Assembly (NCBI GenBank): GCA_016283755.1
Contig: JAEENO010000049.1
Location: forward strand, 3,342 to 67,341
DNA from: Lachnospiraceae bacterium
GTDB lineage: Bacteria > Bacillota > Clostridia > Lachnospirales > Lachnospiraceae
DNA length: 64,000 bases
Direction of reading: 5' to 3'
In this document: piece after piece, positions 1 through 64,000 of the stretch
Position numbering within the stretch: position 1 is the first letter of the stretch
How the letters are laid out: each line of letters starts with the position of its first letter
The notes under the pieces: generated by a model
Database searches by the model: none
The model's input: only the letters and a program-made list of their open reading frames with translations
Told to the model about the DNA's origin: nothing
Program-made: the position numbers and the translations under genes

Positions 1-427
1 ATCCGATTGTATACTCTGTGCAAGGAACATCCAAATCAATTGTTCCCGGGATCCCGATAACCGGCATTCCGTGACGTGCAAGTGCCTGAGCACCTCTTAA
101 AGAACCGTCTCCACCGATCACAATAAGTCCGTCAATTCCATGCTTATGGCAAATCTGTACGGCACGCTCTACTGTCTCATCTTCTTCAAATTCAGGGCAG
201 CGTGCAGTCTGTAATATTGTACCGCCTCGTTGTATTGTCTCGGATACGGATCTTGCAGTCATCTCAATGAATTCTTCCTGTAAAAGGCCTGCATATCCTC
301 TCTTGATTCCTATAATTCTCTGCTGTCTGTAAAGTGCACGGCGTACAACCGCACGAATCGCTGCATTCATTCCCGGTGCATCTCCACCACTTGTTAAAAC
401 TCCGAAAGTATTAATTGTCTGTGCCAT
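1..427 (-). CDS. pfkA: 6-phosphofructokinase, N-terminal part (gene runs off the left edge)
   Basis: Not in the ORF track because it is truncated. The minus-strand ATG at 425-427 translates to MAQTINTFGVLTSGGDAPGMNAAIRAVVR..., which contains the ATP-PFK GGDAPGMNA signature. It lies directly downstream of dnaE. Confidence 0.85.
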   Translation of the reverse strand, partial: MAQTINTFGVLTSGGDAPGMNAAIRAVVRRALYRQQRIIGIKRGYAGLLQEEFIEMTARSVSETIQRGGTILQTARCPEFEEDETVERAVQICHKHGIDGLIVIGGDGSLRGAQALARHGMPVIGIPGTIDLDVPCTEYTIG

Positions 428-486
428 ATTATCTATTACCTCCACGGTGTATTAAAAACTAAAATAACAAATTTGGATTAATTTTA

Positions 487-3400
487 TTACATTTTACCCC
501 TGTTTGCAATGGACTTTTCAACAACTCTCACATTTTCTTCACCTAAAAATTCGGTAATTATGCCCAAAGTCCTTCCGTCAGCGCTTATAGACTTACTCTT
601 TTCAAGCCTTTTTACTGCTTTCTCTGCCTTAAGATAGATTACTATCTCGTCATTTCCGTCCGAGCTTTGAATAAGATTAAGAAGGTTATCGATTTTCTCA
701 TCGTACTCATTCTTATCTGCAAACTGAAGCCATACTTCCGAAGGAATACTGTCAAAGGAATAAGCTTTTTCCATAATAACCTTGGCATTCTTGTCTTCTT
801 CCGCATTTACATGTCCCACGATAAATACCTTCGCATCATCGGTAAGTATCTGCTGATACTTCTCGTAATCTCTCGGGAAGCATACAACTTCAACGGTTCC
901 GACAAGGTCCTCGACATTAAGGAATGCCATTACCTTATTGGTCTTCGTATACTTAATCGTACGGCCGACTATCATACCGCCGATAGTACAAGGCTCTCCG
1001 TCATAAACTTTTACCTCATTGGTCTCTTCATCAAGCATAAAGTCCGAAGTCTTATTCGTTATGTTCTTTTCCCACTTGGCCTGATATTCTTCCAATGGAT
1101 GTCCCGAGATATATACACCTAAGACGTCCTTCTCAAAAGCAAGATATGTAGCCTTATCATATTCCGCAACATCCGGGATATCCGTCTTAAAGGCTTCCTT
1201 CTCCTCTTCGCCGACAATATCGAATAATGACATCTGCCCTTCTAATGTATTCTTCTTATCAAGCGTAACCTTATCCGCTATCACGGGATATACCATCATC
1301 GCCTGTTTTCTGTTGATGTTAAGCGGTATAAACGCTCCTGCCTTGATAAAGTTCTCAATGGCTCTCTTATTGACTATTCCGTTACCGCAGCGCTTAATGA
1401 AGTCTTCTAATGACTTAAACGGGCCGTAGGCATCTCTGTTCGCACAGATTGCCTCGATAACCGGGCGTCCTATAGCTTTTATCGCAGATAAACTGTATCT
1501 TATCTTACCTTCATATACCGAGAAATCGCCGACTCCCAGGTTAATATCCGGCGCCATTACTTCGATTCCCATACGCTTACAGGTAAGGATATATTCCGCA
1601 ATCTTATCGGTATTACCGAGAACCGATGTCATAAGCGCAGCCATATATTCAACCGGATAATGATATTTAAGATATGCTGTCTGATAAGCAACTACGGCAT
1701 ATCCGGTGGAATGCGCTTTGTTAAAAGCATACTCCGCGAAGCTTACCATCTCGTCAAATATCCTGTTGGCGACATCTTCCGGAATTCCGCGCTTAACGGC
1801 TCCATCCACGCCCATCTCTTCATTGCCGTATACAAAGTACTTGCGCTCTGCTGCCATGACATCAGCCTTCTTCTTACTCATGGCTCGGCGCACAAGGTCC
1901 GAACGTCCCCAGGAATATCCCGCAATATCACGCACTATCTGCATAACCTGCTCCTGATATACTATACAGCCGTACGTATTACTCAAGATAGGCTCAAGCG
2001 CAGGCGATGTATATTTAACATCATCCTTATTGTTCTTACCCGCGATATAGTTAGGGATAAAGTCCATAGGACCCGGTCTGAAAAGCGCTATTCCCGCGAT
2101 AATATCGTCGAATGTCTGCGGCTTTAATTCCTTCATAAAGTTGGTCATTCCCTGACTTTCAAGCTGGAATATACCTTCGGTCTTACCCTGTGATATCATA
2201 TCGTAGACATTCTTATCATCAAACGGTATTTTATCAAGTTCTACATCTATTCCTCGGTTATTCTTAACATTCTTAATTGCATTCTGTATAACGGTTAAAG
2301 TTCTTAATCCCAAGAAATCCATCTTAAGAAGACCAAGTTCCTCTAACCTTGTCATCGTGTACTGCGTCGTAACAGGTCCGTCCGATGCGGTTCTCGATAG
2401 CGGAACAAATTCATCAACAGGGCGATCGCATATAACTACACCTGCCGCATGCATTGATGTATTTCTCGGTAAACCTTCAAGTCGCATCGCCATATCGATA
2501 AGCTTATGTATCGATTCATCCGATTGGTACATATTCATAAGCTCAGGATTGACATTAAGAGCTTTTTCAATGGTCATCTTAAGCTCATTCGGAATCTGTT
2601 TGGCAACAGAATCCACGAAAGCATAAGGAAGATCGAGCACACGGCCTACGTCACGAATGGCATTCTTCGCTGCCATCGTACCGAATGTAACAATCTGTGC
2701 AACGGAATCTTCGCCGTATACTCTCTTAACATAATCTATTACTTCCTGTCTTCTCTCAAAGCAGAAGTCAACGTCAATATCCGGCATGGTTACACGTTCC
2801 GGATTAAGGAAGCGCTCGAAGACAAGATTATACTTCAAAGGATCTATCTCCGTTATGCTTAATACGTAAGCTACAACGGAACCTGCCGCAGAACCTCGTC
2901 CCGGTCCTACCGCAATATCAACACTCTTTGCATATCTGATAAAATCCCAGACTATGAGGAAATAGTCTACATAGCCCATGGTCTTAATTGTATCAAGCTC
3001 AAACTCAAGCTGTGCTCTTGCTTTCTCCTTAGTCTCTCCTTCATACTTCTCGTTAAGGCCCTTGTAGCAAAGCTCATATAAGTATTCTTCACTCGTCTTA
3101 CCGTCAGGCACATGGAACTTCGGCAACTTCGTATGTCCGAATTCTATCTCCACGTTACAGCGCTCCGCAATTTTATGGGTATTCTCAACCGCTTCCATAG
3201 CATAAGGAAAAAGCGCCTTCATCTCATCTTCCGACTTAATGAAGTACTGTCCGCCCTCATAGCGCATTCTGTCCGTATCCGTAACCTTCTTACCTGTCTG
3301 CACGCAAAGAAGAATATCATGCGCTTCCGCATCATCAGCATTTGTATAATGCACGTCATTCGTACATACAAGCGGAATATCTAATTCCTTACTCATACGG

Positions 3401-3972
3401 ATGAGCTGAGTATTAACTTCACGCTGCTCCGGAATTCCGTGGTCCTGTAACTCTAAGAAAAAGTTCCCCTCACCGAAAACCTCAAGGTATTCTTTTACTG
3501 CTTTTATGCCTTCCTCGTAACCGTCTCGAAGTATGGTCTTCGGTATTCTTCCCGCAAGACATGCCGAAAGCGCGATAATTCCCTCATGGTACTCTTTTAA
3601 GACTTCCATATCGACACGCGGTCTATAGTAGAAGCCTTCGGTAAATCCCTTGGAAACAATCTTTACGAGATTCTCATATCCTTTGTTATTCTCCGCGAGT
3701 AATACAAGATGGAAGTATCTGTCTTCTCCCGCACCCGCTTCTCTGTCAAAGCGCGAACCCGGTGCGACATACACTTCCGAACCGATAATAGGATGTATAC
3801 CCTGTTTCTTCGCCTCAAGATAGAACTCTATACATCCGTACATTACACCATGATCGGTAATGGCAACGGAATCCATATTAAGCTCTTTAACTCTTTTGAT
3901 GCATTCCTTAACTTTGTTAGAGCCGTCAAGAAGGCTGTATTCCGTATGTACATGAAGATGTGTAAATGCCAT
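487..3972 (-). CDS. dnaE: DNA polymerase III alpha subunit (DnaE type)
   Basis: Uninterrupted 1161-aa ORF. It has the N-terminal PHP motif MAFTHLHVHTEYSLLDG and the length typical of DnaE. Confidence 0.95.
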   Translation of the reverse strand: MAFTHLHVHTEYSLLDGSNKVKECIKRVKELNMDSVAITDHGVMYGCIEFYLEAKKQGIHPIIGSEVYVAPGSRFDREAGAGEDRYFHLVLLAENNKGYENLVKIVSKGFTEGFYYRPRVDMEVLKEYHEGIIALSACLAGRIPKTILRDGYEEGIKAVKEYLEVFGEGNFFLELQDHGIPEQREVNTQLIRMSKELDIPLVCTNDVHYTNADDAEAHDILLCVQTGKKVTDTDRMRYEGGQYFIKSEDEMKALFPYAMEAVENTHKIAERCNVEIEFGHTKLPKFHVPDGKTSEEYLYELCYKGLNEKYEGETKEKARAQLEFELDTIKTMGYVDYFLIVWDFIRYAKSVDIAVGPGRGSAAGSVVAYVLSITEIDPLKYNLVFERFLNPERVTMPDIDVDFCFERRQEVIDYVKRVYGEDSVAQIVTFGTMAAKNAIRDVGRVLDLPYAFVDSVAKQIPNELKMTIEKALNVNPELMNMYQSDESIHKLIDMAMRLEGLPRNTSMHAAGVVICDRPVDEFVPLSRTASDGPVTTQYTMTRLEELGLLKMDFLGLRTLTVIQNAIKNVKNNRGIDVELDKIPFDDKNVYDMISQGKTEGIFQLESQGMTNFMKELKPQTFDDIIAGIALFRPGPMDFIPNYIAGKNNKDDVKYTSPALEPILSNTYGCIVYQEQVMQIVRDIAGYSWGRSDLVRRAMSKKKADVMAAERKYFVYGNEEMGVDGAVKRGIPEDVANRIFDEMVSFAEYAFNKAHSTGYAVVAYQTAYLKYHYPVEYMAALMTSVLGNTDKIAEYILTCKRMGIEVMAPDINLGVGDFSVYEGKIRYSLSAIKAIGRPVIEAICANRDAYGPFKSLEDFIKRCGNGIVNKRAIENFIKAGAFIPLNINRKQAMMVYPVIADKVTLDKKNTLEGQMSLFDIVGEEEKEAFKTDIPDVAEYDKATYLAFEKDVLGVYISGHPLEEYQAKWEKNITNKTSDFMLDEETNEVKVYDGEPCTIGGMIVGRTIKYTKTNKVMAFLNVEDLVGTVEVVCFPRDYEKYQQILTDDAKVFIVGHVNAEEDKNAKVIMEKAYSFDSIPSEVWLQFADKNEYDEKIDNLLNLIQSSDGNDEIVIYLKAEKAVKRLEKSKSISADGRTLGIITEFLGEENVRVVEKSIANRGKM

Positions 3973-4042
3973 TAAACCGTACCGTCCTTAGATTCTTACA
4001 GTGATTCTTCGAGTTATCGTTCGAAAGTAAAACCATACGATT

Positions 4043-4071
4043 ATTATAACATATAAAACCCCTTATTTAAA
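4043..4071 (-). promoter_or_regulatory. putative sigma-A promoter of dnaE (extended -10)
   Basis: On the minus strand: TTTAAA (4066-4071), a 17-nt spacer ending in TGt, then TATAAT (4043-4048). Confidence 0.5.
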
Positions 4072-4094
4072 TCTTACATTCCTTGTGCTATAAT
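4066..4094 (+). promoter_or_regulatory. putative sigma-A promoter of the CPBP protease gene (extended -10)
   Basis: On the plus strand: TTTAAA (4066-4071), a 17-nt spacer ending in TGc, then TATAAT (4089-4094). The ATG is at 4127, preceded by AAGAGG. Confidence 0.5.
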
Positions 4095-4126
4095 AAATTG
4101 ATTAAACTTTTTTAAGAGGTATAATT

Positions 4127-5008
4127 ATGAATTTCTTACGAAAGCTTGGAAATGTGGCAATGGGATTCATTGCCCTTACAGTCAGCGTTTTATTACAGTT
4201 TATTCTATATATCCCTGCATATTTATATTATGTTACCTATCACAATATTCAGAGCCTTACAGGTAACGCAGATCTTCTGACCCTCATAAGCAATATGATT
4301 TCAACGATGTTCAACATGAATCTTATCGTATATGCCACCGTTATCTGGGGAATCTGCGGTATCTTCGTATTTTACCTGTGGTACAGGCGAGTATCCGCCA
4401 ATACTCCTAAGATTTCCTTTAAGAGAGATTTATCCGTATATACCATATTCGGAATCATTCTTATCTCTTTGGGCTCACAGCTTTTTGTAAACTATATATG
4501 CAATATATTAAGTACCGTTTTCGTCGACGAATTTACCCGGTTTGCGAATCTTTTCGATACAAGCTCATTATCACCTATAGCGACTTATATAATGCTCTTC
4601 TACGGCATTTTTATCGCTCCTGTACATGAAGAGATTCTCTTCCGCGGTGTTATAATGCACTACATGCGAAAAGGCTGCCCGTTTATACTTGCGAATATCT
4701 TACAGGCAGCGCTTTTCGGATTACTCCATATGAACATAGTGCAAGGCACTTACGCATTCATTATAGGACTTTTATTGGGATACATATTCAAGATATCCAA
4801 GAACTTAACCTCAACAATAATAATACATGTTATCTTCAACATAATAGGTTCGTTCCCGATACTTAAGGTTCTTCCTGAGAACAATATTTCTCTTAACCTT
4901 ACGGTATCATTTATCGGAGTCATAATTCTTATCTTGGGATATGTAATCTATAACTACTACATCAAGGAACGAAACTTGCGATTATCTTTTAGCGAAAGCG
5001 ATAAATAA
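4127..5008 (+). CDS. CPBP-family intramembrane glutamic endopeptidase (CAAX protease-like)
   Basis: 293-aa polytopic membrane ORF with the CPBP motifs EEILFRG, FGLLH and HVIFN. Confidence 0.8.
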   Translation: MNFLRKLGNVAMGFIALTVSVLLQFILYIPAYLYYVTYHNIQSLTGNADLLTLISNMISTMFNMNLIVYATVIWGICGIFVFYLWYRRVSANTPKISFKRDLSVYTIFGIILISLGSQLFVNYICNILSTVFVDEFTRFANLFDTSSLSPIATYIMLFYGIFIAPVHEEILFRGVIMHYMRKGCPFILANILQAALFGLLHMNIVQGTYAFIIGLLLGYIFKISKNLTSTIIIHVIFNIIGSFPILKVLPENNISLNLTVSFIGVIILILGYVIYNYYIKERNLRLSFSESDK

Positions 5009-5021
5009 TTGCATTATCTAA

Positions 5022-5049
5022 GGCCCGTCAATGACGGGCCTTAATTTTA
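5022..5049. terminator. bidirectional intrinsic terminator between convergent genes
   Basis: GGCCCGTCA/TGACGGGCC hairpin (5022-5040) followed by TTAATTTTA. It sits between the CPBP stop and the adenine deaminase stop. Confidence 0.7.
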
Positions 5050-5062
5050 TACACTGTTCAAA

Positions 5063-6757
5063 TTAAACAAAATCCCACTTTACCACATCGAATACACCTC
5101 TCGGCGTACATCTTATCTTCGGTATTACAGGAAGTGCCATAAAGCTTAATGTTATAAACGGGTCCATATTCTTATCGATTCCCATCTTATAAGCCTTCGC
5201 TTTCATCTTCTTAACCTTGTTGCTTACATAAGAAAAGCTCTTATCGGAGATAAGTCCCATAATCGGTAATGGCAGTGTATCATACACCTTACCGTTCTCC
5301 ACTATGGTATATCCACCGTGAACACGCTTTAATTCATTAACTGCAAGCAATATATCACTATCGTTATCACCTATTACGATGATATTATGACTGTCATGAG
5401 ATACTGACGATGCAATCGCACCGTTTCTAATCGGGAATCCCATAACCGCGCCTACACCGATCTTACCCGTTGCGTGATGACGCTCAAATACGGCGATCTT
5501 ATTAATTCTTCCGTCCGGTGTAAAGAACTTTTCACCCGGAAGAATCTCATCTCTTCTTTCGGTAAGGATCTCACCCGGAATCATTTCGATTACAGGATAC
5601 GGCTTCTTATCAAGCTTAATCTTAAGCTTATCCTCATCAATCTTACCCAAATGTATCGTATTGGTAAGGCTTTTCGGACACGCTTTCGGCTTAACGTCGA
5701 GCATGTCGTTAATAAGCTTACCCTTATAGAATACCATCTTAGCATTGAAATTCTTCAAGGAATCCCATACTACAAGGTCCGCATCAAACCCCGGGGCAAC
5801 AGCACCGGTTCTTCTTAAACCGTAACACTTTGCAGGCTGAATTGTCGCCATCTTAACAGCTGCAATAGGGCTTATACCCATGCTGACTGCTTTTCTGACA
5901 TTATGATCGATGTCACCTTCAATGATGATATCCTCTATATGCTTATCATCGGTGCAGAAGCAGAATCCTTCGGTATTGGTATTGTTCTCAACTATACCCT
6001 TTACGATATTCTCAAGGTTTCTTGCCGCACTTCCCTCTCTGATAAGACAGGTCATACCCATCTTACGCTCTTTCATTACATATTCGTACGATGTTCCTTC
6101 GTGGTCCGTAGTAACACCCGCCATAACGTATGCAGCCAGCTGTTCATCCGGAAGATTCGGCGCGTGTCCGTCTTTAACCTTACCGTCAAAAAGCTCAAGC
6201 TTGGCATTCATCTCGGGGTCTCCGTCGATTACCGCCATGCAGTCCATTACTTCGCCAAGTCCAAGAACTCTTCTGTTCTTAAGATACTTCTTCATCTGGG
6301 CTGCGGAAAGCTTATAACCGTTATCATCTATCGCTGTTGCAGGTACACATGAAGCTATCATAACATACACATGTGCAGGCGAATCGTTAGTCTCACGAAG
6401 AAGATAATCAATTCCCGCAGTACCCGATACATTGGCTGCTTCGTGCGGATCCACTATGAATGTAGTGGTTCCGTGCTTAGCAGCAGCCGCAATAAGTACC
6501 TGCGGATTAACCATCGTTGACTCAAGATGAAGATGAGCATTGATGAATCCGCTGGTAAGATAGCCGCCCTTAACATCAATCTCTTCCTTACCGGTATAAT
6601 CGCCGATTCCGACAATCATACCGTTTTTAATCGCAACATTGCCCTCCTCTACCCTGTCGGTAAAGACATTGACAATCTTTGCATTTTTTAAGACGAGATC
6701 TGCAGGCTCTAATTTTCTTGCTGCACGTGCACAACCTATGTATTTATTAAGCTCCAT
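5063..6757 (-). CDS. ade: adenine deaminase
   Basis: 564-aa ORF with the amidohydrolase metal motif GFINAHLHLES. Length is typical of AdeC-type adenine deaminase. Confidence 0.85.
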   Translation of the reverse strand: MELNKYIGCARAARKLEPADLVLKNAKIVNVFTDRVEEGNVAIKNGMIVGIGDYTGKEEIDVKGGYLTSGFINAHLHLESTMVNPQVLIAAAAKHGTTTFIVDPHEAANVSGTAGIDYLLRETNDSPAHVYVMIASCVPATAIDDNGYKLSAAQMKKYLKNRRVLGLGEVMDCMAVIDGDPEMNAKLELFDGKVKDGHAPNLPDEQLAAYVMAGVTTDHEGTSYEYVMKERKMGMTCLIREGSAARNLENIVKGIVENNTNTEGFCFCTDDKHIEDIIIEGDIDHNVRKAVSMGISPIAAVKMATIQPAKCYGLRRTGAVAPGFDADLVVWDSLKNFNAKMVFYKGKLINDMLDVKPKACPKSLTNTIHLGKIDEDKLKIKLDKKPYPVIEMIPGEILTERRDEILPGEKFFTPDGRINKIAVFERHHATGKIGVGAVMGFPIRNGAIASSVSHDSHNIIVIGDNDSDILLAVNELKRVHGGYTIVENGKVYDTLPLPIMGLISDKSFSYVSNKVKKMKAKAYKMGIDKNMDPFITLSFMALPVIPKIRCTPRGVFDVVKWDFV

Positions 6758-6772
6758 ATATTTTACCCGTAA

Positions 6773-9700
6773 TTATCGCAAAACCGAAAGAGTTACATCT
6801 TCTCCGTTGATCTTCCATTCCTTAACGGAGCCTTCCAACTTATCCTTGGTGATATCAAGTCCCAACACATCGGACTTAATAGCATCACCGTACTTATTGA
6901 AGATATAATCTATCTTGCCTTCTGCCTTATATCCGATATGAATCTTATCCATAACTTCAAAGTCGGCATCCTTACGCATTGTCTGAATCTTGCTTATAAT
7001 CTCACGTACAAATCCTTCATCAAGGAGCTCTTCGGTTAGGTTGCAATCAAGTACAACAGTACATGTATTGTCACTTTCCGTCTGATATCCTTCCATCTGA
7101 GTCATTGTAATCAAAAGATCTTCTTCGGCAAGCTCTGCTTCTCCGTCGCATAACTTAATTACGCCGGTTGAACGAAGCTCTGCCATAGCCTTATTACCGT
7201 CAAGCTCTTTTAGCTCATTCTGGATTCTTCCGAGTAACTTACCATACTTAGGACCTACCGTCTTAAGCTGCGGCTTAAAGGTATAATCCGTATATTCACT
7301 TACATCATCGGCAAATACAACTTCCTTAACATTAAGCTCTTCTGCGATGATATCCACAAAGAACTCAGAAAGCTTATGCTCAACCTTAACATACATCTTG
7401 CCGATCGGCTGACGATTCTTAATATTGGCTGCATTTCTTGCTGCACGTCCCATAACTACTACCTTAAGGACTTCATCCATATTAGCTTCAAGTTCAGGAT
7501 CGATCATTGATTCATTTGCAACCGGGAAGTCACATAAATGAACCGAAATCGGAGCATTACTGTCAATTGAACATACAAGGTTTCTGTAAATCTGTTCTGC
7601 CATAAAAGGAATCATTGGTGCGGATAACTTACATACCGTTACAAGTGCTTCATACAATGTCATGTAAGCATTGATCTTATCCTGCTCCATTCCGTTAGCC
7701 CAATATCTCTCACGGGAACGACGAACGTACCAGTTACTTAAATCATCAACAAACTCCTGTAAAGCTCTTCCTGTCTCCGGGATCTTGTAATTGGCAAGAT
7801 CGTCGTCAACTGTCTTGATAAGAGTATTAAGCTTGGATAATAACCACTTATCCATTACAGGAAGCTTGTCATATTCCAATCTATACTTAGTCGCATCAAA
7901 CTTATCGATATTTGCATAAAGAACGAAAAATGCATAGGTATTCCACAAGGTTCCCATGAACTTTCTCTGACCTTCAGCAACCGCATCACCGTGGAATCTA
8001 TTCGGAAGCCACGGAGCTGAATTGACATAGAAATACCATCTGATTGCATCTGCACCGTACTTTTCAAGCGCTTCAAAAGGATCTACAGCATTGCCCTTAC
8101 TCTTACTCATCTTCTGGCCGTTCTCATCCTGAACGTGACCTAAAACGATTACATTCTCGTATGGTGCTTTATCAAAGAGCAATGTAGACTCTGCCATAAG
8201 TGAATGGAACCATCCACGTGTCTGGTCTACAGCCTCTGAAATAAACTGTGCCGGGAACTGCTGTTCAAATAAATCTTTATTCTCGAAAGGATAATGATGC
8301 TGTGCAAAAGGCATAGCACCCGAATCAAACCAGCAGTCGATAACCTCTGGTACGCGATGCATTTCCTTACCGCAGTCAGGGCACTTTAAGGTAACTTCAT
8401 CAATAAACGGACGATGAAGTTCTACCTTCTTATGCTCCGGATTGCCACTCTTTTCAGCCAGTTCTTCTCTTGAACCGATGCACTCCTTATGACCGCAGTC
8501 ACACTCCCAGATATTAAGAGGAGTACCCCAGTATCTGTTACGTGAAATTGCCCAGTCCTGAATATTCTCAAGCCAGTTACCGAATCTTCCGGAACCTATA
8601 GAATCCGGAATCCAGTTAACAGTATTATTATTCTTAATTAAATTATCTCTTACGGCAGTTTCCTTAATGTACCATGACTCACGCGCATAGTAGATAAGCG
8701 GGCGATCGCATCTCCAGCAATGAGGATACTCATGCTCGAAGTTAGGTGCATCGAATAACTGCTTTCTCTCATCAAGGTCCTTAAGGATAACCTTATCGGC
8801 ATCCTTAACCCACATTCCGGCATATGGTGTCTCTTCTGTCATCTCACCCTTACCGTTAACGAACTGAACGAACGGAAGGTCATACTTCTTACCAACCTTA
8901 TTATCATCCTCACCGAATGCAGGTGCGATATGTACGATACCGGTACCATCTGACATAGTAACGTATGAATCACAGGTTACAAAGAAAGCTTTCTTGCCCT
9001 GCTTATCAGATACCTTCTTCGCACATTCGAATAACGGTTCATATTCCTTATATTCAAGGTCTGTACCCTTAAATGTCGAAAGTACTTCATAAGCCTTGGT
9101 CTCTTCATTGCCCAGCTTACCGAGAACTGTGTCAAGTAAAGGCTCTGCCATATAATATGTGAAGCCGTCGGCTGCTTTTACCTTAACATATGTATCATCC
9201 GGATTAACGCAAAGTGCAACGTTACTAGGAAGTGTCCAAGGTGTTGTCGTCCATACGAGGAAGTATGCATCTTCACCCGCCACCTTAAAGCGTGCAATAG
9301 CAGAACGCTCTTTTACAAGCTTATAGCCCTGGGAGACTTCAGCTGTTGAAAGCGGGGTTCCGCAACGAGGACAATAAGGCACAATCTTAAAGCCCTTGTA
9401 AAGAAGGCCTTTGTTCCAGATTTCCTTTAACGCCCACCACTCGGACTCAATATAATTATTATCATATGTAATATAAGGGTTGTCCATATCGCACCAGTAT
9501 CCTACAGTGCCGGAGAAGTCTTCCCACATTCCCTTATATTTCCATACGGATTCCTTGCACTCTTTAATGAATGGTTCAAGGCCGTAGCTTTCTATCTGAT
9601 CCTTGCCGTCTATTCCGAGCTTTTTCTCGACTTCGATCTCAACAGGAAGACCGTGTGTATCCCATCCTGCCTTTCTCGGAACATACTTGCCCTTCATGGT

Positions 9701-9931
9701 CTGATATCGCGGAATCATATCCTTAATAACTCTTGTAAGAACATGTCCTATATGAGGCTTTCCGTTCGCAGTAGGCGGTCCGTCGTAGAAAGTATACACT
9801 TCACCGTTACGGCGCTGCTCCATACTCTTTTTAAATATATCCTGCTCTTTCCAGAAATCCTCAATTTCCTTCTCTCTTGCCACGAAATTAAGATCTGTAG
9901 GCACTTTCTTATACAAATCCTTGTTCTCCAT
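6773..9931 (-). CDS. ileS: isoleucine--tRNA ligase, type 2 (long, Thermus/eukaryote-like form)
   Basis: 1052-aa ORF with class I motifs FYDGPPTANGKPHIGH and KMSKSKGN. The length and the PPTANG form point to type 2. Confidence 0.93.
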   Translation of the reverse strand: MENKDLYKKVPTDLNFVAREKEIEDFWKEQDIFKKSMEQRRNGEVYTFYDGPPTANGKPHIGHVLTRVIKDMIPRYQTMKGKYVPRKAGWDTHGLPVEIEVEKKLGIDGKDQIESYGLEPFIKECKESVWKYKGMWEDFSGTVGYWCDMDNPYITYDNNYIESEWWALKEIWNKGLLYKGFKIVPYCPRCGTPLSTAEVSQGYKLVKERSAIARFKVAGEDAYFLVWTTTPWTLPSNVALCVNPDDTYVKVKAADGFTYYMAEPLLDTVLGKLGNEETKAYEVLSTFKGTDLEYKEYEPLFECAKKVSDKQGKKAFFVTCDSYVTMSDGTGIVHIAPAFGEDDNKVGKKYDLPFVQFVNGKGEMTEETPYAGMWVKDADKVILKDLDERKQLFDAPNFEHEYPHCWRCDRPLIYYARESWYIKETAVRDNLIKNNNTVNWIPDSIGSGRFGNWLENIQDWAISRNRYWGTPLNIWECDCGHKECIGSREELAEKSGNPEHKKVELHRPFIDEVTLKCPDCGKEMHRVPEVIDCWFDSGAMPFAQHHYPFENKDLFEQQFPAQFISEAVDQTRGWFHSLMAESTLLFDKAPYENVIVLGHVQDENGQKMSKSKGNAVDPFEALEKYGADAIRWYFYVNSAPWLPNRFHGDAVAEGQRKFMGTLWNTYAFFVLYANIDKFDATKYRLEYDKLPVMDKWLLSKLNTLIKTVDDDLANYKIPETGRALQEFVDDLSNWYVRRSRERYWANGMEQDKINAYMTLYEALVTVCKLSAPMIPFMAEQIYRNLVCSIDSNAPISVHLCDFPVANESMIDPELEANMDEVLKVVVMGRAARNAANIKNRQPIGKMYVKVEHKLSEFFVDIIAEELNVKEVVFADDVSEYTDYTFKPQLKTVGPKYGKLLGRIQNELKELDGNKAMAELRSTGVIKLCDGEAELAEEDLLITMTQMEGYQTESDNTCTVVLDCNLTEELLDEGFVREIISKIQTMRKDADFEVMDKIHIGYKAEGKIDYIFNKYGDAIKSDVLGLDITKDKLEGSVKEWKINGEDVTLSVLR

Positions 9932-9968
9932 TCTCTATGTGTCTCCTATTTATAATTCTTAAGAATCG

Positions 9969-9997
9969 ATAATACTGAAATATCCATACTTTGTCAA
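9969..9997 (-). promoter_or_regulatory. sigma-A consensus promoter of ileS
   Basis: On the minus strand: TTGACA (9992-9997), a 17-nt spacer, then TATTAT (9969-9974). This leaves only about 30 nt of leader before the ATG at 9931. Confidence 0.65.
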
Positions 9998-10003
9998 GTA
10001 GGG

Positions 10004-11311
10004 TTATTTGATCCACGGCATAAGTACCGTAGGCTTCATCTTAAGTATCTTCTTCTGCTCAGCATTAAGATGCTTTTTATTGATTATAACTTCGTATACA
10101 TATTCGTCGAAGTACTTGTCAGAGCATACGAAGTATCCCTTCTTACCGACTTCATCGCCCCAGCTGTTCTCAATCTTGTATCTATTCGGCTTGCCCTTCT
10201 TGTCGAAGTTAACACCGGTAAGAATCATTGCATGTGTACCGAAGCTTGCATTATACATAAGACGCTCGCCCTTCTCAAGGTACATATCAACTCCGCCGAG
10301 TAAGCTTTCGAAATCAACGGAATCCTGATCCCATACGCCCATCTTTCTGTCGCCGTATGCTCCCGCATCACAAGCAAACCATACAGGCTCTCCGTCCTTA
10401 AGCTGCTTGATCGCAAGATCTTTTAACTGCTCTATAGGAAGGTTGATATAATCTACATTGCTCTCTGCCATATTGCCCATATAATGGAACGAATATGCCT
10501 TATTGAGCTTCTTATTCTCGGTAGGCTCATTGGTTATTGTAATGTAATCGTTTAGCTTCATACCGATATACTTCTCATAGAATGACTTTGGTGTCATCTT
10601 GTAATCCTGGTGAAAATTCTTATCCTTGTCTCTATAAGAGAAATCAAACTCCGTTACAGGCTCACCGAATGCTATGCAAAGTGCCTTGTAAATCTCCGCC
10701 ATCATTTTCTCTTTTTCAGGATACGGATCTTTCTTCTCTGCAACAAGCTTTCTGAGTACAGCTCCGTCTCTTCTTAAAAGGTTGTTAAGAAGGAACATAA
10801 GCTTAGCTGTATGTGTAGACTGCTCTGTCTCAGGCATTACATACTTAGGAACAATTCCGTACTTATTGACAAGGTCAACCGCCATGCTAAAGTATCCGCC
10901 GTCGCCGATACCGTCAAGGGTATATTCCATCATTCTGTCTTCAAGCGGCTTCTTTGCATTCTCGATATATAACTCAAGACAGTTATTGCACTTCTCAAGC
11001 TTATCATAGAATGCAAGATAGTTACCGGATAACTCAAAGCCTTCAAGGTTACAATTCTTGATGACTATCTCTCGCATTATATTCATAACGGAGAACATCC
11101 AGCATCTTCCGCTCTGCTGCTGTGCGGTTACTCCGTGAGTTTTAACTTCCACTTCAAATTCGCCGTCTAATTTTGCTGCTGCCTGGCGTACAAAAGCAAG
11201 GTCTATAAGCGGTGTCTTTGCAACAGCCGCATTAAGTACGTGTGCGTTCTTATCCTTGGCATACTGCTTTCTGACCTTATCGAGAAATTCCTGATTAATC
11301 TCTTTTTTCAT
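10004..11311 (-). CDS. pepC: aminopeptidase C (C1B bleomycin-hydrolase family cysteine peptidase)
   Basis: Catalytic Cys motif QQSGRCWMFS. I place the start at MKKEINQEF (ATG 11309-11311), with AGGAGG 9 nt upstream. The ORF-track start at 11347 would overlap pepT. Confidence 0.88.
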   Translation of the reverse strand: MKKEINQEFLDKVRKQYAKDKNAHVLNAAVAKTPLIDLAFVRQAAAKLDGEFEVEVKTHGVTAQQQSGRCWMFSVMNIMREIVIKNCNLEGFELSGNYLAFYDKLEKCNNCLELYIENAKKPLEDRMMEYTLDGIGDGGYFSMAVDLVNKYGIVPKYVMPETEQSTHTAKLMFLLNNLLRRDGAVLRKLVAEKKDPYPEKEKMMAEIYKALCIAFGEPVTEFDFSYRDKDKNFHQDYKMTPKSFYEKYIGMKLNDYITITNEPTENKKLNKAYSFHYMGNMAESNVDYINLPIEQLKDLAIKQLKDGEPVWFACDAGAYGDRKMGVWDQDSVDFESLLGGVDMYLEKGERLMYNASFGTHAMILTGVNFDKKGKPNRYKIENSWGDEVGKKGYFVCSDKYFDEYVYEVIINKKHLNAEQKKILKMKPTVLMPWIK

Positions 11312-11312
11312 A

Positions 11313-12563
11313 TTAACCTTCCTCCTTATTAACGAAGTTTTCCACAAGATTTATTAATATCTCAACGTTCTTCTCCATTGCCTGAATAGGCACGAACTCA
11401 AACCTGCTGTGTCCGTTCTCATATCCTGCGCTTATGTTAGGGCACGGCAATCCGCGCTGTGATATCGCAGAACCGTCCGTGCCGCCTCTAAACGGCAGTT
11501 CGTTCGGCTTAACACCCGCTTTTTCTATTGCGGACACAAGATAATCTATCATATACATATGCGGTTCGACTACTTTTCTCATGCTTCTGTAACCGTTCGC
11601 ATATTTAAGTTCAAATCTGTCCTTGCCGTACTTCTCGGCCATTTTCTCGACGCATGCATTAATATAGGCTATACGCTTATCGAACATAACATCATCATGA
11701 TCTCTGATAAGTATATATAATTCCGCTTCTTCGCATGTTCCGTTAAAGTAATGGGAATGATAATATCCTTCTCTTCCTTCCGTCGTATAAGGTCTTTCCG
11801 ATAAAGGAAGCATATTGATAATCTCTACACCGACATCCACAGCATTAATCATAACGCCTTTTGCGGTTCCCGGATGTACGCTTAAGCCCTTAATCTTAAT
11901 CTGAGCTTCCGTAGCATTGAATGTCTCGTAGCTATAAGTTCCTACGAAGTCTCCATCCAATGTATAAGCAAGTTCCGCACCGAATCTTGCAAAATCAAGG
12001 TCTTTTGCAAGACCGCCTACTTCTTCATCCGGTGTAAAAGCTATATCTATCTCGCCGTGCTTAATCTCGGGATGATTAATAATATACTCTGCGAATGCCA
12101 TAACAGAAGCTATCGCAGCCTTATCATCACCACCAAGAAGCGTGGTTCCGTCCGTAAAGACAATATCCTGCCCGATGTAATTCTTAAGATTCGGATATGT
12201 CTTAACTTCCATTACGATATTCTTTTCTTTGTTAAGAACTACATCGCCGCCCTGATAATTCTCATATACCCAAGGCTTAATATTCTCGCTTTCCACATCG
12301 GGTGATGTATCCATATGTGCGACAAATCCTACAGCCTTAACGCGTTTTTCCACATTGGACGGTATCTTACCGTAGACTACGCAATTAACATCATCAAGCC
12401 ATACATCCGATACGCCGATTTCTTTAAGTTCCTTCTCCAGAAGTCTCGCAAGATCAAACTGTCGCATCGTCGACGGTGTTGTTGTCGGGTTATGCATTGA
12501 TGCAGTATTAATAACCACGTATGATAAGAATCTGTCTCTTACGGATTCATATATGCTCTTCAT
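11313..12563 (-). CDS. pepT: peptidase T (M20B tripeptide aminopeptidase)
   Basis: 416-aa ORF with the M20 metal-ligand context (HMDT, DEEVGG) and a typical PepT N-terminus and length. Confidence 0.85.
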   Translation of the reverse strand: MKSIYESVRDRFLSYVVINTASMHNPTTTPSTMRQFDLARLLEKELKEIGVSDVWLDDVNCVVYGKIPSNVEKRVKAVGFVAHMDTSPDVESENIKPWVYENYQGGDVVLNKEKNIVMEVKTYPNLKNYIGQDIVFTDGTTLLGGDDKAAIASVMAFAEYIINHPEIKHGEIDIAFTPDEEVGGLAKDLDFARFGAELAYTLDGDFVGTYSYETFNATEAQIKIKGLSVHPGTAKGVMINAVDVGVEIINMLPLSERPYTTEGREGYYHSHYFNGTCEEAELYILIRDHDDVMFDKRIAYINACVEKMAEKYGKDRFELKYANGYRSMRKVVEPHMYMIDYLVSAIEKAGVKPNELPFRGGTDGSAISQRGLPCPNISAGYENGHSRFEFVPIQAMEKNVEILINLVENFVNKEEG

Positions 12564-12578
12564 AAACTCTATCCTTTT

Positions 12579-13511
12579 CTAATTCTCTCTTGTAAAAAGT
12601 GCATCAACGAATTCATCCGCATTAAAGCGCTCAAGGTCTTCTATGCTTTCTCCTACGCCGATATATTTAACCGGTATCTTAAGTTCGGACTGAATCGCAA
12701 CCGCAATTCCGCCTTTTGCCGAACCATCCATCTTGGTAAGAACTACACCTGATATATCGGTTACTTCGTTAAAGTCATGCGCCTGATTAAGCGCATTCTG
12801 TCCGGTTGCTGCATCGACTACAACCAAAGTCTCTCTTACCGCTTCCGGATATTCCTTATCTACGATTCTGTTAATCTTATGAAGCTCGTCCATAAGATTC
12901 TTCTTGTTATGAAGTCTTCCTGCGGTGTCTATAAGAAGAATATCAGCATGCTTTGCCTTGGCGGAACTAATCGCATCATATACAACCGCAGCAGGATCCG
13001 AACCTTCGTTACCCGCAACTATCTGCACGTCTGCTCTTTTAGCCCATTCTTTAAGCTGCTCCGTTGCTGCTGCTCTGAAAGTATCGGCTGCTGCCACTAT
13101 TACCTTCTTGCCGTTAGCCTTGTACTTACTTGCAAGCTTACCTATCGTGGTCGTCTTACCTACGCCGTTAACACCTATCATCATTATGACCGATGTCTTG
13201 TTCTCGAAATCGTAATCGTTCTCCGCAACCGACATCTGTGCCTTGATATCGTCTATAAGAAACTGCTTACAATCGGCAGGCTCTTTTATATGATTCTCTT
13301 TGACTTTAACTTTAAGGTTCTCAATAATACTGTCAACGGTATGTACACCTAAGTCTCCCATTATAAGAATCTCTTCGAGTTCCTCATAGAACTCATCGTC
13401 TATATTGGAAAAACCGCTGAATACACTGTCAATTCCCGCAACAATATTCTCTCTTGTCTTATTAAGACCGGATACCAGTCTTTTAAAGAACCCCTTCTTT
13501 TCTTCACTCAT
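12579..13511 (-). CDS. ftsY: signal recognition particle receptor FtsY
   Basis: 310-aa ORF with the SRP GTPase motifs GVNGVGKTTTIGKLA, DTAGR and TKMDG. It lies downstream of smc, as in Bacillus. Confidence 0.93.
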   Translation of the reverse strand: MSEEKKGFFKRLVSGLNKTRENIVAGIDSVFSGFSNIDDEFYEELEEILIMGDLGVHTVDSIIENLKVKVKENHIKEPADCKQFLIDDIKAQMSVAENDYDFENKTSVIMMIGVNGVGKTTTIGKLASKYKANGKKVIVAAADTFRAAATEQLKEWAKRADVQIVAGNEGSDPAAVVYDAISSAKAKHADILLIDTAGRLHNKKNLMDELHKINRIVDKEYPEAVRETLVVVDAATGQNALNQAHDFNEVTDISGVVLTKMDGSAKGGIAVAIQSELKIPVKYIGVGESIEDLERFNADEFVDALFTREN

Positions 13512-13528
13512 AACTTAACTCCAAATAA

Positions 13529-16500
13529 TTACTCAAGATCCTCTTCGATTAAGTTAACCGATACAAGAGCGGATACACCCTTTTCCTGCATGGTTATACC
13601 GTATAATCTGTCAGCTGCCGACATTGTACCACGTCTATGCGTAATAACTATAAACTGGGTATTCTTGGTAAGCTTGTTAAGATACTTTGCGAATCTGCTT
13701 ACGTTGGAATCGTCAAGCGCCGCCTCAATCTCGTCAAGAAGACAGAACGGTGACGGCTTAAGATTCTGTATTGCGAAAAGAAGACAGATTGCTGTAAGCG
13801 CTCTTTCTCCACCGGAGAGAATCATCATGTTCTGAACATTCTTGCCCGGCGGCTGTGCGTTAATTGTAATTCCGCATTCCAGGATATCTCCTGTCTCATC
13901 GAGAAGAATCGTTCCCTTTCCTCCTCCGAAAAGCTCCTTGAATACCTTATCGAATTCCTTCTGAATCTGAGCGAATCTCTCAGTGAACTGCTTTCTCATG
14001 CCGGTATCGAGTTCTTCGATAACCGATACAAGATTGGCTTCAGCCTTGATTAAGTCTTCACGCTGGCCGTTCATAAAGGTATAACGCTCGGATATCTCCT
14101 TATATTCCTCAATTGCACCGACATTAACGTCACCGAGCTTTTTAATCTCCTCGCGAAGAGAGTTGGCATTTCTCTTCATTGCAGGCGCATCATTATACTC
14201 GGGACTTCTAAGCTTCATAGCTGCGTGAAGTGTAAGCTCGTACTCTTCCCACATATGATTGGTCTCATTTTCAAGTCCTTCGTTAAGTCGCTCCTTCTGT
14301 GCGTTAAGTCTGTAGACTTCCTTATCAAGTTCAGCTTCCTTGGATGTAAGTTCTTCTCTGCGCTCAAAGAAAGTCTTATGCTCTTCGTTCATCTTCTCTT
14401 TCTTCTCTATCGCATTCTTTAACTTTTCTTCCAAAGCTGCAAAGTTATCGTCACCCGCGGATATCGACTTATATATCTCCTCGATATCGTGCTGCTTCTT
14501 CTTGATATCTTCATCCGAAAGATTGAGAGAACCGGTAACTTCGGCAATCTCTTCATCAATCTTGGCAATTTCGTTATTAACACGTTCCTGGTTAGCTTTA
14601 GCGAAGTTATGCTTCTGCTCAACTCCCGCAAAGTCAACCTGTAACTTCGATACAAGCTTTAGTGCTTCCTCTTCCATATACATCTTCTCATCGAGAACTT
14701 CCTGTAAGAGGACTGCTTCATCCTTAATCTCCTGCTCTCTTCTCTCGGTCTCGAATAAGTCTTCTTTCGCCTTATCCATATCGAGATTGATCGCATTAAG
14801 CTCTGTATCTATATTATTATTCTCAACCGCAAGGTCAGCATATAAGTTGTCGCTTTCTTCCTTCTGCTTTCTCGCATTCTCGACATTCATATGCGCCGTA
14901 TTGGATTCAAGTCTTAATTCTTCGAGCTTCTTCGTTGCTTCTTCCTTATCGTCCGATAAGAATTCCTTGGCTGTCTCTATCTCATCTATTCTGTTACTTA
15001 ATTCTTTGCGCTTTTTCTCTAAGTCCTTAATCTCTTTCTCAATATCTTCAAGTTCACGATTACGTCCCAAGAGATTGCTGTTGTTCTTAAAAGCTCCACC
15101 CGTAATGGAACCGCCGGTATTAAGGGATTCTCCTTCGAGTGTAACTATACGAAGCGCATAGTTATACTTCTTTGCAAGCTTTAACGCATTATCGATATTA
15201 TCAACAACGATAACACGGCAAAGAAGGTATTCCATAATATCCGAGAAACGACTTTCGGCATTAACAAGATGGTCAGCTCTTCCCAATACTCCTAAGCCTT
15301 TTTCCTTTAGGGCTTCTTCGGTTCTGTCATCAGGACGTCCCGTAACAGATGTAAGCGGTAAGAAAGTCGCACGTCCCAATTTATTAACCTTCAAAAACTC
15401 AACCATCTTCTTGGCTGTAGGTTCATCGGTGGTTACGATATTCTGGATGTTACCGCCGAGAGCTGTCTCAATCGCAATTTCGTACTTCTTGTCAACAGAT
15501 ATAATATCCGCAATAACACCTATAAGGCCCTTGTTACTTGATTGCTGCTCCATTACGCGACGTACGGAGTTACCATAGCCTTCATAACGTTCTGCCAGGT
15601 TACGTAAGGATTCTGCTTTCTGCTCTGCCTTATGATATGCAATGGATACCTGTTCCATTTCAGCGCTCGTCTCGCGCTGTTTTTGGTTCCATTCTTCCAT
15701 TTTCTTATTCATGGAGGACAATTGTTCCTCTTTAACCTTAATATCCTCCAATGTGCGATTATAAGACTCCTCGTAATCACTTAAAGTCTTATTCATCTGC
15801 TCTTCATCGCTTCGCTTCTGAAGTAAACGCTGATTAAGCTGAGCTTTTCTTATATTAATCTGCTCAAGCATAGTATCGTACTTCTGCTGCTTAGCACCTA
15901 TAATACCCTTCTTATTGACAAGGTCTAACATCTCGGTCTTGCCGTTCTCGATAGATGTATTGGCCTTCTGAATCTCTTCTCTTATATTCTTAAGGTCTTC
16001 CTGCGCGGAAGATAACTTGCCCGACATTTCTTCGAGGCTTTTTGCTATCTCTTCCTGCTCACTGTCATAACCTTTCTTCTCGGTCTCTTTTTCCGCACGC
16101 TCTTTTCGTAAGCTTTCCTCACGGGTCTTATAAAGCTCATCGTTAGTCTTGGCGGAACGGATCTGTTCTTCGAGTAACTTAATCTGACCTTCGAGCTTTC
16201 CCTTAAGTACTGTGGTACTTGACATTTCTTCCTTTATGGAATCAATCTCACCGTCTAAGTTCTCAAGGTCTGTCTCCATCTTCTCGTATTCTGCCTTGAT
16301 TCCGTCAAGCTTATCTCTGACATCCTTAAGTTCTGCTTCGGTTATACTTCCCTTTTCCTCGATGTCTTTAAGCTGAGCGGTAACCTTCTCCACGTTCATA
16401 AGGAAAAGGTTAACTTCCAAGGTCTGTAATTCGCTTCTTGCCTTAAGATAAGTCTTGGCTTTTTCCGCCTGCTTTTCCAAAGGTCCTATCTGATTCTCGA

Positions 16501-17092
16501 TTTCGCCCAGGATATCATTAATTCTAAGAAGGTTGGCACGCTCATTCTCGAGCTTTTTAATTGCTTCAACCTTTCTTCTTTTAAACTTAACAATACCTGC
16601 AGCCTCGTCAAATAATTCTCTTCTTTCTTCCGGACGACCGCTAAGGACACGGTCAATCTGACCCTGTCCGATAATAGAATATCCGTCTTTACCTATACCC
16701 GTATCGTAGAAAAGCTCATTAACATCCTTTAACCTACAAGGCGAGCCGTTAATAAGGTATTCGCTCTCACCCGAGCGGAATACTCTTCTTGTAACGGTTA
16801 CTTCCGTATAGTCTATAGGAAGCTGATGATCTGAGTTATCAAGCGTTATTGATACTGTTGCCGCAGAAAGAGGCTTTCTGTTCTCGGTTCCCGAGAAGAT
16901 AACATCCTGCATGGATGAACCTCGAAGCTGCTTCGCGCTTTGCTCTCCCAAAACCCATCTTACGGCATCGGCAACATTACTCTTGCCGCTTCCGTTAGGG
17001 CCTACGATACCCGTGATTCCGTTATGAAAATCAAACTTAATCTTGTGGGCAAATGCTTTAAAGCCATTTACTTCCAAGCTTTTTAAATACAT
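13529..17092 (-). CDS. smc: chromosome segregation protein SMC
   Basis: 1187-aa ORF with the Walker A motif GPNGSGKSN, long K/E-rich coiled coils, a hinge, and the C-terminal signature LSGGE followed by Walker B LLDEIEAALD. Confidence 0.95.
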   Translation of the reverse strand: MYLKSLEVNGFKAFAHKIKFDFHNGITGIVGPNGSGKSNVADAVRWVLGEQSAKQLRGSSMQDVIFSGTENRKPLSAATVSITLDNSDHQLPIDYTEVTVTRRVFRSGESEYLINGSPCRLKDVNELFYDTGIGKDGYSIIGQGQIDRVLSGRPEERRELFDEAAGIVKFKRRKVEAIKKLENERANLLRINDILGEIENQIGPLEKQAEKAKTYLKARSELQTLEVNLFLMNVEKVTAQLKDIEEKGSITEAELKDVRDKLDGIKAEYEKMETDLENLDGEIDSIKEEMSSTTVLKGKLEGQIKLLEEQIRSAKTNDELYKTREESLRKERAEKETEKKGYDSEQEEIAKSLEEMSGKLSSAQEDLKNIREEIQKANTSIENGKTEMLDLVNKKGIIGAKQQKYDTMLEQINIRKAQLNQRLLQKRSDEEQMNKTLSDYEESYNRTLEDIKVKEEQLSSMNKKMEEWNQKQRETSAEMEQVSIAYHKAEQKAESLRNLAERYEGYGNSVRRVMEQQSSNKGLIGVIADIISVDKKYEIAIETALGGNIQNIVTTDEPTAKKMVEFLKVNKLGRATFLPLTSVTGRPDDRTEEALKEKGLGVLGRADHLVNAESRFSDIMEYLLCRVIVVDNIDNALKLAKKYNYALRIVTLEGESLNTGGSITGGAFKNNSNLLGRNRELEDIEKEIKDLEKKRKELSNRIDEIETAKEFLSDDKEEATKKLEELRLESNTAHMNVENARKQKEESDNLYADLAVENNNIDTELNAINLDMDKAKEDLFETERREQEIKDEAVLLQEVLDEKMYMEEEALKLVSKLQVDFAGVEQKHNFAKANQERVNNEIAKIDEEIAEVTGSLNLSDEDIKKKQHDIEEIYKSISAGDDNFAALEEKLKNAIEKKEKMNEEHKTFFERREELTSKEAELDKEVYRLNAQKERLNEGLENETNHMWEEYELTLHAAMKLRSPEYNDAPAMKRNANSLREEIKKLGDVNVGAIEEYKEISERYTFMNGQREDLIKAEANLVSVIEELDTGMRKQFTERFAQIQKEFDKVFKELFGGGKGTILLDETGDILECGITINAQPPGKNVQNMMILSGGERALTAICLLFAIQNLKPSPFCLLDEIEAALDDSNVSRFAKYLNKLTKNTQFIVITHRRGTMSAADRLYGITMQEKGVSALVSVNLIEEDLE

Positions 17093-17106
17093 CTAAGTTA
17101 CCTGCC

Positions 17107-17799
17107 TTAATTACCCGCCGGCATATCCTTTAGCTTAAGAAGCGCATTGTATGCTGCTTCCTGCTCGGCGGCCTTCTTAGTTGAACCCACACCGGTTCCG
17201 ACCTTCTCATTGTCAATATAGGCATCAATTGTAAATACCTTGGCATGATCAGGTCCCGACTCATCCGCAAGCTCGTAATGAAGTTCTCCCTCATCACGTG
17301 ACTGCACAAGCTCTTGCAAAATCGTCTTACTGTCGTAGAATAAGTGCTTATTCTCAATATCAGTCAATATGAACTTATGTATGAAATCGCGCGCTTCCTT
17401 GAATCCGCCGTCAAGGTATATAGCACCTATAACAGCTTCCAAAGCGTCTGATACTATTGACTTTCTTGTTCTACCGCCGGTTAAGTCTTCACCGTGACCT
17501 AGATTAATGTAATCACCGAGATTAAGAGGCTTCGCACAAAGTGCCAATGTCTGCTCACAGACTATACTTGCTCTTAACTTGGTAAGTTCACCTTCCGGCT
17601 TGTCCTTATATTCCTTAAAAAGGAATTCGCTTGTAACTATTTCAAGAACGGCATCACCCAAAAACTCAAGTCGCTCATTATCCGCAAGGCGCCCCATATT
17701 CTTCTCATGGGCATACGAACTATGCGTCAGTGCCTGACGCAATAATCCTTCTCTTACAAAGGTATATCCGATTGCTTCCTGAAACTTCTTATTATTCAT
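17107..17799 (-). CDS. rnc: ribonuclease III
   Basis: 230-aa ORF with the RNase III signature ERLEFLGDAVL and a C-terminal dsRBD. Confidence 0.93.
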   Translation of the reverse strand: MNNKKFQEAIGYTFVREGLLRQALTHSSYAHEKNMGRLADNERLEFLGDAVLEIVTSEFLFKEYKDKPEGELTKLRASIVCEQTLALCAKPLNLGDYINLGHGEDLTGGRTRKSIVSDALEAVIGAIYLDGGFKEARDFIHKFILTDIENKHLFYDSKTILQELVQSRDEGELHYELADESGPDHAKVFTIDAYIDNEKVGTGVGSTKKAAEQEAAYNALLKLKDMPAGN

Positions 17800-17819
17800 A
17801 CATGCTCCTCCAAGAGCAA

Positions 17820-17852
17820 AACAATTAAAAGCCCTTTACACTAAGGGCTTTT
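17820..17852 (-). terminator. hairpin/partial terminator after acpP
   Basis: AAAAGCCCTT-tacact-AAGGGCTTTT (17827-17852). On the minus strand it is followed by a T-rich run. Confidence 0.55.
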
Positions 17853-17863
17853 AATAAATGCAC

Positions 17864-18094
17864 CTAATTGATTGCTTTTCTGATCTGCTCTACTGCGTCG
17901 CCGACTGTCTTGATTGTCGGTGCAACATCATCACCAATCTCGATATCAAATTCTTCCTCAAGACCCATAATTATCTGATACACATCAAGTGAATCAGCTC
18001 CGAGATCATCAATAAACGTTGTGTCCATTGTAATCTCGTCAGGATTAACTCCGAGTACCTCAACAATGATATCTCTTAACTTCTCAAATTCCAT
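17864..18094 (-). CDS. acpP: acyl carrier protein
   Basis: 76-aa ORF with the phosphopantetheine attachment motif DLGADSLD. Confidence 0.93.
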
Positions 18095-18110
18095 ATGTCT
18101 ACCTCTTTTC

Positions 18111-19124
18111 TTACTCTTCCGTCGGTGAAAAACGGAGTTTTATCTTATCATTGATATTTTCTTTTTTAAATGTACGGCACTGCATTATGGTATTATATAT
18201 CTCACCCATTTTCGCATTACCGTGCGTCTTGACAACAAGTCCCTTGCAGCCAAGGAGTGGTGCTCCGCCGTATGACGTGGCATCAAACTTCTTAAAAGCA
18301 TCTTTTAATGCAGGTTTAATAAGAAGTGCACCTATCTTGCTTCTAAAGGATGACATCATACTTTCCTTTATAATATTAATAAGTGTTCTTCCTGTTCCCT
18401 CGAGCATCTTAAGGGCCACGTTCCCTGCAAATGCTTCACATACAATAACATCGGCTCCTCCTGCAGGAATCTCTCTTGCCTCAATACTTCCGATAAAATT
18501 AATATCCTTACATTCTTTAAGAAGCGGATAAGTCTCTTTTACAAGCTGATTACCCTTCTCTTCCTCAACACCGATATTAAGAATGGCAACAGTCGGATTC
18601 TTAATTCCGACAACATGCTCCATATAAAGTGAGCCAAGGACCGCAAATTGTACGAGATGAGACGGTCTTGCATCGACGTTGGCCCCGCAGTCAACCAAAA
18701 GAGAAACACCTTTCTCCGTCGGAATAAGCGGTGCCAAAGGCGGTCTTTCTATTCCTTTGATTCTTCCGACAAGAAGCTGACCTCCCGCAAGAATTGCTCC
18801 GGAACTGCCCGCGGATACAAAAGCATCTGCTAAGCCTTCCTTAACTATATTAAGGCCCACAACAATCGAAGAATTCTTCTTCCTTCTGATTGCAGTAACC
18901 GGAGACTCTCCTGTCTCAATAACCTCATCTGCATTAACAACCGTAATTCTGTCACTTGGGTAGGTATACTTATCAAGTTCTGCCTTAACCGTACTTTCTA
19001 CGCCGACAAGTATTACATTAATATCCTCGCAATCTTTAACGGCCTTGACAGCTCCTTTAACAACTTCACCCGGAGCATTGTCTCCGCCCATTGCATCAAG
19101 GACCACTTTGGTTATCTCTTCCAT
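18111..19124 (-). CDS. plsX: phosphate acyltransferase PlsX
   Basis: 337-aa ORF with a PlsX-type N-terminus ([12 protein letters not shown]). It sits in a plsX-acpP-rnc-smc-ftsY context. Confidence 0.92.
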
Positions 19125-19153
19125 ATATTTGCCCCCTCTAAGCTCTATAAAAA

Positions 19154-19182
19154 AATATACTATAAGTAGTACAATTTTTCAA
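19154..19182 (-). promoter_or_regulatory. putative sigma-A promoter of plsX operon
   Basis: On the minus strand: TTGAAA (19177-19182), a 17-nt spacer, then TATATT (19154-19159). Confidence 0.55.
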
Positions 19183-19203
19183 CGAAAAATGCACCTTAAG
19201 ACA

Positions 19204-19233
19204 ATAAAAAAAGCTGTCGCAAAATGCGACAGC
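19204..19233 (-). terminator. intrinsic terminator of the lipoprotein gene
   Basis: GCTGTCGC-aaaat-GCGACAGC (19213-19233), followed on the minus strand by T7. Confidence 0.7.
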
Positions 19234-19245
19234 CATAGAGAATTA

Positions 19246-19833
19246 TTATTTACTGTAATTAACCAAAACAAGTGATGTATCTAAGATATTCATCAACTGA
19301 TCATCTTCATCCGCAAGCCATTCTGCAGACATATTCTCGATATAGAAACCTTCGTATTCATCGGTAAAAATAATATAATCCCATGTGGAAGATCCCGGAT
19401 AAGTGCCCTTAACAGCCTTCATACCGTTAATTGTTATCTCTTCCTCGTCTTCGCTTCTGTTGAAACTATAATCGGCACTATATGTAATAATAACCGAGCC
19501 AATCTGACCCGCCTTACTTACTCTTACCATAGTTGCTGTATCGCCCGACTTGTATTCATTACCTGTCGCGACATATACCTCACCGTCTGCATTAAATGAA
19601 ATAGCTGCAAGCGGACAGATTGCCGCAAAGTTATTATCTCCGAATACTTCATAATCAAGATTGTTATAGAAATCCGAGAAATTCTCTTCTTCACCATTAG
19701 ACACATCTTCATTATTCTCTTCCTTATTCTCTGCATTGTTCTCACCTGTAACAGTCGACTCATTTTGACTGCAGGCTGTTAATGAGAAAATAAGTGCAAG
19801 CGCCAATATAACGGCAAATAATCTTTTCTTCAT
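19246..19833 (-). CDS. hypothetical lipoprotein with acidic N/E-rich linker
   Basis: Signal peptide plus lipobox MKKRLFAVILALALIFSLTAC. Start placed at the ATG at 19833, which has a purine-rich RBS. No family recognised. Confidence 0.7.
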   Translation of the reverse strand: MKKRLFAVILALALIFSLTACSQNESTVTGENNAENKEENNEDVSNGEEENFSDFYNNLDYEVFGDNNFAAICPLAAISFNADGEVYVATGNEYKSGDTATMVRVSKAGQIGSVIITYSADYSFNRSEDEEEITINGMKAVKGTYPGSSTWDYIIFTDEYEGFYIENMSAEWLADEDDQLMNILDTSLVLVNYSK

Positions 19834-19851
19834 AGTGTTTTCCCTTTTCAT

Positions 19852-19884
19852 ATCAAAATAATAAGGGTTTGCATACGCAAACCC
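19852..19884 (-). terminator. intrinsic terminator after rpmF
   Basis: GGGTTTGC-atac-GCAAACCC (19865-19884), followed on the minus strand by TTATTATTTT. Confidence 0.65.
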
Positions 19885-19900
19885 TACTAAAGAAGCTTAA

Positions 19901-20080
19901 TTAATCCTGCGGAATGATCTCTTTCTTATTGTAAGATCCGCATGCCTTGCATACTCTGTGAGGCATCATTAAAGCACCACACTTGCTGCACTTTACCAAA
20001 GTCGGGGCATTCATCTTCCAATTAGCTCTTCTCTGATCTCTTCTACCTTTAGAAGATTTGTTCTTTGGACAAATTGACAT
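19901..20080 (-). CDS. rpmF: 50S ribosomal protein L32
   Basis: Not in the ORF track because it is only 59 aa. The minus-strand ATG at 20078-20080 gives MSICPKNKSSKGRRDQRRANWKMNAPTLVKCSKCGALMMPHRVCKACGSYNKKEIIPQD. It lies immediately downstream of the DUF177 gene. Confidence 0.92.
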   Translation of the reverse strand: MSICPKNKSSKGRRDQRRANWKMNAPTLVKCSKCGALMMPHRVCKACGSYNKKEIIPQD

Positions 20081-20083
20081 TTG

Positions 20084-20608
20084 TTACACCTCCTTAAACT
20101 TGTTAAATACATCTTGTATCGCAGCCATCCTCGGGTCTACTACTGTCCTGTCGCAATCGCAGGTGCCCTCATTGAGATTCAAACCGCACTTGTTGCAAAT
20201 TCCCTTGCAATCATCCTTGCACAGAACCTTCATAGGCCAGTTAACTAATATCTCATCGTAGACAAGTTGGTCTGTATTAAGATTAAGTCCTTCTATATAC
20301 TCCGGTTCATCCATCTCATCAAAAATGAGTCTGGAGTTCTCAAGTCCGAATTCATTCTCGAGCTCAAGATTAATCGTTATATCACAATCCTTAAGGCATC
20401 TGTCGCAGGGAACCGTAAAATGAATCTCACCTTCGGTACTAATCCTGACGCTCTTGCCCGCATTATTGTGTATTAATATCTTAAAAGGACTCGCCTTGGT
20501 GGCATTAAAAGTGCCCATCATCGAGTCGAAAGTATAATCGCTTATATCAAGCTCATATTCCTTATCGATACCCGGATTACTCACTATTGCGAATAAATCT
20601 ATTATCAT
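20084..20608 (-). CDS. yceD: DUF177/YceD-family protein (large-subunit rRNA accumulation)
   Basis: 174-aa ORF with CDRCL...C..C(G)..CG.NLN...C.C cysteine motifs and conserved synteny with rpmF. Confidence 0.85.
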   Translation of the reverse strand: MIIDLFAIVSNPGIDKEYELDISDYTFDSMMGTFNATKASPFKILIHNNAGKSVRISTEGEIHFTVPCDRCLKDCDITINLELENEFGLENSRLIFDEMDEPEYIEGLNLNTDQLVYDEILVNWPMKVLCKDDCKGICNKCGLNLNEGTCDCDRTVVDPRMAAIQDVFNKFKEV

Positions 20609-20634
20609 CGCACACTCCTATCCACACTCAAACC

Positions 20635-20663
20635 ATTATACATATCGATGTTTCGTTTGTCAA
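20635..20663 (-). promoter_or_regulatory. sigma-A consensus promoter of yceD-rpmF
   Basis: On the minus strand: TTGACA (20658-20663), a 17-nt spacer, then TATAAT (20635-20640). Confidence 0.65.
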
Positions 20664-20685
20664 CATCAAAATGATATGTTACAAT
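20657..20685 (+). promoter_or_regulatory. putative sigma-A promoter of tmcAL
   Basis: On the plus strand: TTGTCA (20657-20662), a 17-nt spacer, then TACAAT (20680-20685). Confidence 0.55.
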
Positions 20686-20744
20686 AATTAAACATATTGG
20701 AATTAAAGTTTAGCATATTTTCTTCTGAAAGGAAAGGTTAACTT

Positions 20745-22016
20745 ATGATCACCGGGGTAATAGGCGAATTCAATCCGTTCCACAACGGACACAAATATAT
20801 CTTACAGGAAGCGAAAAAGCGCACCAAATGTGATTACATGATTGTTGCAATGAGCGGCGACTTCGTACAACGCGGTGCTCCCGCAATTATAGATAAGGCA
20901 GTAAGAGTTAAGGCCGCTTTAAATAATGGAGCCGATCTTGTCTTACAGATACCGGTTATATTCTCAACCGCAACCGCAGAGCTTTTTGCTTTGGGTGCCG
21001 TTGCTCTTCTTCACGAAGCAGGAGTCGATACTCTGGCATTTGGCTGTGAGACCGACGACGAGGACGCGCTTCGTATGCTTGCGGACTTCTTTGTTCACGA
21101 GACACCTGAATACTCCGTCAAGTTACGTGACCTTCTTAAAGAAGGCAAAAGCTACCCTGCTGCACGTGCAATTGCTGCGGCAAGCTGTATAGATGATGAA
21201 CGAGTATCCGATATCTTGGACGGTCCCAACAATATTCTTGCAATAGAATACATTAAGGCGATGATCAGACTTAATCTTAATATGCGTATCTGCCCTATTA
21301 AGCGTACTAAAGTAGGTCATCATGCACTTGTGGTAAAAGATAACTTTGCATCGGCCACAGCCCTTCGTAAAGCAATTTTAAGCACAGATTACCAGTCTGA
21401 CAGATTGGGCATAAAAACGCCGACCAAGATACTTTTCAAGGGAATTAAGGCCTATATTCCGAAGAATACGGTCAAAGATGTAATCAACGAATTATATGCT
21501 CATCAACCGATAAGCGAAGACAATATGACTCTACTTCTTAAGTATAAATTATTAAGTCTTCAGGCAAGAGGTGTCGGTGATTACTTGGAAGGCACAAGGG
21601 ATTTGAGCAACAGAATATATAAGAATCTCGATAATTACGATTCGATTTCCGAACTTTGTGCTGCTTTAAACACCAAGGAAATGACCTATGCAAGACTCTC
21701 AAGACTTATGATGCATATAATCTTGGGCATTAAGCAGGAGTCCATGGATTATCTTAAGGAGAATCCGATTCCATATATAAGAGTCTTAGGTTTCAGACGT
21801 GATTCATCAATTCTCCTCGGTATGCTCAAAGAGCATGCGCATACACAGATTGTAACCTCCGTAAAAGAGGCCGAGAAAATGCTTGATGAGAATAATCTAT
21901 CTATTCTGGAAGTCGATATCTACGCGAGAGAGCTTTTTAAAACGGTTGCGGAGCAGGGACACAGTAAAAGCACACCGCTTTATAACGACTATAATCAGCC
22001 GCTTATAATCATCTAA
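20745..22016 (+). CDS. tmcAL: tRNA(Met) cytidine acetate ligase (YlbM/UPF0348 nucleotidyltransferase)
   Basis: 423-aa ORF with the N-terminal HxGH-type motif GVIGEFNPFHNGHKYILQEAKK. Confidence 0.8.
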   Translation: MITGVIGEFNPFHNGHKYILQEAKKRTKCDYMIVAMSGDFVQRGAPAIIDKAVRVKAALNNGADLVLQIPVIFSTATAELFALGAVALLHEAGVDTLAFGCETDDEDALRMLADFFVHETPEYSVKLRDLLKEGKSYPAARAIAAASCIDDERVSDILDGPNNILAIEYIKAMIRLNLNMRICPIKRTKVGHHALVVKDNFASATALRKAILSTDYQSDRLGIKTPTKILFKGIKAYIPKNTVKDVINELYAHQPISEDNMTLLLKYKLLSLQARGVGDYLEGTRDLSNRIYKNLDNYDSISELCAALNTKEMTYARLSRLMMHIILGIKQESMDYLKENPIPYIRVLGFRRDSSILLGMLKEHAHTQIVTSVKEAEKMLDENNLSILEVDIYARELFKTVAEQGHSKSTPLYNDYNQPLIII

Positions 22017-22035
22017 GCTTTGAAAAATATATAAG

Positions 22036-22066
22036 AAAAAGGTGCAGAAACTCTGCACCTTTTTTA
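22036..22066. terminator. bidirectional intrinsic terminator
   Basis: An A-run, then GGTGCAGA-aac-TCTGCACC (22041-22059), then T5. It sits between convergent tmcAL and the AICAR transformylase gene. Confidence 0.75.
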
Positions 22067-22109
22067 TGTTAACATGTAGGTTTTTATCCCTTGGGCTTAG
22101 GATAACATA

Positions 22110-23285
22110 TTAATGATGGAAAAGACGAATTCCCGTAAATGCCATTGCGATATTATACTTATCACATGTATTAATTACGTCATCGTCTCTTACGGAACCA
22201 CCCGGCTCCGCTATATATTCTACGCCGCTTTTATGAGCGCGCTCAATATTATCTCCGAACGGGAAGAATGCGTCGGAACCAAGGGCTACTCCCTTAAGGC
22301 CCTTAAGCCATGCTTTCTTCTCTTCTCTTGTAAAAGCTTCCGGTTTAACCGCAAAGAAACGCTCCCACATATCGGTATTAAGAAGATCTTCGCTCTCATC
22401 ACCGATATATACGTCAATTGCATTATCTCTGTCCGGTCTTCCGATGCCTTCCTTAAACGGAAGATTAATAACCTTCGGTGACTGGCGTAAATACCAATTG
22501 TCTGCTTTCTGCCCGGCAAGACGTGTACAGTGAATTCTCGACTGCTGTCCCGCACCTATACCTATTGCCTGTCCATCCTTACAATAACATACCGAATTGG
22601 ACTGAGTGTACTTTAAAGTAATCATCGCAATCATAAGGTCGGTCTTCGCAGAATCAGGGATATTCTTATTGGCGGTAACGATATTATTAAACATATCTTT
22701 ATCGATATGAAGCTCGTTTCTTCCCTGCTCAAAAGTTACGCCATATACCATCTTATGCTCTATAGGTTCCGGCTTATAAGAAGAATCTATTTTAATTACA
22801 CAATAGTTACCCTTCTTCTTGGCCTTAAGCATCTCTAATGCCTCAGGTGTATATCCCGGTGCGATTACACCGTCAGATACTTCTCTTTTAATAAGTCTTG
22901 CTGTATCTAAGTCACATTCATCGGATAATGAAATAAAATCGCCGAATGAAGACATTCTGTCCGCACCGCGCGCTCTCGCATAAGCTGATGCTAGTGGTGA
23001 CAATTCCTTAAAGTCTTCTACCCAATAGATTTTCTTTTCGATATCACTTAACGGTAATCCGACAGCAGCTCCCGCAGGTGATACATGCTTGAATGATGTT
23101 GCCGCAGGAAGGCCTGTTGCCTCCTTAAGCTCTTTCACAAGCTGATATCCGTTAAATGCATCGAGAAGATTAATATATCCCGGTCTTCCGTTTAAAACCT
23201 CTATAGGAAGGTCGCCCTTTTCCATATAGACTCTCGCAGGATTCTGATTAGGATTGCATCCGTATTTAAGAGTTAATTCGTTCAT
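22110..23285 (-). CDS. purH: AICAR formyltransferase, stand-alone (PurH C-terminal-domain type, no MGS-like IMP cyclohydrolase domain)
   Basis: 391-aa ORF with a KYGCNPNQ N-terminus and AICARFT-like core. It is too short for a bifunctional PurH. Confidence 0.8.
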   Translation of the reverse strand: MNELTLKYGCNPNQNPARVYMEKGDLPIEVLNGRPGYINLLDAFNGYQLVKELKEATGLPAATSFKHVSPAGAAVGLPLSDIEKKIYWVEDFKELSPLASAYARARGADRMSSFGDFISLSDECDLDTARLIKREVSDGVIAPGYTPEALEMLKAKKKGNYCVIKIDSSYKPEPIEHKMVYGVTFEQGRNELHIDKDMFNNIVTANKNIPDSAKTDLMIAMITLKYTQSNSVCYCKDGQAIGIGAGQQSRIHCTRLAGQKADNWYLRQSPKVINLPFKEGIGRPDRDNAIDVYIGDESEDLLNTDMWERFFAVKPEAFTREEKKAWLKGLKGVALGSDAFFPFGDNIERAHKSGVEYIAEPGGSVRDDDVINTCDKYNIAMAFTGIRLFHH

Positions 23286-23294
23286 GGCGTCCCC

Positions 23295-24008
23295 CTACTT
23301 ATTCTTATTAACTATACGTGTATCGTACTTGCCTGTCTTAATATCAATAAAACGTACAAATAATGATACCTTGTTATCTTCGTTCAAAGAGTTCCAGATC
23401 ATATCGGTAAACTCATCGATATTACCGTCGATAATTACCTTCTCCGGCTCACCTTCAAAGCTCGGAAGCGGATTCTCGTCTCTCATATAGGTATGAATGA
23501 ATCTGCCTTCGCCTTCCTTCGGATTCTCATATGCAAAAGTGAATCTGTCTGTTTCTTCAGGATCGCCGCTGTTACTCTTTAATATTGACATGGCATAATT
23601 AAATTTGCCGTTATCAACATGCATAACACCGGATATACGTGGGGTGTAGTTAGGCTCGTCAGGCTCATACTTTCTGACTCTAAGCGACTGCTCAAAAGTA
23701 AGCTGCTTATCCATTCCGTCATAAATTGTATCTGTCTGGTCACCGTTGGTAACAATTGTCTTATTACCGAGTACTCTTACCGGCGAATAAATTATAAGAC
23801 TCGGATCGGTTAATTTACTTTCATCAAAAGCCTGAGTTCTTATTCCTTCACCGTCTTCAACAAATACACGATTGCGGCTGTTAACCGATCTTCCCATAAT
23901 AAAGTAAGCCGTTACCGCATATTTTCCGTCCTTTGACTTACCGATTACAATTCCTCTTCCGGGATAAGCATTTTCTTTAAGTATGCAATCCAATGCTGCT
24001 GCCTTCAT
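23295..24008 (-). CDS. IMP cyclohydrolase, PurO-like (archaeal type)
   Basis: About 237 aa. The N-terminus ENAYPGRGIVIGKSKDGKYAVTAYFIMGRSVNSRNRVF resembles the IMP_cyclohyd family. Start placed at the ATG at 24008, 6 nt after AGGAGG; the ORF-track start is a GTG. Confidence 0.7.
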   Translation of the reverse strand: MKAAALDCILKENAYPGRGIVIGKSKDGKYAVTAYFIMGRSVNSRNRVFVEDGEGIRTQAFDESKLTDPSLIIYSPVRVLGNKTIVTNGDQTDTIYDGMDKQLTFEQSLRVRKYEPDEPNYTPRISGVMHVDNGKFNYAMSILKSNSGDPEETDRFTFAYENPKEGEGRFIHTYMRDENPLPSFEGEPEKVIIDGNIDEFTDMIWNSLNEDNKVSLFVRFIDIKTGKYDTRIVNKNK

Positions 24009-24047
24009 ATACACCCTCCTGATATCCTATATCTTTTATCTTTCTAT

Positions 24048-26099
24048 TTACTCAACTTTGAAGCCCTTCATATGCTCTGACAAAGTATCTGCCGTATTGG
24101 CAATATTCTCTGCCTCTGATGCAACGTGCTCACTGTTATCGGATACATTGCCTGCAAGTGATGAAAGGTTCTCAGCCGTTGCAAGAATCTCCTGCGTATT
24201 GGCAGACTGAGTCTCCGTAATTGCCGCAACGGATGCTGCAACACGATCGATTTCCTCAACTTCTCTAACCATATCTTTAACAAGTGCGCTTGCTTCATCG
24301 ATACTTGCAAATATTTCATCGAATGAACCGCCTACTTCTTCAACAAGTTCTGCTGACTGTCTTATCGCATCAACCGACTTCTTTGTCTCTGAAATAGCAT
24401 TTTCAATTAAAGCATTGATTCCGTCTGTGATTGAAGAAATCTCTGCAACCGCTGTTGTTGATGTATCAGCTAAGTTTCTAACCTCACCCGCTACTACGGA
24501 GAAGCCCTTACCTGCTTCGCCTGCACGTGCAGCTTCGATTGCCGCATTAAGTGAAAGAAGGTTGGTCTGTGATGCAATGTTACCGATCATTTCAACGAAC
24601 TTGGTAATCTCACCGGTTGAATCACCAACCTTAGAAACCGCATCCGCAAGCTTAGCAACTTCATTCTCGATTTCATTCATGGAAGTCTTAATCTTCTCCA
24701 TTCCTTCCTTACCGAGAGCTGTTGTCTTAACCGTTGCTTCCATCTTTTCAGCTGCATCCTTACCATGCTTACCGGTCTCTGTTACATTATTGGATAATTC
24801 TACAGTATTATTGGCAACTTCCATAATGGAATCTGCAAGCTGCTGTACTGTTGTTCTTAACTCGCCCATTGAATCGGATGTCGAAGTAGCCGATGTGAAA
24901 AGTTCATTGGATACATTGGTACTTGAATCTGCCTGTGTTGCAAGCGTTCCGCTTATACCTGTAATTTCCTTGATGATTCCCTGCATTGTGCCGGTAAAGT
25001 CCTCAAGTTCCTTACCCATAAGAGCGATTTCGTCAGTACCTTTATGCTTAAACTTAATAGTAAAGTCACCTTCTGCCATCTTCTGAATGTTATCTGTTAT
25101 TCCGTAAAGTGGCTTAAGTGTCTTGGTTACGATAATACCTACCGCAATAATGATAATAAGTACAAATGCAAGCGCCAAACCGATACCGAATACCATCATA
25201 TCACGCGATGTGGATGTAATATCGGAATAAGGAACGATTGTGAGTACAACCCAGTTAACAATCGGAACTTTATTGGCTACAAGTACATACTTCTCACCGT
25301 CTATTGTTAACTCATGAGTTTCACCGTCGGCATTTGTAAATACTTCTTCGCCATCTGCAAAGATTCCGTTAACAGCCTTTGCATCATCGTATGTCATTCC
25401 CAGAAGTTCCTCATCCTTACACGCAAGGACCGTTCTGTCACCGGTAGCTGAAACAAGTACACAATAACCATTATCAAGTACCGTATACTGACTTACTTCC
25501 TCTGCAAGGTCATTAAGATATACATCGATTGCCATTACAAGATTGTTGGCGCCACCTGCTCTTACCTTACAGGAAGCACTTACGCACAAGTCTCCGGTCT
25601 GAGCATCTACATAAGGCGAACCGAATGCCATTTCATCATTATTAAGACCCTCTTTATACCAGTCTCTCTCATAACATACCCAATCATCATCAGGAACCCA
25701 GCCCGACTGATCGTAATATGTACCGTTCTTATCACCCATATACACGCCGTACGGGAACTTATCATCATAAGAAAGTGTTCCGTAGAGATAAAGGTTAATA
25801 AAAGCATCACCGTATGGTGTAACAAGTTCTACCGCACCATGCATAATCTTTGCTTCTGCCAAAACTTCCGTAATATCCGTCGTGATATTATCTGTACATT
25901 TGTCAGCCTGTGTCTCAAGAAGATCCATTGATCTTGATGTAATCGTATCCTGCGCCTTCATGATCATAAGCGTCGAAATTGCTAGCACTGCAATTACGAC
26001 AAAAGGAATAATTGTAAGAGTAAGCTTGGCTCTTAAACCAAATTTAACCTTACCTCTCGAAACCTTATTTTCTTTCAGTTTCTTTTCTTTTTTGCCCAT
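24048..26099 (-). CDS. methyl-accepting chemotaxis protein (Cache-like extracellular sensor, HAMP, MA domain)
   Basis: About 683 aa with two TM segments flanking a periplasmic-type domain and the conserved signalling hairpin [25 protein letters not shown]. The start is probably MGKKEKK, based on RBS spacing. Confidence 0.88.
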
Positions 26100-26156
26100 T
26101 TTAGTCATCCTTTCATGTTATAATATATTTTAAATCAAAGTAAAGGAGATACCGCA

Positions 26157-27362
26157 ATGAACAGCATTATATTTCATATTGATGTTAACAGTGCTTTTTT
26201 AAGCTTCGAAGCCGCAAGGCGTCTAAAGAATGACCCTGATGCTTTGGATCTTCGCACCGTTCCTGCTGTTATAGGCGGTGACAAGAATTCACGACACGGC
26301 ATCGTTCTTGCCAAGTCGATTCCTACCAAGCCGTATAAAATCACGACCGGTGAACCCATTGTCGCAGCCCTAAAAAAGTGCCCTTCTTTACTTCTTATAA
26401 AACCTGATTATCATTTATATGTTGAGTATTCTCATAACCTTATGGAATACCTTAAAACCTATGCTCCCGTTGTGGAACAGTTCTCCATTGACGAAGCTTT
26501 CCTTGATATGTCCGGAACCACAACTCTTTACGGTGACCCTGTACAATTCGCCCATAGATTAAAGGACGAAATCAGGGAAAAGTTTGGCTTTACTGTTAAT
26601 ATCGGCGTATCCGAGAATCATCTTCTTGCCAAAATGGCTTCCGACTTCGAGAAGCCCGATCGCGTGCATACGCTTTTTAAAGATGAGATCAAAACCAAAA
26701 TGTGGCCTCTTCCGATTGAGGACCTTTTCTTCGTAGGTAAAAGTCAGGCTCAAGCCTTCCGTTCGCTCGGTATCAATACCATAGGTGACCTTGCCAATGC
26801 AGATCCCGCGCTTATAACCGCTCATTTTAAGAAGAACGGTATGTCCGCATATCGCCATGCCAACGGTGAAGATATCAATCTTGACTTTGATCATAATGCC
26901 GAGAACAAAAGCTACTCAAACTCAACCACATTAAGCCATGACATCACATCACCCGACATCGCAAAGCAGGTGCTTTTATCTCTTACCGAGACAGTCGCCG
27001 CAAGACTTCGTCGCGACAATATGAAAATCTCCGTCGTATCCGTAACCATAAGGGATACTGACTTTAACGACCGTTCCAAACAGACGTCTCTATATTCCGC
27101 AACCTGTGTTACGGATGAAATCTATGAAACGGTATGCCTTCTTTTTGACAGCCTCTGGGATCATTCTCCTATAAGGCTTCTTGGCATTGCAGGTTCCAAA
27201 GCAATTGAAACCGACAATTACCAGATGAATCTCTTCAATGACGGCCGTCACGAGAAATTAAGCCGCTTGGATTCCGCTCTCGATAAAGTTCGTGAGAAAT
27301 ACGGCGATGACTCTGTTAAGCGTGCTGTCTTCTTAAAACCGGACTCTTCGAAAAAGCGCTGA
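26157..27362 (+). CDS. dinB: DNA polymerase IV (Y-family)
   Basis: 401-aa ORF with the motifs FHIDVNSAFLSFE and SIDEAFLD. AAGGAG lies 8 nt upstream of the ATG. Confidence 0.9.
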   Translation: MNSIIFHIDVNSAFLSFEAARRLKNDPDALDLRTVPAVIGGDKNSRHGIVLAKSIPTKPYKITTGEPIVAALKKCPSLLLIKPDYHLYVEYSHNLMEYLKTYAPVVEQFSIDEAFLDMSGTTTLYGDPVQFAHRLKDEIREKFGFTVNIGVSENHLLAKMASDFEKPDRVHTLFKDEIKTKMWPLPIEDLFFVGKSQAQAFRSLGINTIGDLANADPALITAHFKKNGMSAYRHANGEDINLDFDHNAENKSYSNSTTLSHDITSPDIAKQVLLSLTETVAARLRRDNMKISVVSVTIRDTDFNDRSKQTSLYSATCVTDEIYETVCLLFDSLWDHSPIRLLGIAGSKAIETDNYQMNLFNDGRHEKLSRLDSALDKVREKYGDDSVKRAVFLKPDSSKKR

Positions 27363-28160
27363 CTAGACGGTTACGACCTTCGATAATCCGTCACGTCCTG
27401 CGATTTCTATAGGGAAATCGCCTCCCGTATACTTGCAGTCCGCAACCGTAACTTCTGACTTTACGGTCTCATATGCAAGCTTCTCGTAATTATTCTCTTT
27501 TGATATATGTCCAAGGAGTACTTCTTTAAAGTTATCGTGAAGAAGCTTACTTAAAAGTCTTCCCGATGCTTCATTCGAAAGATGTCCTCTCTCTCCCAAA
27601 ATTCTTTGCTTAAGGTAATACGGATATGAACCCACCTCAAGCATTCTTATATCATGATTAGCTTCAAGCAAAAGCGCATCAAGGTTGGATAACGCCTCTA
27701 TCGTATACTCCGTATATACTCCAAGGTCCGTTGCAACCGCAACGCGGGCCTTCTTGTCATCCATTACGAAGCCACACGACTCGTTGGCATCGTGTGAGGT
27801 CTTAAAAGGTCTGACCTTGATGTCATTCATTTTAAACTCTTCGTCAATTCTTATTTCATTAAGCAACGAATAATCGAATTCACCCAGCTTGTCGCACTTT
27901 TTTATACCCTTAATGGTTCCTGCCGTGGCATATACCGGAATACCGTACTTACGTAAGAATACGCCCAAACCCCCGATATGGTCTATGTGCTCATGTGTTA
28001 TAAGTATTCCCGAAAGGTCTTGCGGTGATACCGTAAGTTCATTAAGTCCCGCAACAATCCTCTTCGTCGATATACCTGCATCAACAAGGATATGTGTATC
28101 ATCATTTCCTACATATATCGAATTGCCACTGCTGCCGCTGGCTATACTGCATAATCTCAT
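27363..28160 (-). CDS. MBL-fold metallo-hydrolase (YycJ-like)
   Basis: 265-aa ORF with the metal motif THEHIDHIGG. Confidence 0.8.
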   Translation of the reverse strand: MRLCSIASGSSGNSIYVGNDDTHILVDAGISTKRIVAGLNELTVSPQDLSGILITHEHIDHIGGLGVFLRKYGIPVYATAGTIKGIKKCDKLGEFDYSLLNEIRIDEEFKMNDIKVRPFKTSHDANESCGFVMDDKKARVAVATDLGVYTEYTIEALSNLDALLLEANHDIRMLEVGSYPYYLKQRILGERGHLSNEASGRLLSKLLHDNFKEVLLGHISKENNYEKLAYETVKSEVTVADCKYTGGDFPIEIAGRDGLSKVVTV

Positions 28161-28166
28161 TTCTTA

Positions 28167-30254
28167 TTACTCTTTCCAATATACTTCTGCGCGGTCTCCG
28201 TCATGAAGTGTCTCCGCATAACCTGCTTTTCTGCCGTTAAGCTCTGTAACAACCATGCGACCTCGCGCTTCATTCGTATTAAAATGAATCGCATCGAATA
28301 TATCCGCATACATATATTCACTTCTGCCGGAAAGAATTACCTCATCACCGTTAACGTAAATCTTGATGGTGCTTTCCGGATTCTTAACTTCCACCGGTTC
28401 TTCGCTCGCAAATGAAGGTAAGATATCTTCGTTTAATACCTCTCCGCTCTCTTCATCAACACGTTTTAACTCTTCGCTTAAAGGAGTTGAACCGTTATAT
28501 GTCGTCCAGTTAATTGCAAAATTCTCGTAGCAAAGCGCCTGCAACGATTCTTCCACGTTATTGACATAGATAGGCTCGGATGTATCTACTTCAACATCCA
28601 AGAACTTAATAAGCTGTTCTACCGTATAGTACGGTCTAAGCTCAATCCTGTCGCCTTCCTTAATCTCATAAGTAGGAGGTTCAAGAATACCGTTGACTTC
28701 AACAAACTTAGGACATATAACAGTCTTGCCGTTAACATAAAAAGCGATATCCTCAGAAGTATATTCCTTAATATCCGCAATCGTAAATACTGCGGTATCG
28801 CCTTCTGTAGAAGGAATTATCTCAATTTCGACATTTGCCTGGATAGGTGTGGATAAGCTTACTTCCTTACCGTTCATACGAACGATCGCAGCCTCTCCCG
28901 CATCACCTCTTGCAATACGCGGCTTATCGTTTACAAAGTAATTAATCTCGGTACCGCGTCTAGGGAAAAGCTTATCGGTCGGGAATCCTGCCGTAAGCGC
29001 AGCATCCATAACAGTAAGTTTGTTATTATCGTATAACTTAATTCTCTCACCGTTAAATCTTAAATATATAAAGTTATTCTTCTGATCGTAATAATTAAGG
29101 CATATACCTATAGGAGTTACAAGTAAAGGATCCTTCTGAATGCTCTCATCCGTATAATGAACTCTCTGCATTACTTCCTCACCACGAAGAGCAACTCGTT
29201 CCTTTGCAACCTTTAAGTGCTTAGATAACTGCTCGGTAAAGCCGTGAACCTTACCGCCACCACCTACAACAAAGCAGGCAGATACCGTCTTGCCACCGTT
29301 TAATTCTATAATCTTCTTGGCCACTTCCTTGGCAATCTTATCAACCGTATCCGAAAGTAATTTCCAGACTTCCTTGGAAGGAACGGTATGCTCCATAAGC
29401 ATAATATCCTTAAATGTAACCTGTTCCTCCGTAGTAGATGTAAGCTTAATATGCTCCGCTGTCTTAAAGTCTACAAGATAATGCTGAACGATTATCTCTG
29501 TAAGCTCATCACCGGCATGCGGAATCATGCCGTATGCAATTATACTTCCGTCTCTTGTAATAGAGATATCGGATGTACCTGCACCGACATCGACAAGTGC
29601 AATATTAAGAAGACGATATGTCTCAGGGATAGCCACTCCGATAGCCGCAATAGGCTCGAGTGTAAGATTGGCAACCTTAAGATCCGCAGCGCCAACCGCA
29701 GAATACAATCCGTCAACAACATCTTCAGGTAAGAATGTCGCAATTATATCTTCCGAAATCTTGGTTGCCTTATGTCCCACAAGATTGGAAAACTGATCGT
29801 CGTTATAGTAGTATCTTACAACCGAATAGCCGACACAATAGAATTTAAACTTTGTATCGTTTTCTTCGTTTAACTTTTTCTGAGCTTTTTCAACGCCAAG
29901 AAGATCCAGGTTATGAACATCTTCCTTCTCGATAACACGCTCTTCAGGGAATTCAAGGTCTACATGTACTTCTTCCGTCTTAAGAACACGACCTGCGGCA
30001 GCGATACATACTTCGTCAAGCTTAGCTCCCACCTGTGATTCAAGTTCTTCCTTAACGCGTCCTATTGTCTTACCTACACGCCCTATGTCATGAATCTGTC
30101 CGTCTATCATGGATCTGGTCTCATGCTCAAGATTACAATGGGCAACAACATAGAAATCATCTTCATCCTTATATCCGACCGTACCTACGACGTTACGTGT
30201 TCCGATATCCAGACCGAATACCAATTCATTACCCTGATAATCTACTGTTCCCAT
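28167..30254 (-). CDS. actin-fold (FtsA/PilM-like) ATPase with long C-terminal beta-grasp-like repeat region
   Basis: 695-aa ORF. The N-terminal ~390 aa carry the sugar-kinase/actin phosphate motifs FGLDIGTRNVVG, VDVGAGTSDI and VVGGGGK. The C-terminal ~300 aa contain repeated VNG...GD.hE modules. Confidence 0.7.
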   Translation of the reverse strand: MGTVDYQGNELVFGLDIGTRNVVGTVGYKDEDDFYVVAHCNLEHETRSMIDGQIHDIGRVGKTIGRVKEELESQVGAKLDEVCIAAAGRVLKTEEVHVDLEFPEERVIEKEDVHNLDLLGVEKAQKKLNEENDTKFKFYCVGYSVVRYYYNDDQFSNLVGHKATKISEDIIATFLPEDVVDGLYSAVGAADLKVANLTLEPIAAIGVAIPETYRLLNIALVDVGAGTSDISITRDGSIIAYGMIPHAGDELTEIIVQHYLVDFKTAEHIKLTSTTEEQVTFKDIMLMEHTVPSKEVWKLLSDTVDKIAKEVAKKIIELNGGKTVSACFVVGGGGKVHGFTEQLSKHLKVAKERVALRGEEVMQRVHYTDESIQKDPLLVTPIGICLNYYDQKNNFIYLRFNGERIKLYDNNKLTVMDAALTAGFPTDKLFPRRGTEINYFVNDKPRIARGDAGEAAIVRMNGKEVSLSTPIQANVEIEIIPSTEGDTAVFTIADIKEYTSEDIAFYVNGKTVICPKFVEVNGILEPPTYEIKEGDRIELRPYYTVEQLIKFLDVEVDTSEPIYVNNVEESLQALCYENFAINWTTYNGSTPLSEELKRVDEESGEVLNEDILPSFASEEPVEVKNPESTIKIYVNGDEVILSGRSEYMYADIFDAIHFNTNEARGRMVVTELNGRKAGYAETLHDGDRAEVYWKE

Positions 30255-30853
30255 CTTTTCACTCCTAATCTTAATAATTCCTTATCTATCGAATCCTTAG
30301 TAGCCTCAAAATCACCGCTGTTGTTAATTATCACGTCCGTGCCCTTTATAAATTCCTCATCGCTTAACTGTGAATCCATAACTGCACGAATTCTTTCCTC
30401 CGAGTATCCGCGGCTATCTCTTAAGCGCTCCGCTCTTACAGCCGGAGCTGCATATACAAACCATAACTCATCGCATATCTTATCGTAATGCTCTTCTATC
30501 AAAAGCGCAGCCTCCATAACAACGAGGCTCTTTTTATTATTACGCGCCACTTCTATTATACTCAAAATTTCTTCCTTAACCAACGGAAATACAACAGAAT
30601 TAACAGACTCTTTAAGATTTTTATCGTTAAAAAATACTGCTGCCATTTTCTTATTGTCTATCATCCCGTCATCGGTATATACTTCCTTCGGTAAAAGCTC
30701 CTTAACGCCGCTATATGCCTTTTCTCCGGGCATAAGAAGCTTAGCAGCAACATTATCCGCCTTAATAATAACAGCGTCATATGCTTTTTCAATATAATTC
30801 AAGACTTCGGACTTACCCGCTCCTACGCCTCCGGTTATACCAAGTATCTTCAT
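30242..30853 (-). CDS. coaE: dephospho-CoA kinase
   Basis: 203-aa ORF with the P-loop GITGGVGAGKS. Its start overlaps the polA stop (TAATG). Confidence 0.9.
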   Translation of the reverse strand: MKILGITGGVGAGKSEVLNYIEKAYDAVIIKADNVAAKLLMPGEKAYSGVKELLPKEVYTDDGMIDNKKMAAVFFNDKNLKESVNSVVFPLVKEEILSIIEVARNNKKSLVVMEAALLIEEHYDKICDELWFVYAAPAVRAERLRDSRGYSEERIRAVMDSQLSDEEFIKGTDVIINNSGDFEATKDSIDKELLRLGVKRWEQ

Positions 30854-33507
30854 TACTTCGCCTCGTACCAGTTCTTACCGTCGTGAATATCAACCACTAA
30901 GTCTACGGATAACTTGCTTGCATTACACATCTCTTCTTCGAGAATCTTATATACCTTCTTAACTTCGGAATCTGCTGCCTCGATAAGTAATTCGTCATGT
31001 ACCTGAACCAGAATCTTAGCATCAATATTCTCAGCCTTAAGTCTCTTATAGACATTAATCATGGCAATCTTCATAATGTCTGCGGCGCTTCCCTGAATCG
31101 GTGCATTCATCGCAACACGTTCACCAAACTGTCTAACCATAAATGCGCTTTCCTTAATCTCGGGAATCATACGCCTTCTGTTATATAATGTCAGCGCATA
31201 TCCCTTATCCTTCGCAAAAGCTACCAATCCATCAAGATACGACTTAATCTTAGGATATGCCTTAAAGTAATTCTCTATGTATTCTGTTGCCATCTTCTGC
31301 GAAATATGAAGGTCTTCGCTTAAACCGTATGCGCTTATTCCGTATACGATTCCGAAGTTAACCGCTTTGGCACGGCGTCTTAAATCATCCGTCACTGCAT
31401 CGAAAGGCACATTAAAAGCTTTCGATGCAGTCATTCTATGAATATCTTCTCCCGACTTGTAGGCTTCGATTAGATTATCGTCTCCGGACATATGAGCAAG
31501 AAGCCTCAATTCTATCTGTGAATAATCCGCATCGACAAAAGTGTAACCCTCCTTCGGTACGAATACCTTTCTTATAAGTCTTCCAAGCTCCATTCTTATC
31601 GGTATGTTCTGTAAGTTCGGATCTGCAGAACTTAATCTGCCTGTCGCAGTAACCGTCTGATTAAAGGACGTATGAATTCTTCCGTCGTCTTTTATAAAGT
31701 TAATAAGTCCGTCCGCATAGGTGGACTTTAACTTGCTTAAGGTTCTGTACTCAAGTATGTCATTAACGATAGGATAGTCCGCCGATAACTTCTCTAAAAC
31801 ATCCGCTGCTGTAGAATAACCCGTCTTGGTCTTCTTACCGTTAGGAAGATTTAACTTCTCAAAAAGAATAACACCAAGCTGCTTTGGAGAATTAATGTTA
31901 AATTCTTCTCCCGCTGCCTTATATATATTCTTCTCAAGCTTAACTATCGATTCTGTTAAGTTATCGCCATACTCCTTTAAAGCGCTTTTTTCCGCCCTTA
32001 TTCCTTCCTTCTCCATACTGTCCAATACAAATGTCAAAGGAAGTTCTATCTGCATATAAAGTGCGAGCATATTCTCGCTCTGTAATCGCTTTAATAATTC
32101 ATCGTATGCTCTTAAGGCTATATCAGCTTCGACTAAAGAAGCAGTCGCAACATCGGTTTCTTTTACGGAAGGAACCGTAAATCCCAGGTATTCCGCCGCA
32201 ACATAGTCGTAACTGTACTCTTCTCTTATCGGATTAAGAAGATATGCCAAGATATACACATCCTCAAGCTTATCCGCACCTTCAAGGTACTCCATATCTT
32301 CTGCATTAACATACTTAAAAAATGCCTTTGCATCAGGTAATATAAGCTTCGCGGTATCTCGAACCAGAGTATGAATGAATCCCTCAAATACATCCATATC
32401 CGTTCCGCTTCCAAGACTAAACAAGTCAAGCTGCTCATTATCCTTAAAAAAGATATTGCCGCCACAGCCTTCATCCGTTACAATGGAAAGCTCTATACCG
32501 CTTACCGACTTATCGGCATGCTTAATAACATTAACCGCCACGGTCTTACCCTTGGCGTTATCAATTATTTCGTCAAATTCCTGCTTGGTAAGACCCGTCT
32601 TAAATTTAAGTTCGTAATCATTAACTGTACTTACTTCTGCACTTTCGAATCTGTCAAGAAGCTTGTTAAATTCAAGTCTCTTACACATTGCATATGCTTC
32701 TTTAGTATAAAAGTTCGTAACTTTAAGGTCATCAAAAGAAACATCAATCGGAGCATCCGTAATTATCGTTGCAAGTGTCTTACTAAGATATGCCTGCTCC
32801 TTATTCTCGGTTAAGTTCTTGTTAAGAGCTTTTTTCGTGATCTCATCAAGATGAGCATAGAGATTATCAAGATTCTTATATGTTACTATAAGTTCTGTCG
32901 CAGTCTTAGGGCCTACGCCCGGTACTCCCGGAATATTATCGGAACTGTCTCCCTGAAGAGCTTTTACATCGATATATTCTATAGGCGTAACACCCATAAC
33001 CGACTTAACATCATTCTTAAGATAGTTCTCTATAGTGGTCTGTCCCTTGATCGTCTTAGGGATTCTTATCATTACCTTATCGGTTGCAAGCTGGAGTAAG
33101 TCCCTGTCTCCCGAGATAATTCTTACGTCATAGCCTTTTTCTTCGGATATTCTTGCAATGGTGCCAAGAATATCGTCAGCCTCAAATCCGGCCTTCATAA
33201 AGAGCGGCACCTGCATAGCTTTAAGCATATCCTGAATAAGAGGAACCTGCTCGATAAATTCCGGGTCTGCCTTATGTCTTGTGCCCTTATAAGCCTCAAA
33301 CATCTTGTGGCGAAAAGTCTTCTCATGCATATCAAAAGCAACCCCGAAATAATCCGGGTTTTCTTCGGCAATTATCTTAAACATAATATTGAGAAAACCG
33401 TACACAGCATTAGTGTGAAGGCCTTCACGATTGGTAAGCATCGGAATGCCGTAATAAGCTCTGTTAAGTATACTGTGACCGTCCATAAGGACAACCTTTT
33501 CGCCCAT
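30853..33507 (-). CDS. polA: DNA polymerase I
   Basis: 884-aa ORF with a 5' nuclease N-terminus, family A polymerase motifs DYSQIELR and QVHDELL, and the RRxAKxxNFGxxYG motif. Confidence 0.95.
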   Translation of the reverse strand: MGEKVVLMDGHSILNRAYYGIPMLTNREGLHTNAVYGFLNIMFKIIAEENPDYFGVAFDMHEKTFRHKMFEAYKGTRHKADPEFIEQVPLIQDMLKAMQVPLFMKAGFEADDILGTIARISEEKGYDVRIISGDRDLLQLATDKVMIRIPKTIKGQTTIENYLKNDVKSVMGVTPIEYIDVKALQGDSSDNIPGVPGVGPKTATELIVTYKNLDNLYAHLDEITKKALNKNLTENKEQAYLSKTLATIITDAPIDVSFDDLKVTNFYTKEAYAMCKRLEFNKLLDRFESAEVSTVNDYELKFKTGLTKQEFDEIIDNAKGKTVAVNVIKHADKSVSGIELSIVTDEGCGGNIFFKDNEQLDLFSLGSGTDMDVFEGFIHTLVRDTAKLILPDAKAFFKYVNAEDMEYLEGADKLEDVYILAYLLNPIREEYSYDYVAAEYLGFTVPSVKETDVATASLVEADIALRAYDELLKRLQSENMLALYMQIELPLTFVLDSMEKEGIRAEKSALKEYGDNLTESIVKLEKNIYKAAGEEFNINSPKQLGVILFEKLNLPNGKKTKTGYSTAADVLEKLSADYPIVNDILEYRTLSKLKSTYADGLINFIKDDGRIHTSFNQTVTATGRLSSADPNLQNIPIRMELGRLIRKVFVPKEGYTFVDADYSQIELRLLAHMSGDDNLIEAYKSGEDIHRMTASKAFNVPFDAVTDDLRRRAKAVNFGIVYGISAYGLSEDLHISQKMATEYIENYFKAYPKIKSYLDGLVAFAKDKGYALTLYNRRRMIPEIKESAFMVRQFGERVAMNAPIQGSAADIMKIAMINVYKRLKAENIDAKILVQVHDELLIEAADSEVKKVYKILEEEMCNASKLSVDLVVDIHDGKNWYEAK

Positions 33508-33585
33508 AAGGTCAGAATCTCCCTATCTTGTATAATATGATTCTATTTTACACTATATCTTGGGAATAATAAAGAGTTTTTTACA

Positions 33586-33616
33586 TAAAAAAACAGAGGG
33601 CGTACACCCCCTGTTT
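33586..33616 (-). terminator. intrinsic terminator of lipoprotein gene
   Basis: Imperfect hairpin ACAGaGGG/CCC..CTGT (33593-33614), followed on the minus strand by T7. Confidence 0.5.
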
Positions 33617-33624
33617 AAGACGTT

Positions 33625-34362
33625 TTATCGCTCTTTTTCGTATGTTTTTACAGTTACTTTAACTATTCCGCGGGTAGGACCCACCACAAGTTCAAGAAAA
33701 TTATTGTAATCATAGATAAAGTTAAGTGTAAGCTCTCCGGTCTCCTCATCCTTCTTAAAGCCTTCCGTAGGATGAGCAAATTCAATTATTTCCTTAAACG
33801 AAGCACCCCAGGTCAAATTACCGGGTAGAGTCATCAAAGGATAATCCGTACCGGTTTCCCTTATATCTATTGAAATCGAGTAGACATAAGCTTCTTCAAT
33901 CGAGCAGACAACATCATAAGGATTATAGAATCCCACGACAATATTGTAACCTGAGCCTTCCTTATTAAGGATTACCGTATCGCTTGTCCTCTCACCCGGA
34001 CCTAAACGGAACGAATCATCAAATCCGTAATCGCTTAAGTTAAAGGTCCAGTCATCGCTTATTCTCTTGTATGAGAAAGGCAGCTTATAGACACCGCTTC
34101 CTATGGCTATTACGCAATCTCTGAAAGTAGGCTCTCCCGACATGACGCTTCTATCCTCAGACTCCTCTTTCTTAAGAGCTTCCTCAGAAATATCGGGTTT
34201 TTTAAGTTCAGCTTCTTCAGCATTGCCGCTTGCACCCTTATTATTGCCTTCGCCTTCCGACGTATCTGTAATAATATCCCTTATATCTTCTGTTTTCTTA
34301 CATGCAGTAAGTGTAAGCGCCGTACATAATAAAAGCGCTCCCACGATTTTAAATCTTTTCAT
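33625..34362 (-). CDS. hypothetical lipoprotein
   Basis: 245-aa ORF with a signal peptide and lipobox ALLLCTALTLTAC, followed by an acidic linker. No family recognised. Confidence 0.7.
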   Translation of the reverse strand: MKRFKIVGALLLCTALTLTACKKTEDIRDIITDTSEGEGNNKGASGNAEEAELKKPDISEEALKKEESEDRSVMSGEPTFRDCVIAIGSGVYKLPFSYKRISDDWTFNLSDYGFDDSFRLGPGERTSDTVILNKEGSGYNIVVGFYNPYDVVCSIEEAYVYSISIDIRETGTDYPLMTLPGNLTWGASFKEIIEFAHPTEGFKKDEETGELTLNFIYDYNNFLELVVGPTRGIVKVTVKTYEKER

Positions 34363-34391
34363 AAAATAACTCCAAAAAGCTTTTAAAACTA

Positions 34392-35426
34392 CTAACCGAT
34401 GTACTCCGCAATAAGTTTAAGTGTTGCGAGTGCTCCGTCCTTATGGCTTCTCTCATATCCGTGAGATGCATATACACCCGCACCGATAAGACCGTGCTTA
34501 ATATCATAACCTGCACGAAGAGTTGCCTCTACGTCAGATCCGTAATACGGATAGATATCTACCGCATAATCAGCCTTTGCACGCTTTGCAGCCTCAATAA
34601 GTCCCTTTACAACATCATATGCATAAGGACCGCCGGAATCCTTTGCGCAAATTGATACCTGTCTTTCATCACACTGTAATCCGTCGCCTACGCATCCCAT
34701 GTCTACAGAGATTGCTTCGGTTACGTTCTCAGGCACGGATGCGGAACCGCCGTGTCCTACCTCTTCGTATACCGTAATATGTGCATAAACCTGGCGTGCA
34801 GGTTTCTTCTTCTCATCCTTAAGATACTTTGCGTATCCGAGTAAGATTGCTACAGATAACTTATCATCAAGGAAGCGGCTCTTAATATAGCCCTTCTTGG
34901 TAATAACTGTTCTTGGGTCGAAGCATACTACGTCACCAACTCCGATTCCGAGCTTTTCTACATCGGCCTTGGTCTTAACAACTTCATCAAGTACAACTTC
35001 CATCTTGTCCCAGCCACGCTTGATATCGTTATAATCACCGTTTACATGGATTGAAGCATTGCATAACTGAAGTGTTCCTTCATACTCGCCGTTAAACTTT
35101 GTAATAACCTTGCAGTTTTCAGCTTCAGCATTGTTGGCATTCATTCCGCCGAGAGGAAGAACACGTAATCTTCCGTTACCCTTAACTTCAGCAACCATTG
35201 CACCGAGTGTATCCATATGTGCTTCAAGAAGGATAGCATTCTTCTTGTTCTTTCCGCCGAAATCAACCATTACGCCGCCCTTAACAGTCTGCCAAGCCTT
35301 GCAGCCTAAAGCTTCAAATTCCTTAATAATCATCTTGGCTGCTTCTTCCGTATATCCGCTCGGGCTCGGAACTGCCAATATCTTGGCTGCTTCTTTTAAA
35401 ATATAATCTCCGTATGTAGCTTTCAT
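34392..35426 (-). CDS. M42-family metallopeptidase (glutamyl aminopeptidase/CelM-like)
   Basis: 344-aa ORF with a motif context typical of M42/FrvX proteins (HMDTLG, EEVGHGG). Confidence 0.8.
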   Translation of the reverse strand: MKATYGDYILKEAAKILAVPSPSGYTEEAAKMIIKEFEALGCKAWQTVKGGVMVDFGGKNKKNAILLEAHMDTLGAMVAEVKGNGRLRVLPLGGMNANNAEAENCKVITKFNGEYEGTLQLCNASIHVNGDYNDIKRGWDKMEVVLDEVVKTKADVEKLGIGVGDVVCFDPRTVITKKGYIKSRFLDDKLSVAILLGYAKYLKDEKKKPARQVYAHITVYEEVGHGGSASVPENVTEAISVDMGCVGDGLQCDERQVSICAKDSGGPYAYDVVKGLIEAAKRAKADYAVDIYPYYGSDVEATLRAGYDIKHGLIGAGVYASHGYERSHKDGALATLKLIAEYIG

Positions 35427-35429
35427 TAT

Positions 35430-36953
35430 TTATTCCTCCTCCTTAAGAGATTTCTTCTCTCTTTTAACAAGTTCATCCTTTATAGTAAAGCACGACCACT
35501 TAAAAAATGCAAGAACCACGACAAGAATACCCAGATTTAACCCCTGAGGATTATTAACAAATGCCTGCCCCATGTACGCAGTAAGTGATATAAGACATGT
35601 AGCATTGATAATAAAAGATATTGTCTTATTGGCACGCATTATATTCTTAATTCCTATATAGCAAATCGATACGCATCCCGTAATTATGGTTATAAGTCCT
35701 GCAATTCCGGTCGTTATTAAGTATTCTATATATTCGTTATGCGCGTTTCTGACCCACGAAGAACCTGTTATGTCTTCATAGTAATATCCGAAAGTAGAAA
35801 GACCCGTTCCGAATAACTTATTTAATATCGGCAACTCCTTAAATGTCCGGAATGCCACAATCCAGGTCTTACCTCTGTTATGTCCGTAAGTTTCCGAAAA
35901 CTTCGGTATCTGCGACAGAATAAGTGCTGCCATTGAAACTATTATAAGTATGAGAAATACAATTTCTGCCTTTTTTGTAATACTCTTATAGAAATCCTTG
36001 TTAAGCATTATCACAAGTAATGTAAGGAGCACCAATAAAATAAACGGTATTAAATATACTCTTTTTTCAAGAATAACTCCGGCATATCCGTCAAGCTCGG
36101 TATGGTCTGTTATCCTGTACAATACTTCAAGTATAATTAAGCTTCCATACATTATCGCCATTCTTAAGAATACTTCAAAAAGGAGCTTCTTATCGGATAG
36201 ACCGTAGAAAGTAAATCCCGCCATAATAAAGAATAATGCTATAAAAGCTCCGTCCGAATTGCATGTGAATGCCGTATAGAACATAAGTATAAGCGATATT
36301 ATAAGACCTGTCTTGGCAAATATATTATTAATAAGAATACTCATTATAAAGATTATCGGCATGCAAAGCGCAAGGTAACCCACATACCAGTTAACATTGC
36401 CGATTGTTCCGACATAGCGCACAACATCTGATTCCGCAAGAAGGCTATGTAAATTAAAAGGATCGACCTTAAGGAAATTTAAGAATATCCAAAGTGATTC
36501 TATTGATACTGCCGCGGCAACTACAATAAATACCCAAGGAGTAAATTCAATATTATTTGATAAGAAAAGGTATGCCGTTATGGCAAGAAGTATAAAAAGC
36601 GTACCTATAAGCCACGCATACGAACCGTAGAAGCTTTCTTTTACGTAAACGGTCATTAAATTGGACAATAAGGAAAAAACGCCGAATATTATAATCGCAT
36701 GATCGAAAATCTCGAAGTTATCGAATATCGGCTTAAGGTAATCCTGCGGTTTAACTTTTATGAATAATAAAACGGTAAAAAGCGCAGAAAGCACATTAAA
36801 TATAATAAATACAGCCATTACGCCCAGAGCTTTAGCCTCAAGCGCATTAAAGTATGAATCATTTAAATAAAAGGTCATTATCGAAAATATAGCAACGATA
36901 ACAAATAACCCCAGTGTATTCTTTACGTTCTTAAGTCTTTCTTCCATAGACAT
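35430..36953 (-). CDS. O-antigen ligase/polymerase-like (Wzy_C) polytopic membrane protein
   Basis: 507-aa ORF with at least 10 TM segments and a loop motif NAHNEYIEYLITTGIAG typical of the Wzy_C family. Confidence 0.65.
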   Translation of the reverse strand: MSMEERLKNVKNTLGLFVIVAIFSIMTFYLNDSYFNALEAKALGVMAVFIIFNVLSALFTVLLFIKVKPQDYLKPIFDNFEIFDHAIIIFGVFSLLSNLMTVYVKESFYGSYAWLIGTLFILLAITAYLFLSNNIEFTPWVFIVVAAAVSIESLWIFLNFLKVDPFNLHSLLAESDVVRYVGTIGNVNWYVGYLALCMPIIFIMSILINNIFAKTGLIISLILMFYTAFTCNSDGAFIALFFIMAGFTFYGLSDKKLLFEVFLRMAIMYGSLIILEVLYRITDHTELDGYAGVILEKRVYLIPFILLVLLTLLVIMLNKDFYKSITKKAEIVFLILIIVSMAALILSQIPKFSETYGHNRGKTWIVAFRTFKELPILNKLFGTGLSTFGYYYEDITGSSWVRNAHNEYIEYLITTGIAGLITIITGCVSICYIGIKNIMRANKTISFIINATCLISLTAYMGQAFVNNPQGLNLGILVVVLAFFKWSCFTIKDELVKREKKSLKEEE

Positions 36954-36967
36954 TCTCCGATTATTTT

Positions 36968-37009
36968 ACAAAAAATATAGCCGCGAAATGAATTATCACT
37001 TCGCGGCTA
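36968..37009 (-). terminator. intrinsic terminator after tRNA-Leu
   Basis: 10-bp stem TAGCCGCGAA/TTCGCGGCTA (36978-37009), followed on the minus strand by ATATTTTTTG. Confidence 0.7.
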
Positions 37010-37012
37010 CAA

Positions 37013-37095
37013 TGCCGGCAATGGGACTTGAACCCATACGATGTTGCCATCGCCAGATTTTGAGTCTGGTGCGTCTGCCATTCCGCCACGCCGGC
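37013..37095 (-). tRNA. tRNA-Leu (anticodon CAA), type II with long variable arm
   Basis: Minus strand GCCGGCGTGGCGGAATGGCAGACGCACCAGACTCAAAATCTGGCGATGGCAACATCGTATGGGTTCAAGTCCCATTGCCGGCA folds as a cloverleaf. CCA is not encoded. Confidence 0.9.
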
Positions 37096-37112
37096 GAATC
37101 ACGTACTTAAGT

Positions 37113-37141
37113 AGTATACATTAAGGACGTGTAAAACACAA
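37113..37141 (-). promoter_or_regulatory. putative sigma-A promoter of tRNA-Leu
   Basis: On the minus strand: TTGTGT (37136-37141), a 17-nt spacer, then TATACT (37113-37118). The tRNA starts 18 nt downstream. Confidence 0.5.
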
Positions 37142-37162
37142 GTTTTTTTTAAGAAATTTAAG

Positions 37163-38017
37163 TTATTCCGCGCTCGTATTAACTTCAATTATCTTAACGT
37201 TAAGATAAGTCTCTCCGTCTATCTGAACAGATGTCGGACTTTCAAATTCAATTACTGCATGCTTAACATGCTCTTTAAATTCAACAACATCATTATATCC
37301 AACGTGGGCCCCTTTAAAAATCTTAGGGAACAACGTCAGTATTCTCAGCCTGCTCTTATTATGAACCGCAACCAATGTAACGGTATGCTCCTTATTACAT
37401 CTGTCCTGCATAGGTGTAACCATCATTCCGCCACCCAAGAATCTTCCGTTCATTGCAGGGGCCATCCAGACATTATCAAAATCATACTGCTTACCGTCTG
37501 CTTCGATATGTACTTTGCCCGGCTTATAGTCATATAAAAGCCCCTTTAATGCAATGGTCGTATAATTAACCGGCTTATCGGATTTCTTTCTGTGCTCATC
37601 ACCTTTTTCGCAGCAATATCCGTCAAGGCCAAAGGAAGCATTATTAAAAAACTTTCTTGTAATCCCCTTAAAAGTAACCGTCGGAAGATGCTTAATATAC
37701 GGTGTCAAAAGCACCGGACCGTCTTCTTTTTTGAGTTCTATATCATTCGCAAAATCATTACCGGAACCTGCCGGGTAATAATATATGTCTCTTTCTATAT
37801 ATTCATCGGGAAGTTTATTAATGAAATTATTGAGAGTTCCGTCTCCGCCTGAAAGAATAAGCTTACTGTCGCCTATAGTTTCAAAAAACTCATGATAATC
37901 GGTAACCGAAATAACATCGACATACTTAACGTCCGTCTCATTTCCTACCGAAATTCTCTCGGCCTCTTCCTTACCCCTGCCGTTATTGGATAATGAATTG
38001 TACAATATGTATAACAT
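37163..38017 (-). CDS. diacylglycerol/lipid kinase family protein (YegS/BmrU-like)
   Basis: 284-aa ORF with the DAGK catalytic motif ILSGGDGTLNNF. Confidence 0.8.
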   Translation of the reverse strand: MLYILYNSLSNNGRGKEEAERISVGNETDVKYVDVISVTDYHEFFETIGDSKLILSGGDGTLNNFINKLPDEYIERDIYYYPAGSGNDFANDIELKKEDGPVLLTPYIKHLPTVTFKGITRKFFNNASFGLDGYCCEKGDEHRKKSDKPVNYTTIALKGLLYDYKPGKVHIEADGKQYDFDNVWMAPAMNGRFLGGGMMVTPMQDRCNKEHTVTLVAVHNKSRLRILTLFPKIFKGAHVGYNDVVEFKEHVKHAVIEFESPTSVQIDGETYLNVKIIEVNTSAE

Positions 38018-38140
38018 AAGTCACCTCTGTAAAAAAGTGTTATTATCCCATATATTCATTATATCATAACGCGTATGATGTATCAAAAAAATCTGCCTTA
38101 CTATTTTTAACTTTTCTCCCCAAACAAAAACTATATATGC

Positions 38141-38168
38141 TAATATATTAATAGGCCGGTGCCGATAT
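38141..38168 (+). promoter_or_regulatory. candidate sigma-D/sigma-28 (flagellar) type promoter
   Basis: Exact GCCGATAT -10 element at 38161-38168, with TAAT 16 nt upstream. The B. subtilis sigma-D consensus is TAAA-N15-GCCGATAT. It lies 65 nt upstream of the SLT gene ATG. Confidence 0.4.
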
Positions 38169-38233
38169 ATTATATGCATTATACTCTGCGTTAAATTACG
38201 CTATACATTAGATTTACGTAAAGGAGTGACGAT

Positions 38234-39277
38234 ATGAACGTTAATAATGTTACCGCGGTTACCAATCAGTCTTCTGCAACAGATAAGACAAGTAATTCAA
38301 CATCTGCCGGTAATACTTCCTTTTCCGATATGATGAAATCACAGTCCGTATCTCCGTTAGAAGATATCTTCAATCGTGCTGCCAAAAAGTACGGTGTCGA
38401 TGTTAATCTTCTTAAAGCGATTGCCAAACAGGAATCGGACTTTCAGCCTGATTGCACATCTCATGCCGGTGCAATGGGAATAATGCAGCTTATGCCTGAT
38501 ACAGCGAAGGGTTTAGGTGTAACGGATCCTTACGACCCTGAGCAGAACATAATGGGCGGCGCCAAGTTCATAAGCCAGATGCTTAAAAAGTACGACGGCA
38601 ACGTTACTCTTGCGCTTGCGGCATATAACGCAGGCCCTAATAATGTTGCAAAATACGGCGGAGTTCCGCCTTTTAAGGAGACTCAGGACTATGTTAAGAA
38701 GGTTACTGCTTACTATAAGAACGGCGTTACCGTACCGTCAGGTGAAGACTTCGTTAAGAAAAGCTCCACACACTATGATATAGATACCGGCAAGAACGTC
38801 CCGGACGCTTCAAAAGAAACCTCTTCTGCAGCTTCCACCATAGACAAATCCATGACACAAAGCCTTATGGAGAAGCTTAACTTCAATGACAATCCGGAGA
38901 AGTTACTAAATGACTTAAGAGAGTTACTTAATAAGCTTGATACAAGCAATAAGGAAGACTCCTATTCTCTTGAAGAATATGCGCGCTTTATGCGTCTATA
39001 CTTAGACGGAATCGCAATAGATACAATTTCAAGACGTGATGCCGAAGAAAGCGAGAATTCACTCACAAAGCAGCTTGATGAGACAATGAACAATATCCGC
39101 AATAACTTAGAGGGCGCTGCCAACGTTTCTTCCGTCAATGCAGAGGATGCGGTTACCACCTTAAGCGACATTGCGGGGCTCGATGATTCAATTAATCCCG
39201 ACGATTATTATGCTTTCCAACAGATTTCATATTCACCTGCGGTATTAAATCTTCTTAACAACAAGAAAAACAATTGA
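38234..39277 (+). CDS. lytic transglycosylase (SLT domain) protein with uncharacterised C-terminal half
   Basis: 347-aa ORF with SLT motifs ESDFQP (catalytic Glu), GIMQLMP and AYNAGP. No signal peptide or TM segment is visible. Confidence 0.85.
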   Translation: MNVNNVTAVTNQSSATDKTSNSTSAGNTSFSDMMKSQSVSPLEDIFNRAAKKYGVDVNLLKAIAKQESDFQPDCTSHAGAMGIMQLMPDTAKGLGVTDPYDPEQNIMGGAKFISQMLKKYDGNVTLALAAYNAGPNNVAKYGGVPPFKETQDYVKKVTAYYKNGVTVPSGEDFVKKSSTHYDIDTGKNVPDASKETSSAASTIDKSMTQSLMEKLNFNDNPEKLLNDLRELLNKLDTSNKEDSYSLEEYARFMRLYLDGIAIDTISRRDAEESENSLTKQLDETMNNIRNNLEGAANVSSVNAEDAVTTLSDIAGLDDSINPDDYYAFQQISYSPAVLNLLNNKKNN

Positions 39278-39302
39278 CATGGCAGATTAAATATAGTATA
39301 TT
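39274..39302 (+). promoter_or_regulatory. sigma-A consensus promoter of tRNA-Thr
   Basis: TTGACA (39274-39279, overlapping the SLT stop codon), a 17-nt spacer, then TATATT (39297-39302). The tRNA starts at 39324. Confidence 0.6.
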
Positions 39303-39323
39303 AGTCAAGTCGGTATAAGACAG

Positions 39324-39396
39324 GCTGCTATGGCTCAGTCGGTAGAGCGTCACATTGGTAATGTGGAGGTCACGGGTCCGATTCCCGTTAGCAGCT
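39324..39396 (+). tRNA. tRNA-Thr (anticodon GGT)
   Basis: GCTGCTATGGCTCAGTCGGTAGAGCGTCACATTGGTAATGTGGAGGTCACGGGTCCGATTCCCGTTAGCAGCT folds as a cloverleaf with a 7-bp acceptor stem. The T loop reads TCCGATT. Confidence 0.88.
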
Positions 39397-39433
39397 TAAA
39401 AAAAGGAGTTGAGATATCTCAACTCCTTTTTCT
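39397..39433. terminator. bidirectional intrinsic terminator (tRNA-Thr / ackA)
   Basis: An A-run, then the perfect palindrome AGGAGTTGAGAT/ATCTCAACTCCT (39404-39427), then a T-run. Confidence 0.8.
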
Positions 39434-39454
39434 TATATCTTATTTCTTAAGAAA

Positions 39455-40648
39455 TTACTTTACAAGTGCAACTGTCTCTCTTGCAATCTTAAGCTCTTCA
39501 TTGGTCGGGATTACAAATACCTTAACCTTTGAATCAGGTGTGGAAATAAGAACTTCCTCACCGCGAATCTTATTCTTCTCAAGGTCGATATTGATTCCGA
39601 GATATCCGAAGTACTTCATAACTTCTTCTCTTGTATGAGCATCATTTTCACCGATACCTGCTGTAAAGCAGATAACGTCAACACCGTTCATTGCTGCAAC
39701 ATATCCACCGACAGTTTTTGCTACTCTATAGAAGAATACATCCATAGCTGCCTGAGCTCTCTTGTTGCCTTCCTTAGCTGCTGTCTCAACGTCACGGCAG
39801 TCAGAAGATACGCCTGAAATTCCCTGGAATCCTGACTTCTTGTTAAGGATGGTCATCATATCGGCATATGAGATTCCTTCCTTCTTCATAATATACTCAA
39901 GAGCACCCGGATCGATATCACCGGATCTTGTTCCCATGATAAGACCTTCAAGTGGTGTAAGACCCATTGAAGTATCAACGGACTTTCCGTTCTCTACAGC
40001 GCAGATTGAAGAACCGTTACCTAAATGGCATACGATTGTCTTACATGCTTCATAAGGCTTGCCTGCAAGCTCAGCTGCACGCTTTGATACAAAGCTGTGT
40101 GAACTTCCATGGAAACCGTATTTACGAACGCCGTACTTCTCGTAGTACTCATATGGTGTTCCGTAAAGATAAGCCTTCTCAGGCATTGTCTGATGGAATG
40201 CTGTATCAAATACACCAACCATAGGTACGTTTGGCATAAGCTCACGGCATGCATTGATACCGATAATGTTAGCAGGGTTATGAAGAGGTGCAAGATCATT
40301 ACACTCTTCAACAGCCTTAATAACTTCATCTGTAATGATAACCGACTTATTAAACTTCTCACCACCGTGTACAAGACGATGTCCTACAGCATCAATCTCA
40401 CTTAAGGATTTTAATGCGCCTGTCTTCTCGTTGGTTAAAGCATCAATAACAAGCTTGATTGCTTCCTTGTGGTTAGGCATAGGTGAAACTGTCTTCTCTT
40501 TCTCGCCGTTTGCAGGCTTATAAGTAATGCAGCTTTCATCCATACCGATTCTCTCGCAAAGACCTGATGCCTTAACATTCTCTGTTGCGGAATCGATCAA
40601 CTGAAACTTAAGTGAAGAACTACCACAGTTAATAACTAAAATGTTCAT
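39455..40648 (-). CDS. ackA: acetate kinase
   Basis: 397-aa ORF with N-terminus [17 protein letters not shown] and typical AckA length. Confidence 0.95.
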
Positions 40649-40669
40649 CTTATATATCTCCTTATATTA

Positions 40670-41269
40670 TTATTTATCATCTTCATCCTCATTAAGCTTG
40701 GTAACCTTCTGCTTAATGCGGTTAAGAGCATTATCTATCGCCTTATCGCTTTTACTTAAACGCACTGCTATCTCGTGATAATTATGACCGTTAATATGAA
40801 GCAAAAAAACTTCCCACTCAAGCGGGCTTAAGGCCTTTTTAATCTTTTTCAGCATCAAGCTTACGCTTTCCTTATCGATATACTGCCTCTCCGGCTCATG
40901 TGCCTCTATATCCTCTATGATATCTTCAAGCGTATATTCCTCATCCTCGCGAAGCCTTATATCAAAGGATATGTAGCTGTTCAACGGACCGTGCTTATAG
41001 CGATTGGCTGCTTCTATCGCATGATTCATCTGACCTGCAATACAGGTATTGGCAAAGGTCTTGAATGACGCGTTTTTATCGGAGGAATATGTCGTTATTG
41101 CATTGAATAAACCGATCATTCCTTCCTGGATAAGGTCTTCCTTATCAGCACCTATAAGGAAAAGCGCATTAGCCTTCTTTCTTACAAGTGACTTATATCT
41201 CTCGACAAGCTCATTTACGGCGTTGCTGTCTTTGCTTTGCGCAAGCTTCACCAATTCTTCGTCTGTCAT
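40670..41269 (-). CDS. sigH: RNA polymerase sigma factor SigH (sigma-30 type)
   Basis: 199-aa sigma-70 family ORF (regions 2 and 4). It is in the conserved cysS-mrnC-rlmB-sigH gene order of Firmicutes. Confidence 0.85.
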   Translation of the reverse strand: MTDEELVKLAQSKDSNAVNELVERYKSLVRKKANALFLIGADKEDLIQEGMIGLFNAITTYSSDKNASFKTFANTCIAGQMNHAIEAANRYKHGPLNSYISFDIRLREDEEYTLEDIIEDIEAHEPERQYIDKESVSLMLKKIKKALSPLEWEVFLLHINGHNYHEIAVRLSKSDKAIDNALNRIKQKVTKLNEDEDDK

Positions 41270-41319
41270 ATTTTCGCTTTCTCCCCTTAAGTGAATGTCC
41301 CACGTTATAAAAGCTCTTA

Positions 41320-42078
41320 TTAACCATGCATTCTCTGGCGCACTATCTCGTAAGCAAGAACACCGGTTGCAACCGATGCGTTAAGGGAATCAATATCGCC
41401 CTTCATAGGAATAGACGCTACCATGTCGCAATTCTCCTTAACAAGCTTACTTACGCCCTCGCCCTCATTACCGATAACAAGTCCTATAGAACCCGTAAGA
41501 TTAAGGTCATACATTGTGGTTCCGCCCATATCTGCACATACGAACCACATTCCTTCATCCTTAAGGCGCTTAATCGTATCATTAAGATTGGTAACACGTG
41601 CTACCATCGTATAATTCAAAGCTCCCGCAGATGTCTTGGCAACAGTCGCCGTAAGTCCTACCGCACGCCTTTTCGGAATAATTACACCATGTGCACCGGC
41701 AAGGTTGGCTGTTCTTATAATTGCGCCAAGGTTATGCGGATCTTCTATTCCGTCCAGGATAAATAAAAAAGGTGCTTCGTTTTTACTTCTTGCAAGTTCA
41801 AGCATATCCTCTACTTCATAATACTTATATGCGGCAATTACTGCAATCGCACCCTGATGTGCCTTGGTCTCGGAAAGCTGATCCAAACGCTGCTTACTTA
41901 CGAACTGAATAAGTGTGTCGCACTTTTTTGCTTCACGAAGGATTGTTCTTATAGGGCCATCCTGACATCCGTCAAGAAGGTAGACCTTATCAATGGTCTG
42001 TCCCGAACGGAATGCTTCTAATACTGCATTTCTTCCTTCTATCTGTTGTACATTTTCCATTATATCTCTTTCAGCCAT
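41320..42078 (-). CDS. rlmB: 23S rRNA (guanosine-2'-O)-methyltransferase RlmB (SpoU/TrmH family)
   Basis: 252-aa ORF with SpoU motifs (LDGIEDPHNLGAIIRT, GNEGEGVS). AAGGAAG lies 7 nt upstream of the ATG at 42078. Confidence 0.85.
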   Translation of the reverse strand: MAERDIMENVQQIEGRNAVLEAFRSGQTIDKVYLLDGCQDGPIRTILREAKKCDTLIQFVSKQRLDQLSETKAHQGAIAVIAAYKYYEVEDMLELARSKNEAPFLFILDGIEDPHNLGAIIRTANLAGAHGVIIPKRRAVGLTATVAKTSAGALNYTMVARVTNLNDTIKRLKDEGMWFVCADMGGTTMYDLNLTGSIGLVIGNEGEGVSKLVKENCDMVASIPMKGDIDSLNASVATGVLAYEIVRQRMHG

Positions 42079-42518
42079 GCAAATTCTTCCTTTTCCAATC
42101 CGAACTTAATTAGTTCCAACAATCTGTCCATCTGATTTGTAAGATATAAGTATCCCACAAGTGCCTCTAAAGCCGTCGCCATTCTGTAATCCGCAACCGT
42201 CGCGTTCTTTGCAGTCGTAGCAGACTTTGCATTTCGACCTCTTCGCAATACATCCGCCTCTTCCTCATCAAGAATCGGTGAGATTATATCTGCGAGTACT
42301 GCCTGCGAATGCGCTTTTACAAGTGTGGTTGTGGCCTGATGAAGCTTGGATGTCTGCCTGTTGCCCTTGCCTACCACAATCGTACGTATAATTATCTCAT
42401 ACACGGCATCGCCTATATATGCAAGCGTAAGCGGTGAATATGTCCTGATATCCACATCGCCTATGCCGAAGTAATTCTTAATATAGCTGTCAAGCTCCAT
42501 TCCTACTGAATCTGCCAT
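42060..42518 (-). CDS. mrnC: mini-ribonuclease III
   Basis: 152-aa ORF with an RNase III-like motif LAYIGDAVYE and no dsRBD. It is located between cysS and rlmB. Confidence 0.85.
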   Translation of the reverse strand: MADSVGMELDSYIKNYFGIGDVDIRTYSPLTLAYIGDAVYEIIIRTIVVGKGNRQTSKLHQATTTLVKAHSQAVLADIISPILDEEEADVLRRGRNAKSATTAKNATVADYRMATALEALVGYLYLTNQMDRLLELIKFGLEKEEFAWLKEI

Positions 42519-43930
42519 GTAACTCCTTCTCTTGTATCCTTAATAACAACACCTTTTGATAAAAGCTCATCTCTTATGGCATCTGCTGCAGCAAAATCCT
42601 TGTTCTTCTTTGCCTCGGCGCGCTCAGCAATCTTTGCTTCGATGAAAGCTTTTAATTCATCGTCAACTTCTGTCGCACCGTCTCCCAAAGAATCTGCTTT
42701 ATTTAAAAGGTCTAACGACAATACCTTGTCGAATTCATCTATTAATGCACGCTTGGTAGCACCATTTGTACCGGCCTTCAATACATCATATAATACCGTA
42801 ATCGCATTACTTGTATTAATGTCATTTGAAAGTGCGTCTTCGAAATTCTTTCTGTATGTATCAAATACTTCAGTATCTACTGCTCCGTCTTTACCTACTT
42901 CCGCAATTTTCTTCAACAACTTGTTAAATGCGGTTGTTGCCTGATCAAGTGCTTCGTAAGAGAACTCAAGCGGCTTTCTGTAGTGTGACTGTAAGCAGAA
43001 GAATCTATAGGCAAGCGGATCGTAGCCATTCTCCTTAAGAACGGATACGGTTAAGATATTACCCTTTGACTTACTCATCTTACCGGAGCGATCGTTTAAG
43101 TGATGTACATGGAACCAGTAATTGCACCACTTATGACCTAAGTAGCTTTCCGACTGAGCAATTTCATTGGTATGATGCGGGAAGATATTATCAACTCCGC
43201 CGCAGTGAATATCCATATACTCACCGAGATGCTTCATTGAGATGCATGAGCACTCGATATGCCAGCCCGGATAACCTACACCCCAAGGGCTGTCCCACTT
43301 TAATGCCTGGTCTTCAAACTTCGACTTGGTAAACCAGAGAACAAAGTCATTCTTATTTCTCTTATTGTCATCAACGGATACGTCATCACGAACGCCCTGC
43401 ATAAGCTCATCCTCATCTACTCCCGATGAGAATACATAATACTTATCAAGCTTGCTTGTATCAAAATATACGTTACCTCCGGCTACATAAGCATATCCCT
43501 TCTCGAGAAGTACCTCTATCATATGGATAAACTCATCAATGCAATGAGTTGCCGGTTCTACGTAATCAGGCCACTTAATATTAAGTGCCGCACAGTCATT
43601 CTTAAAGGCTTCCGTATACTGTGCTGCAATCTCCATAACAGTCTTATGCTCACGCTGTGCTCCCTTAAGCATCTTATCTTCGCCTGTATCGCCGTCTGAT
43701 GAGAGATGTCCTACATCGGTTATATTCATTACACGCTTAACATCATAACCCACGAATCTTAAGGTCTTCTCAAGAACATCTTCCATGATGTAAGATCTTA
43801 AGTTGCCGATATGTGCAAAATGATATACTGTAGGACCGCATGTATACATACCTACCTTGCCGTCTTCATTCGGAATGAACTTTTCAATCTTTCTTGTTAA
43901 TGTATTATATAAAGTTACGTTATTTTCCAT
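42503..43930 (-). CDS. cysS: cysteine--tRNA ligase
   Basis: 475-aa ORF with class I motifs (CGPTVYHFAHIGN, KMSKSKGN). Confidence 0.93.
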   Translation of the reverse strand: MENNVTLYNTLTRKIEKFIPNEDGKVGMYTCGPTVYHFAHIGNLRSYIMEDVLEKTLRFVGYDVKRVMNITDVGHLSSDGDTGEDKMLKGAQREHKTVMEIAAQYTEAFKNDCAALNIKWPDYVEPATHCIDEFIHMIEVLLEKGYAYVAGGNVYFDTSKLDKYYVFSSGVDEDELMQGVRDDVSVDDNKRNKNDFVLWFTKSKFEDQALKWDSPWGVGYPGWHIECSCISMKHLGEYMDIHCGGVDNIFPHHTNEIAQSESYLGHKWCNYWFHVHHLNDRSGKMSKSKGNILTVSVLKENGYDPLAYRFFCLQSHYRKPLEFSYEALDQATTAFNKLLKKIAEVGKDGAVDTEVFDTYRKNFEDALSNDINTSNAITVLYDVLKAGTNGATKRALIDEFDKVLSLDLLNKADSLGDGATEVDDELKAFIEAKIAERAEAKKNKDFAAADAIRDELLSKGVVIKDTREGVTWQIQ

Positions 43931-44007
43931 TATTATTACCTCTTTCGCTTATGTTCTGTACTATTATAATGCGCTTTTAAATGCGCGCTTTTTACGGAGC
44001 CTACGAA

Positions 44008-44481
44008 TTACATAGACTCCAAAATACAGACTGCGTTAGCGGCAATTCCTTCACGCCTGCCCGTAAAGCCAAGCCCCTCTTCGGTTGTGGCTTTAATCGA
44101 TACCTGATCTATATCAATTTTAAGTGTATCCGCTATATTCTTTCTCATCTCATCTATATAGGGGCGTAATTTCGGCTTTTCAGCAATAATCGTCGCATCA
44201 ATATTACCTACCCTATATCCCTTTTCTCCTATTATATCCTTAACGCATGAAAGAAGCTTAAGACTGTCTATACCCCTATACTTTTCATCCGTATCCGGGA
44301 AGTGATACCCTATATCATAACTTGCGGCCGCACCAAGAAGCGCATCCATAATTGCATGAGTCAATACATCGGCATCGGAATGTCCGAGTAAACCAAACTC
44401 ATGCTCGATTTTAACGCCACCTAAGATAAGGTCGCGTCCACTAACCAATTTATGAACATCATAACCGCTTCCGATTCGCAT
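44008..44481 (-). CDS. ispF: 2-C-methyl-D-erythritol 2,4-cyclodiphosphate synthase
   Basis: 157-aa ORF with [12 protein letters not shown] and [11 protein letters not shown] motifs. Confidence 0.93.
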
Positions 44482-44570
44482 AATTACCTCCTACGCATAC
44501 ATAGAAAATTATAACAAAAACAATGGAGCAAGTAAATATATAACCCTTTGGAACATTAATAAAAAGCAAC

Positions 44571-44599
44571 TTGATTATATCACGGTATCGTGATATAAT
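44571..44599 (+). promoter_or_regulatory. sigma-A consensus promoter with embedded perfect palindrome (candidate operator)
   Basis: TTGATT (44571-44576), a 17-nt spacer, then TATAAT (44594-44599). The spacer and the first part of the -10 form ATATCACG-gtat-CGTGATAT (44577-44596). Confidence 0.6.
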
Positions 44600-44629
44600 T
44601 CAGATATAAAGTATTAAGGAGTGTTGCCA

Positions 44630-44884
44630 ATGCCTGTTCTATCCAGATTCTACGGAATTATCATTAAGATGTACTTCCAACAAGCAGAACATAATCCACC
44701 GCATATTCATGCAATCTATAGTGAAGATACAGCTGCCATCGATATTCAAACAGGTGAAATAATGGAAGGTTTCTTACCACCCAAGGCAATCTCTATGGTC
44801 CGTGAATGGATTACTCTCAATAAAACAGAGTTATTAAATATGTGGGATAGTCAGGAGTTTAAGGCGCTTCCCCCACTTGAATAA
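44630..44884 (+). CDS. DUF4160-family small protein
   Basis: 84-aa ORF, MPVLSRFYGIIIKMYFQQAEHNPPHIHA..., matching the family hallmark RFYG..I.MY....H.PPH.H. Start placed at the ATG at 44630, 8 nt after AAGGAG; the ORF-track start at 44621 is a GTG. Confidence 0.75.
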   Translation: MPVLSRFYGIIIKMYFQQAEHNPPHIHAIYSEDTAAIDIQTGEIMEGFLPPKAISMVREWITLNKTELLNMWDSQEFKALPPLE

Positions 44885-44896
44885 GAAGGTGATCAT

Positions 44897-45334
44897 ATGT
44901 TTCATAAGATACGCGCAGTTAATGCGATTCAGGATTATAAGATAAGTGTTCAATTCGTCGAAGGGGTAACCAAGATTTACGACGTTGAGCTTTTGTTTGA
45001 AAAATGGCCTGCATTCAAGGCTCTTGAAGATAATAAAGAATTATTCTCCGATGTTGAGGTTGATCAAGGAGGATATGGTATATCATGGAATGATGATATT
45101 GATTTATCTTGCGACGAACTCTTTAACAACGGTGTTACTAAGAAGAGCCCGTTTGATGGTCTTATAGCCTTTACAGATGCGACCGAAATGTGGGGATTAA
45201 ATGAAAGTACTCTACGCAAAGCAATTGCTTATGGCAAGCTAATAAACGGCATTGATGCCTGTAAATTCGGAAAGCAATGGGTTATATCAACCGAAGCTAT
45301 GGAACGAGAATACGGCAAGCCACAATCGATTTAA
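44897..45334 (+). CDS. DUF2442-like domain fused to a C-terminal helix-turn-helix (excisionase/MerR-like) domain
   Basis: 145-aa ORF. The N-terminal ~80 aa resemble DUF2442 (the usual partner of DUF4160). The C-terminus ATEMWGLNESTLRKAIAYGKLINGIDACKFGKQWVIS has an HTH pattern. It starts 12 nt after the upstream gene. Confidence 0.65.
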   Translation: MFHKIRAVNAIQDYKISVQFVEGVTKIYDVELLFEKWPAFKALEDNKELFSDVEVDQGGYGISWNDDIDLSCDELFNNGVTKKSPFDGLIAFTDATEMWGLNESTLRKAIAYGKLINGIDACKFGKQWVISTEAMEREYGKPQSI

Positions 45335-45342
45335 TTTACAAC

Positions 45343-45368
45343 ATTACTCATCCTTTTGGATGAGTAAT
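45343..45368 (+). terminator. hairpin after the DUF2442 gene (weak terminator)
   Basis: Perfect 11-bp stem ATTACTCATCC-tttt-GGATGAGTAAT. There is no clear T-run afterwards. Confidence 0.4.
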
Positions 45369-45399
45369 TACAAAACAAGGCTCGGGATTTCAGAGCCTT
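45366..45399 (-). terminator. intrinsic terminator ending the J-domain cluster
   Basis: AAGGCTC-9 nt-GAGCCTT (45377-45399), followed on the minus strand by GTTTTGTAATT. Confidence 0.55.
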
Positions 45400-45830
45400 T
45401 ACTTATCATCCATAAGGATTAATCTTCTTATTATCTCCGCAGCGCGTCTTGCATGTTCCATTTCCTGCTTCTTGGCTTCTCGCTCTTTCTTACGCTCCTG
45501 CTCTTTTTTTACAAGTTCTTCACGCTTCTCATCCATCTGCACTTTATACTGCTTCTCGAAGCGCTCTCGTTCTTTCTTATTACGATTAATATCCGAATAC
45601 CCACCGGGCTTTCCGATGATTCGTCGTGGAAACATCGGCTCATCGCTTTTATTCATAAGATGCTCATATGCCGCACGAATCAGCTCATAGGCTTCTTTTT
45701 TACCCGTAAGCTCATTATCAGGATGATACTTCTTGGCAAGCGCGTGGTAAGCCCTTTTAACTGCTGCCTTATCACGACCATCCTTTAATCCCAATATCTC
45801 CAATGCCTGACTATCCGTCAATACGTACAT
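45399..45830 (-). CDS. J-domain protein with K/E/R-rich charged C-terminal tail
   Basis: J-domain helix II-HPD: AVKRAYHALAKKYHPDN. There is no G/F region and no CxxCxGxG zinc finger. Start placed at the ATG at 45830, 6 nt after AAGAGGA; the ORF-track start is a GTG. Confidence 0.8.
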   Translation of the reverse strand: MYVLTDSQALEILGLKDGRDKAAVKRAYHALAKKYHPDNELTGKKEAYELIRAAYEHLMNKSDEPMFPRRIIGKPGGYSDINRNKKERERFEKQYKVQMDEKREELVKKEQERKKEREAKKQEMEHARRAAEIIRRLILMDDK

Positions 45831-45869
45831 ACATAATCCTCTTACATCCACAAATCGTGGTTGCCGACA

Positions 45870-46430
45870 CTAATTATCCTGATTCACCATACGCTTTACC
45901 GTATTCATCACATATCTCGAATACACGATATAGGCCCTGTCAATAATCAATACCATAACAATGGCTATAACCAGACACAATACGATTTTAAGTGCAAGAC
46001 TTAAATCCGGGAATAATCCGGGCATAAGCGCATCAAGGCCAAACAAATAGAATTCTATAGCGCCCTCTATCACCAGAGGAATAATTAAAGCCCCTGCCTT
46101 GACGCTCCATTCCAATACCGGATTAACACTATTACCGCTTCTTTTCTTTTCAAGGAAAAACTCTTCAGCCAGTACATAAGCTGCACATATTGAATAAGTA
46201 AGGCAATACGTCTTCTTCGGTGCCAGCATAAGTCCGAGCAAAAATGTTGCTGTTCCTGCACTTATTCCATATACGAGATTCGTAACCATCATTACCGTCC
46301 CGATAAAAAAGGCCGCCAACACTATAAAAAACATGGAACTCGTATTAATAACACCGCTTAGAATAAGACATACCACAGCTAATGCTGTAAACAGTCCTCC
46401 TATTGCAACTGCTTTTGCTTTTAGAAGCAT
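45870..46430 (-). CDS. polytopic membrane protein (5-6 TM), family not recognised
   Basis: Hydrophobic 186-aa ORF. Start placed at the ATG at 46430, 10 nt after GGGAGGAG. It overlaps the stop of the upstream J-protein gene by 10 nt. Confidence 0.65.
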   Translation of the reverse strand: MLLKAKAVAIGGLFTALAVVCLILSGVINTSSMFFIVLAAFFIGTVMMVTNLVYGISAGTATFLLGLMLAPKKTYCLTYSICAAYVLAEEFFLEKKRSGNSVNPVLEWSVKAGALIIPLVIEGAIEFYLFGLDALMPGLFPDLSLALKIVLCLVIAIVMVLIIDRAYIVYSRYVMNTVKRMVNQDN

Positions 46431-46831
46431 GAGCAAAGATCTCCTCCCATACATTCGCAACAGGTATCGGCACACCATAACTTACAACACAAATCACAGC
46501 ATCCGTCATCACCGCCGCCGCAACATCCATCATTATTATTCTGTCTGCCATAATTATTGGCATTATAGTCATACTGCTGATTATAAGCATTCTGCTGATT
46601 GTAGTTCGCCTGCTGATAATTGCCTCCGAATCCATTCTTACGCATATTCATTATCTCATCATAAGCTTCAATAACTTCTTCGTACTTCTCTACCGCAAGA
46701 TCCTCTAAAGGATTATTGGTTCCTGCATAATTATCCGGATGATATTTCTTAAGAAGCGCCTTATATGCGCTTTTAATCTCATCATCGCTTGCATTCGGGG
46801 TAACACCCAAAACCTTATACGGATCCTTCAT
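46421..46831 (-). CDS. J-domain protein with Q/N/Y-rich linker and C-terminal cysteine string
   Basis: 136-aa ORF. It has a J domain (DPYKVLGV...IKSAYKALLKKYHPDN), then the linker NYQQANYNQQNAYNQQYDYNANNYGRQNNN, then DGCCGGGDDGCCDLCCKLWCADTCCECMGGDLCSCF (12 Cys in 36 aa). Confidence 0.85.
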   Translation of the reverse strand: MKDPYKVLGVTPNASDDEIKSAYKALLKKYHPDNYAGTNNPLEDLAVEKYEEVIEAYDEIMNMRKNGFGGNYQQANYNQQNAYNQQYDYNANNYGRQNNNDGCCGGGDDGCCDLCCKLWCADTCCECMGGDLCSCF

Positions 46832-47657
46832 TTTTCTTTTTCTCCTTTATACCGTCAAACCTGCTCCAAACGCCTGCGTATATAATATTACGCAATATGT
46901 CACCATATAGAGTGCATGGTAATTTTTCAAAATGATACGCTGCTGCCGCCATTTCATCCTTAAGAATCTTCTCGGCTACCGCATCAAAATCACTTTCATT
47001 ATATATCATTTTAAGAGGATTGTAACGATTTTTCTTAATATCCTCGACAAGATCGTCATACGCATCCATCAAGTATATAAAGCGGCCCAGATGATAACCC
47101 ATCTTGCTTAAATCACCCTTATAAGGGTCATTTCCCTGCACGAACACTTCAGATAAAAGTTCTCCGAAGCAGGCTGCCGCCTTATCCGGTGTATCCTCTG
47201 TCACAGGTTCTTTCTCTATCTTATTTAATTCACCTAAGCACTTTCTGATAGTTTCTGCCTTATCTTCATGTATTCGGCTTAATTTCTTAAATTGATGCTT
47301 ATACAATGCCACACCGGCATGAGCTTTTATACTCTTATCATCCATAACGTCATCTTCGAAGTGAAGATAGGAAAGAATCAGATTAATATCTGCCGCATAA
47401 TCCGTGTAGATATTATGCGCTTCCTTATGCCTTTTCACGGGATTTGCGATACATCTTCTGTTCTTAAAAGAAGTCTCCGGCTCATAAAGCGAAGTAAGAA
47501 GAATTATAATAAACGTACAGTCATACGTTAACGTAATTCTCGACTTTAATCCGCCGCGCGAATCCAACGCTCTGCATAATCCGCAATAGAAACTTCTGTA
47601 TGTAGCATAATCCTTAATCTTAAGTTCCGGTTTAAGTGGTTTAATATATCCAAACAT
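46815..47657 (-). CDS. DUF5685-like protein
   Basis: 280-aa ORF. The N-terminus MFGYIKPLKPELKIKDYATYRSFYCGLCRAL matches my recollection of DUF5685. It overlaps the J-protein gene by 17 nt. Confidence 0.6.
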   Translation of the reverse strand: MFGYIKPLKPELKIKDYATYRSFYCGLCRALDSRGGLKSRITLTYDCTFIIILLTSLYEPETSFKNRRCIANPVKRHKEAHNIYTDYAADINLILSYLHFEDDVMDDKSIKAHAGVALYKHQFKKLSRIHEDKAETIRKCLGELNKIEKEPVTEDTPDKAAACFGELLSEVFVQGNDPYKGDLSKMGYHLGRFIYLMDAYDDLVEDIKKNRYNPLKMIYNESDFDAVAEKILKDEMAAAAYHFEKLPCTLYGDILRNIIYAGVWSRFDGIKEKKKNEGSV

Positions 47658-47729
47658 AAATATCTTCTATCTTTCAGCTTCCATCGTTTTTCTATTGCCC
47701 AAACGATACGCTCGATACAATAATCTTAA

Positions 47730-48419
47730 TCATCTTTTGCCTGCAAACGGACATCTATTACCGATGCACTGATTATTCTTGGCAGAATGGCCGCATATAA
47801 CCTTTCTCTTCTCCATCTTGATTCCAAAGTTTTCTTCCACAAAATCAATTGCGGAAAGTATCGAAAGATAAGAATCTCTCTTGCAGCATCTTGGGCCGCC
47901 GATATCGGCTATCGCATTAAGCGATTTTGCGGTCATCTTATGAGATAACGAAAACGGCTCGTTTGTAAGTGGTGTAGAACCCGATATTATGGACACAAAC
48001 ATACCCGAACTAATTCCCGCGCCACATGCTCCCCAGAAGCCGCAAGCTCCGCCCGGAACGCTTTTACCGCGATTCATCATCTCATTAAGCACTTTGCTTA
48101 AGTCAATATCGCCTCCTGCATTCTTATATGCGGTTAAAAGCGCGGAACCCACCATTACATGATGCTCCGGGCCATGCATATGACAGAACGGCATAGCCAT
48201 CATCTTTTCCATAATCTCAATCGGATCCTTTGATGTCTCACTAAGACATAAGCCTATTATCATATCAAGACCCGCGGTATGGCACTCATTACATACATAA
48301 TGCCCGTTTTCGCATCTTGTTTTGCTTAATTCTTTCTTATGACAGATTTCGCACTCCATCATTTCATCTTCTTCAAGATATATGAGCTTTTCCCCACATA
48401 TAAGACATTCGTCCTTCAT
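47730..48419 (-). CDS. Cys/His-rich putative metal-binding protein (possibly DUF5714-like)
   Basis: 229-aa ORF. It has an N-terminal zinc-ribbon-like CLICG..x17..CEICH..x8..C.NGHYVCNECH, a central FCHMHGPEHH, and a C-terminal C..x9..C...C. Confidence 0.5.
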   Translation of the reverse strand: MKDECLICGEKLIYLEEDEMMECEICHKKELSKTRCENGHYVCNECHTAGLDMIIGLCLSETSKDPIEIMEKMMAMPFCHMHGPEHHVMVGSALLTAYKNAGGDIDLSKVLNEMMNRGKSVPGGACGFWGACGAGISSGMFVSIISGSTPLTNEPFSLSHKMTAKSLNAIADIGGPRCCKRDSYLSILSAIDFVEENFGIKMEKRKVICGHSAKNNQCIGNRCPFAGKR

Positions 48420-48440
48420 CTTAAACCCCTTTCCATAACT

Positions 48441-48719
48441 CTAATATTCATTAATCTTCTCTGCTTTCTCTTTTTCTTCAATAGCGGAAACTCTGTCCGT
48501 TAATGTCGGATGTGAATACTGAAGTTTTACGATTATCGGATCCGGGCTAAGGTTTGAGTAATTACCCCTTGCCAATACTTTAAGTGCACTGATAAGTGCA
48601 GGACCATAACCTTCTTTCACCGCCTGTGCATCTGCTCTATACTCCGCTACTCTTGATCTGTATGACATAAACATTCCAAGTAACGGTGCTATAATCGCAA
48701 ACTCAACACTTAATATCAA
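48441..48719 (-). pseudogene. C-terminal remnant of an M48 (Ste24/HtpX-like) zinc metallopeptidase
   Basis: Only the last ~90 aa are present (SRVAEYRADAQAV...YSHPTLTDRV). The HExxH region is absent, there is no ATG start (TTG only), and the fragment abuts the GNAT gene stop. Confidence 0.6.
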
Positions 48720-49246
48720 AATAATCGCAAATCCGTAGTTAATTCCCGTAAATCCAACTGCATCATATCGAAATCAATATATTCACCATTTAACTTAAAA
48801 AAGGCGGGCAAAGTACCGGTTTTCTTAAATCCGTACTTCTCATACAAATGGATTGCATTCTTGTTATCACTTCTCGTCTCGAGATTTAAAATCTCAATAT
48901 CGTGTTCCTTGGCAAATTCAACGCACTTTTCTATAAGAGCGCTGCCGATACCCATATTCCAATAATCTTTTCTGACGGTAATACCGAATTCCGCGCGATG
49001 TGCCATTCTTCTTGTCTTACCCGTAATGCCTGCATCTCCGATTACTTCACCGTCTTTATAAGCTATAAATATAACTGACTTCGGATTATCAATAAGATTT
49101 TCCAAAAATACACGCTCATCTTCAATGCTTACAGGAAATTCTCCCGCGCCAAACGTAAGATTATCCGATTCTCCGCCAACTATATTAAGATATTCAATAA
49201 GTCTCTTTGCATCGTTAGGAGTTGCTTTTCTAATTACATATTCCAT
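48716..49246 (-). CDS. GNAT-family N-acetyltransferase
   Basis: 176-aa ORF with the acetyl-CoA binding motif WNMGIGSALIEK and typical GNAT length. Confidence 0.85.
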   Translation of the reverse strand: MEYVIRKATPNDAKRLIEYLNIVGGESDNLTFGAGEFPVSIEDERVFLENLIDNPKSVIFIAYKDGEVIGDAGITGKTRRMAHRAEFGITVRKDYWNMGIGSALIEKCVEFAKEHDIEILNLETRSDNKNAIHLYEKYGFKKTGTLPAFFKLNGEYIDFDMMQLDLRELTTDLRLF

Positions 49247-49251
49247 ATAAT

Positions 49252-50337
49252 TTATACCTTCTTATATATTCCGACAAATATCGGCAACTTGGTCTCGGTA
49301 TCCATAATGGCATAGATGAACGGTCTATCAAGTATTACAATTCTTTGTTTCATCATCGGTGCGCATCCACACATCACCATTCCCATGGTAACGGCTGCAG
49401 CCCTTGTACCGTGCCTATCTACTTCTATATGTGCTTTATGGATAATGGAATCGAGCCTTAGCCATTCGGTCGACATCGGTGAAAAATCCGCTGCCGGTGT
49501 AAATACCTTACTTATTCCGAGTTCTTTGCAAATATCGGTCAAATCGGTACCAAAATCATACTTATATTCCGGCATTGTAACCGTAACCTTCTCATCTTCA
49601 GCATTCTTAAAAAGCTCTGAGAAGTCGATTCTTTCTATTATCTCATCCATATTCTTACCTTCATCCGGGAGAATAGCCATAAAAGCATACTTTTCGTCTT
49701 TGTACGGCTTAATAAATCCGGTAAAATCCTTATCTTCTATCCATCCGTACTCGGAACTGTGAAGCATATCAACATTTACCATACTTCCGTCCTCGTTATG
49801 GAATTCTTCCTCGTATATATCTTTTTCTTCGTAAAGATCTTCCCACTCGGCCTCAAATGCAACCGCATTCATAAGACATGCAACAACATCATCCAATGAA
49901 TCACCTACGGCATTCTTAATCATTCCGCGGGTCTTTTCTTCAACCCACTCATTAACGTCTCTTGCCATATCCACTGTAGCAAAAACTTTGCCGTCATAGA
50001 CCTTGGCAAGTCTTTCTTTGTAATCCGTCAAAACCGAGTCCTTGAATTCTTCCTTAACACATACCGCATTAGAAGACATAAGAGAGTCTGACCTATTAGA
50101 GTCTTCATGTATCTTACTTAAGATATCCCTTATATCTTCAAAAGATATCTTATCTCCGAGAACTTTTATAACTTCTTCCCTTGTATCACTTCCGACTGAT
50201 TCTGCCAGGATTCCAAGTAGCATGATTACAGACATAGGGGAAATAATAATGTTCTTTCCTTTATTGCCTGAATTAAGCCTATTTAAAAGTTCCCTCGTTA
50301 TTCTTCCATATTCTTTTTCATAATCCTTGATTTCCAT
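49252..50337 (-). CDS. serpin-family protein (inhibitory-type hinge), no signal peptide
   Basis: 361-aa ORF. It has a serpin N-terminus (NIIISPMSVIMLLGILA), the reactive-centre-loop hinge GTRAAAVT, and the C-terminal DRPFIYAI...PIFVG motif. Confidence 0.85.
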   Translation of the reverse strand: MEIKDYEKEYGRITRELLNRLNSGNKGKNIIISPMSVIMLLGILAESVGSDTREEVIKVLGDKISFEDIRDILSKIHEDSNRSDSLMSSNAVCVKEEFKDSVLTDYKERLAKVYDGKVFATVDMARDVNEWVEEKTRGMIKNAVGDSLDDVVACLMNAVAFEAEWEDLYEEKDIYEEEFHNEDGSMVNVDMLHSSEYGWIEDKDFTGFIKPYKDEKYAFMAILPDEGKNMDEIIERIDFSELFKNAEDEKVTVTMPEYKYDFGTDLTDICKELGISKVFTPAADFSPMSTEWLRLDSIIHKAHIEVDRHGTRAAAVTMGMVMCGCAPMMKQRIVILDRPFIYAIMDTETKLPIFVGIYKKV

Positions 50338-50360
50338 AACTTTTCCACCTTACATCAGTC

Positions 50361-51029
50361 TTATATAATCTTATGCTCTTCATCCATCACTACGATTCTC
50401 GCATCGATTCCATTAATAAGAAGCTCATCATGTGTCGATACGATTATCGTTTTTCCACTGCCATGCAGCATTTTCAATAATTCAATTATACTATCTTTTG
50501 ACGCTCTATCAAGTCCTGAAAGCGGCTCGTCTAAGATAAGGACATCGGGATCAACCGCAAGTATTGATGCTATTGCGACCTTCTTCTTCTCACCACCGCT
50601 TAAATGATAGGGCACTCTTTCCTTAAGTTGCGTTATATTAAGCAATGTAAGACAGTCTGTTACACGCTTTTTTACCTCTTCGTCACATAACCCCATCTGC
50701 ATCGGACCAAATGCCACTTCATCAAATACATTGCCACAGAATAACTGCACTTCCGAATTCTGGAATATATATCCAACCTTCTTATGAAAAAGCTTTGCAG
50801 CCTTTTTATCATTCAGGTATCTATTGTTAATCGCAATTCCTTCAAAGTTGTACTCGCCATACTCCGGATAGATTAATCCCGTCATTATATTAAGTAAAGT
50901 CGATTTTCCACATCCGTTAGGTCCCGTTATCATAACGATCTCGCCCTTCTCAACACTTAGCGAGGCGTGCCTTAAGGCAATTATATCTCCATACGAAAAA
51001 CAAATGTCCTTTAATTCTATATAGCTCAT
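50361..51029 (-). CDS. cbiO: ECF/ABC transporter ATPase (CbiO type)
   Basis: 222-aa ORF with Walker A GPNGCGKST, signature LSGGEKKKV and Walker B LILDEP. It has an ATGA overlap with cbiQ. Confidence 0.88.
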   Translation of the reverse strand: MSYIELKDICFSYGDIIALRHASLSVEKGEIVMITGPNGCGKSTLLNIMTGLIYPEYGEYNFEGIAINNRYLNDKKAAKLFHKKVGYIFQNSEVQLFCGNVFDEVAFGPMQMGLCDEEVKKRVTDCLTLLNITQLKERVPYHLSGGEKKKVAIASILAVDPDVLILDEPLSGLDRASKDSIIELLKMLHGSGKTIIVSTHDELLINGIDARIVVMDEEHKII

Positions 51030-51823
51030 ACTAACCTCTCAAAATAAATAAATAACGCGATAACCGCAATTAAAACCGATAAATATACCGCATCCGTCAA
51101 TGTAAAGCGCTTTTTTCTTAACCGCCTGTACTCGCCGGTAAAACCTCTAAGCATCATTGCATTATATGTAACATCACTTGATTCCTTCGTCTTAATAAAT
51201 AGCGTACCGAGTATTCCTTCAAGCGCTTCGCTTTTATTCCTGTTATGCCCTATCTGCCGCATATTCAATGCGCTCAACATATTATATGCAATATCTCCAA
51301 GCCAGATTATATTCTTAAGCGTTATTTCCAGTATAAATATGAAAATATCAGGCACAAAAAAAGTCTTTAACGCATCCGTTATATAATTCCAGGGGATGGT
51401 AACTGCAAAGACATTAACCATGGAAGCTGAGATAAATACCTTAAGGCTTATAAATATCATACTCTTCGGTGAACCCATGAATGCCGAAGGTATAAGCATA
51501 AGTACCGAGAAAAGTGCGGCAGATATACCGGGTGCAAGGACTTGTACCGCGACCTTACCCGGTACAAAGATCAGACGAACAAGTAAAACTGCGAGCATTA
51601 TATATACGAAAAACATATTCTTTGAAAGTGATATTAAAAGAATAAAAACAAACATAACAAAAAGACGCACAGCAGCGTTACCTCTAAAGGTCACGCCGCC
51701 ATGCATTCTTAATCGTGATAACATAGACAATAGCTTTATAATACTCTTTTTTACATAACTATCGCTATCTTTTTCCGGTATATAGTTATCGGATTGAAGC
51801 ATCCACTCCGGAAGTCTGCTCAT
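51026..51823 (-). CDS. cbiQ: ECF transporter transmembrane (T) component, CbiQ type
   Basis: Polytopic ORF of about 265 aa. Start placed at MSRLPEW (ATG 51823), 5 nt after AGAGGA and 1 nt after the cbiM stop. Confidence 0.8.
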   Translation of the reverse strand: MSRLPEWMLQSDNYIPEKDSDSYVKKSIIKLLSMLSRLRMHGGVTFRGNAAVRLFVMFVFILLISLSKNMFFVYIMLAVLLVRLIFVPGKVAVQVLAPGISAALFSVLMLIPSAFMGSPKSMIFISLKVFISASMVNVFAVTIPWNYITDALKTFFVPDIFIFILEITLKNIIWLGDIAYNMLSALNMRQIGHNRNKSEALEGILGTLFIKTKESSDVTYNAMMLRGFTGEYRRLRKKRFTLTDAVYLSVLIAVIALFIYFERLV

Positions 51824-51824
51824 A

Positions 51825-52808
51825 TTAATCCTCTGCGTACTTTTTCTTATCATGCATAAATGCTGCGATTACCCTGAATAAAATTATCACTATCGCTACA
51901 CCTATTATAGCAGAAAGAATATAAGCTGCAACATCCGGCAAATTGCCAATCGCATAATCAGGCATAATTGTTGACATTTCAAAGCCTGTTTCCATTCCCG
52001 CAGGCGTATATCCTATCATCTCAAGGAATTCTTCAACTCCCCACTCACCCCATGCAGTACCTTCTGCAAGAAGTCCGATCGGAGTAAGTATCATCAAAAC
52101 TGCAAGCACGATAAATGCCGGTTTTGTGATCTTTTCTGTCTTATCAACCTTATAATCAGGCGCATTCTTAAGTACAAATGCATAGATAACTGTTGTAAAC
52201 AAAACCTCGGCAAGACCGAATATAGTAAGATGTCCTATCATCATTGCAGGGATTGCGGTTGTCAGTCCGTAAGGACAATAAAGCGGCTGACCTGCTGCAT
52301 CATTAAACAAAAGCGGCTGGATACCGAATTCAATTGCTGCTGCGAGTGCAGCTGCATTGATTCCAACATAACTTCCGACAGCTGCGCCAATAAGCTCGCC
52401 CTTCTTACCTTCTACCCTATTGGCGATAAGCTTGTAAATCGCGAAACCTACAAATGGTAAAATGAATGCCATATTAAAGCAGTTAGCGCCAAGAGCCAGG
52501 ATTCCTCCATCACCGAACAAAAGCGCTTGTATCAGTAATACAATAGACATCGCAAGGCAGGCAGCCTCCGGTCCAAGTAAAAGTGCGATCAATGTTCCGC
52601 CCACAGCATGCCCGGTCGTACCTCCCGGAAGCGGAATATTAAACATCATACCTACAAAGGAAAATGCTGCACCAAGACCTATTAAAGGCATCTTCTCCTT
52701 TGGTATATTTAATGCTACTTTCTTAATTGATTTTGCCCATACGGGTACCATTGCAGCCCCCATAACTGCGCATGTTGCCGGGGATAAATAATTCTCAGGA
52801 ATATGCAT
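51825..52808 (-). CDS. cbiM: Ni/Co ECF substrate-capture component, CbiM/NikM fused to a CbiN/PDGLE-like C-terminal segment
   Basis: Start placed at MHIPENYLSP (ATG 52808), 6 nt after GGAGGT. The Met-His N-terminus is the metal-binding end in CbiM/NikM proteins. The C-terminal LAEGTAWGEWG segment plus a final TM helix resembles the N component. Confidence 0.85.
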   Translation of the reverse strand: MHIPENYLSPATCAVMGAAMVPVWAKSIKKVALNIPKEKMPLIGLGAAFSFVGMMFNIPLPGGTTGHAVGGTLIALLLGPEAACLAMSIVLLIQALLFGDGGILALGANCFNMAFILPFVGFAIYKLIANRVEGKKGELIGAAVGSYVGINAAALAAAIEFGIQPLLFNDAAGQPLYCPYGLTTAIPAMMIGHLTIFGLAEVLFTTVIYAFVLKNAPDYKVDKTEKITKPAFIVLAVLMILTPIGLLAEGTAWGEWGVEEFLEMIGYTPAGMETGFEMSTIMPDYAIGNLPDVAAYILSAIIGVAIVIILFRVIAAFMHDKKKYAED

Positions 52809-52820
52809 GTTATAACCTCC

Positions 52821-52866
52821 AAGTAATAAAATAAGGGTACAGACTTTCATCAGAAAGTCTGCACCC
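52821..52866 (-). terminator. strong intrinsic terminator inside the cbiM leader (candidate attenuator/riboswitch expression platform)
   Basis: Minus-sense GGGTGCAGACTTTC-tgat-GAAAGTCTGTACCC (14 bp, one G-U pair), followed by TTATTTTATTA. It ends 5 nt before the cbiM RBS. In the plus sense the same position is an A-C mismatch. Confidence 0.65.
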
Positions 52867-52953
52867 CTTCATAAAGTGCAATAATCCAAAATAAAACCAA
52901 AAATATCAAACGCTATTCTTAGCGCAATGCCGAATTTCATACCCGACATAGCA

Positions 52954-52982
52954 ATTATATCGAATATGACCGTATGCGTCAA
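52954..52982 (-). promoter_or_regulatory. sigma-A consensus promoter upstream of the cbiM leader
   Basis: On the minus strand: TTGACG (52977-52982), a 17-nt spacer, then TATAAT (52954-52959). Confidence 0.65.
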
Positions 52983-52991
52983 GGCTTAAAC

Positions 52992-53405
52992 TTAATCATT
53001 CATTGCCTCAGTAAGCTTATCTACTGCTTCTTCGATGAGCTTTTTAAGATTGGTTCCTGAAACGCCGATAACACAGTTATTACAGCTATTCACCGGAATA
53101 AAAAATTTCTTTGCATGGCTGCTTCCGACAGCAACTGCCATTTTCTCTGTTATCTCTCCATACATCGAATTTGCAATTGCTATTCCTATCGGACCGATTA
53201 TATAATCCGCATCCGTGCTGCAATACACTGCAGAATTCTCACCTGTTGCAGCATGATCCGCGCCGCTTTTAAGCATCGCTTCCATCGCAATCGAATTGGT
53301 ACCGACCCCGATAATCTCAACTTCTATCTCGCGCTTTTTTACCTCTGCAATTACCTTACTTCCGATTCCACCGCCCTGTGCGTCTATTACCAGTAATTTT
53401 TTCAT
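52992..53405 (-). CDS. DUF3842-like small protein
   Basis: 137-aa ORF. The N-terminus MKKLLVIDAQGGGIGSKVI matches my recollection of DUF3842. It has an ATGA overlap with the upstream gene. Confidence 0.55.
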   Translation of the reverse strand: MKKLLVIDAQGGGIGSKVIAEVKKREIEVEIIGVGTNSIAMEAMLKSGADHAATGENSAVYCSTDADYIIGPIGIAIANSMYGEITEKMAVAVGSSHAKKFFIPVNSCNNCVIGVSGTNLKKLIEEAVDKLTEAMND

Positions 53406-54121
53406 TTAACCCCCACCTGTCTATCCTTCTTAACTCTAAGTCTCCGGAGCATCTCCTTTTGTTCGGGAGAAATTCTGTAACTTTCGATTGCTTTCTGTAT
53501 CGTCTTATTATGAGTCCACGGGTCAAGCTTACATCCTTCAATAAAAGGAAATACTGCATCGTACTGTTTTGCAAGTGCCGTCGCGAAATACCAGGCAATC
53601 ATCATATTAATATAATACTCATCCGACTTGACTTTCGCAACCATCTCCGGATACTGACCATCAAAATCTTCATCAAGAAAATGCTCCATAAGCATCCCGA
53701 TTGCGAATCGAACCGTGTATGTCTTATCCGAATTGATCCATTTTTCTATATGTGATAAAAGTTCTATTTTATGCTTCTTGAATACCTTAGGTGACATCTG
53801 ATCACAGGTTGCCCAGTTATCTACGTACGGAAGAAATGCATCAACCGCAGTTACACAAGCGGTATAATCTTTCATTTCCGAAAGAATAAACGCATGAAGC
53901 TGATTCTCATCGAAGTATGAATGCGGAAGGCTATTAATAAATGTCTTAAGGTCATCGGATTTAGATACGTCTTTAACGAGAGCCTTGGCGTATTTTCTAA
54001 GTTCAGGGGTACGTATACCGATAAAATAATCCTTACTGACATTAGGAATGAGCTTGGATTGGAAGTCACGGTATTCTATGTCCTGTAATTTAAATAACTC
54101 GTCTCTTATCTGCTCTTTCAT
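53402..54121 (-). CDS. DNA alkylation repair protein (AlkD-like HEAT-repeat glycosylase family)
   Basis: About 239 aa with N-terminus MKEQIRDELFKLQDIEYRDFQSKLIPN...GIRTPELRKYAK, typical of the family. An alternative GTG start exists at 54139. Confidence 0.75.
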   Translation of the reverse strand: MKEQIRDELFKLQDIEYRDFQSKLIPNVSKDYFIGIRTPELRKYAKALVKDVSKSDDLKTFINSLPHSYFDENQLHAFILSEMKDYTACVTAVDAFLPYVDNWATCDQMSPKVFKKHKIELLSHIEKWINSDKTYTVRFAIGMLMEHFLDEDFDGQYPEMVAKVKSDEYYINMMIAWYFATALAKQYDAVFPFIEGCKLDPWTHNKTIQKAIESYRISPEQKEMLRRLRVKKDRQVGVK

Positions 54122-54239
54122 ATTTCTATTCTCTCTCACTTCCTACGTACTATATTATACATTTTTAATACTAATACGTATAGCAAAATCTAAATGACTA
54201 CGGTATAGAATAAAAAAGCACAAAATGACCCGTAGTTAG

Positions 54240-54411
54240 CGGGTGAGCGGGGGATTTGATTCTCCGCTTCGCTCCGGTCGGCGCAAAGCCGCTCAAGCGT
54301 GCGAGAGGGGGATTTGATTCTCCGCTTCGCTCCGGTCGGCGCAAAGCCGAGGTCCCCCGGACCTCGTGCGCCCCTCGCACCGCTGCGCGGTGCGAAATCA
54401 AATCCACCTCG
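54240..54411. repeat. GC-rich composite repeat element carrying tRNA-Met 3'-end-like segments
   Basis: There are two perfect 43-nt direct repeats (54249-54291, 54307-54349), an inverted partial copy (54396-54405), and two perfect GC hairpins (54349-54365, 54375-54395). AGTTAG hexamers flank the element at 54234-54239 and 54412-54417. Positions 54301-54317 are identical to tRNA-Met 54463-54479. Confidence 0.8.
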
Positions 54412-54413
54412 AG

Positions 54414-54458
54414 TTAGTAAAAAATAAGGAGCGGACTAAAGTCCACTCCTTATTTTTT
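54414..54458 (-). terminator. intrinsic terminator after tRNA-Met
   Basis: Minus-sense AATAAGGAGTGGAC-ttta-GTCCGCTCCTTATT (one G-U pair), followed by TTTTTAC. It is flanked by A and T runs on both sides. Confidence 0.75.
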
Positions 54459-54460
54459 AG

Positions 54461-54534
54461 TAGCGAGAGGGGGATTTGAACCCTCGACACCGCGGGTATG
54501 AACCGCGTGCTCTAGCCAACTGAGCTATCTCGCC
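54461..54534 (-). tRNA. tRNA-Met (anticodon CAT, elongator-like anticodon loop TTCATAC)
   Basis: Minus strand GGCGAGATAGCTCAGTTGGCTAGAGCACGCGGTTCATACCCGCGGTGTCGAGGGTTCAAATCCCCCTCTCGCTA folds as a cloverleaf. It has a G1-U72 wobble and one A-C mismatch in the T stem. An Ile2 (lysidine) identity is not excluded. Confidence 0.8.
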
Positions 54535-54540
54535 AAAGTC

Positions 54541-54564
54541 AAGCGGGTCTTTCGCGACCCGCTT
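54541..54564 (-). terminator. GC hairpin between purL and tRNA-Met (possible purL terminator/processing structure)
   Basis: AAGCGGGTC-tttcgc-GACCCGCTT, a 9-bp stem. The following T-run is weak. Confidence 0.4.
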
Positions 54565-54612
54565 TGCTAGTATAACATTATATAACGTATTCCGTCAAGT
54601 AAAAAATACTAT

Positions 54613-57600
54613 TTATTTGAAATATTTTACACCGGATTCAAATATCTGCATATCCTGGTTTCCGTAGATGTTAATTGCCACATAATCGCCTCTTCTTTCA
54701 GCATGTGCCATCTTACCGAATACTCTTCCGTCAGGGGATGTGATTCCTTCGATTGCCATATATGAACCGTTGATATTCCACTCTTCATCCATGGATGCGT
54801 TTCCGTTAATATCTACGTACTGTGTAGCTACCTGTCCGTTAGCGATTAACTTATCAAGCCATTCTCTGTTGGCTACGAATCTTCCTTCTCCGTGTGATGC
54901 AGGAATTGCATATACTTCTCCGAGCTTTGCGTTCTGTAACCACGGCGACTTATTGGATACAACCTTCGTGTATACAACCTTGGAGATATGACGTCCAATC
55001 GTATTATATGTAAGTGTCGGTGAATCTTCCTTCTGAGTCATTACTTCGCCGTAAGGTACAAGTCCTAACTTTATAAGTGCCTGGAATCCGTTACAGATTC
55101 CAAGTGCCAATCCGTCGCGCTCTTTTATAAGCTTATTTAACTCTTCCTTAAGTACTTCATTTCTGAAAGCCGTTGCGAAGAACTTTGCTGATCCGTCAGG
55201 TTCATCTCCTGCGGAGAATCCGCCCGGGAACATAACTATCTGCGCATTTGCTATCTCTTTCTTATATACTTCAACCGATTCTCTGATCTCTTCTTCAGTC
55301 TGATTCAAGAATACCTTGGTTGTAACCGTTGCACCCGCACGCTCAAAGGCCTTAGCGGAATCGTACTCACAGTTGGTACCCGGGAATACAGGTATAAATA
55401 CATGTGGCTTAGCCACCTTATTCTTGCATACGTATACATTCTTCTCTTCATAAAGCTTAGTCGGAACAGGTTCGGTACCTTCAACCGCCTTTTCAGGAAA
55501 TACCTTAATTAAAGGCTTTCTCCAAGCAGCGATTGCCTCATCCATAGGAATACTCATATCCTCGTAGAAGAAATCCTGCTCCTCGCATGTCTCGCCGACA
55601 TGAACTGCCATTCCGGATTCAAGTATCTCATCAAGATACTCACCGGAAACTTCTGCGATTATGTTACCGTATCCCGGTCCGAATACGGTCTCGCGTGCTA
55701 CTTCTTCATAGATATCTGCACCAATCTTATTACCGAATCCCATCTTGGATACTGCTGCCGCAATACCGTGTGCATCAATTGCATAAGCAGCCTTAATCTT
55801 ACCTTCGCATACAAGCTTATGGAAGTAATCATATACTTTCATAACCTGCTCATAGCAAGGAAGGTCATATTCATCCTTCTTAATGCGGAAGAGCATTAAT
55901 GCGTCGCCTGCAGCCTTAAATTCAGGGCTTACTATATTCTTCTCGCTTCCAACTGCTACCGCAAAGGAAATAAGTGTAGGCGGAACATCTATATCGTTAA
56001 AAGTTCCCGACATAGAGTCCTTACCGCCGATAGACGGTAACTTATAGCCCATCTGTGCATTAAACGCACCAAGAAGTGCTGATACAGGCTCTGAATATCT
56101 CTCCGGTTCGCCCGTCATTCTCTTAAAGTACTCCTGGAAGGAGAATCTTATCTTACTGTAATCTCCGCCCGTTGCGACAATTTTTGCAATTGAATCTGTT
56201 ATCGCATAGATTGCACCGTGATATGGGCTCCAAGATGAAATATAAGGGTCAAAACCATAGCTCATCATGGTTACCGTATCAGTCTTGCCCTTAAGAAGCG
56301 GAAGGTGTGCAACCATAGACTGTGTCTCTGTTAACTGATACTTACCACCGTAAGGCATAAGTACGGTACCTGCTCCGATTGAGGAATCGAATCTCTCAAC
56401 AAGGCCCTTCTGTGAGCACTCATTTAAATCGGATAAGGTCTTAAGCCAAGTCTCTCTGACATCTCCGTCATATGAAACCTTAAAATAATTCTTCTTCTCA
56501 TCAGGCATATCTACTACAACGTCAGTCTCCTGATGAGCACCGTTGGTATCAAGGAATGCTCTTGATAAATCAACGATCTTCTTGCCTCTCCACTTAAGTA
56601 CAAGGCGAGGCTCCTTGGTTACTACAGCAACTACAGTTGCTTCAAGGTTCTCTTCTGCTGCATATCCCATAAATGTATCTACATCCTTAGGATCGATAAC
56701 TACAGCCATACGCTCCTGAGATTCCGAAATTGCAAGTTCCGTACCGTCAAGTCCCGCATACTTCTTCGGAACCTTATCAAGTTCTACTTCAAGACCTGCT
56801 GCAAGCTCACCTATCGCAACGGATACGCCGCCCGCACCAAAGTCATTACATTTCTTAATTAAAGATGCAACTTCTTCTCTTCTGAAAAGACGCTGAATCT
56901 TACGCTCTGTAGGCGCATTACCCTTCTGAACCTCAGCTCCGCAAGTGGATAAAGATTCCGAAGTATGAATCTTGGATGATCCGGTTGCACCGCCACAGCC
57001 GTCACGTCCTGTCTTACCACCGAGTAATACAATTATATCGCCCGGATCCGAATTAAGACGCTTAACGCATCTTCTCGGAGATGCACCCATAACGGCACCA
57101 ACCTCCATACGTTTTGCAACGTAATTAGGATGGTAAATTTCCTTAACGTAACCTGTGGCAAGACCTATCTGGTTACCGTAAGAACTGTATCCGTGTGCAG
57201 CACTTGTTACAATCTTACGCTGAGGAAGCTTGCCTTCCAATGTATCGGATACAGGAACCGTAGGATCTGCAGCACCTGTAATACGCATAGCCTGGTATAC
57301 ATAGGAACGTCCCGAAAGCGGGTCTCTTATAGCACCGCCAAGACATGTAGCAGCACCACCAAAAGGCTCTATCTCTGTAGGATGGTTATGTGTCTCGTTC
57401 TTAAATGACACAAGCCACTCTTCTTCCTCACCGTCTACCTTAACAGGAACAACGATGGAACATGCATTAATCTCGTCTGACTCTTCCTGGTCATTTAAGA
57501 ATCCATCTTTCTTGAGCTTTTTCATAGCCATTAAAGCTATATCCATAAGACAGACATACTTATCGTCTCTGCCTTTATAAAGTTCGCTCATTGTGTCCTT

Positions 57601-58365
57601 ATACGCATCAAATGAAGCCTTAATAGGCTTATTGTAGAAGCCGTCCTTAAAGCTTACATTCTTAAGTTCGGTCGAAAACGTCGTATGACGGCAGTGATCC
57701 GACCAGTATGTATCGAGAACCCTGATCTCTGTCATGGTAGGATCGCGGTGTTCCTCGTTTTTATAATAATTCTGAATATGAAGGAAATCTTTGTATGTCA
57801 TGGCAAGGGATAAGGAATCGTAAAGTTCCTTAAGCTTATCGTCTGACATATCAGCAAAGCCCGTAAATACAATAACATCATCAGGCTCATCATAATTGCT
57901 GATAAGTGTTGAAGGTTTATCAAGTGAAGTCTCACGGCTGTCGACAGGGTTAATACAATGCGCTTTTATCGCATTCTTATCCTTATCCGTAAGCTTGCCG
58001 TAGATCATATATGTAACGGCCGTCTTAATAACAGGCTCTTCCTTCTCGTCAAGGAACTTAACACACTGCTCTGCGGAATCGGCTCTCTGGTCGTACTGTC
58101 CCGGCAAGTACTCAACCGAGAATACGAAAGCGCCGTCGGTATCAAGGTTCTCCTCGATAACCGTATCTACAGGCGGCTCAGAAAATACTGTCTTAATCGC
58201 TTTTTCATAAGTCTTATCACTTATGTTCTCGACATCGTATCTGATAAGAACACGCACTCTGTCTACAGAATTGATAAGCAAATAGCTCTTGATCTCGGAT
58301 AAAAGCTCTGACGCCATAACCGCATATTCAGGCTTTTTCTCCACATAAAGTCTTCTTACACTCAT
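54613..58365 (-). CDS. purL: phosphoribosylformylglycinamidine synthase, single-chain large form
   Basis: 1250-aa ORF with FGAM synthase AIR-synthase-like repeats and a C-terminal class I glutamine amidotransferase (GICNGFQAL, HGEGR). Confidence 0.92.
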   Translation of the reverse strand: MSVRRLYVEKKPEYAVMASELLSEIKSYLLINSVDRVRVLIRYDVENISDKTYEKAIKTVFSEPPVDTVIEENLDTDGAFVFSVEYLPGQYDQRADSAEQCVKFLDEKEEPVIKTAVTYMIYGKLTDKDKNAIKAHCINPVDSRETSLDKPSTLISNYDEPDDVIVFTGFADMSDDKLKELYDSLSLAMTYKDFLHIQNYYKNEEHRDPTMTEIRVLDTYWSDHCRHTTFSTELKNVSFKDGFYNKPIKASFDAYKDTMSELYKGRDDKYVCLMDIALMAMKKLKKDGFLNDQEESDEINACSIVVPVKVDGEEEEWLVSFKNETHNHPTEIEPFGGAATCLGGAIRDPLSGRSYVYQAMRITGAADPTVPVSDTLEGKLPQRKIVTSAAHGYSSYGNQIGLATGYVKEIYHPNYVAKRMEVGAVMGASPRRCVKRLNSDPGDIIVLLGGKTGRDGCGGATGSSKIHTSESLSTCGAEVQKGNAPTERKIQRLFRREEVASLIKKCNDFGAGGVSVAIGELAAGLEVELDKVPKKYAGLDGTELAISESQERMAVVIDPKDVDTFMGYAAEENLEATVVAVVTKEPRLVLKWRGKKIVDLSRAFLDTNGAHQETDVVVDMPDEKKNYFKVSYDGDVRETWLKTLSDLNECSQKGLVERFDSSIGAGTVLMPYGGKYQLTETQSMVAHLPLLKGKTDTVTMMSYGFDPYISSWSPYHGAIYAITDSIAKIVATGGDYSKIRFSFQEYFKRMTGEPERYSEPVSALLGAFNAQMGYKLPSIGGKDSMSGTFNDIDVPPTLISFAVAVGSEKNIVSPEFKAAGDALMLFRIKKDEYDLPCYEQVMKVYDYFHKLVCEGKIKAAYAIDAHGIAAAVSKMGFGNKIGADIYEEVARETVFGPGYGNIIAEVSGEYLDEILESGMAVHVGETCEEQDFFYEDMSIPMDEAIAAWRKPLIKVFPEKAVEGTEPVPTKLYEEKNVYVCKNKVAKPHVFIPVFPGTNCEYDSAKAFERAGATVTTKVFLNQTEEEIRESVEVYKKEIANAQIVMFPGGFSAGDEPDGSAKFFATAFRNEVLKEELNKLIKERDGLALGICNGFQALIKLGLVPYGEVMTQKEDSPTLTYNTIGRHISKVVYTKVVSNKSPWLQNAKLGEVYAIPASHGEGRFVANREWLDKLIANGQVATQYVDINGNASMDEEWNINGSYMAIEGITSPDGRVFGKMAHAERRGDYVAINIYGNQDMQIFESGVKYFK

Positions 58366-58445
58366 AGATTTCCTCCGAATGAATCAATATACATTTGTAA
58401 ACCCACTGACAATTTTAACACGATTGTATTGATTAGTCACCTTTA

Positions 58446-60809
58446 TCATGAATAAAATTTTCGAATTTTATCAGATACACTGTCAATTGTGACAACCTCA
58501 TAGTTATCCCATTCCCTCGGTAAAAGTGCCTTATTGTCACTTTGTAAAAAGCGCTCATCGAGAAGAAGAATAACCCCCTTATCTTCCGCGGTTCTAATTA
58601 CTCTTCCGCCTGCCTGCAAGACTTTATTAAGACCCGGGAATCTGTAGGAATAATCAAATCCCGACTTACCGTTATCATCATAATAAGTCTTTAAAACTTC
58701 TCGTTCATGGCTCGTCTTAGGGAAGCCTGTTCCTACTATGATTGCGCCAATAAGCCTGTCTCCCGTAAGGTCGATTCCTTCGGAGAATACTCCTCCGAGA
58801 ACCGCAAATCCTATTAGGCTACTGTCCTCTCCAAAGTTCTGCAGGAATGCTTCACGGCTTTCTTCATCCATATCCATGGTCTGTAAGATAAGGAAATCTT
58901 CATTTTCACGCCATTCTTCTTTAACCTCATCATAGACATCAAGCATCATCTTATATGAAGGGAAGAATACCATATAGTTACCCGGATGCGCCTCATATGC
59001 TTTTTCAACATATTCAGCTATTCTTCTGTATTCCGCCTTATTACGTCTTGTATACTTACTGCTTACATCCGACGCAATCAAAACTTTCTTCTTTTCGTTA
59101 TCAAAAGAGGTCTTCGCATAGATAGCATAAGGCTCTTTTTCTTCCGTCAGCATATGCTTATAGTAGTTAATAGGAAGCAGCGTTGCAGAGAAAAATATAT
59201 TGGATCGGGCCGCATTTTCCTTTGCCTGTAAAACTCTCGCAGTTTCAATACAAGACAAATTAACTACAAAATCCCCGTTCTCATCATGCTCTGCATAGCA
59301 AATGTAATCATCGCTTGCAATTTCAAGCATATTGACAAAATGACGGATTCTTAATGAGAAATCATCCCATGCTTCTCCGCCCCTGTACCTTTTATTAATC
59401 TCGTACATACGCATAATTGCATTGTTAAGTCTATGTATTCCAAGACTTAACTGTGAATAAGACTCAAGTATCTTATATTCTTCGCAGTTTCTTTTTAACG
59501 AAAGCAGAATCTTATTAAGATTGTCAAGTTCACGCGCCACAAGAGGCATATTCTCCGATACCATAAAATGCTTCATTCTAAGCACTTCTTCCTTGTTGAT
59601 TGTCGCGGAATACATCTTTCTACCGCGGTCTACCATATTATGAGCCTCATCCACAAGGAATATGTAACTATCAGGAATTCCCTCTTCGAAAAAGCGCCTT
59701 AAATATACGTTAGGATCGAATACATAGTTATAGTCGCAGATAATTGCATCGCACCAAAGCGATACATCAAGTGAAAACTCAAAAGGACACAGCTCGTGCT
59801 CTCTTGCAAATTCAACAATTCTCTCCCTGTCATATATTCCCGGGCTTTGTATGAATTCAAAGGTTGCATCGTTAACCCTGTCATAGTAACCCTTAGCATA
59901 TGGGCATTCCACAGGATTACACTCTCTTTTTTCAAGAAAGCAAACCTTATCCTTGGCGGTTATCGTAAGCACCCTTATCGTAAGTCCGTTATCTATAAGC
60001 TTCTTAAAGCAATCAAGTGCAGCTTGTCTTACAATAGTCTTGGATGTAAGATAAAAAATCTTCTCCGCAAGCTTGGCGGACAGAGCTTTTACCGAAGGAT
60101 ATACAGTACTTATCGTCTTTCCGACGCCTGTAGGTGCCTCGATAAAGAGGTTCTTCTTTCTTAATATTGAAACATATACATTCTTAACAAGTTCTTCCTG
60201 ACCGTCTCGATAAGGAAACGGAAACTGTAATTTAAGTCCCGTATCAGTAAGTTCCCTTCCTGCTGCCAGTTCAAACTCAATCCACTTTGTGTATTCATGA
60301 TAGAGATTATCAAACCACTCGGTAAGTTCCTCGAAGGTATACTCATACTCAAAATACTTGGTTTCATAGGTATCAAGATCGGCATAGGTCATTCTCACAC
60401 CCATCTTGTCGTAGTTCTCCTGCCTTGAAAGCATATAGGCATAGCACATGGCCTGGGCAAGATGAACAGGAACCGGCTCAGAAAGCTCACTTATGCTCAT
60501 ATATACGCCTTTAATCTCGTCTATATAATTTACATCGCCTATCTTAAATACGCCGTCTGCGCGTCCCTCGATAAGAAAATCGTACTTATCTTCAAAAAGG
60601 CATAATTTTAAGGCAACCTCGGCGCTGTACCCATCTCCCATGCTCTTCTGAATCTTACGGTGCAACTTCGCGCCTTCAAGCATGGCATCAACTTCGCCAA
60701 GATTACCTCTTCTGTTATCAATATCACCGCTCCTTAATATGAATTCCACAAAGGAGCGGACCGATATCCTGTATATTAATCTGTCTTCATTATCTGCTTT
60801 AATTATCAT
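58446..60809 (-). CDS. RecB-like PD-(D/E)xK nuclease domain fused to an XPD/DinG-family Fe-S DNA helicase
   Basis: 787-aa ORF. The N-terminal ~190 aa carry GRADGV, IDEIKG and QAMCYAY (nuclease motifs II, III and QxxxY). It also has Walker A APTGVGKT, DEAH in LVDEAHNM, and four Cys between the Walker motifs (CFLEKRECNPVEC...C). Confidence 0.75.
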   Translation of the reverse strand: MIIKADNEDRLIYRISVRSFVEFILRSGDIDNRRGNLGEVDAMLEGAKLHRKIQKSMGDGYSAEVALKLCLFEDKYDFLIEGRADGVFKIGDVNYIDEIKGVYMSISELSEPVPVHLAQAMCYAYMLSRQENYDKMGVRMTYADLDTYETKYFEYEYTFEELTEWFDNLYHEYTKWIEFELAAGRELTDTGLKLQFPFPYRDGQEELVKNVYVSILRKKNLFIEAPTGVGKTISTVYPSVKALSAKLAEKIFYLTSKTIVRQAALDCFKKLIDNGLTIRVLTITAKDKVCFLEKRECNPVECPYAKGYYDRVNDATFEFIQSPGIYDRERIVEFAREHELCPFEFSLDVSLWCDAIICDYNYVFDPNVYLRRFFEEGIPDSYIFLVDEAHNMVDRGRKMYSATINKEEVLRMKHFMVSENMPLVARELDNLNKILLSLKRNCEEYKILESYSQLSLGIHRLNNAIMRMYEINKRYRGGEAWDDFSLRIRHFVNMLEIASDDYICYAEHDENGDFVVNLSCIETARVLQAKENAARSNIFFSATLLPINYYKHMLTEEKEPYAIYAKTSFDNEKKKVLIASDVSSKYTRRNKAEYRRIAEYVEKAYEAHPGNYMVFFPSYKMMLDVYDEVKEEWRENEDFLILQTMDMDEESREAFLQNFGEDSSLIGFAVLGGVFSEGIDLTGDRLIGAIIVGTGFPKTSHEREVLKTYYDDNGKSGFDYSYRFPGLNKVLQAGGRVIRTAEDKGVILLLDERFLQSDNKALLPREWDNYEVVTIDSVSDKIRKFYS

Positions 60810-61981
60810 TTGCCGGCTCTTTCATCAAGCTCTTCGTCATCCTGCTGTGCAAACGGGTTAGGGATTTCCTTCCATACGTTCTCTCTTCCCTTCTTAAGAA
60901 GAAGCTTAATTGTATCTTTTACGATTTTCTTCTTATCTTCATCAAGATGGGAAGCTTCCTTCAATACGGCATAAGCCTTCTTTAAAGGCTCATTCTTTGC
61001 ATCCGTAAAGGTCTCAAGGCCCTGCTCTTCAACAAGATCGAATAACGTGTCGACTGCTGTCTGAAACTTATCTTCAGGCATGTTTCTAAGCCAGTCGGAT
61101 ATTATCTTATTAACCGTCCGGCTTGATTTAGATGTATCTTCAAGATATATGAAGTGACGTCCCAGAACTTCCCAGGTAAAAGCATTATGCGCGGATGTTC
61201 CCGAAGCAACACTTCTTACTACGGTATAGCTTTCTTCATGCTCAAGAAGCATACCGATTATAGAATCTTCAGGTACAATTGTTCTTACCTTAGGCACAAT
61301 ATCCTTATAATTCTCGGTCTCAATGAATTCTTTTCTAAAGCCCGGACCGTCATTATTGTATACTCTTATAATTCTGTTCTTAATTCTTTTCCCCGACTGT
61401 GTCGCCGCATATACTGCCAAATTACCGCCCTTAGAATGTCCACCTATAAAGATTCTCTTTCTGCCGTGCTCTTTTGCCACTTTAGTAAGATAATTATAAG
61501 CATCAACCTGTGACGGAATATGAGATGCGACACCTAAGTATAGGTCTTCCTTCCATCCCACAACGGAATCGTCAGTACCACGATATGCCACATATATAGC
61601 ATCAGTTCCTATATCAATGGTTAAAGCAGCAAACTGCTTACCGCCTTCATCACTTGTCTGCGATACATAGTCCGACAATATACAATCCTGAAATCTTTTT
61701 GCTTTTGCCATCTCAAAAAGAATTTCCGCACCACGGCGCTTTGAATTAGGCATCTTATGTACTTCTTCAAGAGAATGAATTGTATAAAACTTGTCCGCCG
61801 CCTCAAAAAGTGTCATAGAAGGCTTATAATACTTATCCCCGTACTTCTTTGAAGGTGTAAGTATTCCCTCAAATTCAGCATAAGAAAGTACAGAAAAAAT
61901 AAGATTATCAACCTCGTTAAACTGCGATTTTCTGAATGTAAGGTCGCCTCTCCAATTGATATAAGAAAAGATATCAGACAT
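60806..61981 (-). CDS. DUF2974/Mbeg1-like alpha/beta hydrolase (lipase-like)
   Basis: 391-aa ORF with YVAYRGTD and the nucleophile elbow GGHSKGGNLAVYAA. Its stop overlaps the helicase start (ATGA). Confidence 0.7.
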   Translation of the reverse strand: MSDIFSYINWRGDLTFRKSQFNEVDNLIFSVLSYAEFEGILTPSKKYGDKYYKPSMTLFEAADKFYTIHSLEEVHKMPNSKRRGAEILFEMAKAKRFQDCILSDYVSQTSDEGGKQFAALTIDIGTDAIYVAYRGTDDSVVGWKEDLYLGVASHIPSQVDAYNYLTKVAKEHGRKRIFIGGHSKGGNLAVYAATQSGKRIKNRIIRVYNNDGPGFRKEFIETENYKDIVPKVRTIVPEDSIIGMLLEHEESYTVVRSVASGTSAHNAFTWEVLGRHFIYLEDTSKSSRTVNKIISDWLRNMPEDKFQTAVDTLFDLVEEQGLETFTDAKNEPLKKAYAVLKEASHLDEDKKKIVKDTIKLLLKKGRENVWKEIPNPFAQQDDEELDERAGK

Positions 61982-61984
61982 TAC

Positions 61985-63379
61985 TTAACCTTCTTCCTCA
62001 ACCCCGGTCATATCAAGTATAAGGCCCAAAGCGTTACCCGATTCCTTAACAAAGCCTTCAGATGATTCCGGTGAAAATACCGCAACAACTGTTTTTAATA
62101 TTAACTGTATATCAAGAAGAATCGAGAATTTCTCGATATATATCATATCCATAATAAGCTTATCTCTCGGTGTCGTATTATACTTACCCGCAATCTGAGC
62201 GTATCCCGTAAGGCCTGCCTTAACACGGAGTCTGTAAGCAAATTCCGGTAATTCTTCGGTATATTTCTCGACATTTTTAACCATCTCCGGACGCGGTCCG
62301 ACAAATGACATGTCACCCTTAAGCACGTTATATACCTGCGGAATCTCGTCAATTCTTGTGCGTCTTAAGAACTTACCGATCTTGGTTATTCTGTCATCAT
62401 TAACTGTTGCGGAATGAGAATTATCATTCTCCTTCATTGTTCTTAACTTGTATACGTTAAAAATCCTTCCGTTAATGGTAGCACGCGCCTGCTTATAGAT
62501 AATACTTCCGCCGTCTTCCGCTTTAATTAAAATAACCGCTATAAGAAGAATAGGACTTGTAAGTATAAGCGTTATAACGGAAATAAAGATATCAAATACT
62601 CTTTTTACTATTCTTTGCTCAAATGTAAAAGTTCTTCCGAGATAGTTAATCATTACCGCATCATCTATCTGATAATCGGTAGAATTCATCTGCATGATAT
62701 CTTCTATCTCAGGTGTCATATATACGTTCTTCTGACACTTATAAGCAAAATGCAATATTGCGGCACGGTCACCCGCAGGAACCTCAGATATAAAAATCGC
62801 GTCGCATTCCTTAATAAGCGCTTTTATATCAGGATTCTTATAATGAACCGCTTTGGTTATCTTATACTGCTTCTTATACTTAGATACAGCCTTAACTACC
62901 TGGTCAAGGTGTTCCTGTGTGGATGTAACAACTATACAGTTTTCAGGTTCATGAACTCTGAAGAATATATCGTTACCCGCATAAGTGAATACAGCAATAA
63001 TCAAAAACTGGACGACTATAACAACAAGTAAAAGGTCGATTCTTCTTAATGCAAAATGCTTAATCGTATTAAGGTTAACCCTCATGATCATTACCTGAAG
63101 GTATGCGATAATATCCGTAAGCACCGTTGCAAGAAATATCGAGAATAGAATCGGCTTACTCTTACGGCGGCCTACATCGAACCCGCCGTAAGTCTTAACG
63201 AACATGAATTCAAGAACCGCACAGGTAACGCAGACGATACCCATAGTACGGGATACCTGCGTAAGACCCGGGTTATCAAATCCAAGTACGTATACAAACG
63301 TTGCCAGGAGAGATACATATAACACTACTTTTGTAATAAACCAAGCCGAAGCTTCGAATTTATGATATCTCTTAGTCAA
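61985..63379 (-). CDS. polyprenyl-phosphate sugar-phosphate transferase (bacterial sugar transferase, WbaP/CpsE-like priming enzyme)
   Basis: 464-aa ORF with N-terminal TM segments and a C-terminal Bac_transf domain (KRVFDIFISV..., DEIPQVYNVLKGDMSFVGPRPE). Confidence 0.88.
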   Translation of the reverse strand: MTKRYHKFEASAWFITKVVLYVSLLATFVYVLGFDNPGLTQVSRTMGIVCVTCAVLEFMFVKTYGGFDVGRRKSKPILFSIFLATVLTDIIAYLQVMIMRVNLNTIKHFALRRIDLLLVVIVVQFLIIAVFTYAGNDIFFRVHEPENCIVVTSTQEHLDQVVKAVSKYKKQYKITKAVHYKNPDIKALIKECDAIFISEVPAGDRAAILHFAYKCQKNVYMTPEIEDIMQMNSTDYQIDDAVMINYLGRTFTFEQRIVKRVFDIFISVITLILTSPILLIAVILIKAEDGGSIIYKQARATINGRIFNVYKLRTMKENDNSHSATVNDDRITKIGKFLRRTRIDEIPQVYNVLKGDMSFVGPRPEMVKNVEKYTEELPEFAYRLRVKAGLTGYAQIAGKYNTTPRDKLIMDMIYIEKFSILLDIQLILKTVVAVFSPESSEGFVKESGNALGLILDMTGVEEEG

Positions 63380-63397
63380 CCCAACCCCTCCTAAATA

Positions 63398-64000
63398 TTA
63401 AAGTGCTGCCATTTCCTTCATCATTCTTACAATTGAATATCCGTAATCAGCAGAAACTGCCCAGCCTTTTCCGTACGGATTCTCTCCTATGCCGAGCCAT
63501 TCGATATATGGAGCGGTACCCGCAATACCCATATAGAATCTAGGATCGACATTTTCATTTACAAACTCAGGATTTGCACATGCATATAACTTAAGATGCT
63601 GTACCTGAGCTCTTATACCTATTCTTACATTAGGGAATACACAACCCGGCTCTCCGCCGCCTGTAGCGCCTAAACCGCCAAAGTTACACTGGGTAGGCTG
63701 TACGTCTCCACCAAACTGTAAGAAACCGGTCTCTTTAAATATCTGGCACGCAAGCATATCAGCTCTTACGCCTTCTGTTTCCGCTTCTTCGATAATTATC
63801 TGTACGAACTTTTCTATAGTATCTACGTTACCGAATTCTTCAGTTGCGTATGTATCAGGGAACGGCTTACCTGAGTTATTAAAGTACTTAATCATCTGCT
63901 CCATTGTGGCAACAGACTTGCCCATAATAGGTGTAAGCTGCTCTTCATCAGGCTTAACAACAATTACATCTACAGATATCGCATCAGAGAATGAACCGTA
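63398..64000 (-). CDS. glucosaminidase (GH73-like) domain protein, C-terminal part; ORF stays open to the window edge
   Basis: Motifs ACQIFKETGFLQFGG and NFGGLGATGGG. The frame upstream of the listed ATG (63925) has no stop through 64000, so the true N-terminus probably lies outside the window. Confidence 0.75.
   Translation of the reverse strand, partial: YGSFSDAISVDVIVVKPDEEQLTPIMGKSVATMEQMIKYFNNSGKPFPDTYATEEFGNVDTIEKFVQIIIEEAETEGVRADMLACQIFKETGFLQFGGDVQPTQCNFGGLGATGGGEPGCVFPNVRIGIRAQVQHLKLYACANPEFVNENVDPRFYMGIAGTAPYIEWLGIGENPYGKGWAVSADYGYSIVRMMKEMAAL

Follow-up and report, generated by a model that had tools for sequence, protein, structure and literature searches.

Four closely packed minus-strand genes in a 64,000-nt stretch of DNA from a Lachnospiraceae bacterium (the window) raise the question of what a DUF5685 protein, two J-domain proteins and a membrane protein might do together. 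An earlier note on this DNA had read them as a dedicated Hsp70 targeting device at the membrane with thiol or metal chemistry. The four ORFs are present as it described (Table 1), with overlaps of 17 nt between the genes of DUF5685 and the first J protein (J-Cys) and of 10 nt between those of J-Cys and the membrane protein (TM gene), a gap of 39 nt before the gene of the second J protein (J2), and a terminator after J2. The interpretation held in part. The genes are co-ordered and translationally coupled and the membrane theme holds, but the four-gene extent, with J2 and a universal TM gene as members, did not stand.

Table 1. Features of the DUF5685 locus, in positions of the window
Feature	Position	Strand	Basis
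DUF5685 protein, 280 aa	46815..47657	-	Pfam PF18937 E=1.1e-95; AF2 pLDDT 91.6
J-Cys, 136 aa	46421..46831	-	PF00226 E=5.3e-15; start overlaps DUF5685 by 17 nt
GGGAGGAG, TM-gene ribosome-binding site	46441..46448	-	sequence; recurs in family
TM membrane protein, 186 aa	45870..46430 (ATG at 46430, stop at 45870)	-	AF2 pLDDT 84, 6 helices
J2, second J-domain protein, 143 aa from ATG	45399..45830	-	PF00226 E=3.4e-11
Intrinsic terminator, two hairpins	45343..45399	-	RNA fold -25.5 kcal/mol, z=-7.1 vs shuffles
72-nt spacer 5' of DUF5685	47658..47729	-	blastn synteny blocks

The ribosome-binding site of the TM gene, GGGAGGAG, had been placed inside the cysteine-string codons, and this is where it lies: it sits in the M-G-G-D codons of the J-Cys cysteine tail, and the TM-gene ATG follows 10 nt further on. 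Across the family these codons are found again, as is the 10-nt ATG/stop overlap. Gene order, overlap and in-tail ribosome-binding site are common to dozens of species-level genomes and, given this recurrence, the arrangement is far beyond chance. At the downstream end, hairpin 1 of the terminator is a GC hairpin with a U tract and is directly followed by UUGUUUUG, and hairpin 2 is perfect over 11 bp; the terminator may be bidirectional and serve the convergent gene too. A simple terminator scanner overlooked the hairpin because its loop is 9 nt. At the upstream end, homology to the close relative L081 begins just 15 nt ahead of the DUF5685 ATG (blastn synteny blocks), and therefore no conserved DUF5685 promoter is visible. 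Scanning of the spacer upstream of DUF5685 gave no convincing promoter or terminator, and transcription by read-through from the DUF5714 gene is possible.

Co-occurrence of the families was checked in other genomes, and the absence that would count against a shared role was not seen. The gene after DUF5685 is J-Cys in 75 of the 76 assessable Lachnospiraceae loci and also in two Oscillospiraceae with 29-30% DUF5685 identity, Pusillibacter (4-nt overlap) and Subdoligranulum; the TM protein of the latter and the TM family of the window are homologues (E=6e-17). A single-protein metagenome scan returned only close Pusillibacter relatives, with J-Cys downstream in 64, and added little independent evidence. 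The conserved core is nevertheless smaller than the four genes proposed. J2, 82-92% identical in L081, L171 and L172, has no orthologue in the 80 reference loci and is absent from L174 and at 55% DUF5685 identity, which rules it out as a core member; it is a lineage-specific fourth gene confined to the window's close relatives. The TM gene accompanies one kind of J-Cys tail: it occurs with 47 of 47 acidic type-A tails and with 0 of 28 hydrophobic type-B tails; about 3 independent transitions are all that underlies this correlation. What is conserved as a unit is DUF5685 together with a cysteine-rich tail.

J-Cys has a J domain with the HPD motif, continues through a linker rich in Q, N and Y, and ends in an acidic cysteine string, ...CCDLCCKLWCADTCCECMGGDLCSCF (type A); most J-Cys proteins have a TPR domain. 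With PF00226 (cut-off 27.8 bits), J-Cys scored 55.7 bits and J2 43.5 bits; both have KKYHPDN. As had been claimed, neither is a canonical DnaJ or CbpA. The DnaJ, CbpA and DjlA models all stayed below cut-off for J-Cys and J2 (TIGR02349, 46.8 bits vs. 377; CbpA model, 34.9 vs. 403; DjlA model NF006948, 42.4 vs. 162), Pfam gave no match to DnaJ_C or DnaJ_CXXCXGXG, and the CxxCxGxG finger is absent from both proteins. J2 ends in a K/E/R-rich tail and had been called unrelated to J-Cys; it shares nothing with J-Cys beyond the J domain, but that domain is common to both. When J-Cys was compared with solved structures, matches were confined to the J domain and the tail had none.

The J-Cys protein of the window carries 12 Cys within its final 36 residues, and its relatives a median of 7 within the final 30. 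Type-A tails have a net charge of -4, are nearly invariant across 26 residues with six Cys conserved, and keep the tail motif in 46 of 47 genomes. Type-B tails are neutral, with a Kyte-Doolittle median of 1.56, nearly the hydrophobicity of a TM helix. The C-terminus is C-x-C-X, with Cys at -4, in 45/47 type-A tails. No such end is seen outside type A, and it is in part a consequence of the start codon that overlaps it, the ATG of the TM gene (NCA TGC) setting S/P/A/T at position -3.

For the membrane protein 5-6 TM segments had been counted; it is indeed polytopic, and the AF2 model puts the number at six helices. The family has no Pfam or NCBIfam match, and none of 36 members tested matched an S-component family. 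A Foldseek search with the model placed TmRibU in the top 4 positions (prob 0.92-0.99, E 0.2-0.6, TM-score 0.5-0.58), the sole high-probability structural matches, which gives weak evidence that the TM protein resembles an ECF S component; about 185 aa and six TM helices are common to both. The cluster contains no EcfT or EcfA genes.

DUF5685 has no assigned function, as the earlier note stated, and the one paper that turned up gives only its name. The protein matched PF18937 with 320.6 bits (gathering score 26.7) over residues 1-268, and apart from this family Pfam gave no significant match even at E<=10, including PF00348, PF00494 and any terpene synthase family. Its AF2 model is all-alpha (pTM 0.89), and the best 50 Foldseek matches in the PDB were all trans-isoprenyl diphosphate synthases (prob 1.0, TM-score 0.55-0.60, best E = 1.6e-3). 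On the predicted structure, DUF5685 has an all-alpha isoprenoid-synthase-like fold. Sequence homology to IPPS, SQS or terpene synthases was rejected: besides the Pfam search, the DUF5685 HMM found only noise among PDB sequences, and hhalign against FPPS profiles (E. coli-type) gave a probability of <0.1. The alignments show invariant C25, C28, C69, D102, D106, D198, D202, D206 and N213, the acidic residues forming the motifs D102-x3-D106 and D198-x3-D202-x3-D206. D102/D106 and D198/D202/D206 plus N213 are candidates for the two Asp-rich Mg2+-binding motifs of the superfamily (FARM/SARM or DDxxD/NSE), and in the AF2 model they fall at the C-termini of helices 83-107 and 180-208. The Asp motifs and the three Cys are unchanged from Clostridia to Actinomycetota and Bacteroidota. 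Fusion of DUF5685 to a J domain was considered for the long family members and dismissed, their extra length being low-complexity loop insertions only.

Outside Clostridia, the DUF5685 protein itself carries the tail. All five non-clostridial proteins (two from Nocardia, one each from Nonomuraea, Tsukamurella and Chondrinema) have a fused C-terminal Cys-rich tail with 8 to >18 Cys, and such remote fused forms scored 66-98 bits with PF18937. The annotation shows no J-domain neighbour for Nocardia sp. PE-7, Chondrinema or Tsukamurella, and a scan of flanking ORFs from Nocardia sp. PE-7, Nonomuraea and N. farcinica detected no J domain. Because the tail is fused to DUF5685 where there is no J domain, the primary partnership is that of DUF5685 and the Cys string. 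The proposed Hsp70 recruitment is a clostridial addition to it, and the fusion in Actinomycetota and Bacteroidota ties the enzyme-like domain to the Cys string. Neither the isoprenoid-diphosphate-synthase fold nor the J-less fused tails had been noticed in the earlier note. The actinobacterial neighbourhoods of DUF5685 were uninformative.

Several neighbours and origins were considered and set aside. A Ste24-like M48 peptidase, a candidate CaaX-protease partner, lies upstream of DUF5685 in L081 and L172 and is absent from the 80 reference and the remote loci; in the window it is a 92-aa pseudogene fragment. Proximity to ispF/ispD as a pathway link is limited to the window's clade and Pusillibacter, with no ispF in the 80 loci, and was treated as chance. 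Compared with L081, the upstream gene for DUF5714 (MbdU-like) is an insertion or deletion; it is missing from the 80 loci and lies outside the module. A defence-system origin had one sub-threshold PADLOC match only (E=0.0035), and a phage origin found no relative in IMG/VR.

How might an enzyme-like protein and a cysteine string work together? We tentatively favor the possibility, to which we give somewhat less than an even chance, that DUF5685 uses a prenyl diphosphate to modify the Cys tail or to anchor it at the membrane, DnaK being recruited there by the J domain. DUF5685 would be a divergent class-I isoprenoid enzyme, as suggested by the predicted fold and by the invariant Asp motifs read from the alignments. 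It would bind the prenyl diphosphate via Mg2+ and move the prenyl group to the thiolates of the Cys tail, possibly aided by a metal held by C25/C28/C69. The lipidated or hydrophobic tail would then bring its carrier protein to the membrane. In Clostridia this carrier would be a separate J-(TPR)-Cys protein whose J domain recruits and activates DnaK at the site; the Hsp70 role is proposed because of established J-domain biology, the J domain and HPD motif being present in J-Cys. Acidic type-A tails, whose gene is coupled to and strictly co-occurs with the TM gene, might dock on the S-component-like membrane protein, and hydrophobic type-B tails might enter the membrane without a TM partner. J2 would have been added recently as an accessory co-chaperone in the clade of the window. 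The bolder claim, that DUF5685 is a new kind of protein prenyltransferase, built on the class-I isoprenoid-synthase fold, whose substrates for S-prenylation are cysteine strings (in cis in Actinomycetota and Bacteroidota, in trans on the J co-chaperone of Clostridia), is in our view rather less likely than not.

A close parallel in gene arrangement is ComQ-ComX (Bacillus ComQXPA; StheQ/StheX). The comQ and comX genes overlap, and in both systems the gene of an all-alpha trans-IPPS-type enzyme, in our case by predicted fold, stands just upstream of the gene of a C-terminal acceptor. ComQ, which has the IPPS fold, prenylates a residue near the C-terminus of the adjacent gene's peptide (PMC5331326; StheQ structure preprint 10.64898/2026.08.29.745113); comQ adjoins comX (PMC5331326) and a membrane protein gene comes next (PMC5331326; preprint 10.64898/2026.08.29.745113). 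However, DUF5685 has no detectable sequence similarity to ComQ or polyprenyl synthases. The ComQ acceptor is Trp, whereas here Trp is found at position -18 of 34 of the 47 type-A tails only, against six conserved Cys. Unlike the ComX pheromone precursor, the carrier is a folded J-domain co-chaperone, and there is no ComP/ComA two-component pair.

The animal cysteine-string protein alpha (DNAJC5) shares with J-Cys a J domain at the N-terminus, with HPD, as well as a linker and a densely packed cysteine string, and CSP is held at the membrane through its lipidated cysteines. Type-B strings are hydrophobic, as is the CSP string. The two are not orthologous, the DNAJC5 J domain ranking 32nd among PDB J domains (E=7e-6) and thus being no nearer to that of J-Cys than other J domains are. 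CSP is S-palmitoylated by DHHC enzymes, which are not known from bacteria. The J-Cys string differs from that of CSP in lying at the extreme C-terminus, in being acidic in type A, and in having a partner with a predicted isoprenoid-synthase-like fold. By this analogy, cysteine-string chaperones with a lipid anchor may have a bacterial counterpart in the cluster. The farnesylated class A J proteins (Ydj1, DNAJA1) are likewise J proteins with Cys at -4, but, as compared with the CaaX machinery, there are no FTase/GGTase alpha/beta subunits here, and type-B and fused tails have no CaaX end.

Several points weigh against prenylation. DUF5685 has no sequence-level link to isoprenoid enzymes, and the fold call comes from a predicted model with a Foldseek E of about 1e-3. 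Literature searches returned nothing relevant on cysteine-string J proteins or Cys prenylation in bacteria, and gave no precedent for endogenous bacterial protein Cys-prenylation. The near-invariant 26-residue type-A tail suits a folded or metal-binding motif or a docking peptide better than a loose lipidation string. Self-lipidation alone would have no obvious purpose in the fused actinobacterial proteins, and the tail types have changed together with the TM gene in few independent transitions.

A serious rival, in our judgement somewhat unlikely, is metal or Fe-S handling, in which the Cys tail binds metal or acts as a metallochaperone and loads, or exchanges metal with, the C25/C28/C69 site of DUF5685. 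In Clostridia the J domain would bring DnaK to drive transfer or release, like HscB/HscA with IscU, and the S-component-like membrane protein would give or take metal or substrate. J-protein-driven cofactor transfer is an established idea, and acidic Cys/Gly-rich tails are similar to those of metallochaperones; HscB-IscU and the tails of SlyD and HypB also combine a chaperone or co-chaperone with a Cys-rich acidic metal-binding element. The three DUF5685 cysteines are invariant across phyla, and the tails, acidic and rich in Cys and Gly, show CC, CxC and CxxC spacing that is almost invariant in type A. In type-B loci the upstream partners are small Cys-motif membrane proteins (a zinc ribbon; an RseC-family protein in Pusillibacter), and a tail fused to the enzyme in Actinomycetota would suit a built-in cofactor or delivery module. 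However, metal handling leaves the isoprenoid-synthase fold and the invariant Asp motifs unexplained, and type-B tails, neutral and almost as hydrophobic as a TM helix, are not what is usually seen where a tail binds metal. The searches revealed no homologue of HscB_C, IscU, SlyD or HypB, and none of the four proteins matches a known metal-trafficking family. Thiol prenylation and metal binding are both compatible with the data.

We consider it rather improbable that J-Cys is a membrane-tethered class C J protein without covalent chemistry, its tail being a membrane or partner anchor and DUF5685 a client, regulator or scaffold with an old enzyme fold. Membrane-anchored J proteins such as DjlA are established; DjlA is also of class C, and J-Cys would likewise bring DnaK to the cytoplasmic membrane. 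The hydrophobicity of type-B tails and the dedicated TM partner of type-A tails agree with such tethering, and the TPR domain of most J-Cys proteins suggests protein-protein docking. DjlA differs in its layout: a TM helix comes first, then a TerB-like domain, and the J domain is C-terminal where that of J-Cys is N-terminal. DjlA also has neither a Cys tail nor a DUF5685 partner. Against simple tethering, acidic motifs invariant in three phyla point to retained catalysis or metal binding, and the link between DUF5685 and the tail is independent of Hsp70 because the tail is fused to DUF5685 in J-less lineages.

Very unlikely, in our view, is a RiPP-like pathway in which DUF5685 modifies the tail and the tail is cleaved and exported or sensed via the membrane protein, as in ComQ/ComX. 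The overlap of an enzyme gene with a gene for a C-terminal peptide, followed by a membrane protein, parallels comQ-comX-comP, and the 26-residue tail is extremely conserved. Pheromone peptides, however, differ between strains, whereas this tail is nearly invariant; a folded J domain plus TPR would be strange as a leader peptide; conservation near the loci does not extend to a protease, ABC exporter, kinase or regulator; and in Actinomycetota the enzyme itself bears the tail as a fusion. The idea that neighbouring housekeeping genes overlap by accident and share no function, for which one may cite flanking genes that vary between loci and a promoter region that differs even among close relatives, deserves almost no credence, being effectively refuted by the 75/76 adjacency, the conserved overlaps, the covariation of tail type and TM gene, the arrangement shared by two clostridial orders and the domain fusion in other phyla.

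We found no description of this module in the literature. The pairing of a predicted isoprenoid-diphosphate enzyme fold with a cysteine string offers the first concrete testable hypothesis for DUF5685. If prenylation holds, the DUF5685 system would be the first endogenous bacterial protein cysteine-prenylation, a protein Cys-lipidation route unrelated to eukaryotic CaaX/DHHC, and J-Cys would be a membrane-targeted Hsp70 co-chaperone, a bacterial "cysteine-string protein" holding DnaK at the membrane and convergent with animal CSP. If instead the tail binds metal, the module would deliver metal with the help of a J protein, a new kind of system. In both cases three families that are now unnamed or uncharacterised would gain a function. 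The DUF5685 family is matched by 6354 clusters at 50% identity (E<=1e-3), and many of the dominant Lachnospiraceae and Oscillospiraceae of the human gut have it.

The earlier note had claimed an overlapping four-gene cluster at 45399-47657, and the window bears this out, with four minus-strand ORFs, overlaps of 17 and 10 nt and a gap of 39 nt. In the window sequence, the start of J-Cys (the J-domain protein with a cysteine-string tail) lies 17 nt ahead of the DUF5685 stop. Its J domain is joined by a Q/N/Y-rich linker to a tail in which 12 of 36 residues are Cys and which ends ...CECMGGDLCSCF. Both J-Cys and J2 (the second J-domain protein) scored below the cut-off of every DnaJ, CbpA and DjlA model in a model search, so the claim that neither is canonical stands as well. 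ORF finders lengthen the gene of the membrane protein (TM) upstream over 46431-46478, giving 202 aa in the window and products beginning MYGRRSLFM... in relatives. This extension was rejected as the true N-terminus, being merely the +2 frame of conserved CECMGGDLCSCM codons.

Features of the cluster and its flanks, in window positions
Feature	Position	Strand	Remarks
DUF5685	46815-47657	-	280 aa; PF18937 match end to end, E=1.1e-95
J-Cys	46421-46831	-	136 aa; PF00226, E=5.3e-15; HPD present
TM	ATG at 46430	-	186 aa; start 10 nt ahead of J-Cys stop
RBS of TM	46441-46448	-	GGGAGGAG; made by the M-G-G-D codons of the J-Cys tail
J2	45399-45830	-	PF00226, E=3.4e-11; K/E/R-rich tail; 39-nt gap after TM
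Two hairpins 3' of J2	45343-45399		-25.5 kcal/mol, z=-7.1
DUF5714 protein	47730-48419	-	Cys-rich; Pfam E=6e-72; partial similarity to metal-binding selenoprotein MbdU
M48 remnant	48441-48719	-	C-terminal 92 aa of Ste24-like M48 metallopeptidase
DUF4160 + DUF2442/HTH_59 pair	44621-45334	+	convergent with J2, between J2 and ispF

DUF5685 and the Cys-string protein are a translationally coupled pair. The DUF5685 family comprised 6096 clusters at 90% identity in an indexed search and 6354 clusters at 50% identity in an exhaustive search (E<=1e-3). Conserved co-occurrence had been set beforehand as the test of the cluster, and the reference set was 80 species-level genome loci, all Lachnospiraceae-like, in which the criterion for J-Cys was a J domain and five or more Cys among the last 45 residues of the ORF. 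J-Cys followed DUF5685 in 75 of these loci. Four of the remaining five stop at most 460 nt from DUF5685 and are unassessable, which gives 75 of 76 assessable loci. The sole assessable genome without J-Cys 3' of DUF5685, L036, has a foreign insertion downstream; its segment 6831-9500, after DUF5685, resembles a mobile-element insertion. Clustering of all neighbouring ORFs in the 80 loci gave four recurrent families (DUF5685, J-Cys, TM and a small zinc-ribbon membrane protein found upstream of DUF5685 in 21 loci) and no other conserved flank gene. The proposal that the four genes form one module did not survive: TM occurs only with type-A (acidic) J-Cys tails, and J2 was absent from all 80 reference loci and also from the relative L174 (55% DUF5685 identity). 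J2 is a lineage-specific addition. Three loci (L035, L071, L077) carry a gene for a ~440-aa membrane protein with 9 transmembrane segments between DUF5685 and J-Cys, and their J-Cys/TM overlap is undisturbed despite the inserted gene.

The presence of the membrane partner tracks the tail type. Type-A tails conform to TGNxCCDL(W)x(A)Dx(L)CECMGGDLCxCx and are acidic (net charge -4). Most of the 26 positions are invariant in 46/47, and a ~185-aa TM gene came after type-A J-Cys in 47/47. Type-B tails, which resemble CMKLCLANMxCNLCCPGGG..CC, are neutral with a hydrophobicity close to that of a TM helix; BLAST and HMM searches found the TM gene with none of 28. Most type-B loci have the zinc-ribbon small membrane protein upstream in place of the TM gene. 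Throughout type A the overlap of TM start and J-Cys stop is a constant 10 nt, and the S, P, A or T at tail position -3 results from the NCA codon required for the TM ATG. Because about 3 changes suffice to explain the A/B split on the DUF5685 tree, the perfect correlation of tail type with TM rests on few independent events. Most J-Cys proteins are ~200-250 aa long with a TPR repeat between J domain and tail (TPR_2 E=2.5e-7 in Pusillibacter); the 136-aa J-Cys of the window and seven of the 80 reference loci have the Q/N/Y-rich linker instead. In L009 (5554-5964), 20 other type-B loci and L084 (4586-4996), the gene directly 5' of DUF5685 encodes a small membrane protein. That of the type-B loci, at a gap of 2-50 nt and ~136 aa long, begins with a membrane hairpin and has a CPxC...CPxC zinc ribbon at its C-terminus; the one at this position in Pusillibacter belongs to the RseC family and has a Cys motif.

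Remote DUF5685 members came from tblastn of a plasmid collection, which also holds secondary replicons and certain records of chromosome size that were deposited as plasmids. Pusillibacter faecalis (DUF5685 30% identity) has the RseC-family membrane protein, then DUF5685, then a J-TPR-Cys protein whose tail is hydrophobic; the overlap between DUF5685 and J is 4 nt. In Subdoligranulum variabile (29% identity), DUF5685 is followed by J-TPR-Cys, which a TM protein of 190 aa overlaps; this protein and the TM family of the window are homologous (E=6e-17). These loci place two- and three-gene modules across two clostridial orders. The DUF5685/J-Cys pairing was also seen in 64 metagenome loci related to Pusillibacter, which are mutually close kin. 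PF18937 membership (66-98 bits) extended to Nocardia sp. PE-7, N. farcinica, Nonomuraea gerenzanensis, Tsukamurella tyrosinosolvens and Chondrinema litorale. No annotated J-domain neighbour was present in Nocardia sp. PE-7, Chondrinema or Tsukamurella, nor any J domain in the scanned flanking ORFs of Nocardia sp. PE-7, Nonomuraea and N. farcinica; the genes around the five non-clostridial DUF5685s show no relation between genomes. All five examples carry a Cys-rich tail of 8 to >18 Cys fused to the C-terminus of DUF5685 itself (for example CCERFDCSGYECCGNCGNCCSCCSGEDGGCGCDGCSCGCD), often with a hydrophobic stretch ahead of it, which suggests that the fused actinobacterial forms are membrane-associated. 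Clostridial DUF5685s have no Cys tail, their extra length being loop insertions only. Since the tail is fused to DUF5685 where no J neighbour was found, the Cys string is functionally tied to DUF5685, not to the J domain. In three actinobacterial DUF5685s (L085, L088, L089) the hydrophobic stretch lies just ahead of a Cys/Asp/Gly-rich tail, e.g. GGLLSMVCAALTCCTCGLY.

AF2, run on an alignment of 20 sequences, gave a confident model of DUF5685 that is all-alpha except for a single beta-hairpin spanning residues 63-81 (pLDDT 91.6, pTM 0.89). Its best 50 Foldseek PDB matches were all trans-isoprenyl diphosphate synthases (among them 4GP2, 3LMD and 9KUQ; prob 1.0, TM-score 0.55-0.60, best E=1.6e-3); no sequence method linked DUF5685 to isoprenoid enzymes. 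G3, C25-G-x-C28, C69, D102, D106, D198-A, D202, D206 and N213 are invariant from Clostridia to Actinomycetota and Bacteroidota, so that the predicted isoprenoid-synthase fold comes with invariant acidic motifs and a Cys triad. In the model, two long helices carry the acidic motifs where they end C-terminally, the residues being spaced i/i+4(/i+8), a placement that appears similar to that of the Mg2+-binding motifs of class-I isoprenoid enzymes. We tentatively favor a mechanism in which DUF5685 would bind prenyl diphosphate and alkylate the tail thiolates, or hold the tail at the membrane in some other way, after which the J domain would recruit DnaK to that site. ComQ, which has the IPPS fold and prenylates a residue near the C-terminus of an adjacently encoded peptide (PMC5331326; StheQ structure preprint), is the nearest precedent. 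The main rival, which we hold to be rather unlikely, is a metal-handling tail that serves the DUF5685 Cys triad, with DnaK driving the transfer. It accounts for the acidity of the tail and for a Cys spacing that hardly varies but leaves the isoprenoid-synthase fold and the hydrophobic type-B tails unexplained. A non-covalent membrane anchor or adaptor seems less probable still, a RiPP-like export pathway is highly improbable, and chance adjacency, set beside the conserved pairing, is scarcely credible.

No Pfam or NCBIfam family matched the TM protein. Its AF2 model has six helices (pLDDT 84), and the sole high-probability Foldseek matches were four chains of the riboflavin S-component TmRibU (prob 0.92-0.99, TM-score 0.5-0.58, E=0.2-0.6). 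We treat the predicted S-component likeness as a lead rather than an assignment.

For each of the ComQXPA, DjlA, class A/B DnaJ, CSP/DNAJC5, CaaX and ECF families, a defining feature was looked for in the module and not found, and the module belongs to none of them. In its way of working it comes closest to a class C J protein targeted to the membrane and joined with a ComQ-like enzyme/substrate pair, and its design converges on the animal cysteine-string protein. It belongs to no defence system and is not carried by phage. The sole paper mentioning DUF5685 gives the name in a list; a large J-protein survey recognised DnaJ-TPR architectures and neither the Cys tail nor a DUF5685 partner; literature searches found nothing on bacterial cysteine-string J proteins or bacterial Cys prenylation. 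We rate it as a module specialised for J-protein targeting, and hold it doubtful that this is a protein-lipidation system of a categorically new kind.

J2 is 82-92% identical among the close relatives L081, L171, L172 and L173 and has stayed with the block despite differing flanks; in L171, for instance, J2 is followed by a large serine recombinase. This L171 context hints that the four-gene block is mobile. At 3290-5350 L171 has the same block in another genomic context, followed by the recombinase of 686 aa. Block 45343-47672 is 91% identical to L081 and both flanks are different, with DUF5714 and the DUF4160/DUF2442 pair as indels. Homology to L081 upstream of DUF5685 stops 15 nt before the ATG, and thus no conserved promoter is visible. 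None of the 80 reference loci has DUF5714. Since only 72 nt, with no clear terminator, separate it from the cluster, the two may share a transcript. Full M48 proteins of relatives (339-410 aa, with the PF16491 N-terminal domain) are encoded directly 5' of DUF5685 (L081 7449-8468; L172 2506-3738). The ThiF gene and the HExxH-bearing part of M48 are missing from the window, so its M48 is a pseudogene remnant. The DUF4160 and DUF2442/HTH_59 pair, found in the window and L172 and not in L081 or L173, resembles a small mobile cassette of two genes, perhaps akin to a toxin-antitoxin system. At 49252-52850 on the minus strand, a bacterial serpin (361 aa) adjoins CbiM/CbiQ/CbiO-type cobalt ECF transporter genes, an arrangement that is syntenic in L081 at about 72% nucleotide identity.

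Follow-up and report, generated by a model that had tools for sequence, protein, structure and literature searches.

Several described systems resemble the sequence analysed here. In the attachment (att) sites of integrative elements that target tRNA and tmRNA genes (tyrosine-integrase islands), and in their miniature or defective derivatives such as the integrase-less CIMEs, an intact tRNA is followed by a displaced repeat of its 3' end, this repeat starts in the region of the T-loop, the T-stem or the anticodon loop, a second terminator is frequent, and tmRNA genes are targets as well. REP/BIME (REPIN) sequences, known together with RAYT, are short GC-rich extragenic repeats built as imperfect palindromes, arranged in mosaics near terminators, coding for no protein and depending on their hairpin. 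Integron attC sites conserve a structure rather than a sequence, with a freely covarying stem and bulged extrahelical bases, and are presumed to act as folded single-stranded DNA. MITEs (Correia/NEMIS, RUP, ERIC) and palindromes derived from IS200/IS605 are small, non-autonomous, multicopy and hairpin-forming, enter other repeats and have no transposase in cis, while IS1397 and ISKpn1 (in the loops of REPs) and class C group II introns (after terminators) insert at loops or hairpins or behind terminators. These traits recur, or are proposed to recur, in the module described below, which on occasion also brackets islands.

We analysed a window of 64 kb (the whole stretch of DNA, 64,000 nucleotides, from a Lachnospiraceae bacterium) and concentrated on a GC-rich segment beside a tRNA-Met gene. 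In this segment a dispersed DNA module, which is non-coding and forms hairpins, is repeated in a short array of one intact and one decayed core of about 54 nt. The parts of the segment are as follows.

54228-54244, reverse strand: distal hairpin ACCCG-CTAACTA-CGGGT, then CATTTTGTGCTTTTTT (terminator scan)
54243-54260, forward strand: second, degenerate copy of the tRNA-Met 3' end, GTGAGCGGGGGATTTGAT, 88% identical to the 17-mer discussed below
54261-54305, forward strand: second, decayed core copy (covariance model R1, 40.7 bits, E 2e-7, 11 model positions missing)
54301-54318, forward strand: copy of the tRNA-Met 3' end, complement of TCAAATCCCCCTCTCGC (17/17 identity with 54463-54479)
54319-54372, forward strand: intact core module (R1, 83.6 bits, E 1e-16)
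54372-54395, reverse strand: 9-bp hairpin TCGCACCGC-tgc-GCGGTGCGA (inverted repeat I9)
54396-54417, forward strand: inverted degenerate copy of the tRNA-Met T-loop, T-stem and acceptor 3' strand, AATCAAATCCACCTCGAGTTAG
54420-54457, reverse strand: tRNA-Met terminator hairpin AAAAAATAAGGAGTGGAC-TTT-AGTCCGCTCCTTATTTTTT (read from the sequence; inverted repeat I1)
54460-54534, reverse strand: intact tRNA-Met, anticodon CAT (ARAGORN; Rfam tRNA, 61.6 bits)

The copied 3' sequences derive from the intact tRNA-Met, which has a promoter-like site running from 54598 to 54569, and both partial copies of its 3' half sit downstream of this gene and of its terminator. The intact core is composed, in this order, of TCTCC, a mini-hairpin GC-TTC-GC, TCCGGTC and a bulged hairpin GGCGCA-aagc-CGAGGTCC-ccc-GGACCTCG-TGCGCC, and it splits the T-loop of a partial tRNA-Met copy; the part of this copy at 54301-54318 keeps the orientation of the tRNA itself and adjoins the TCTCC end of the core. 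In the decayed core, which likewise sits in the T-loop of such a partial copy, the 5' motif and the outer stem have been kept and the tip of the big hairpin has been deleted. One half of the 9-bp hairpin (54372-54383, GCGGTGCGAGGG on the minus strand) is by our by-eye comparison a forward copy, with one T missing, of tRNA-Met positions ~40-53, which comprise the end of the anticodon stem, the variable loop and the 5' strand of the T-stem.

The five features that a sequence-only reading had reported in this segment were all found where it had placed them, and several proved to be parts of larger ones. The perfect 43-nt direct repeat (54249-54291 and 54307-54349, period 58; 2 matches against 0 expected from shuffles) lengthens to 54 nt at 94% identity (54238-54291 and 54296-54349). 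The inverted copy of the repeat head, GGATTTGATT and AATCAAATCC, belongs to the longer inverted repeats I2 and I3 and to the palindrome I1, the 40-nt arms of which (54398-54437 and 54440-54479, 85% complementary) are centred on the tRNA-Met terminator and reach the 3' end of the tRNA on one side and the element on the other. Both GC hairpins are present, the first forming the interior of a bulged hairpin of 14 bp (54338-54372) and the second having 9 bp (54375-54383 and 54387-54395). The 17-mer GCGAGAGGGGGATTTGA at 54301-54317 is identical (17/17) to 54463-54479 within tRNA-Met, and a third copy of it, 88% identical, lies at 54243-54259. The segment is also as GC-rich as had been claimed, with 67% GC in 54250-54399 and with the highest 60-nt GC content of the window (78%, against a mean of 41%) falling here. 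No other copy of it was detected within the 64-kb window by BLAST or by the covariance model.

The hexamer AGTTAG does occur at both ends (54234-54239 and 54412-54417) and had suggested a target duplication, a suggestion that we rejected because the proximal copy, which falls within the inverted tRNA-end copy, is part of the terminator palindrome and the distal copy lies in a hairpin kept at an orthologous locus without a core (L044). This terminator-like distal hairpin, being conserved there, belongs to the flank rather than to the element. At L044 a similar inverted copy of the tRNA end follows the terminator, and this extension of the palindrome in a locus devoid of the core, together with the terminator palindrome and the 58-nt tandem duplication of the window, both typical of template switching and slippage, would fit a purely local product of replication slippage and template switching at the tRNA and terminator hairpins, with neither family nor mobility involved. 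Such local events explain the duplications in the window but not the core, which is common to more than 150 loci in many genera and beside different tRNAs; as an account of the core this explanation is refuted, and as an account of the whole segment it has next to no credibility.

The core (TCTC, mini-hairpin, TCCGGTC and the bulged 14-bp hairpin) was found in Lachnospiraceae and in other gut and rumen Clostridia, at 40 loci in genomes and at least 120 in metagenomes, and the covariance model gave 138 matches in 99 loci. Its limits are visible in metagenome depth, which steps sharply by 10- to 20-fold at 54318/19 and 54373/74, with many different flanks beyond these points. Among the carriers are the cultured strains Butyrivibrio sp. 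LC3010 and Lachnospiraceae bacterium V9D3004. Most loci were fetched using patterns taken from the core itself, so that the conservation of its sequence is overstated, and the alignment A1 was also pre-filtered for foldable hairpins. Full-text literature searches, in which the core sequence itself was included, returned no published description of the module.

As would be expected of a MITE-like insertion, the segment is a member of a dispersed, multicopy family, and empty and filled sites exist: versions of the non-tRNA repeat 'AACCTCATC...AAGGCTT' differ by about 52 nt of core. At the orthologous loci of the window the core is missing once (L044) and the units are differently combined in three others (L042, L045, L048), the number of 58-nt units varies among strains from 1 to 3 according to metagenome joints, and elsewhere cores form 52-nt tandem arrays. 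Neither an empty and filled pair within one species at a tRNA-type site nor an excised form of the module was seen. The sequence-only reading had held that a single-copy, universally present segment with compensatory substitutions would be an RNA rather than a mobile or att remnant; being multicopy and not universal, since L044 lacks it, the segment favours a mobile or insertional origin; it also shows compensatory substitutions, described below, and the outcome of this check is mixed. The remaining marks of a MITE did not hold. The two ends of the core, TCTCCGCTTC... and ...CTCGTGCGCC, do not form an inverted repeat, the inverted arms of the composite being tRNA-derived and specific to each locus; there is no target duplication of fixed length, the flanking repeats consisting of tRNA sequence and ranging from 13 to 227 nt; and an autonomous relative encoding a transposase was sought in 1.25 Mb, where neither a recurrent protein nor a Y1 motif was found near cores. 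From MITEs and from IS200/IS605 derivatives the module thus differs in having no terminal inverted repeats, no fixed duplication, no constant 4-5-nt target and no Y1 transposase detected near any copy. IS1397, ISKpn1 and class C group II introns are autonomous elements of kilobase size or ribozymes, whereas the module core has 54 nt and encodes nothing.

The bulged 14-bp hairpin is an imperfect palindrome, intergenic and multicopy, as REP/BIME repeats are, but its consensus has no GTAG head and no RAYT was found in the loci around cores; the module differs further in its specificity for copies of tRNA genes, its asymmetric 4-nt bulge, its invariant 19-nt single-stranded motif and its Firmicutes/Clostridia hosts. 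Unlike integron attC sites, its consensus shows no R''/R' (GTTRRRY/RYYYAAC), no IntI or cassette array lies nearby, and it is embedded in tRNA copies.

The link to tRNA and tmRNA genes extends throughout the family. Of 126 dereplicated instances, 60 follow a called tRNA or tmRNA on its 3' side within 450 nt, and many others have tRNA-like flanks at locus edges. The flanks of the core copy the T-loop and acceptor strand of the local tRNA, lineage-specific variants included, and the genes copied in this way are those for Gly, Leu, Arg, Met and Pro tRNAs and tmRNA. The stretch that directly repeats the tRNA end is 15 nt long at the median, with extremes of 62-227 nt, and its start lies 13-16 nt (or 19-21 nt) from the 3' end of the tRNA. 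The distance from tRNA to core is confined to 52-88 nt. The sequence after the tRNA is unrelated to that after its copy in 25 of 43 loci, and in 13 of the 43 a second terminator, unrelated to the first, follows the copy. Cores were also found in copies of tRNA-Pro next to an intact tRNA-Pro, sitting in the variable loop where the extra copy is full and in the anticodon loop where it is a 5' partial one.

The tRNA-derived direct repeat on which the att interpretation had been built is real, and its geometry is that of integrative elements at tRNA genes. It might be proposed that the modules are passive att scars, the remains of islands or prophages with an integrase that once sat in tRNA-Met, and that the core is left-over DNA of an attP arm. 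Across the family, the 3' end of the tRNA recurs as a direct repeat downstream of an intact gene and oriented like the tRNA; this repeat starts in the T-loop or T-stem, in agreement with the tyrosine-integrase sublocations of Williams (2002), as cited in PMC9897764, and the unrelated second terminators point in the same direction. In one locus (L025) an island of about 2 kb containing a truncated Phage_integrase ORF has core-plus-acceptor repeats on both sides, in two others (L041, L034) cargo lies between modules, and prophages adjoin the tmRNA-type module. Against such scars, and against the one or two local events first envisaged, the same 54-nt core with identical boundaries stands beside at least five tRNA isotypes, tmRNA and unrelated repeats, so that its end sequence belongs to no single integrase/tRNA pair (Gly, Leu, Arg, Met, Pro, tmRNA and non-tRNA repeats all have it), and the tRNA-to-core distance is not scattered as random deletions would leave it. 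That one remnant is the only trace of an integrase in about 180 family loci; none of five orthologous loci has an island at tRNA-Met, and in the window the roughly 145 nt between the tRNA-Met direct repeats hold only the terminator and hairpins. The covariation of the hairpin is likewise unexpected of neutral scars. Known att sites and CIMEs also differ from the module in that it measures about 130-170 nt in total without an integrase, uses one 54-nt core across many tRNA targets, and carries this core inside a T-arm copy as well as in non-tRNA repeats and in 52-nt tandem arrays. We consider passive scars unlikely.

In 1.25 Mb around cores, ORF clustering revealed no recurring transposase or integrase and a motif scan no ORF with a Y1-transposase or HUH motif, and a phmmer search with the one integrase remnant retrieved nothing recurrent across family loci. 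Plasmid and phage collections searched with blastn contained no core, apart from one weak match at a contig end. Among viral contigs the 5' half of the core had no match and the hairpin pattern had 13, all to one tmRNA-flank module outside the attR of ssrA prophages; these matches are bacterial, not viral, and count against passive scars. No Rfam family, transposase, integrase, phage or plasmid was found to accompany the module.

The hairpin itself covaries strongly. Compensatory changes were observed at 10 of 14 pairs, with 68 double changes, a result reached by none of 500 shuffles, and among the 912 inner-stem cells of 114 unfiltered hairpins, 877 were Watson-Crick and only 3 were G-T. The mini-hairpin covaries too (GC/GC, AC/GT, GCC/GGC, GTC/GAC). 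Folded as DNA the intact core reaches -16.7 kcal/mol (z -3.9), and both DNA strands fold equally well (z -5.2 and -6.3); as RNA the z values are -4.3 and -4.6. Because the covariation is almost purely Watson-Crick, it points to folded DNA rather than to RNA.

Strong covariation combined with an invariant single-stranded motif is nonetheless the usual signature of a functional RNA, and the segment might be a structured RNA that serves as a small RNA, in processing or stability, or, between tRNA-Met and the alkD-like operon, as an additional terminator or insulator. Transcription would come from read-through of the tRNA or from a promoter of its own. The stable folds agree with such a function, as do core-bearing contigs with a depth of 19-40 in one metatranscriptome (contig-level and ambiguous data) and the fact that conservation between genomes extends from the tRNA exactly as far as the module does. 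This option, which the sequence-only reading had listed, nevertheless found no support in Rfam, in G-U pairing or in its position. In Rfam 15 only tRNAs reached gathering scores in the window and the segment gave nothing credible at E up to 10, and seven other core loci returned tRNAs only (E 0.1); G-U pairs are nearly absent; the core lies beyond the canonical tRNA terminator and occurs in both orientations relative to the tRNA; and it is missing in a close relative (L044) and varies in copy number, tandem arrays included. Other runs labelled as RNA showed the tRNA only, or an even coverage of the flanks as in DNA, and those with the human-gut copy probably contain DNA since they cover the flanks equally. 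We regard a structured RNA as rather unlikely, if a little less so than scars.

A role selected by the host at the level of DNA must also be weighed. The module could be a decoy or landing pad (secondary attB) for phages and islands that target tRNA genes, or a barrier to replication or transcription that protects the tRNA gene, and lasting conservation of the 19-nt motif and the hairpin could reflect such a host function instead of a requirement for mobility. In some loci the spare tRNA or tmRNA end, and not the gene, is where islands or prophages are located, the copy stays identical to the tRNA end though its surroundings diverge, and covariation restricted to Watson-Crick pairs suits a DNA-level role. 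The core, however, splits the T-loop, the crossover site of many integrases, and would spoil the site rather than offer one, and its presence in non-tRNA repeats, its absence at L044 and its variation among strains count against a host role, which we judge improbable, slightly more so than passive scars. Core orientation bears on this question as well: it is fixed by tRNA type, with Gly, Leu and Arg all one way and Met and tmRNA all the opposite way, a pattern equally compatible with active insertion, with a function and with a small number of old lineages. A uniform orientation of the core relative to replication was considered and dropped, since orientation differs among tRNA types.

Taking these results together, we favour tentatively, at a probability of about 0.4, the view that the core is an insertion module, non-autonomous and dependent on its structure, which enters tRNA genes at loop-coding positions and leaves an intact tRNA through local duplication. 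Under this insertion model the core would enter as DNA, directly 5' of a C-run, where tRNA and tmRNA genes encode the T-loop, variable loop or anticodon loop, and in the loops of other small repeats. Insertion into a tRNA gene would be survivable because part of the gene is duplicated and one intact tRNA is left; the piece that restores the gene may come with the element, as it does in tRNA-targeting integrative elements, or this duplication may arise from the act of insertion. The enzyme would act in trans, candidates being a tyrosine recombinase working on folded DNA (compare integron attC) or a single-strand enzyme of the HUH type. What the data show is the family with its anatomy, its link to tRNA genes, the covariation of its hairpins and the existence of empty as well as filled sites; movement as DNA, the coupling to duplication and the trans-acting enzyme are inferred from these. 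The tRNA copies, with the inverted copy that extends the terminator palindrome, would let either strand fold into a cloverleaf-like, four-way structure, and the 58-nt tandem repeat of the window may be a later local duplication followed by decay.

Some more specific mechanisms were discarded. A fixed tetra- or pentanucleotide target of the IS200/IS605 type is contradicted by left junctions that vary, and the GTTC target of the IS91 type by a junction located elsewhere than GTTC. A tRNA-primed or retro-copy origin does not suit copies that are without CCA and may include the terminator, and a symmetric staggered cut does not suit the long duplications, the repeat ends of which are not mirrored (L104). 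A broader reading, which we offer as possible though doubtful, is that gut Clostridia harbour, in this module, a hitherto unrecognised class of very small insertion element that encodes no protein. It would act as folded DNA, home to the positions of tRNA and tmRNA genes that encode the T-, variable and anticodon loops, and be mobilised in trans by a recombinase or HUH enzyme; in this class a working tRNA would always be kept, insertion being coupled to partial duplication or replacement of the gene.

In rumen and gut Lachnospiraceae genomes and MAGs the family accounts for many GC-rich 'orphan' hairpin clusters, partial-tRNA calls and contig breaks at tRNA genes. As a very small element that unites strict structural conservation with a specific relationship to tRNA genes, it would be a rarity. 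Mobility of the module would point to a new structure-specific recombination activity in abundant gut bacteria; a lack of mobility would point instead to a new DNA-level function at tRNA loci, including sites that gather islands of defence or toxin genes. Mobile or not, the 19-nt motif and its hairpin provide a simple handle with which to search for it.

Read on the minus strand, this part of the window runs FGAM synthase, tRNA-Met, terminator, GC-rich element, AlkD-like gene and DUF3842 gene, with the following features around the element.

54460-54534, minus strand: tRNA-Met (CAT) gene
Upstream of tRNA-Met: promoter-like site
54457-54420: canonical terminator hairpin, downstream of tRNA-Met
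54411-54240, minus-strand reading: GC-rich element, after the tRNA-Met terminator

The sequence-only reading had described a conspicuously GC-rich segment with two 43-nt direct repeats, two GC hairpins and a 17-mer identical to the tRNA-Met 3' end, and these observations held: the GC peak of the whole window falls in this region (a 60-nt stretch reaches 78%, the window mean being 41%), the two 43-nt copies are identical where chance predicts 0 matches and still share 94% identity over a longer span of 54 nt, both hairpins are present, and the 17-mer is a perfect match. Its interpretation as att fossils, a MITE-like insertion or a structured RNA was only partly borne out. No sequence similar to the segment was found elsewhere in the 64-kb window. 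Its core recurs in many loci of other genomes and metagenomes. The gene called as tRNA-Met (CAT) at 54461-54534 carries a G1-U72 pair and a T-stem A-C mismatch, lacks an encoded CCA, and would be either an elongator tRNA-Met or a lysidine-modified tRNA-Ile2; the alkD-like ORF overlaps the downstream DUF3842 ORF by 4 nt (53402-53405), and the two are therefore probably translationally coupled.

Among metagenome contigs from sheep, cattle and other guts, depth rises 10-20-fold exactly over 54318/19-54373/74, and many contigs leave into unrelated sequence on either side of this core, a compensating G>C / C>G pair being present in its hairpin. A degenerate core pattern retrieved 40 loci from about 35 species-level genomes, mostly Lachnospiraceae (Butyrivibrio sp. 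LC3010, strain V9D3004, Acetatifactor, Herbinix; also one Ruminococcus), and the 19-nt 5' motif by itself occurs at at least 120 metagenome loci. A covariance model trained on 38 distinct core copies gave 138 matches in 99 of the pattern-retrieved loci. Retrieval with core-derived patterns inflates sequence conservation, and several of the metagenome loci belong to one and the same species, dereplication having been by sequence only. In the window this model finds a full copy at 54319-54372 (83.6 bits) and a copy without the hairpin tip at 54261-54305 (40.7 bits), so that the 43-nt repeats are what two tandem modules have in common; on the plus strand, the complement of the tRNA-Met 3' end stands before each module. 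A purely local origin is refuted for the core, which belongs to a large multi-locus family, and a search of the full-text literature, including a query with the core sequence itself, found no description of the module. Some contigs end within or directly beside it (at the start of L016 and the end of L019, loci of Butyrivibrio sp. LC3010, and at the start of L001, from GCA_016295205.1), assembly breaks consistent with its being a repeat within those genomes.

The core consensus leads from TCTC through a mini-hairpin (usually GC-TTC-GC) and T(C)CGGTC into a large hairpin, in which a stem of 6 bp is followed by an A-rich bulge of 4 nt in the 5' arm, a further 7-8 bp and a CC-NNN-GG tip. Among 38 distinct copies of 54 nt, a set pre-filtered for foldability, both-sided changes affect 10 of the 14 pairs (68 cells), a level reached by no shuffle, and pairing is 99% against 26-44% with slid partners; among 114 distinct hairpins taken with no fold filter, Watson-Crick pairs fill 877 of the 912 inner-stem cells and G-T pairs just 3. 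The mini-hairpin covaries as well (GC/GC, AC/GT, GCC/GGC, GTC/GAC, in copies not fetched by exact pattern) and its loop on the complementary strand is GAA or GGA; GCGAAGC is a notably stable DNA mini-hairpin. DNA folding of the window module is equally good on both strands (z of -5.2 and -6.3), the predicted fold being four-way and cloverleaf-like, closed by the tRNA copy paired with its inverted copy. Heavy covariation nearly without wobble pairs, together with the foldability of both strands, points to a module that folds as DNA rather than as RNA. That it is a functional RNA we consider unlikely, because wobble pairs are lacking, the core occurs in two orientations and past a terminator, and a related locus (L044) does without it. 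A scan of Rfam gave no match for the module.

The association with tRNA and tmRNA genes is specific: 60 of 126 dereplicated instances lie no more than 450 nt downstream of a called tRNA/tmRNA 3' end, against a share of about 1% roughly estimated from the genome fraction in that position, and many of the remaining instances have tRNA-like flanks at locus edges. The usual layout, in tRNA orientation, is an intact tRNA, its terminator, a short filler (in many cases an inverted T-arm copy), the T-stem 5' strand and T-loop copied in forward orientation, the core, and then the T-stem 3' and acceptor strand of the same tRNA. The core flanks track the local tRNA, with TTCAAG loops at tRNA-Leu, TTCGAG at tRNA-Gly(GCC) and matching acceptor variants such as CCCATCAACTGCA, CCTGTTATCCGC and CCCTTCTTCCGCA; with the core taken out, the window's partial copy equals tRNA-Met positions ~40-73 except at about two positions. 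The repeat in common with the tRNA end (median 15 nt, sometimes extending past the terminator to 62-227 nt) begins at a distance from the tRNA 3' end of 13-16 nt at Gly, Leu and Arg genes and of 19-21 nt at Met and tmRNA genes. Core orientation is constant for each tRNA type, 46 of 46 Gly, Leu and Arg cases in the dereplicated set pointing one way and all seven Met and tmRNA cases, the window included, the opposite way. At tRNA-Pro(CGG), where an intact tRNA-Pro adjoins each core-bearing copy, the core is found either within a complete extra tRNA copy, in its variable loop, or within a 5' partial copy, in its anticodon loop. Throughout these contexts it occupies a loop-coding position immediately 5' of a C-run, and the intact gene is kept. 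At L035, a locus where a module lies downstream of the real tmRNA, the ARAGORN calls across it (1650-1745) are a 'tRNA-Thr' of 96 nt and an additional 'tmRNA*', illustrating how modules can give rise to false tRNA/tmRNA annotations.

An element that integrates into a tRNA gene supplies a replacement 3' end and displaces the native one. Of 43 independent loci, 25 show no relationship between the 45 nt following the tRNA and the 45 nt following its copy, although the copy itself is identical to the tRNA end, and 13 have a second terminator after the copy. This is the pattern expected from such integration, for which partial tRNA copies are documented as a by-product (PMC9897764). Homology between genomes spans exactly the tRNA 5' end to the acceptor-copy end. 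Small islands lie between or beside modules at tRNA-Gly and tRNA-Leu.

L025 3594-5355: 2-kb island bracketed by T-loop-core-acceptor repeats; cargo, an integrase remnant (truncated, phage-type) and FMN reductase
L041 3640-5734: TIR-HD gene between modules, its protein defence-related in looks
L033 4724-5911: HipA-like kinase

Passive att scars would produce the unrelated post-copy sequences, the second terminators and arrangements such as those of L025 and L041, but the unit is tiny, the tRNA-to-core spacing is narrow (52-88 nt) and the same core occurs at many tRNAs and in non-tRNA repeats; plain scars seem to us unlikely, about as much so as an RNA. Near the cores we found no recurrent protein family and only one integrase, the truncated one in L025; a scan of 1.25 Mb revealed no Y1-transposase motif, and the plasmid and phage collections searched for the core were negative. 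Matches in viral contigs represent a single module.

L049-L061 (13 IMG/VR contigs, 14-160 kb, bacterial flank past attR included): one tmRNA-flank module, outside attR of ssrA prophages

In L050, L055 and L060 other DNA joins inside this module's spare tmRNA 3' copy.

Evidence for insertion of the core comes from comparing loci that have it with loci that do not. One small repeat of unrelated sequence (AACCTCATC, hairpin, AGCTT/CCCTT, CCCCAAAGGGG, AAGGCTT) exists in two versions, one lacking the core and one holding ~52 nt of it at a single fixed position, and tandem arrays of the core alone have a period of 52. The orthologous purL-tRNA-Met-alkD spacers, whose comparison the sequence-only reading had proposed, do differ among relatives (AlkD 81-88% identical): L042 and L045 share the window's first core and have a short variant unit where the window has its second copy, L048 has one additional short unit, and L044 has no core, a different terminator being followed by an inverted 15-nt tRNA-end copy. 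Within the window's own species cluster the 58-nt unit is present one to three times. Two other repeats were located as follows.

L075 ~1000-1300, L141 60-240, L142, L161, L121, L126, L029 240-400: AACCTCATC...AAGGCTT repeat
Window 54190-54245, minus strand: CCCGTAG...CTACGG(G/A) repeat, ctaactacgggtcattttgtgc...ataccgtagtcattt, about one unit
L042 2600-3000, L045 2150-2560, L048 2680-3000: the same repeat in relatives, 4-6 units

The former is palindromic with a GCTTCGC-type hairpin loop, is common in higher-GC gut Clostridia and is found as inverted pairs, with the core inserted or not. The latter, an AT-richer family of inverted motifs, separates the element from the alkD promoter, and its 4-6 units in relatives account for the additional 280-288 nt that metagenome contigs show as joints. 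In one human-gut species with a tRNA-Gly-UCC flank, comparison of L102 and L180 with L104 and 14 further loci shows that the two ~47-nt spacer copies around the module are mosaics of each other and that the stump of a second module (GGGTTCGGTCTCTGCTCC) is retained in two strains, which suggests that copies recombined and units were lost.

Our preferred reading, held tentatively at a probability of about 0.4, is that the module is a non-autonomous insertion element which acts as DNA, depends on its structure and is served by a putative enzyme in trans. Its insertion at tRNA loop positions would be tied to partial duplication or replacement of the gene, or rescued by it, and the window's terminator palindrome and 58-nt duplication would be ordinary local template-switch and slippage products added on top. 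A DNA element selected by the host, for example as a spare attB, is in our judgement likewise improbable, much as plain scars are. The element seems to belong, as an undescribed member or variant, among the small structured intergenic repeats, its link with tRNA genes being both unusual and specific.
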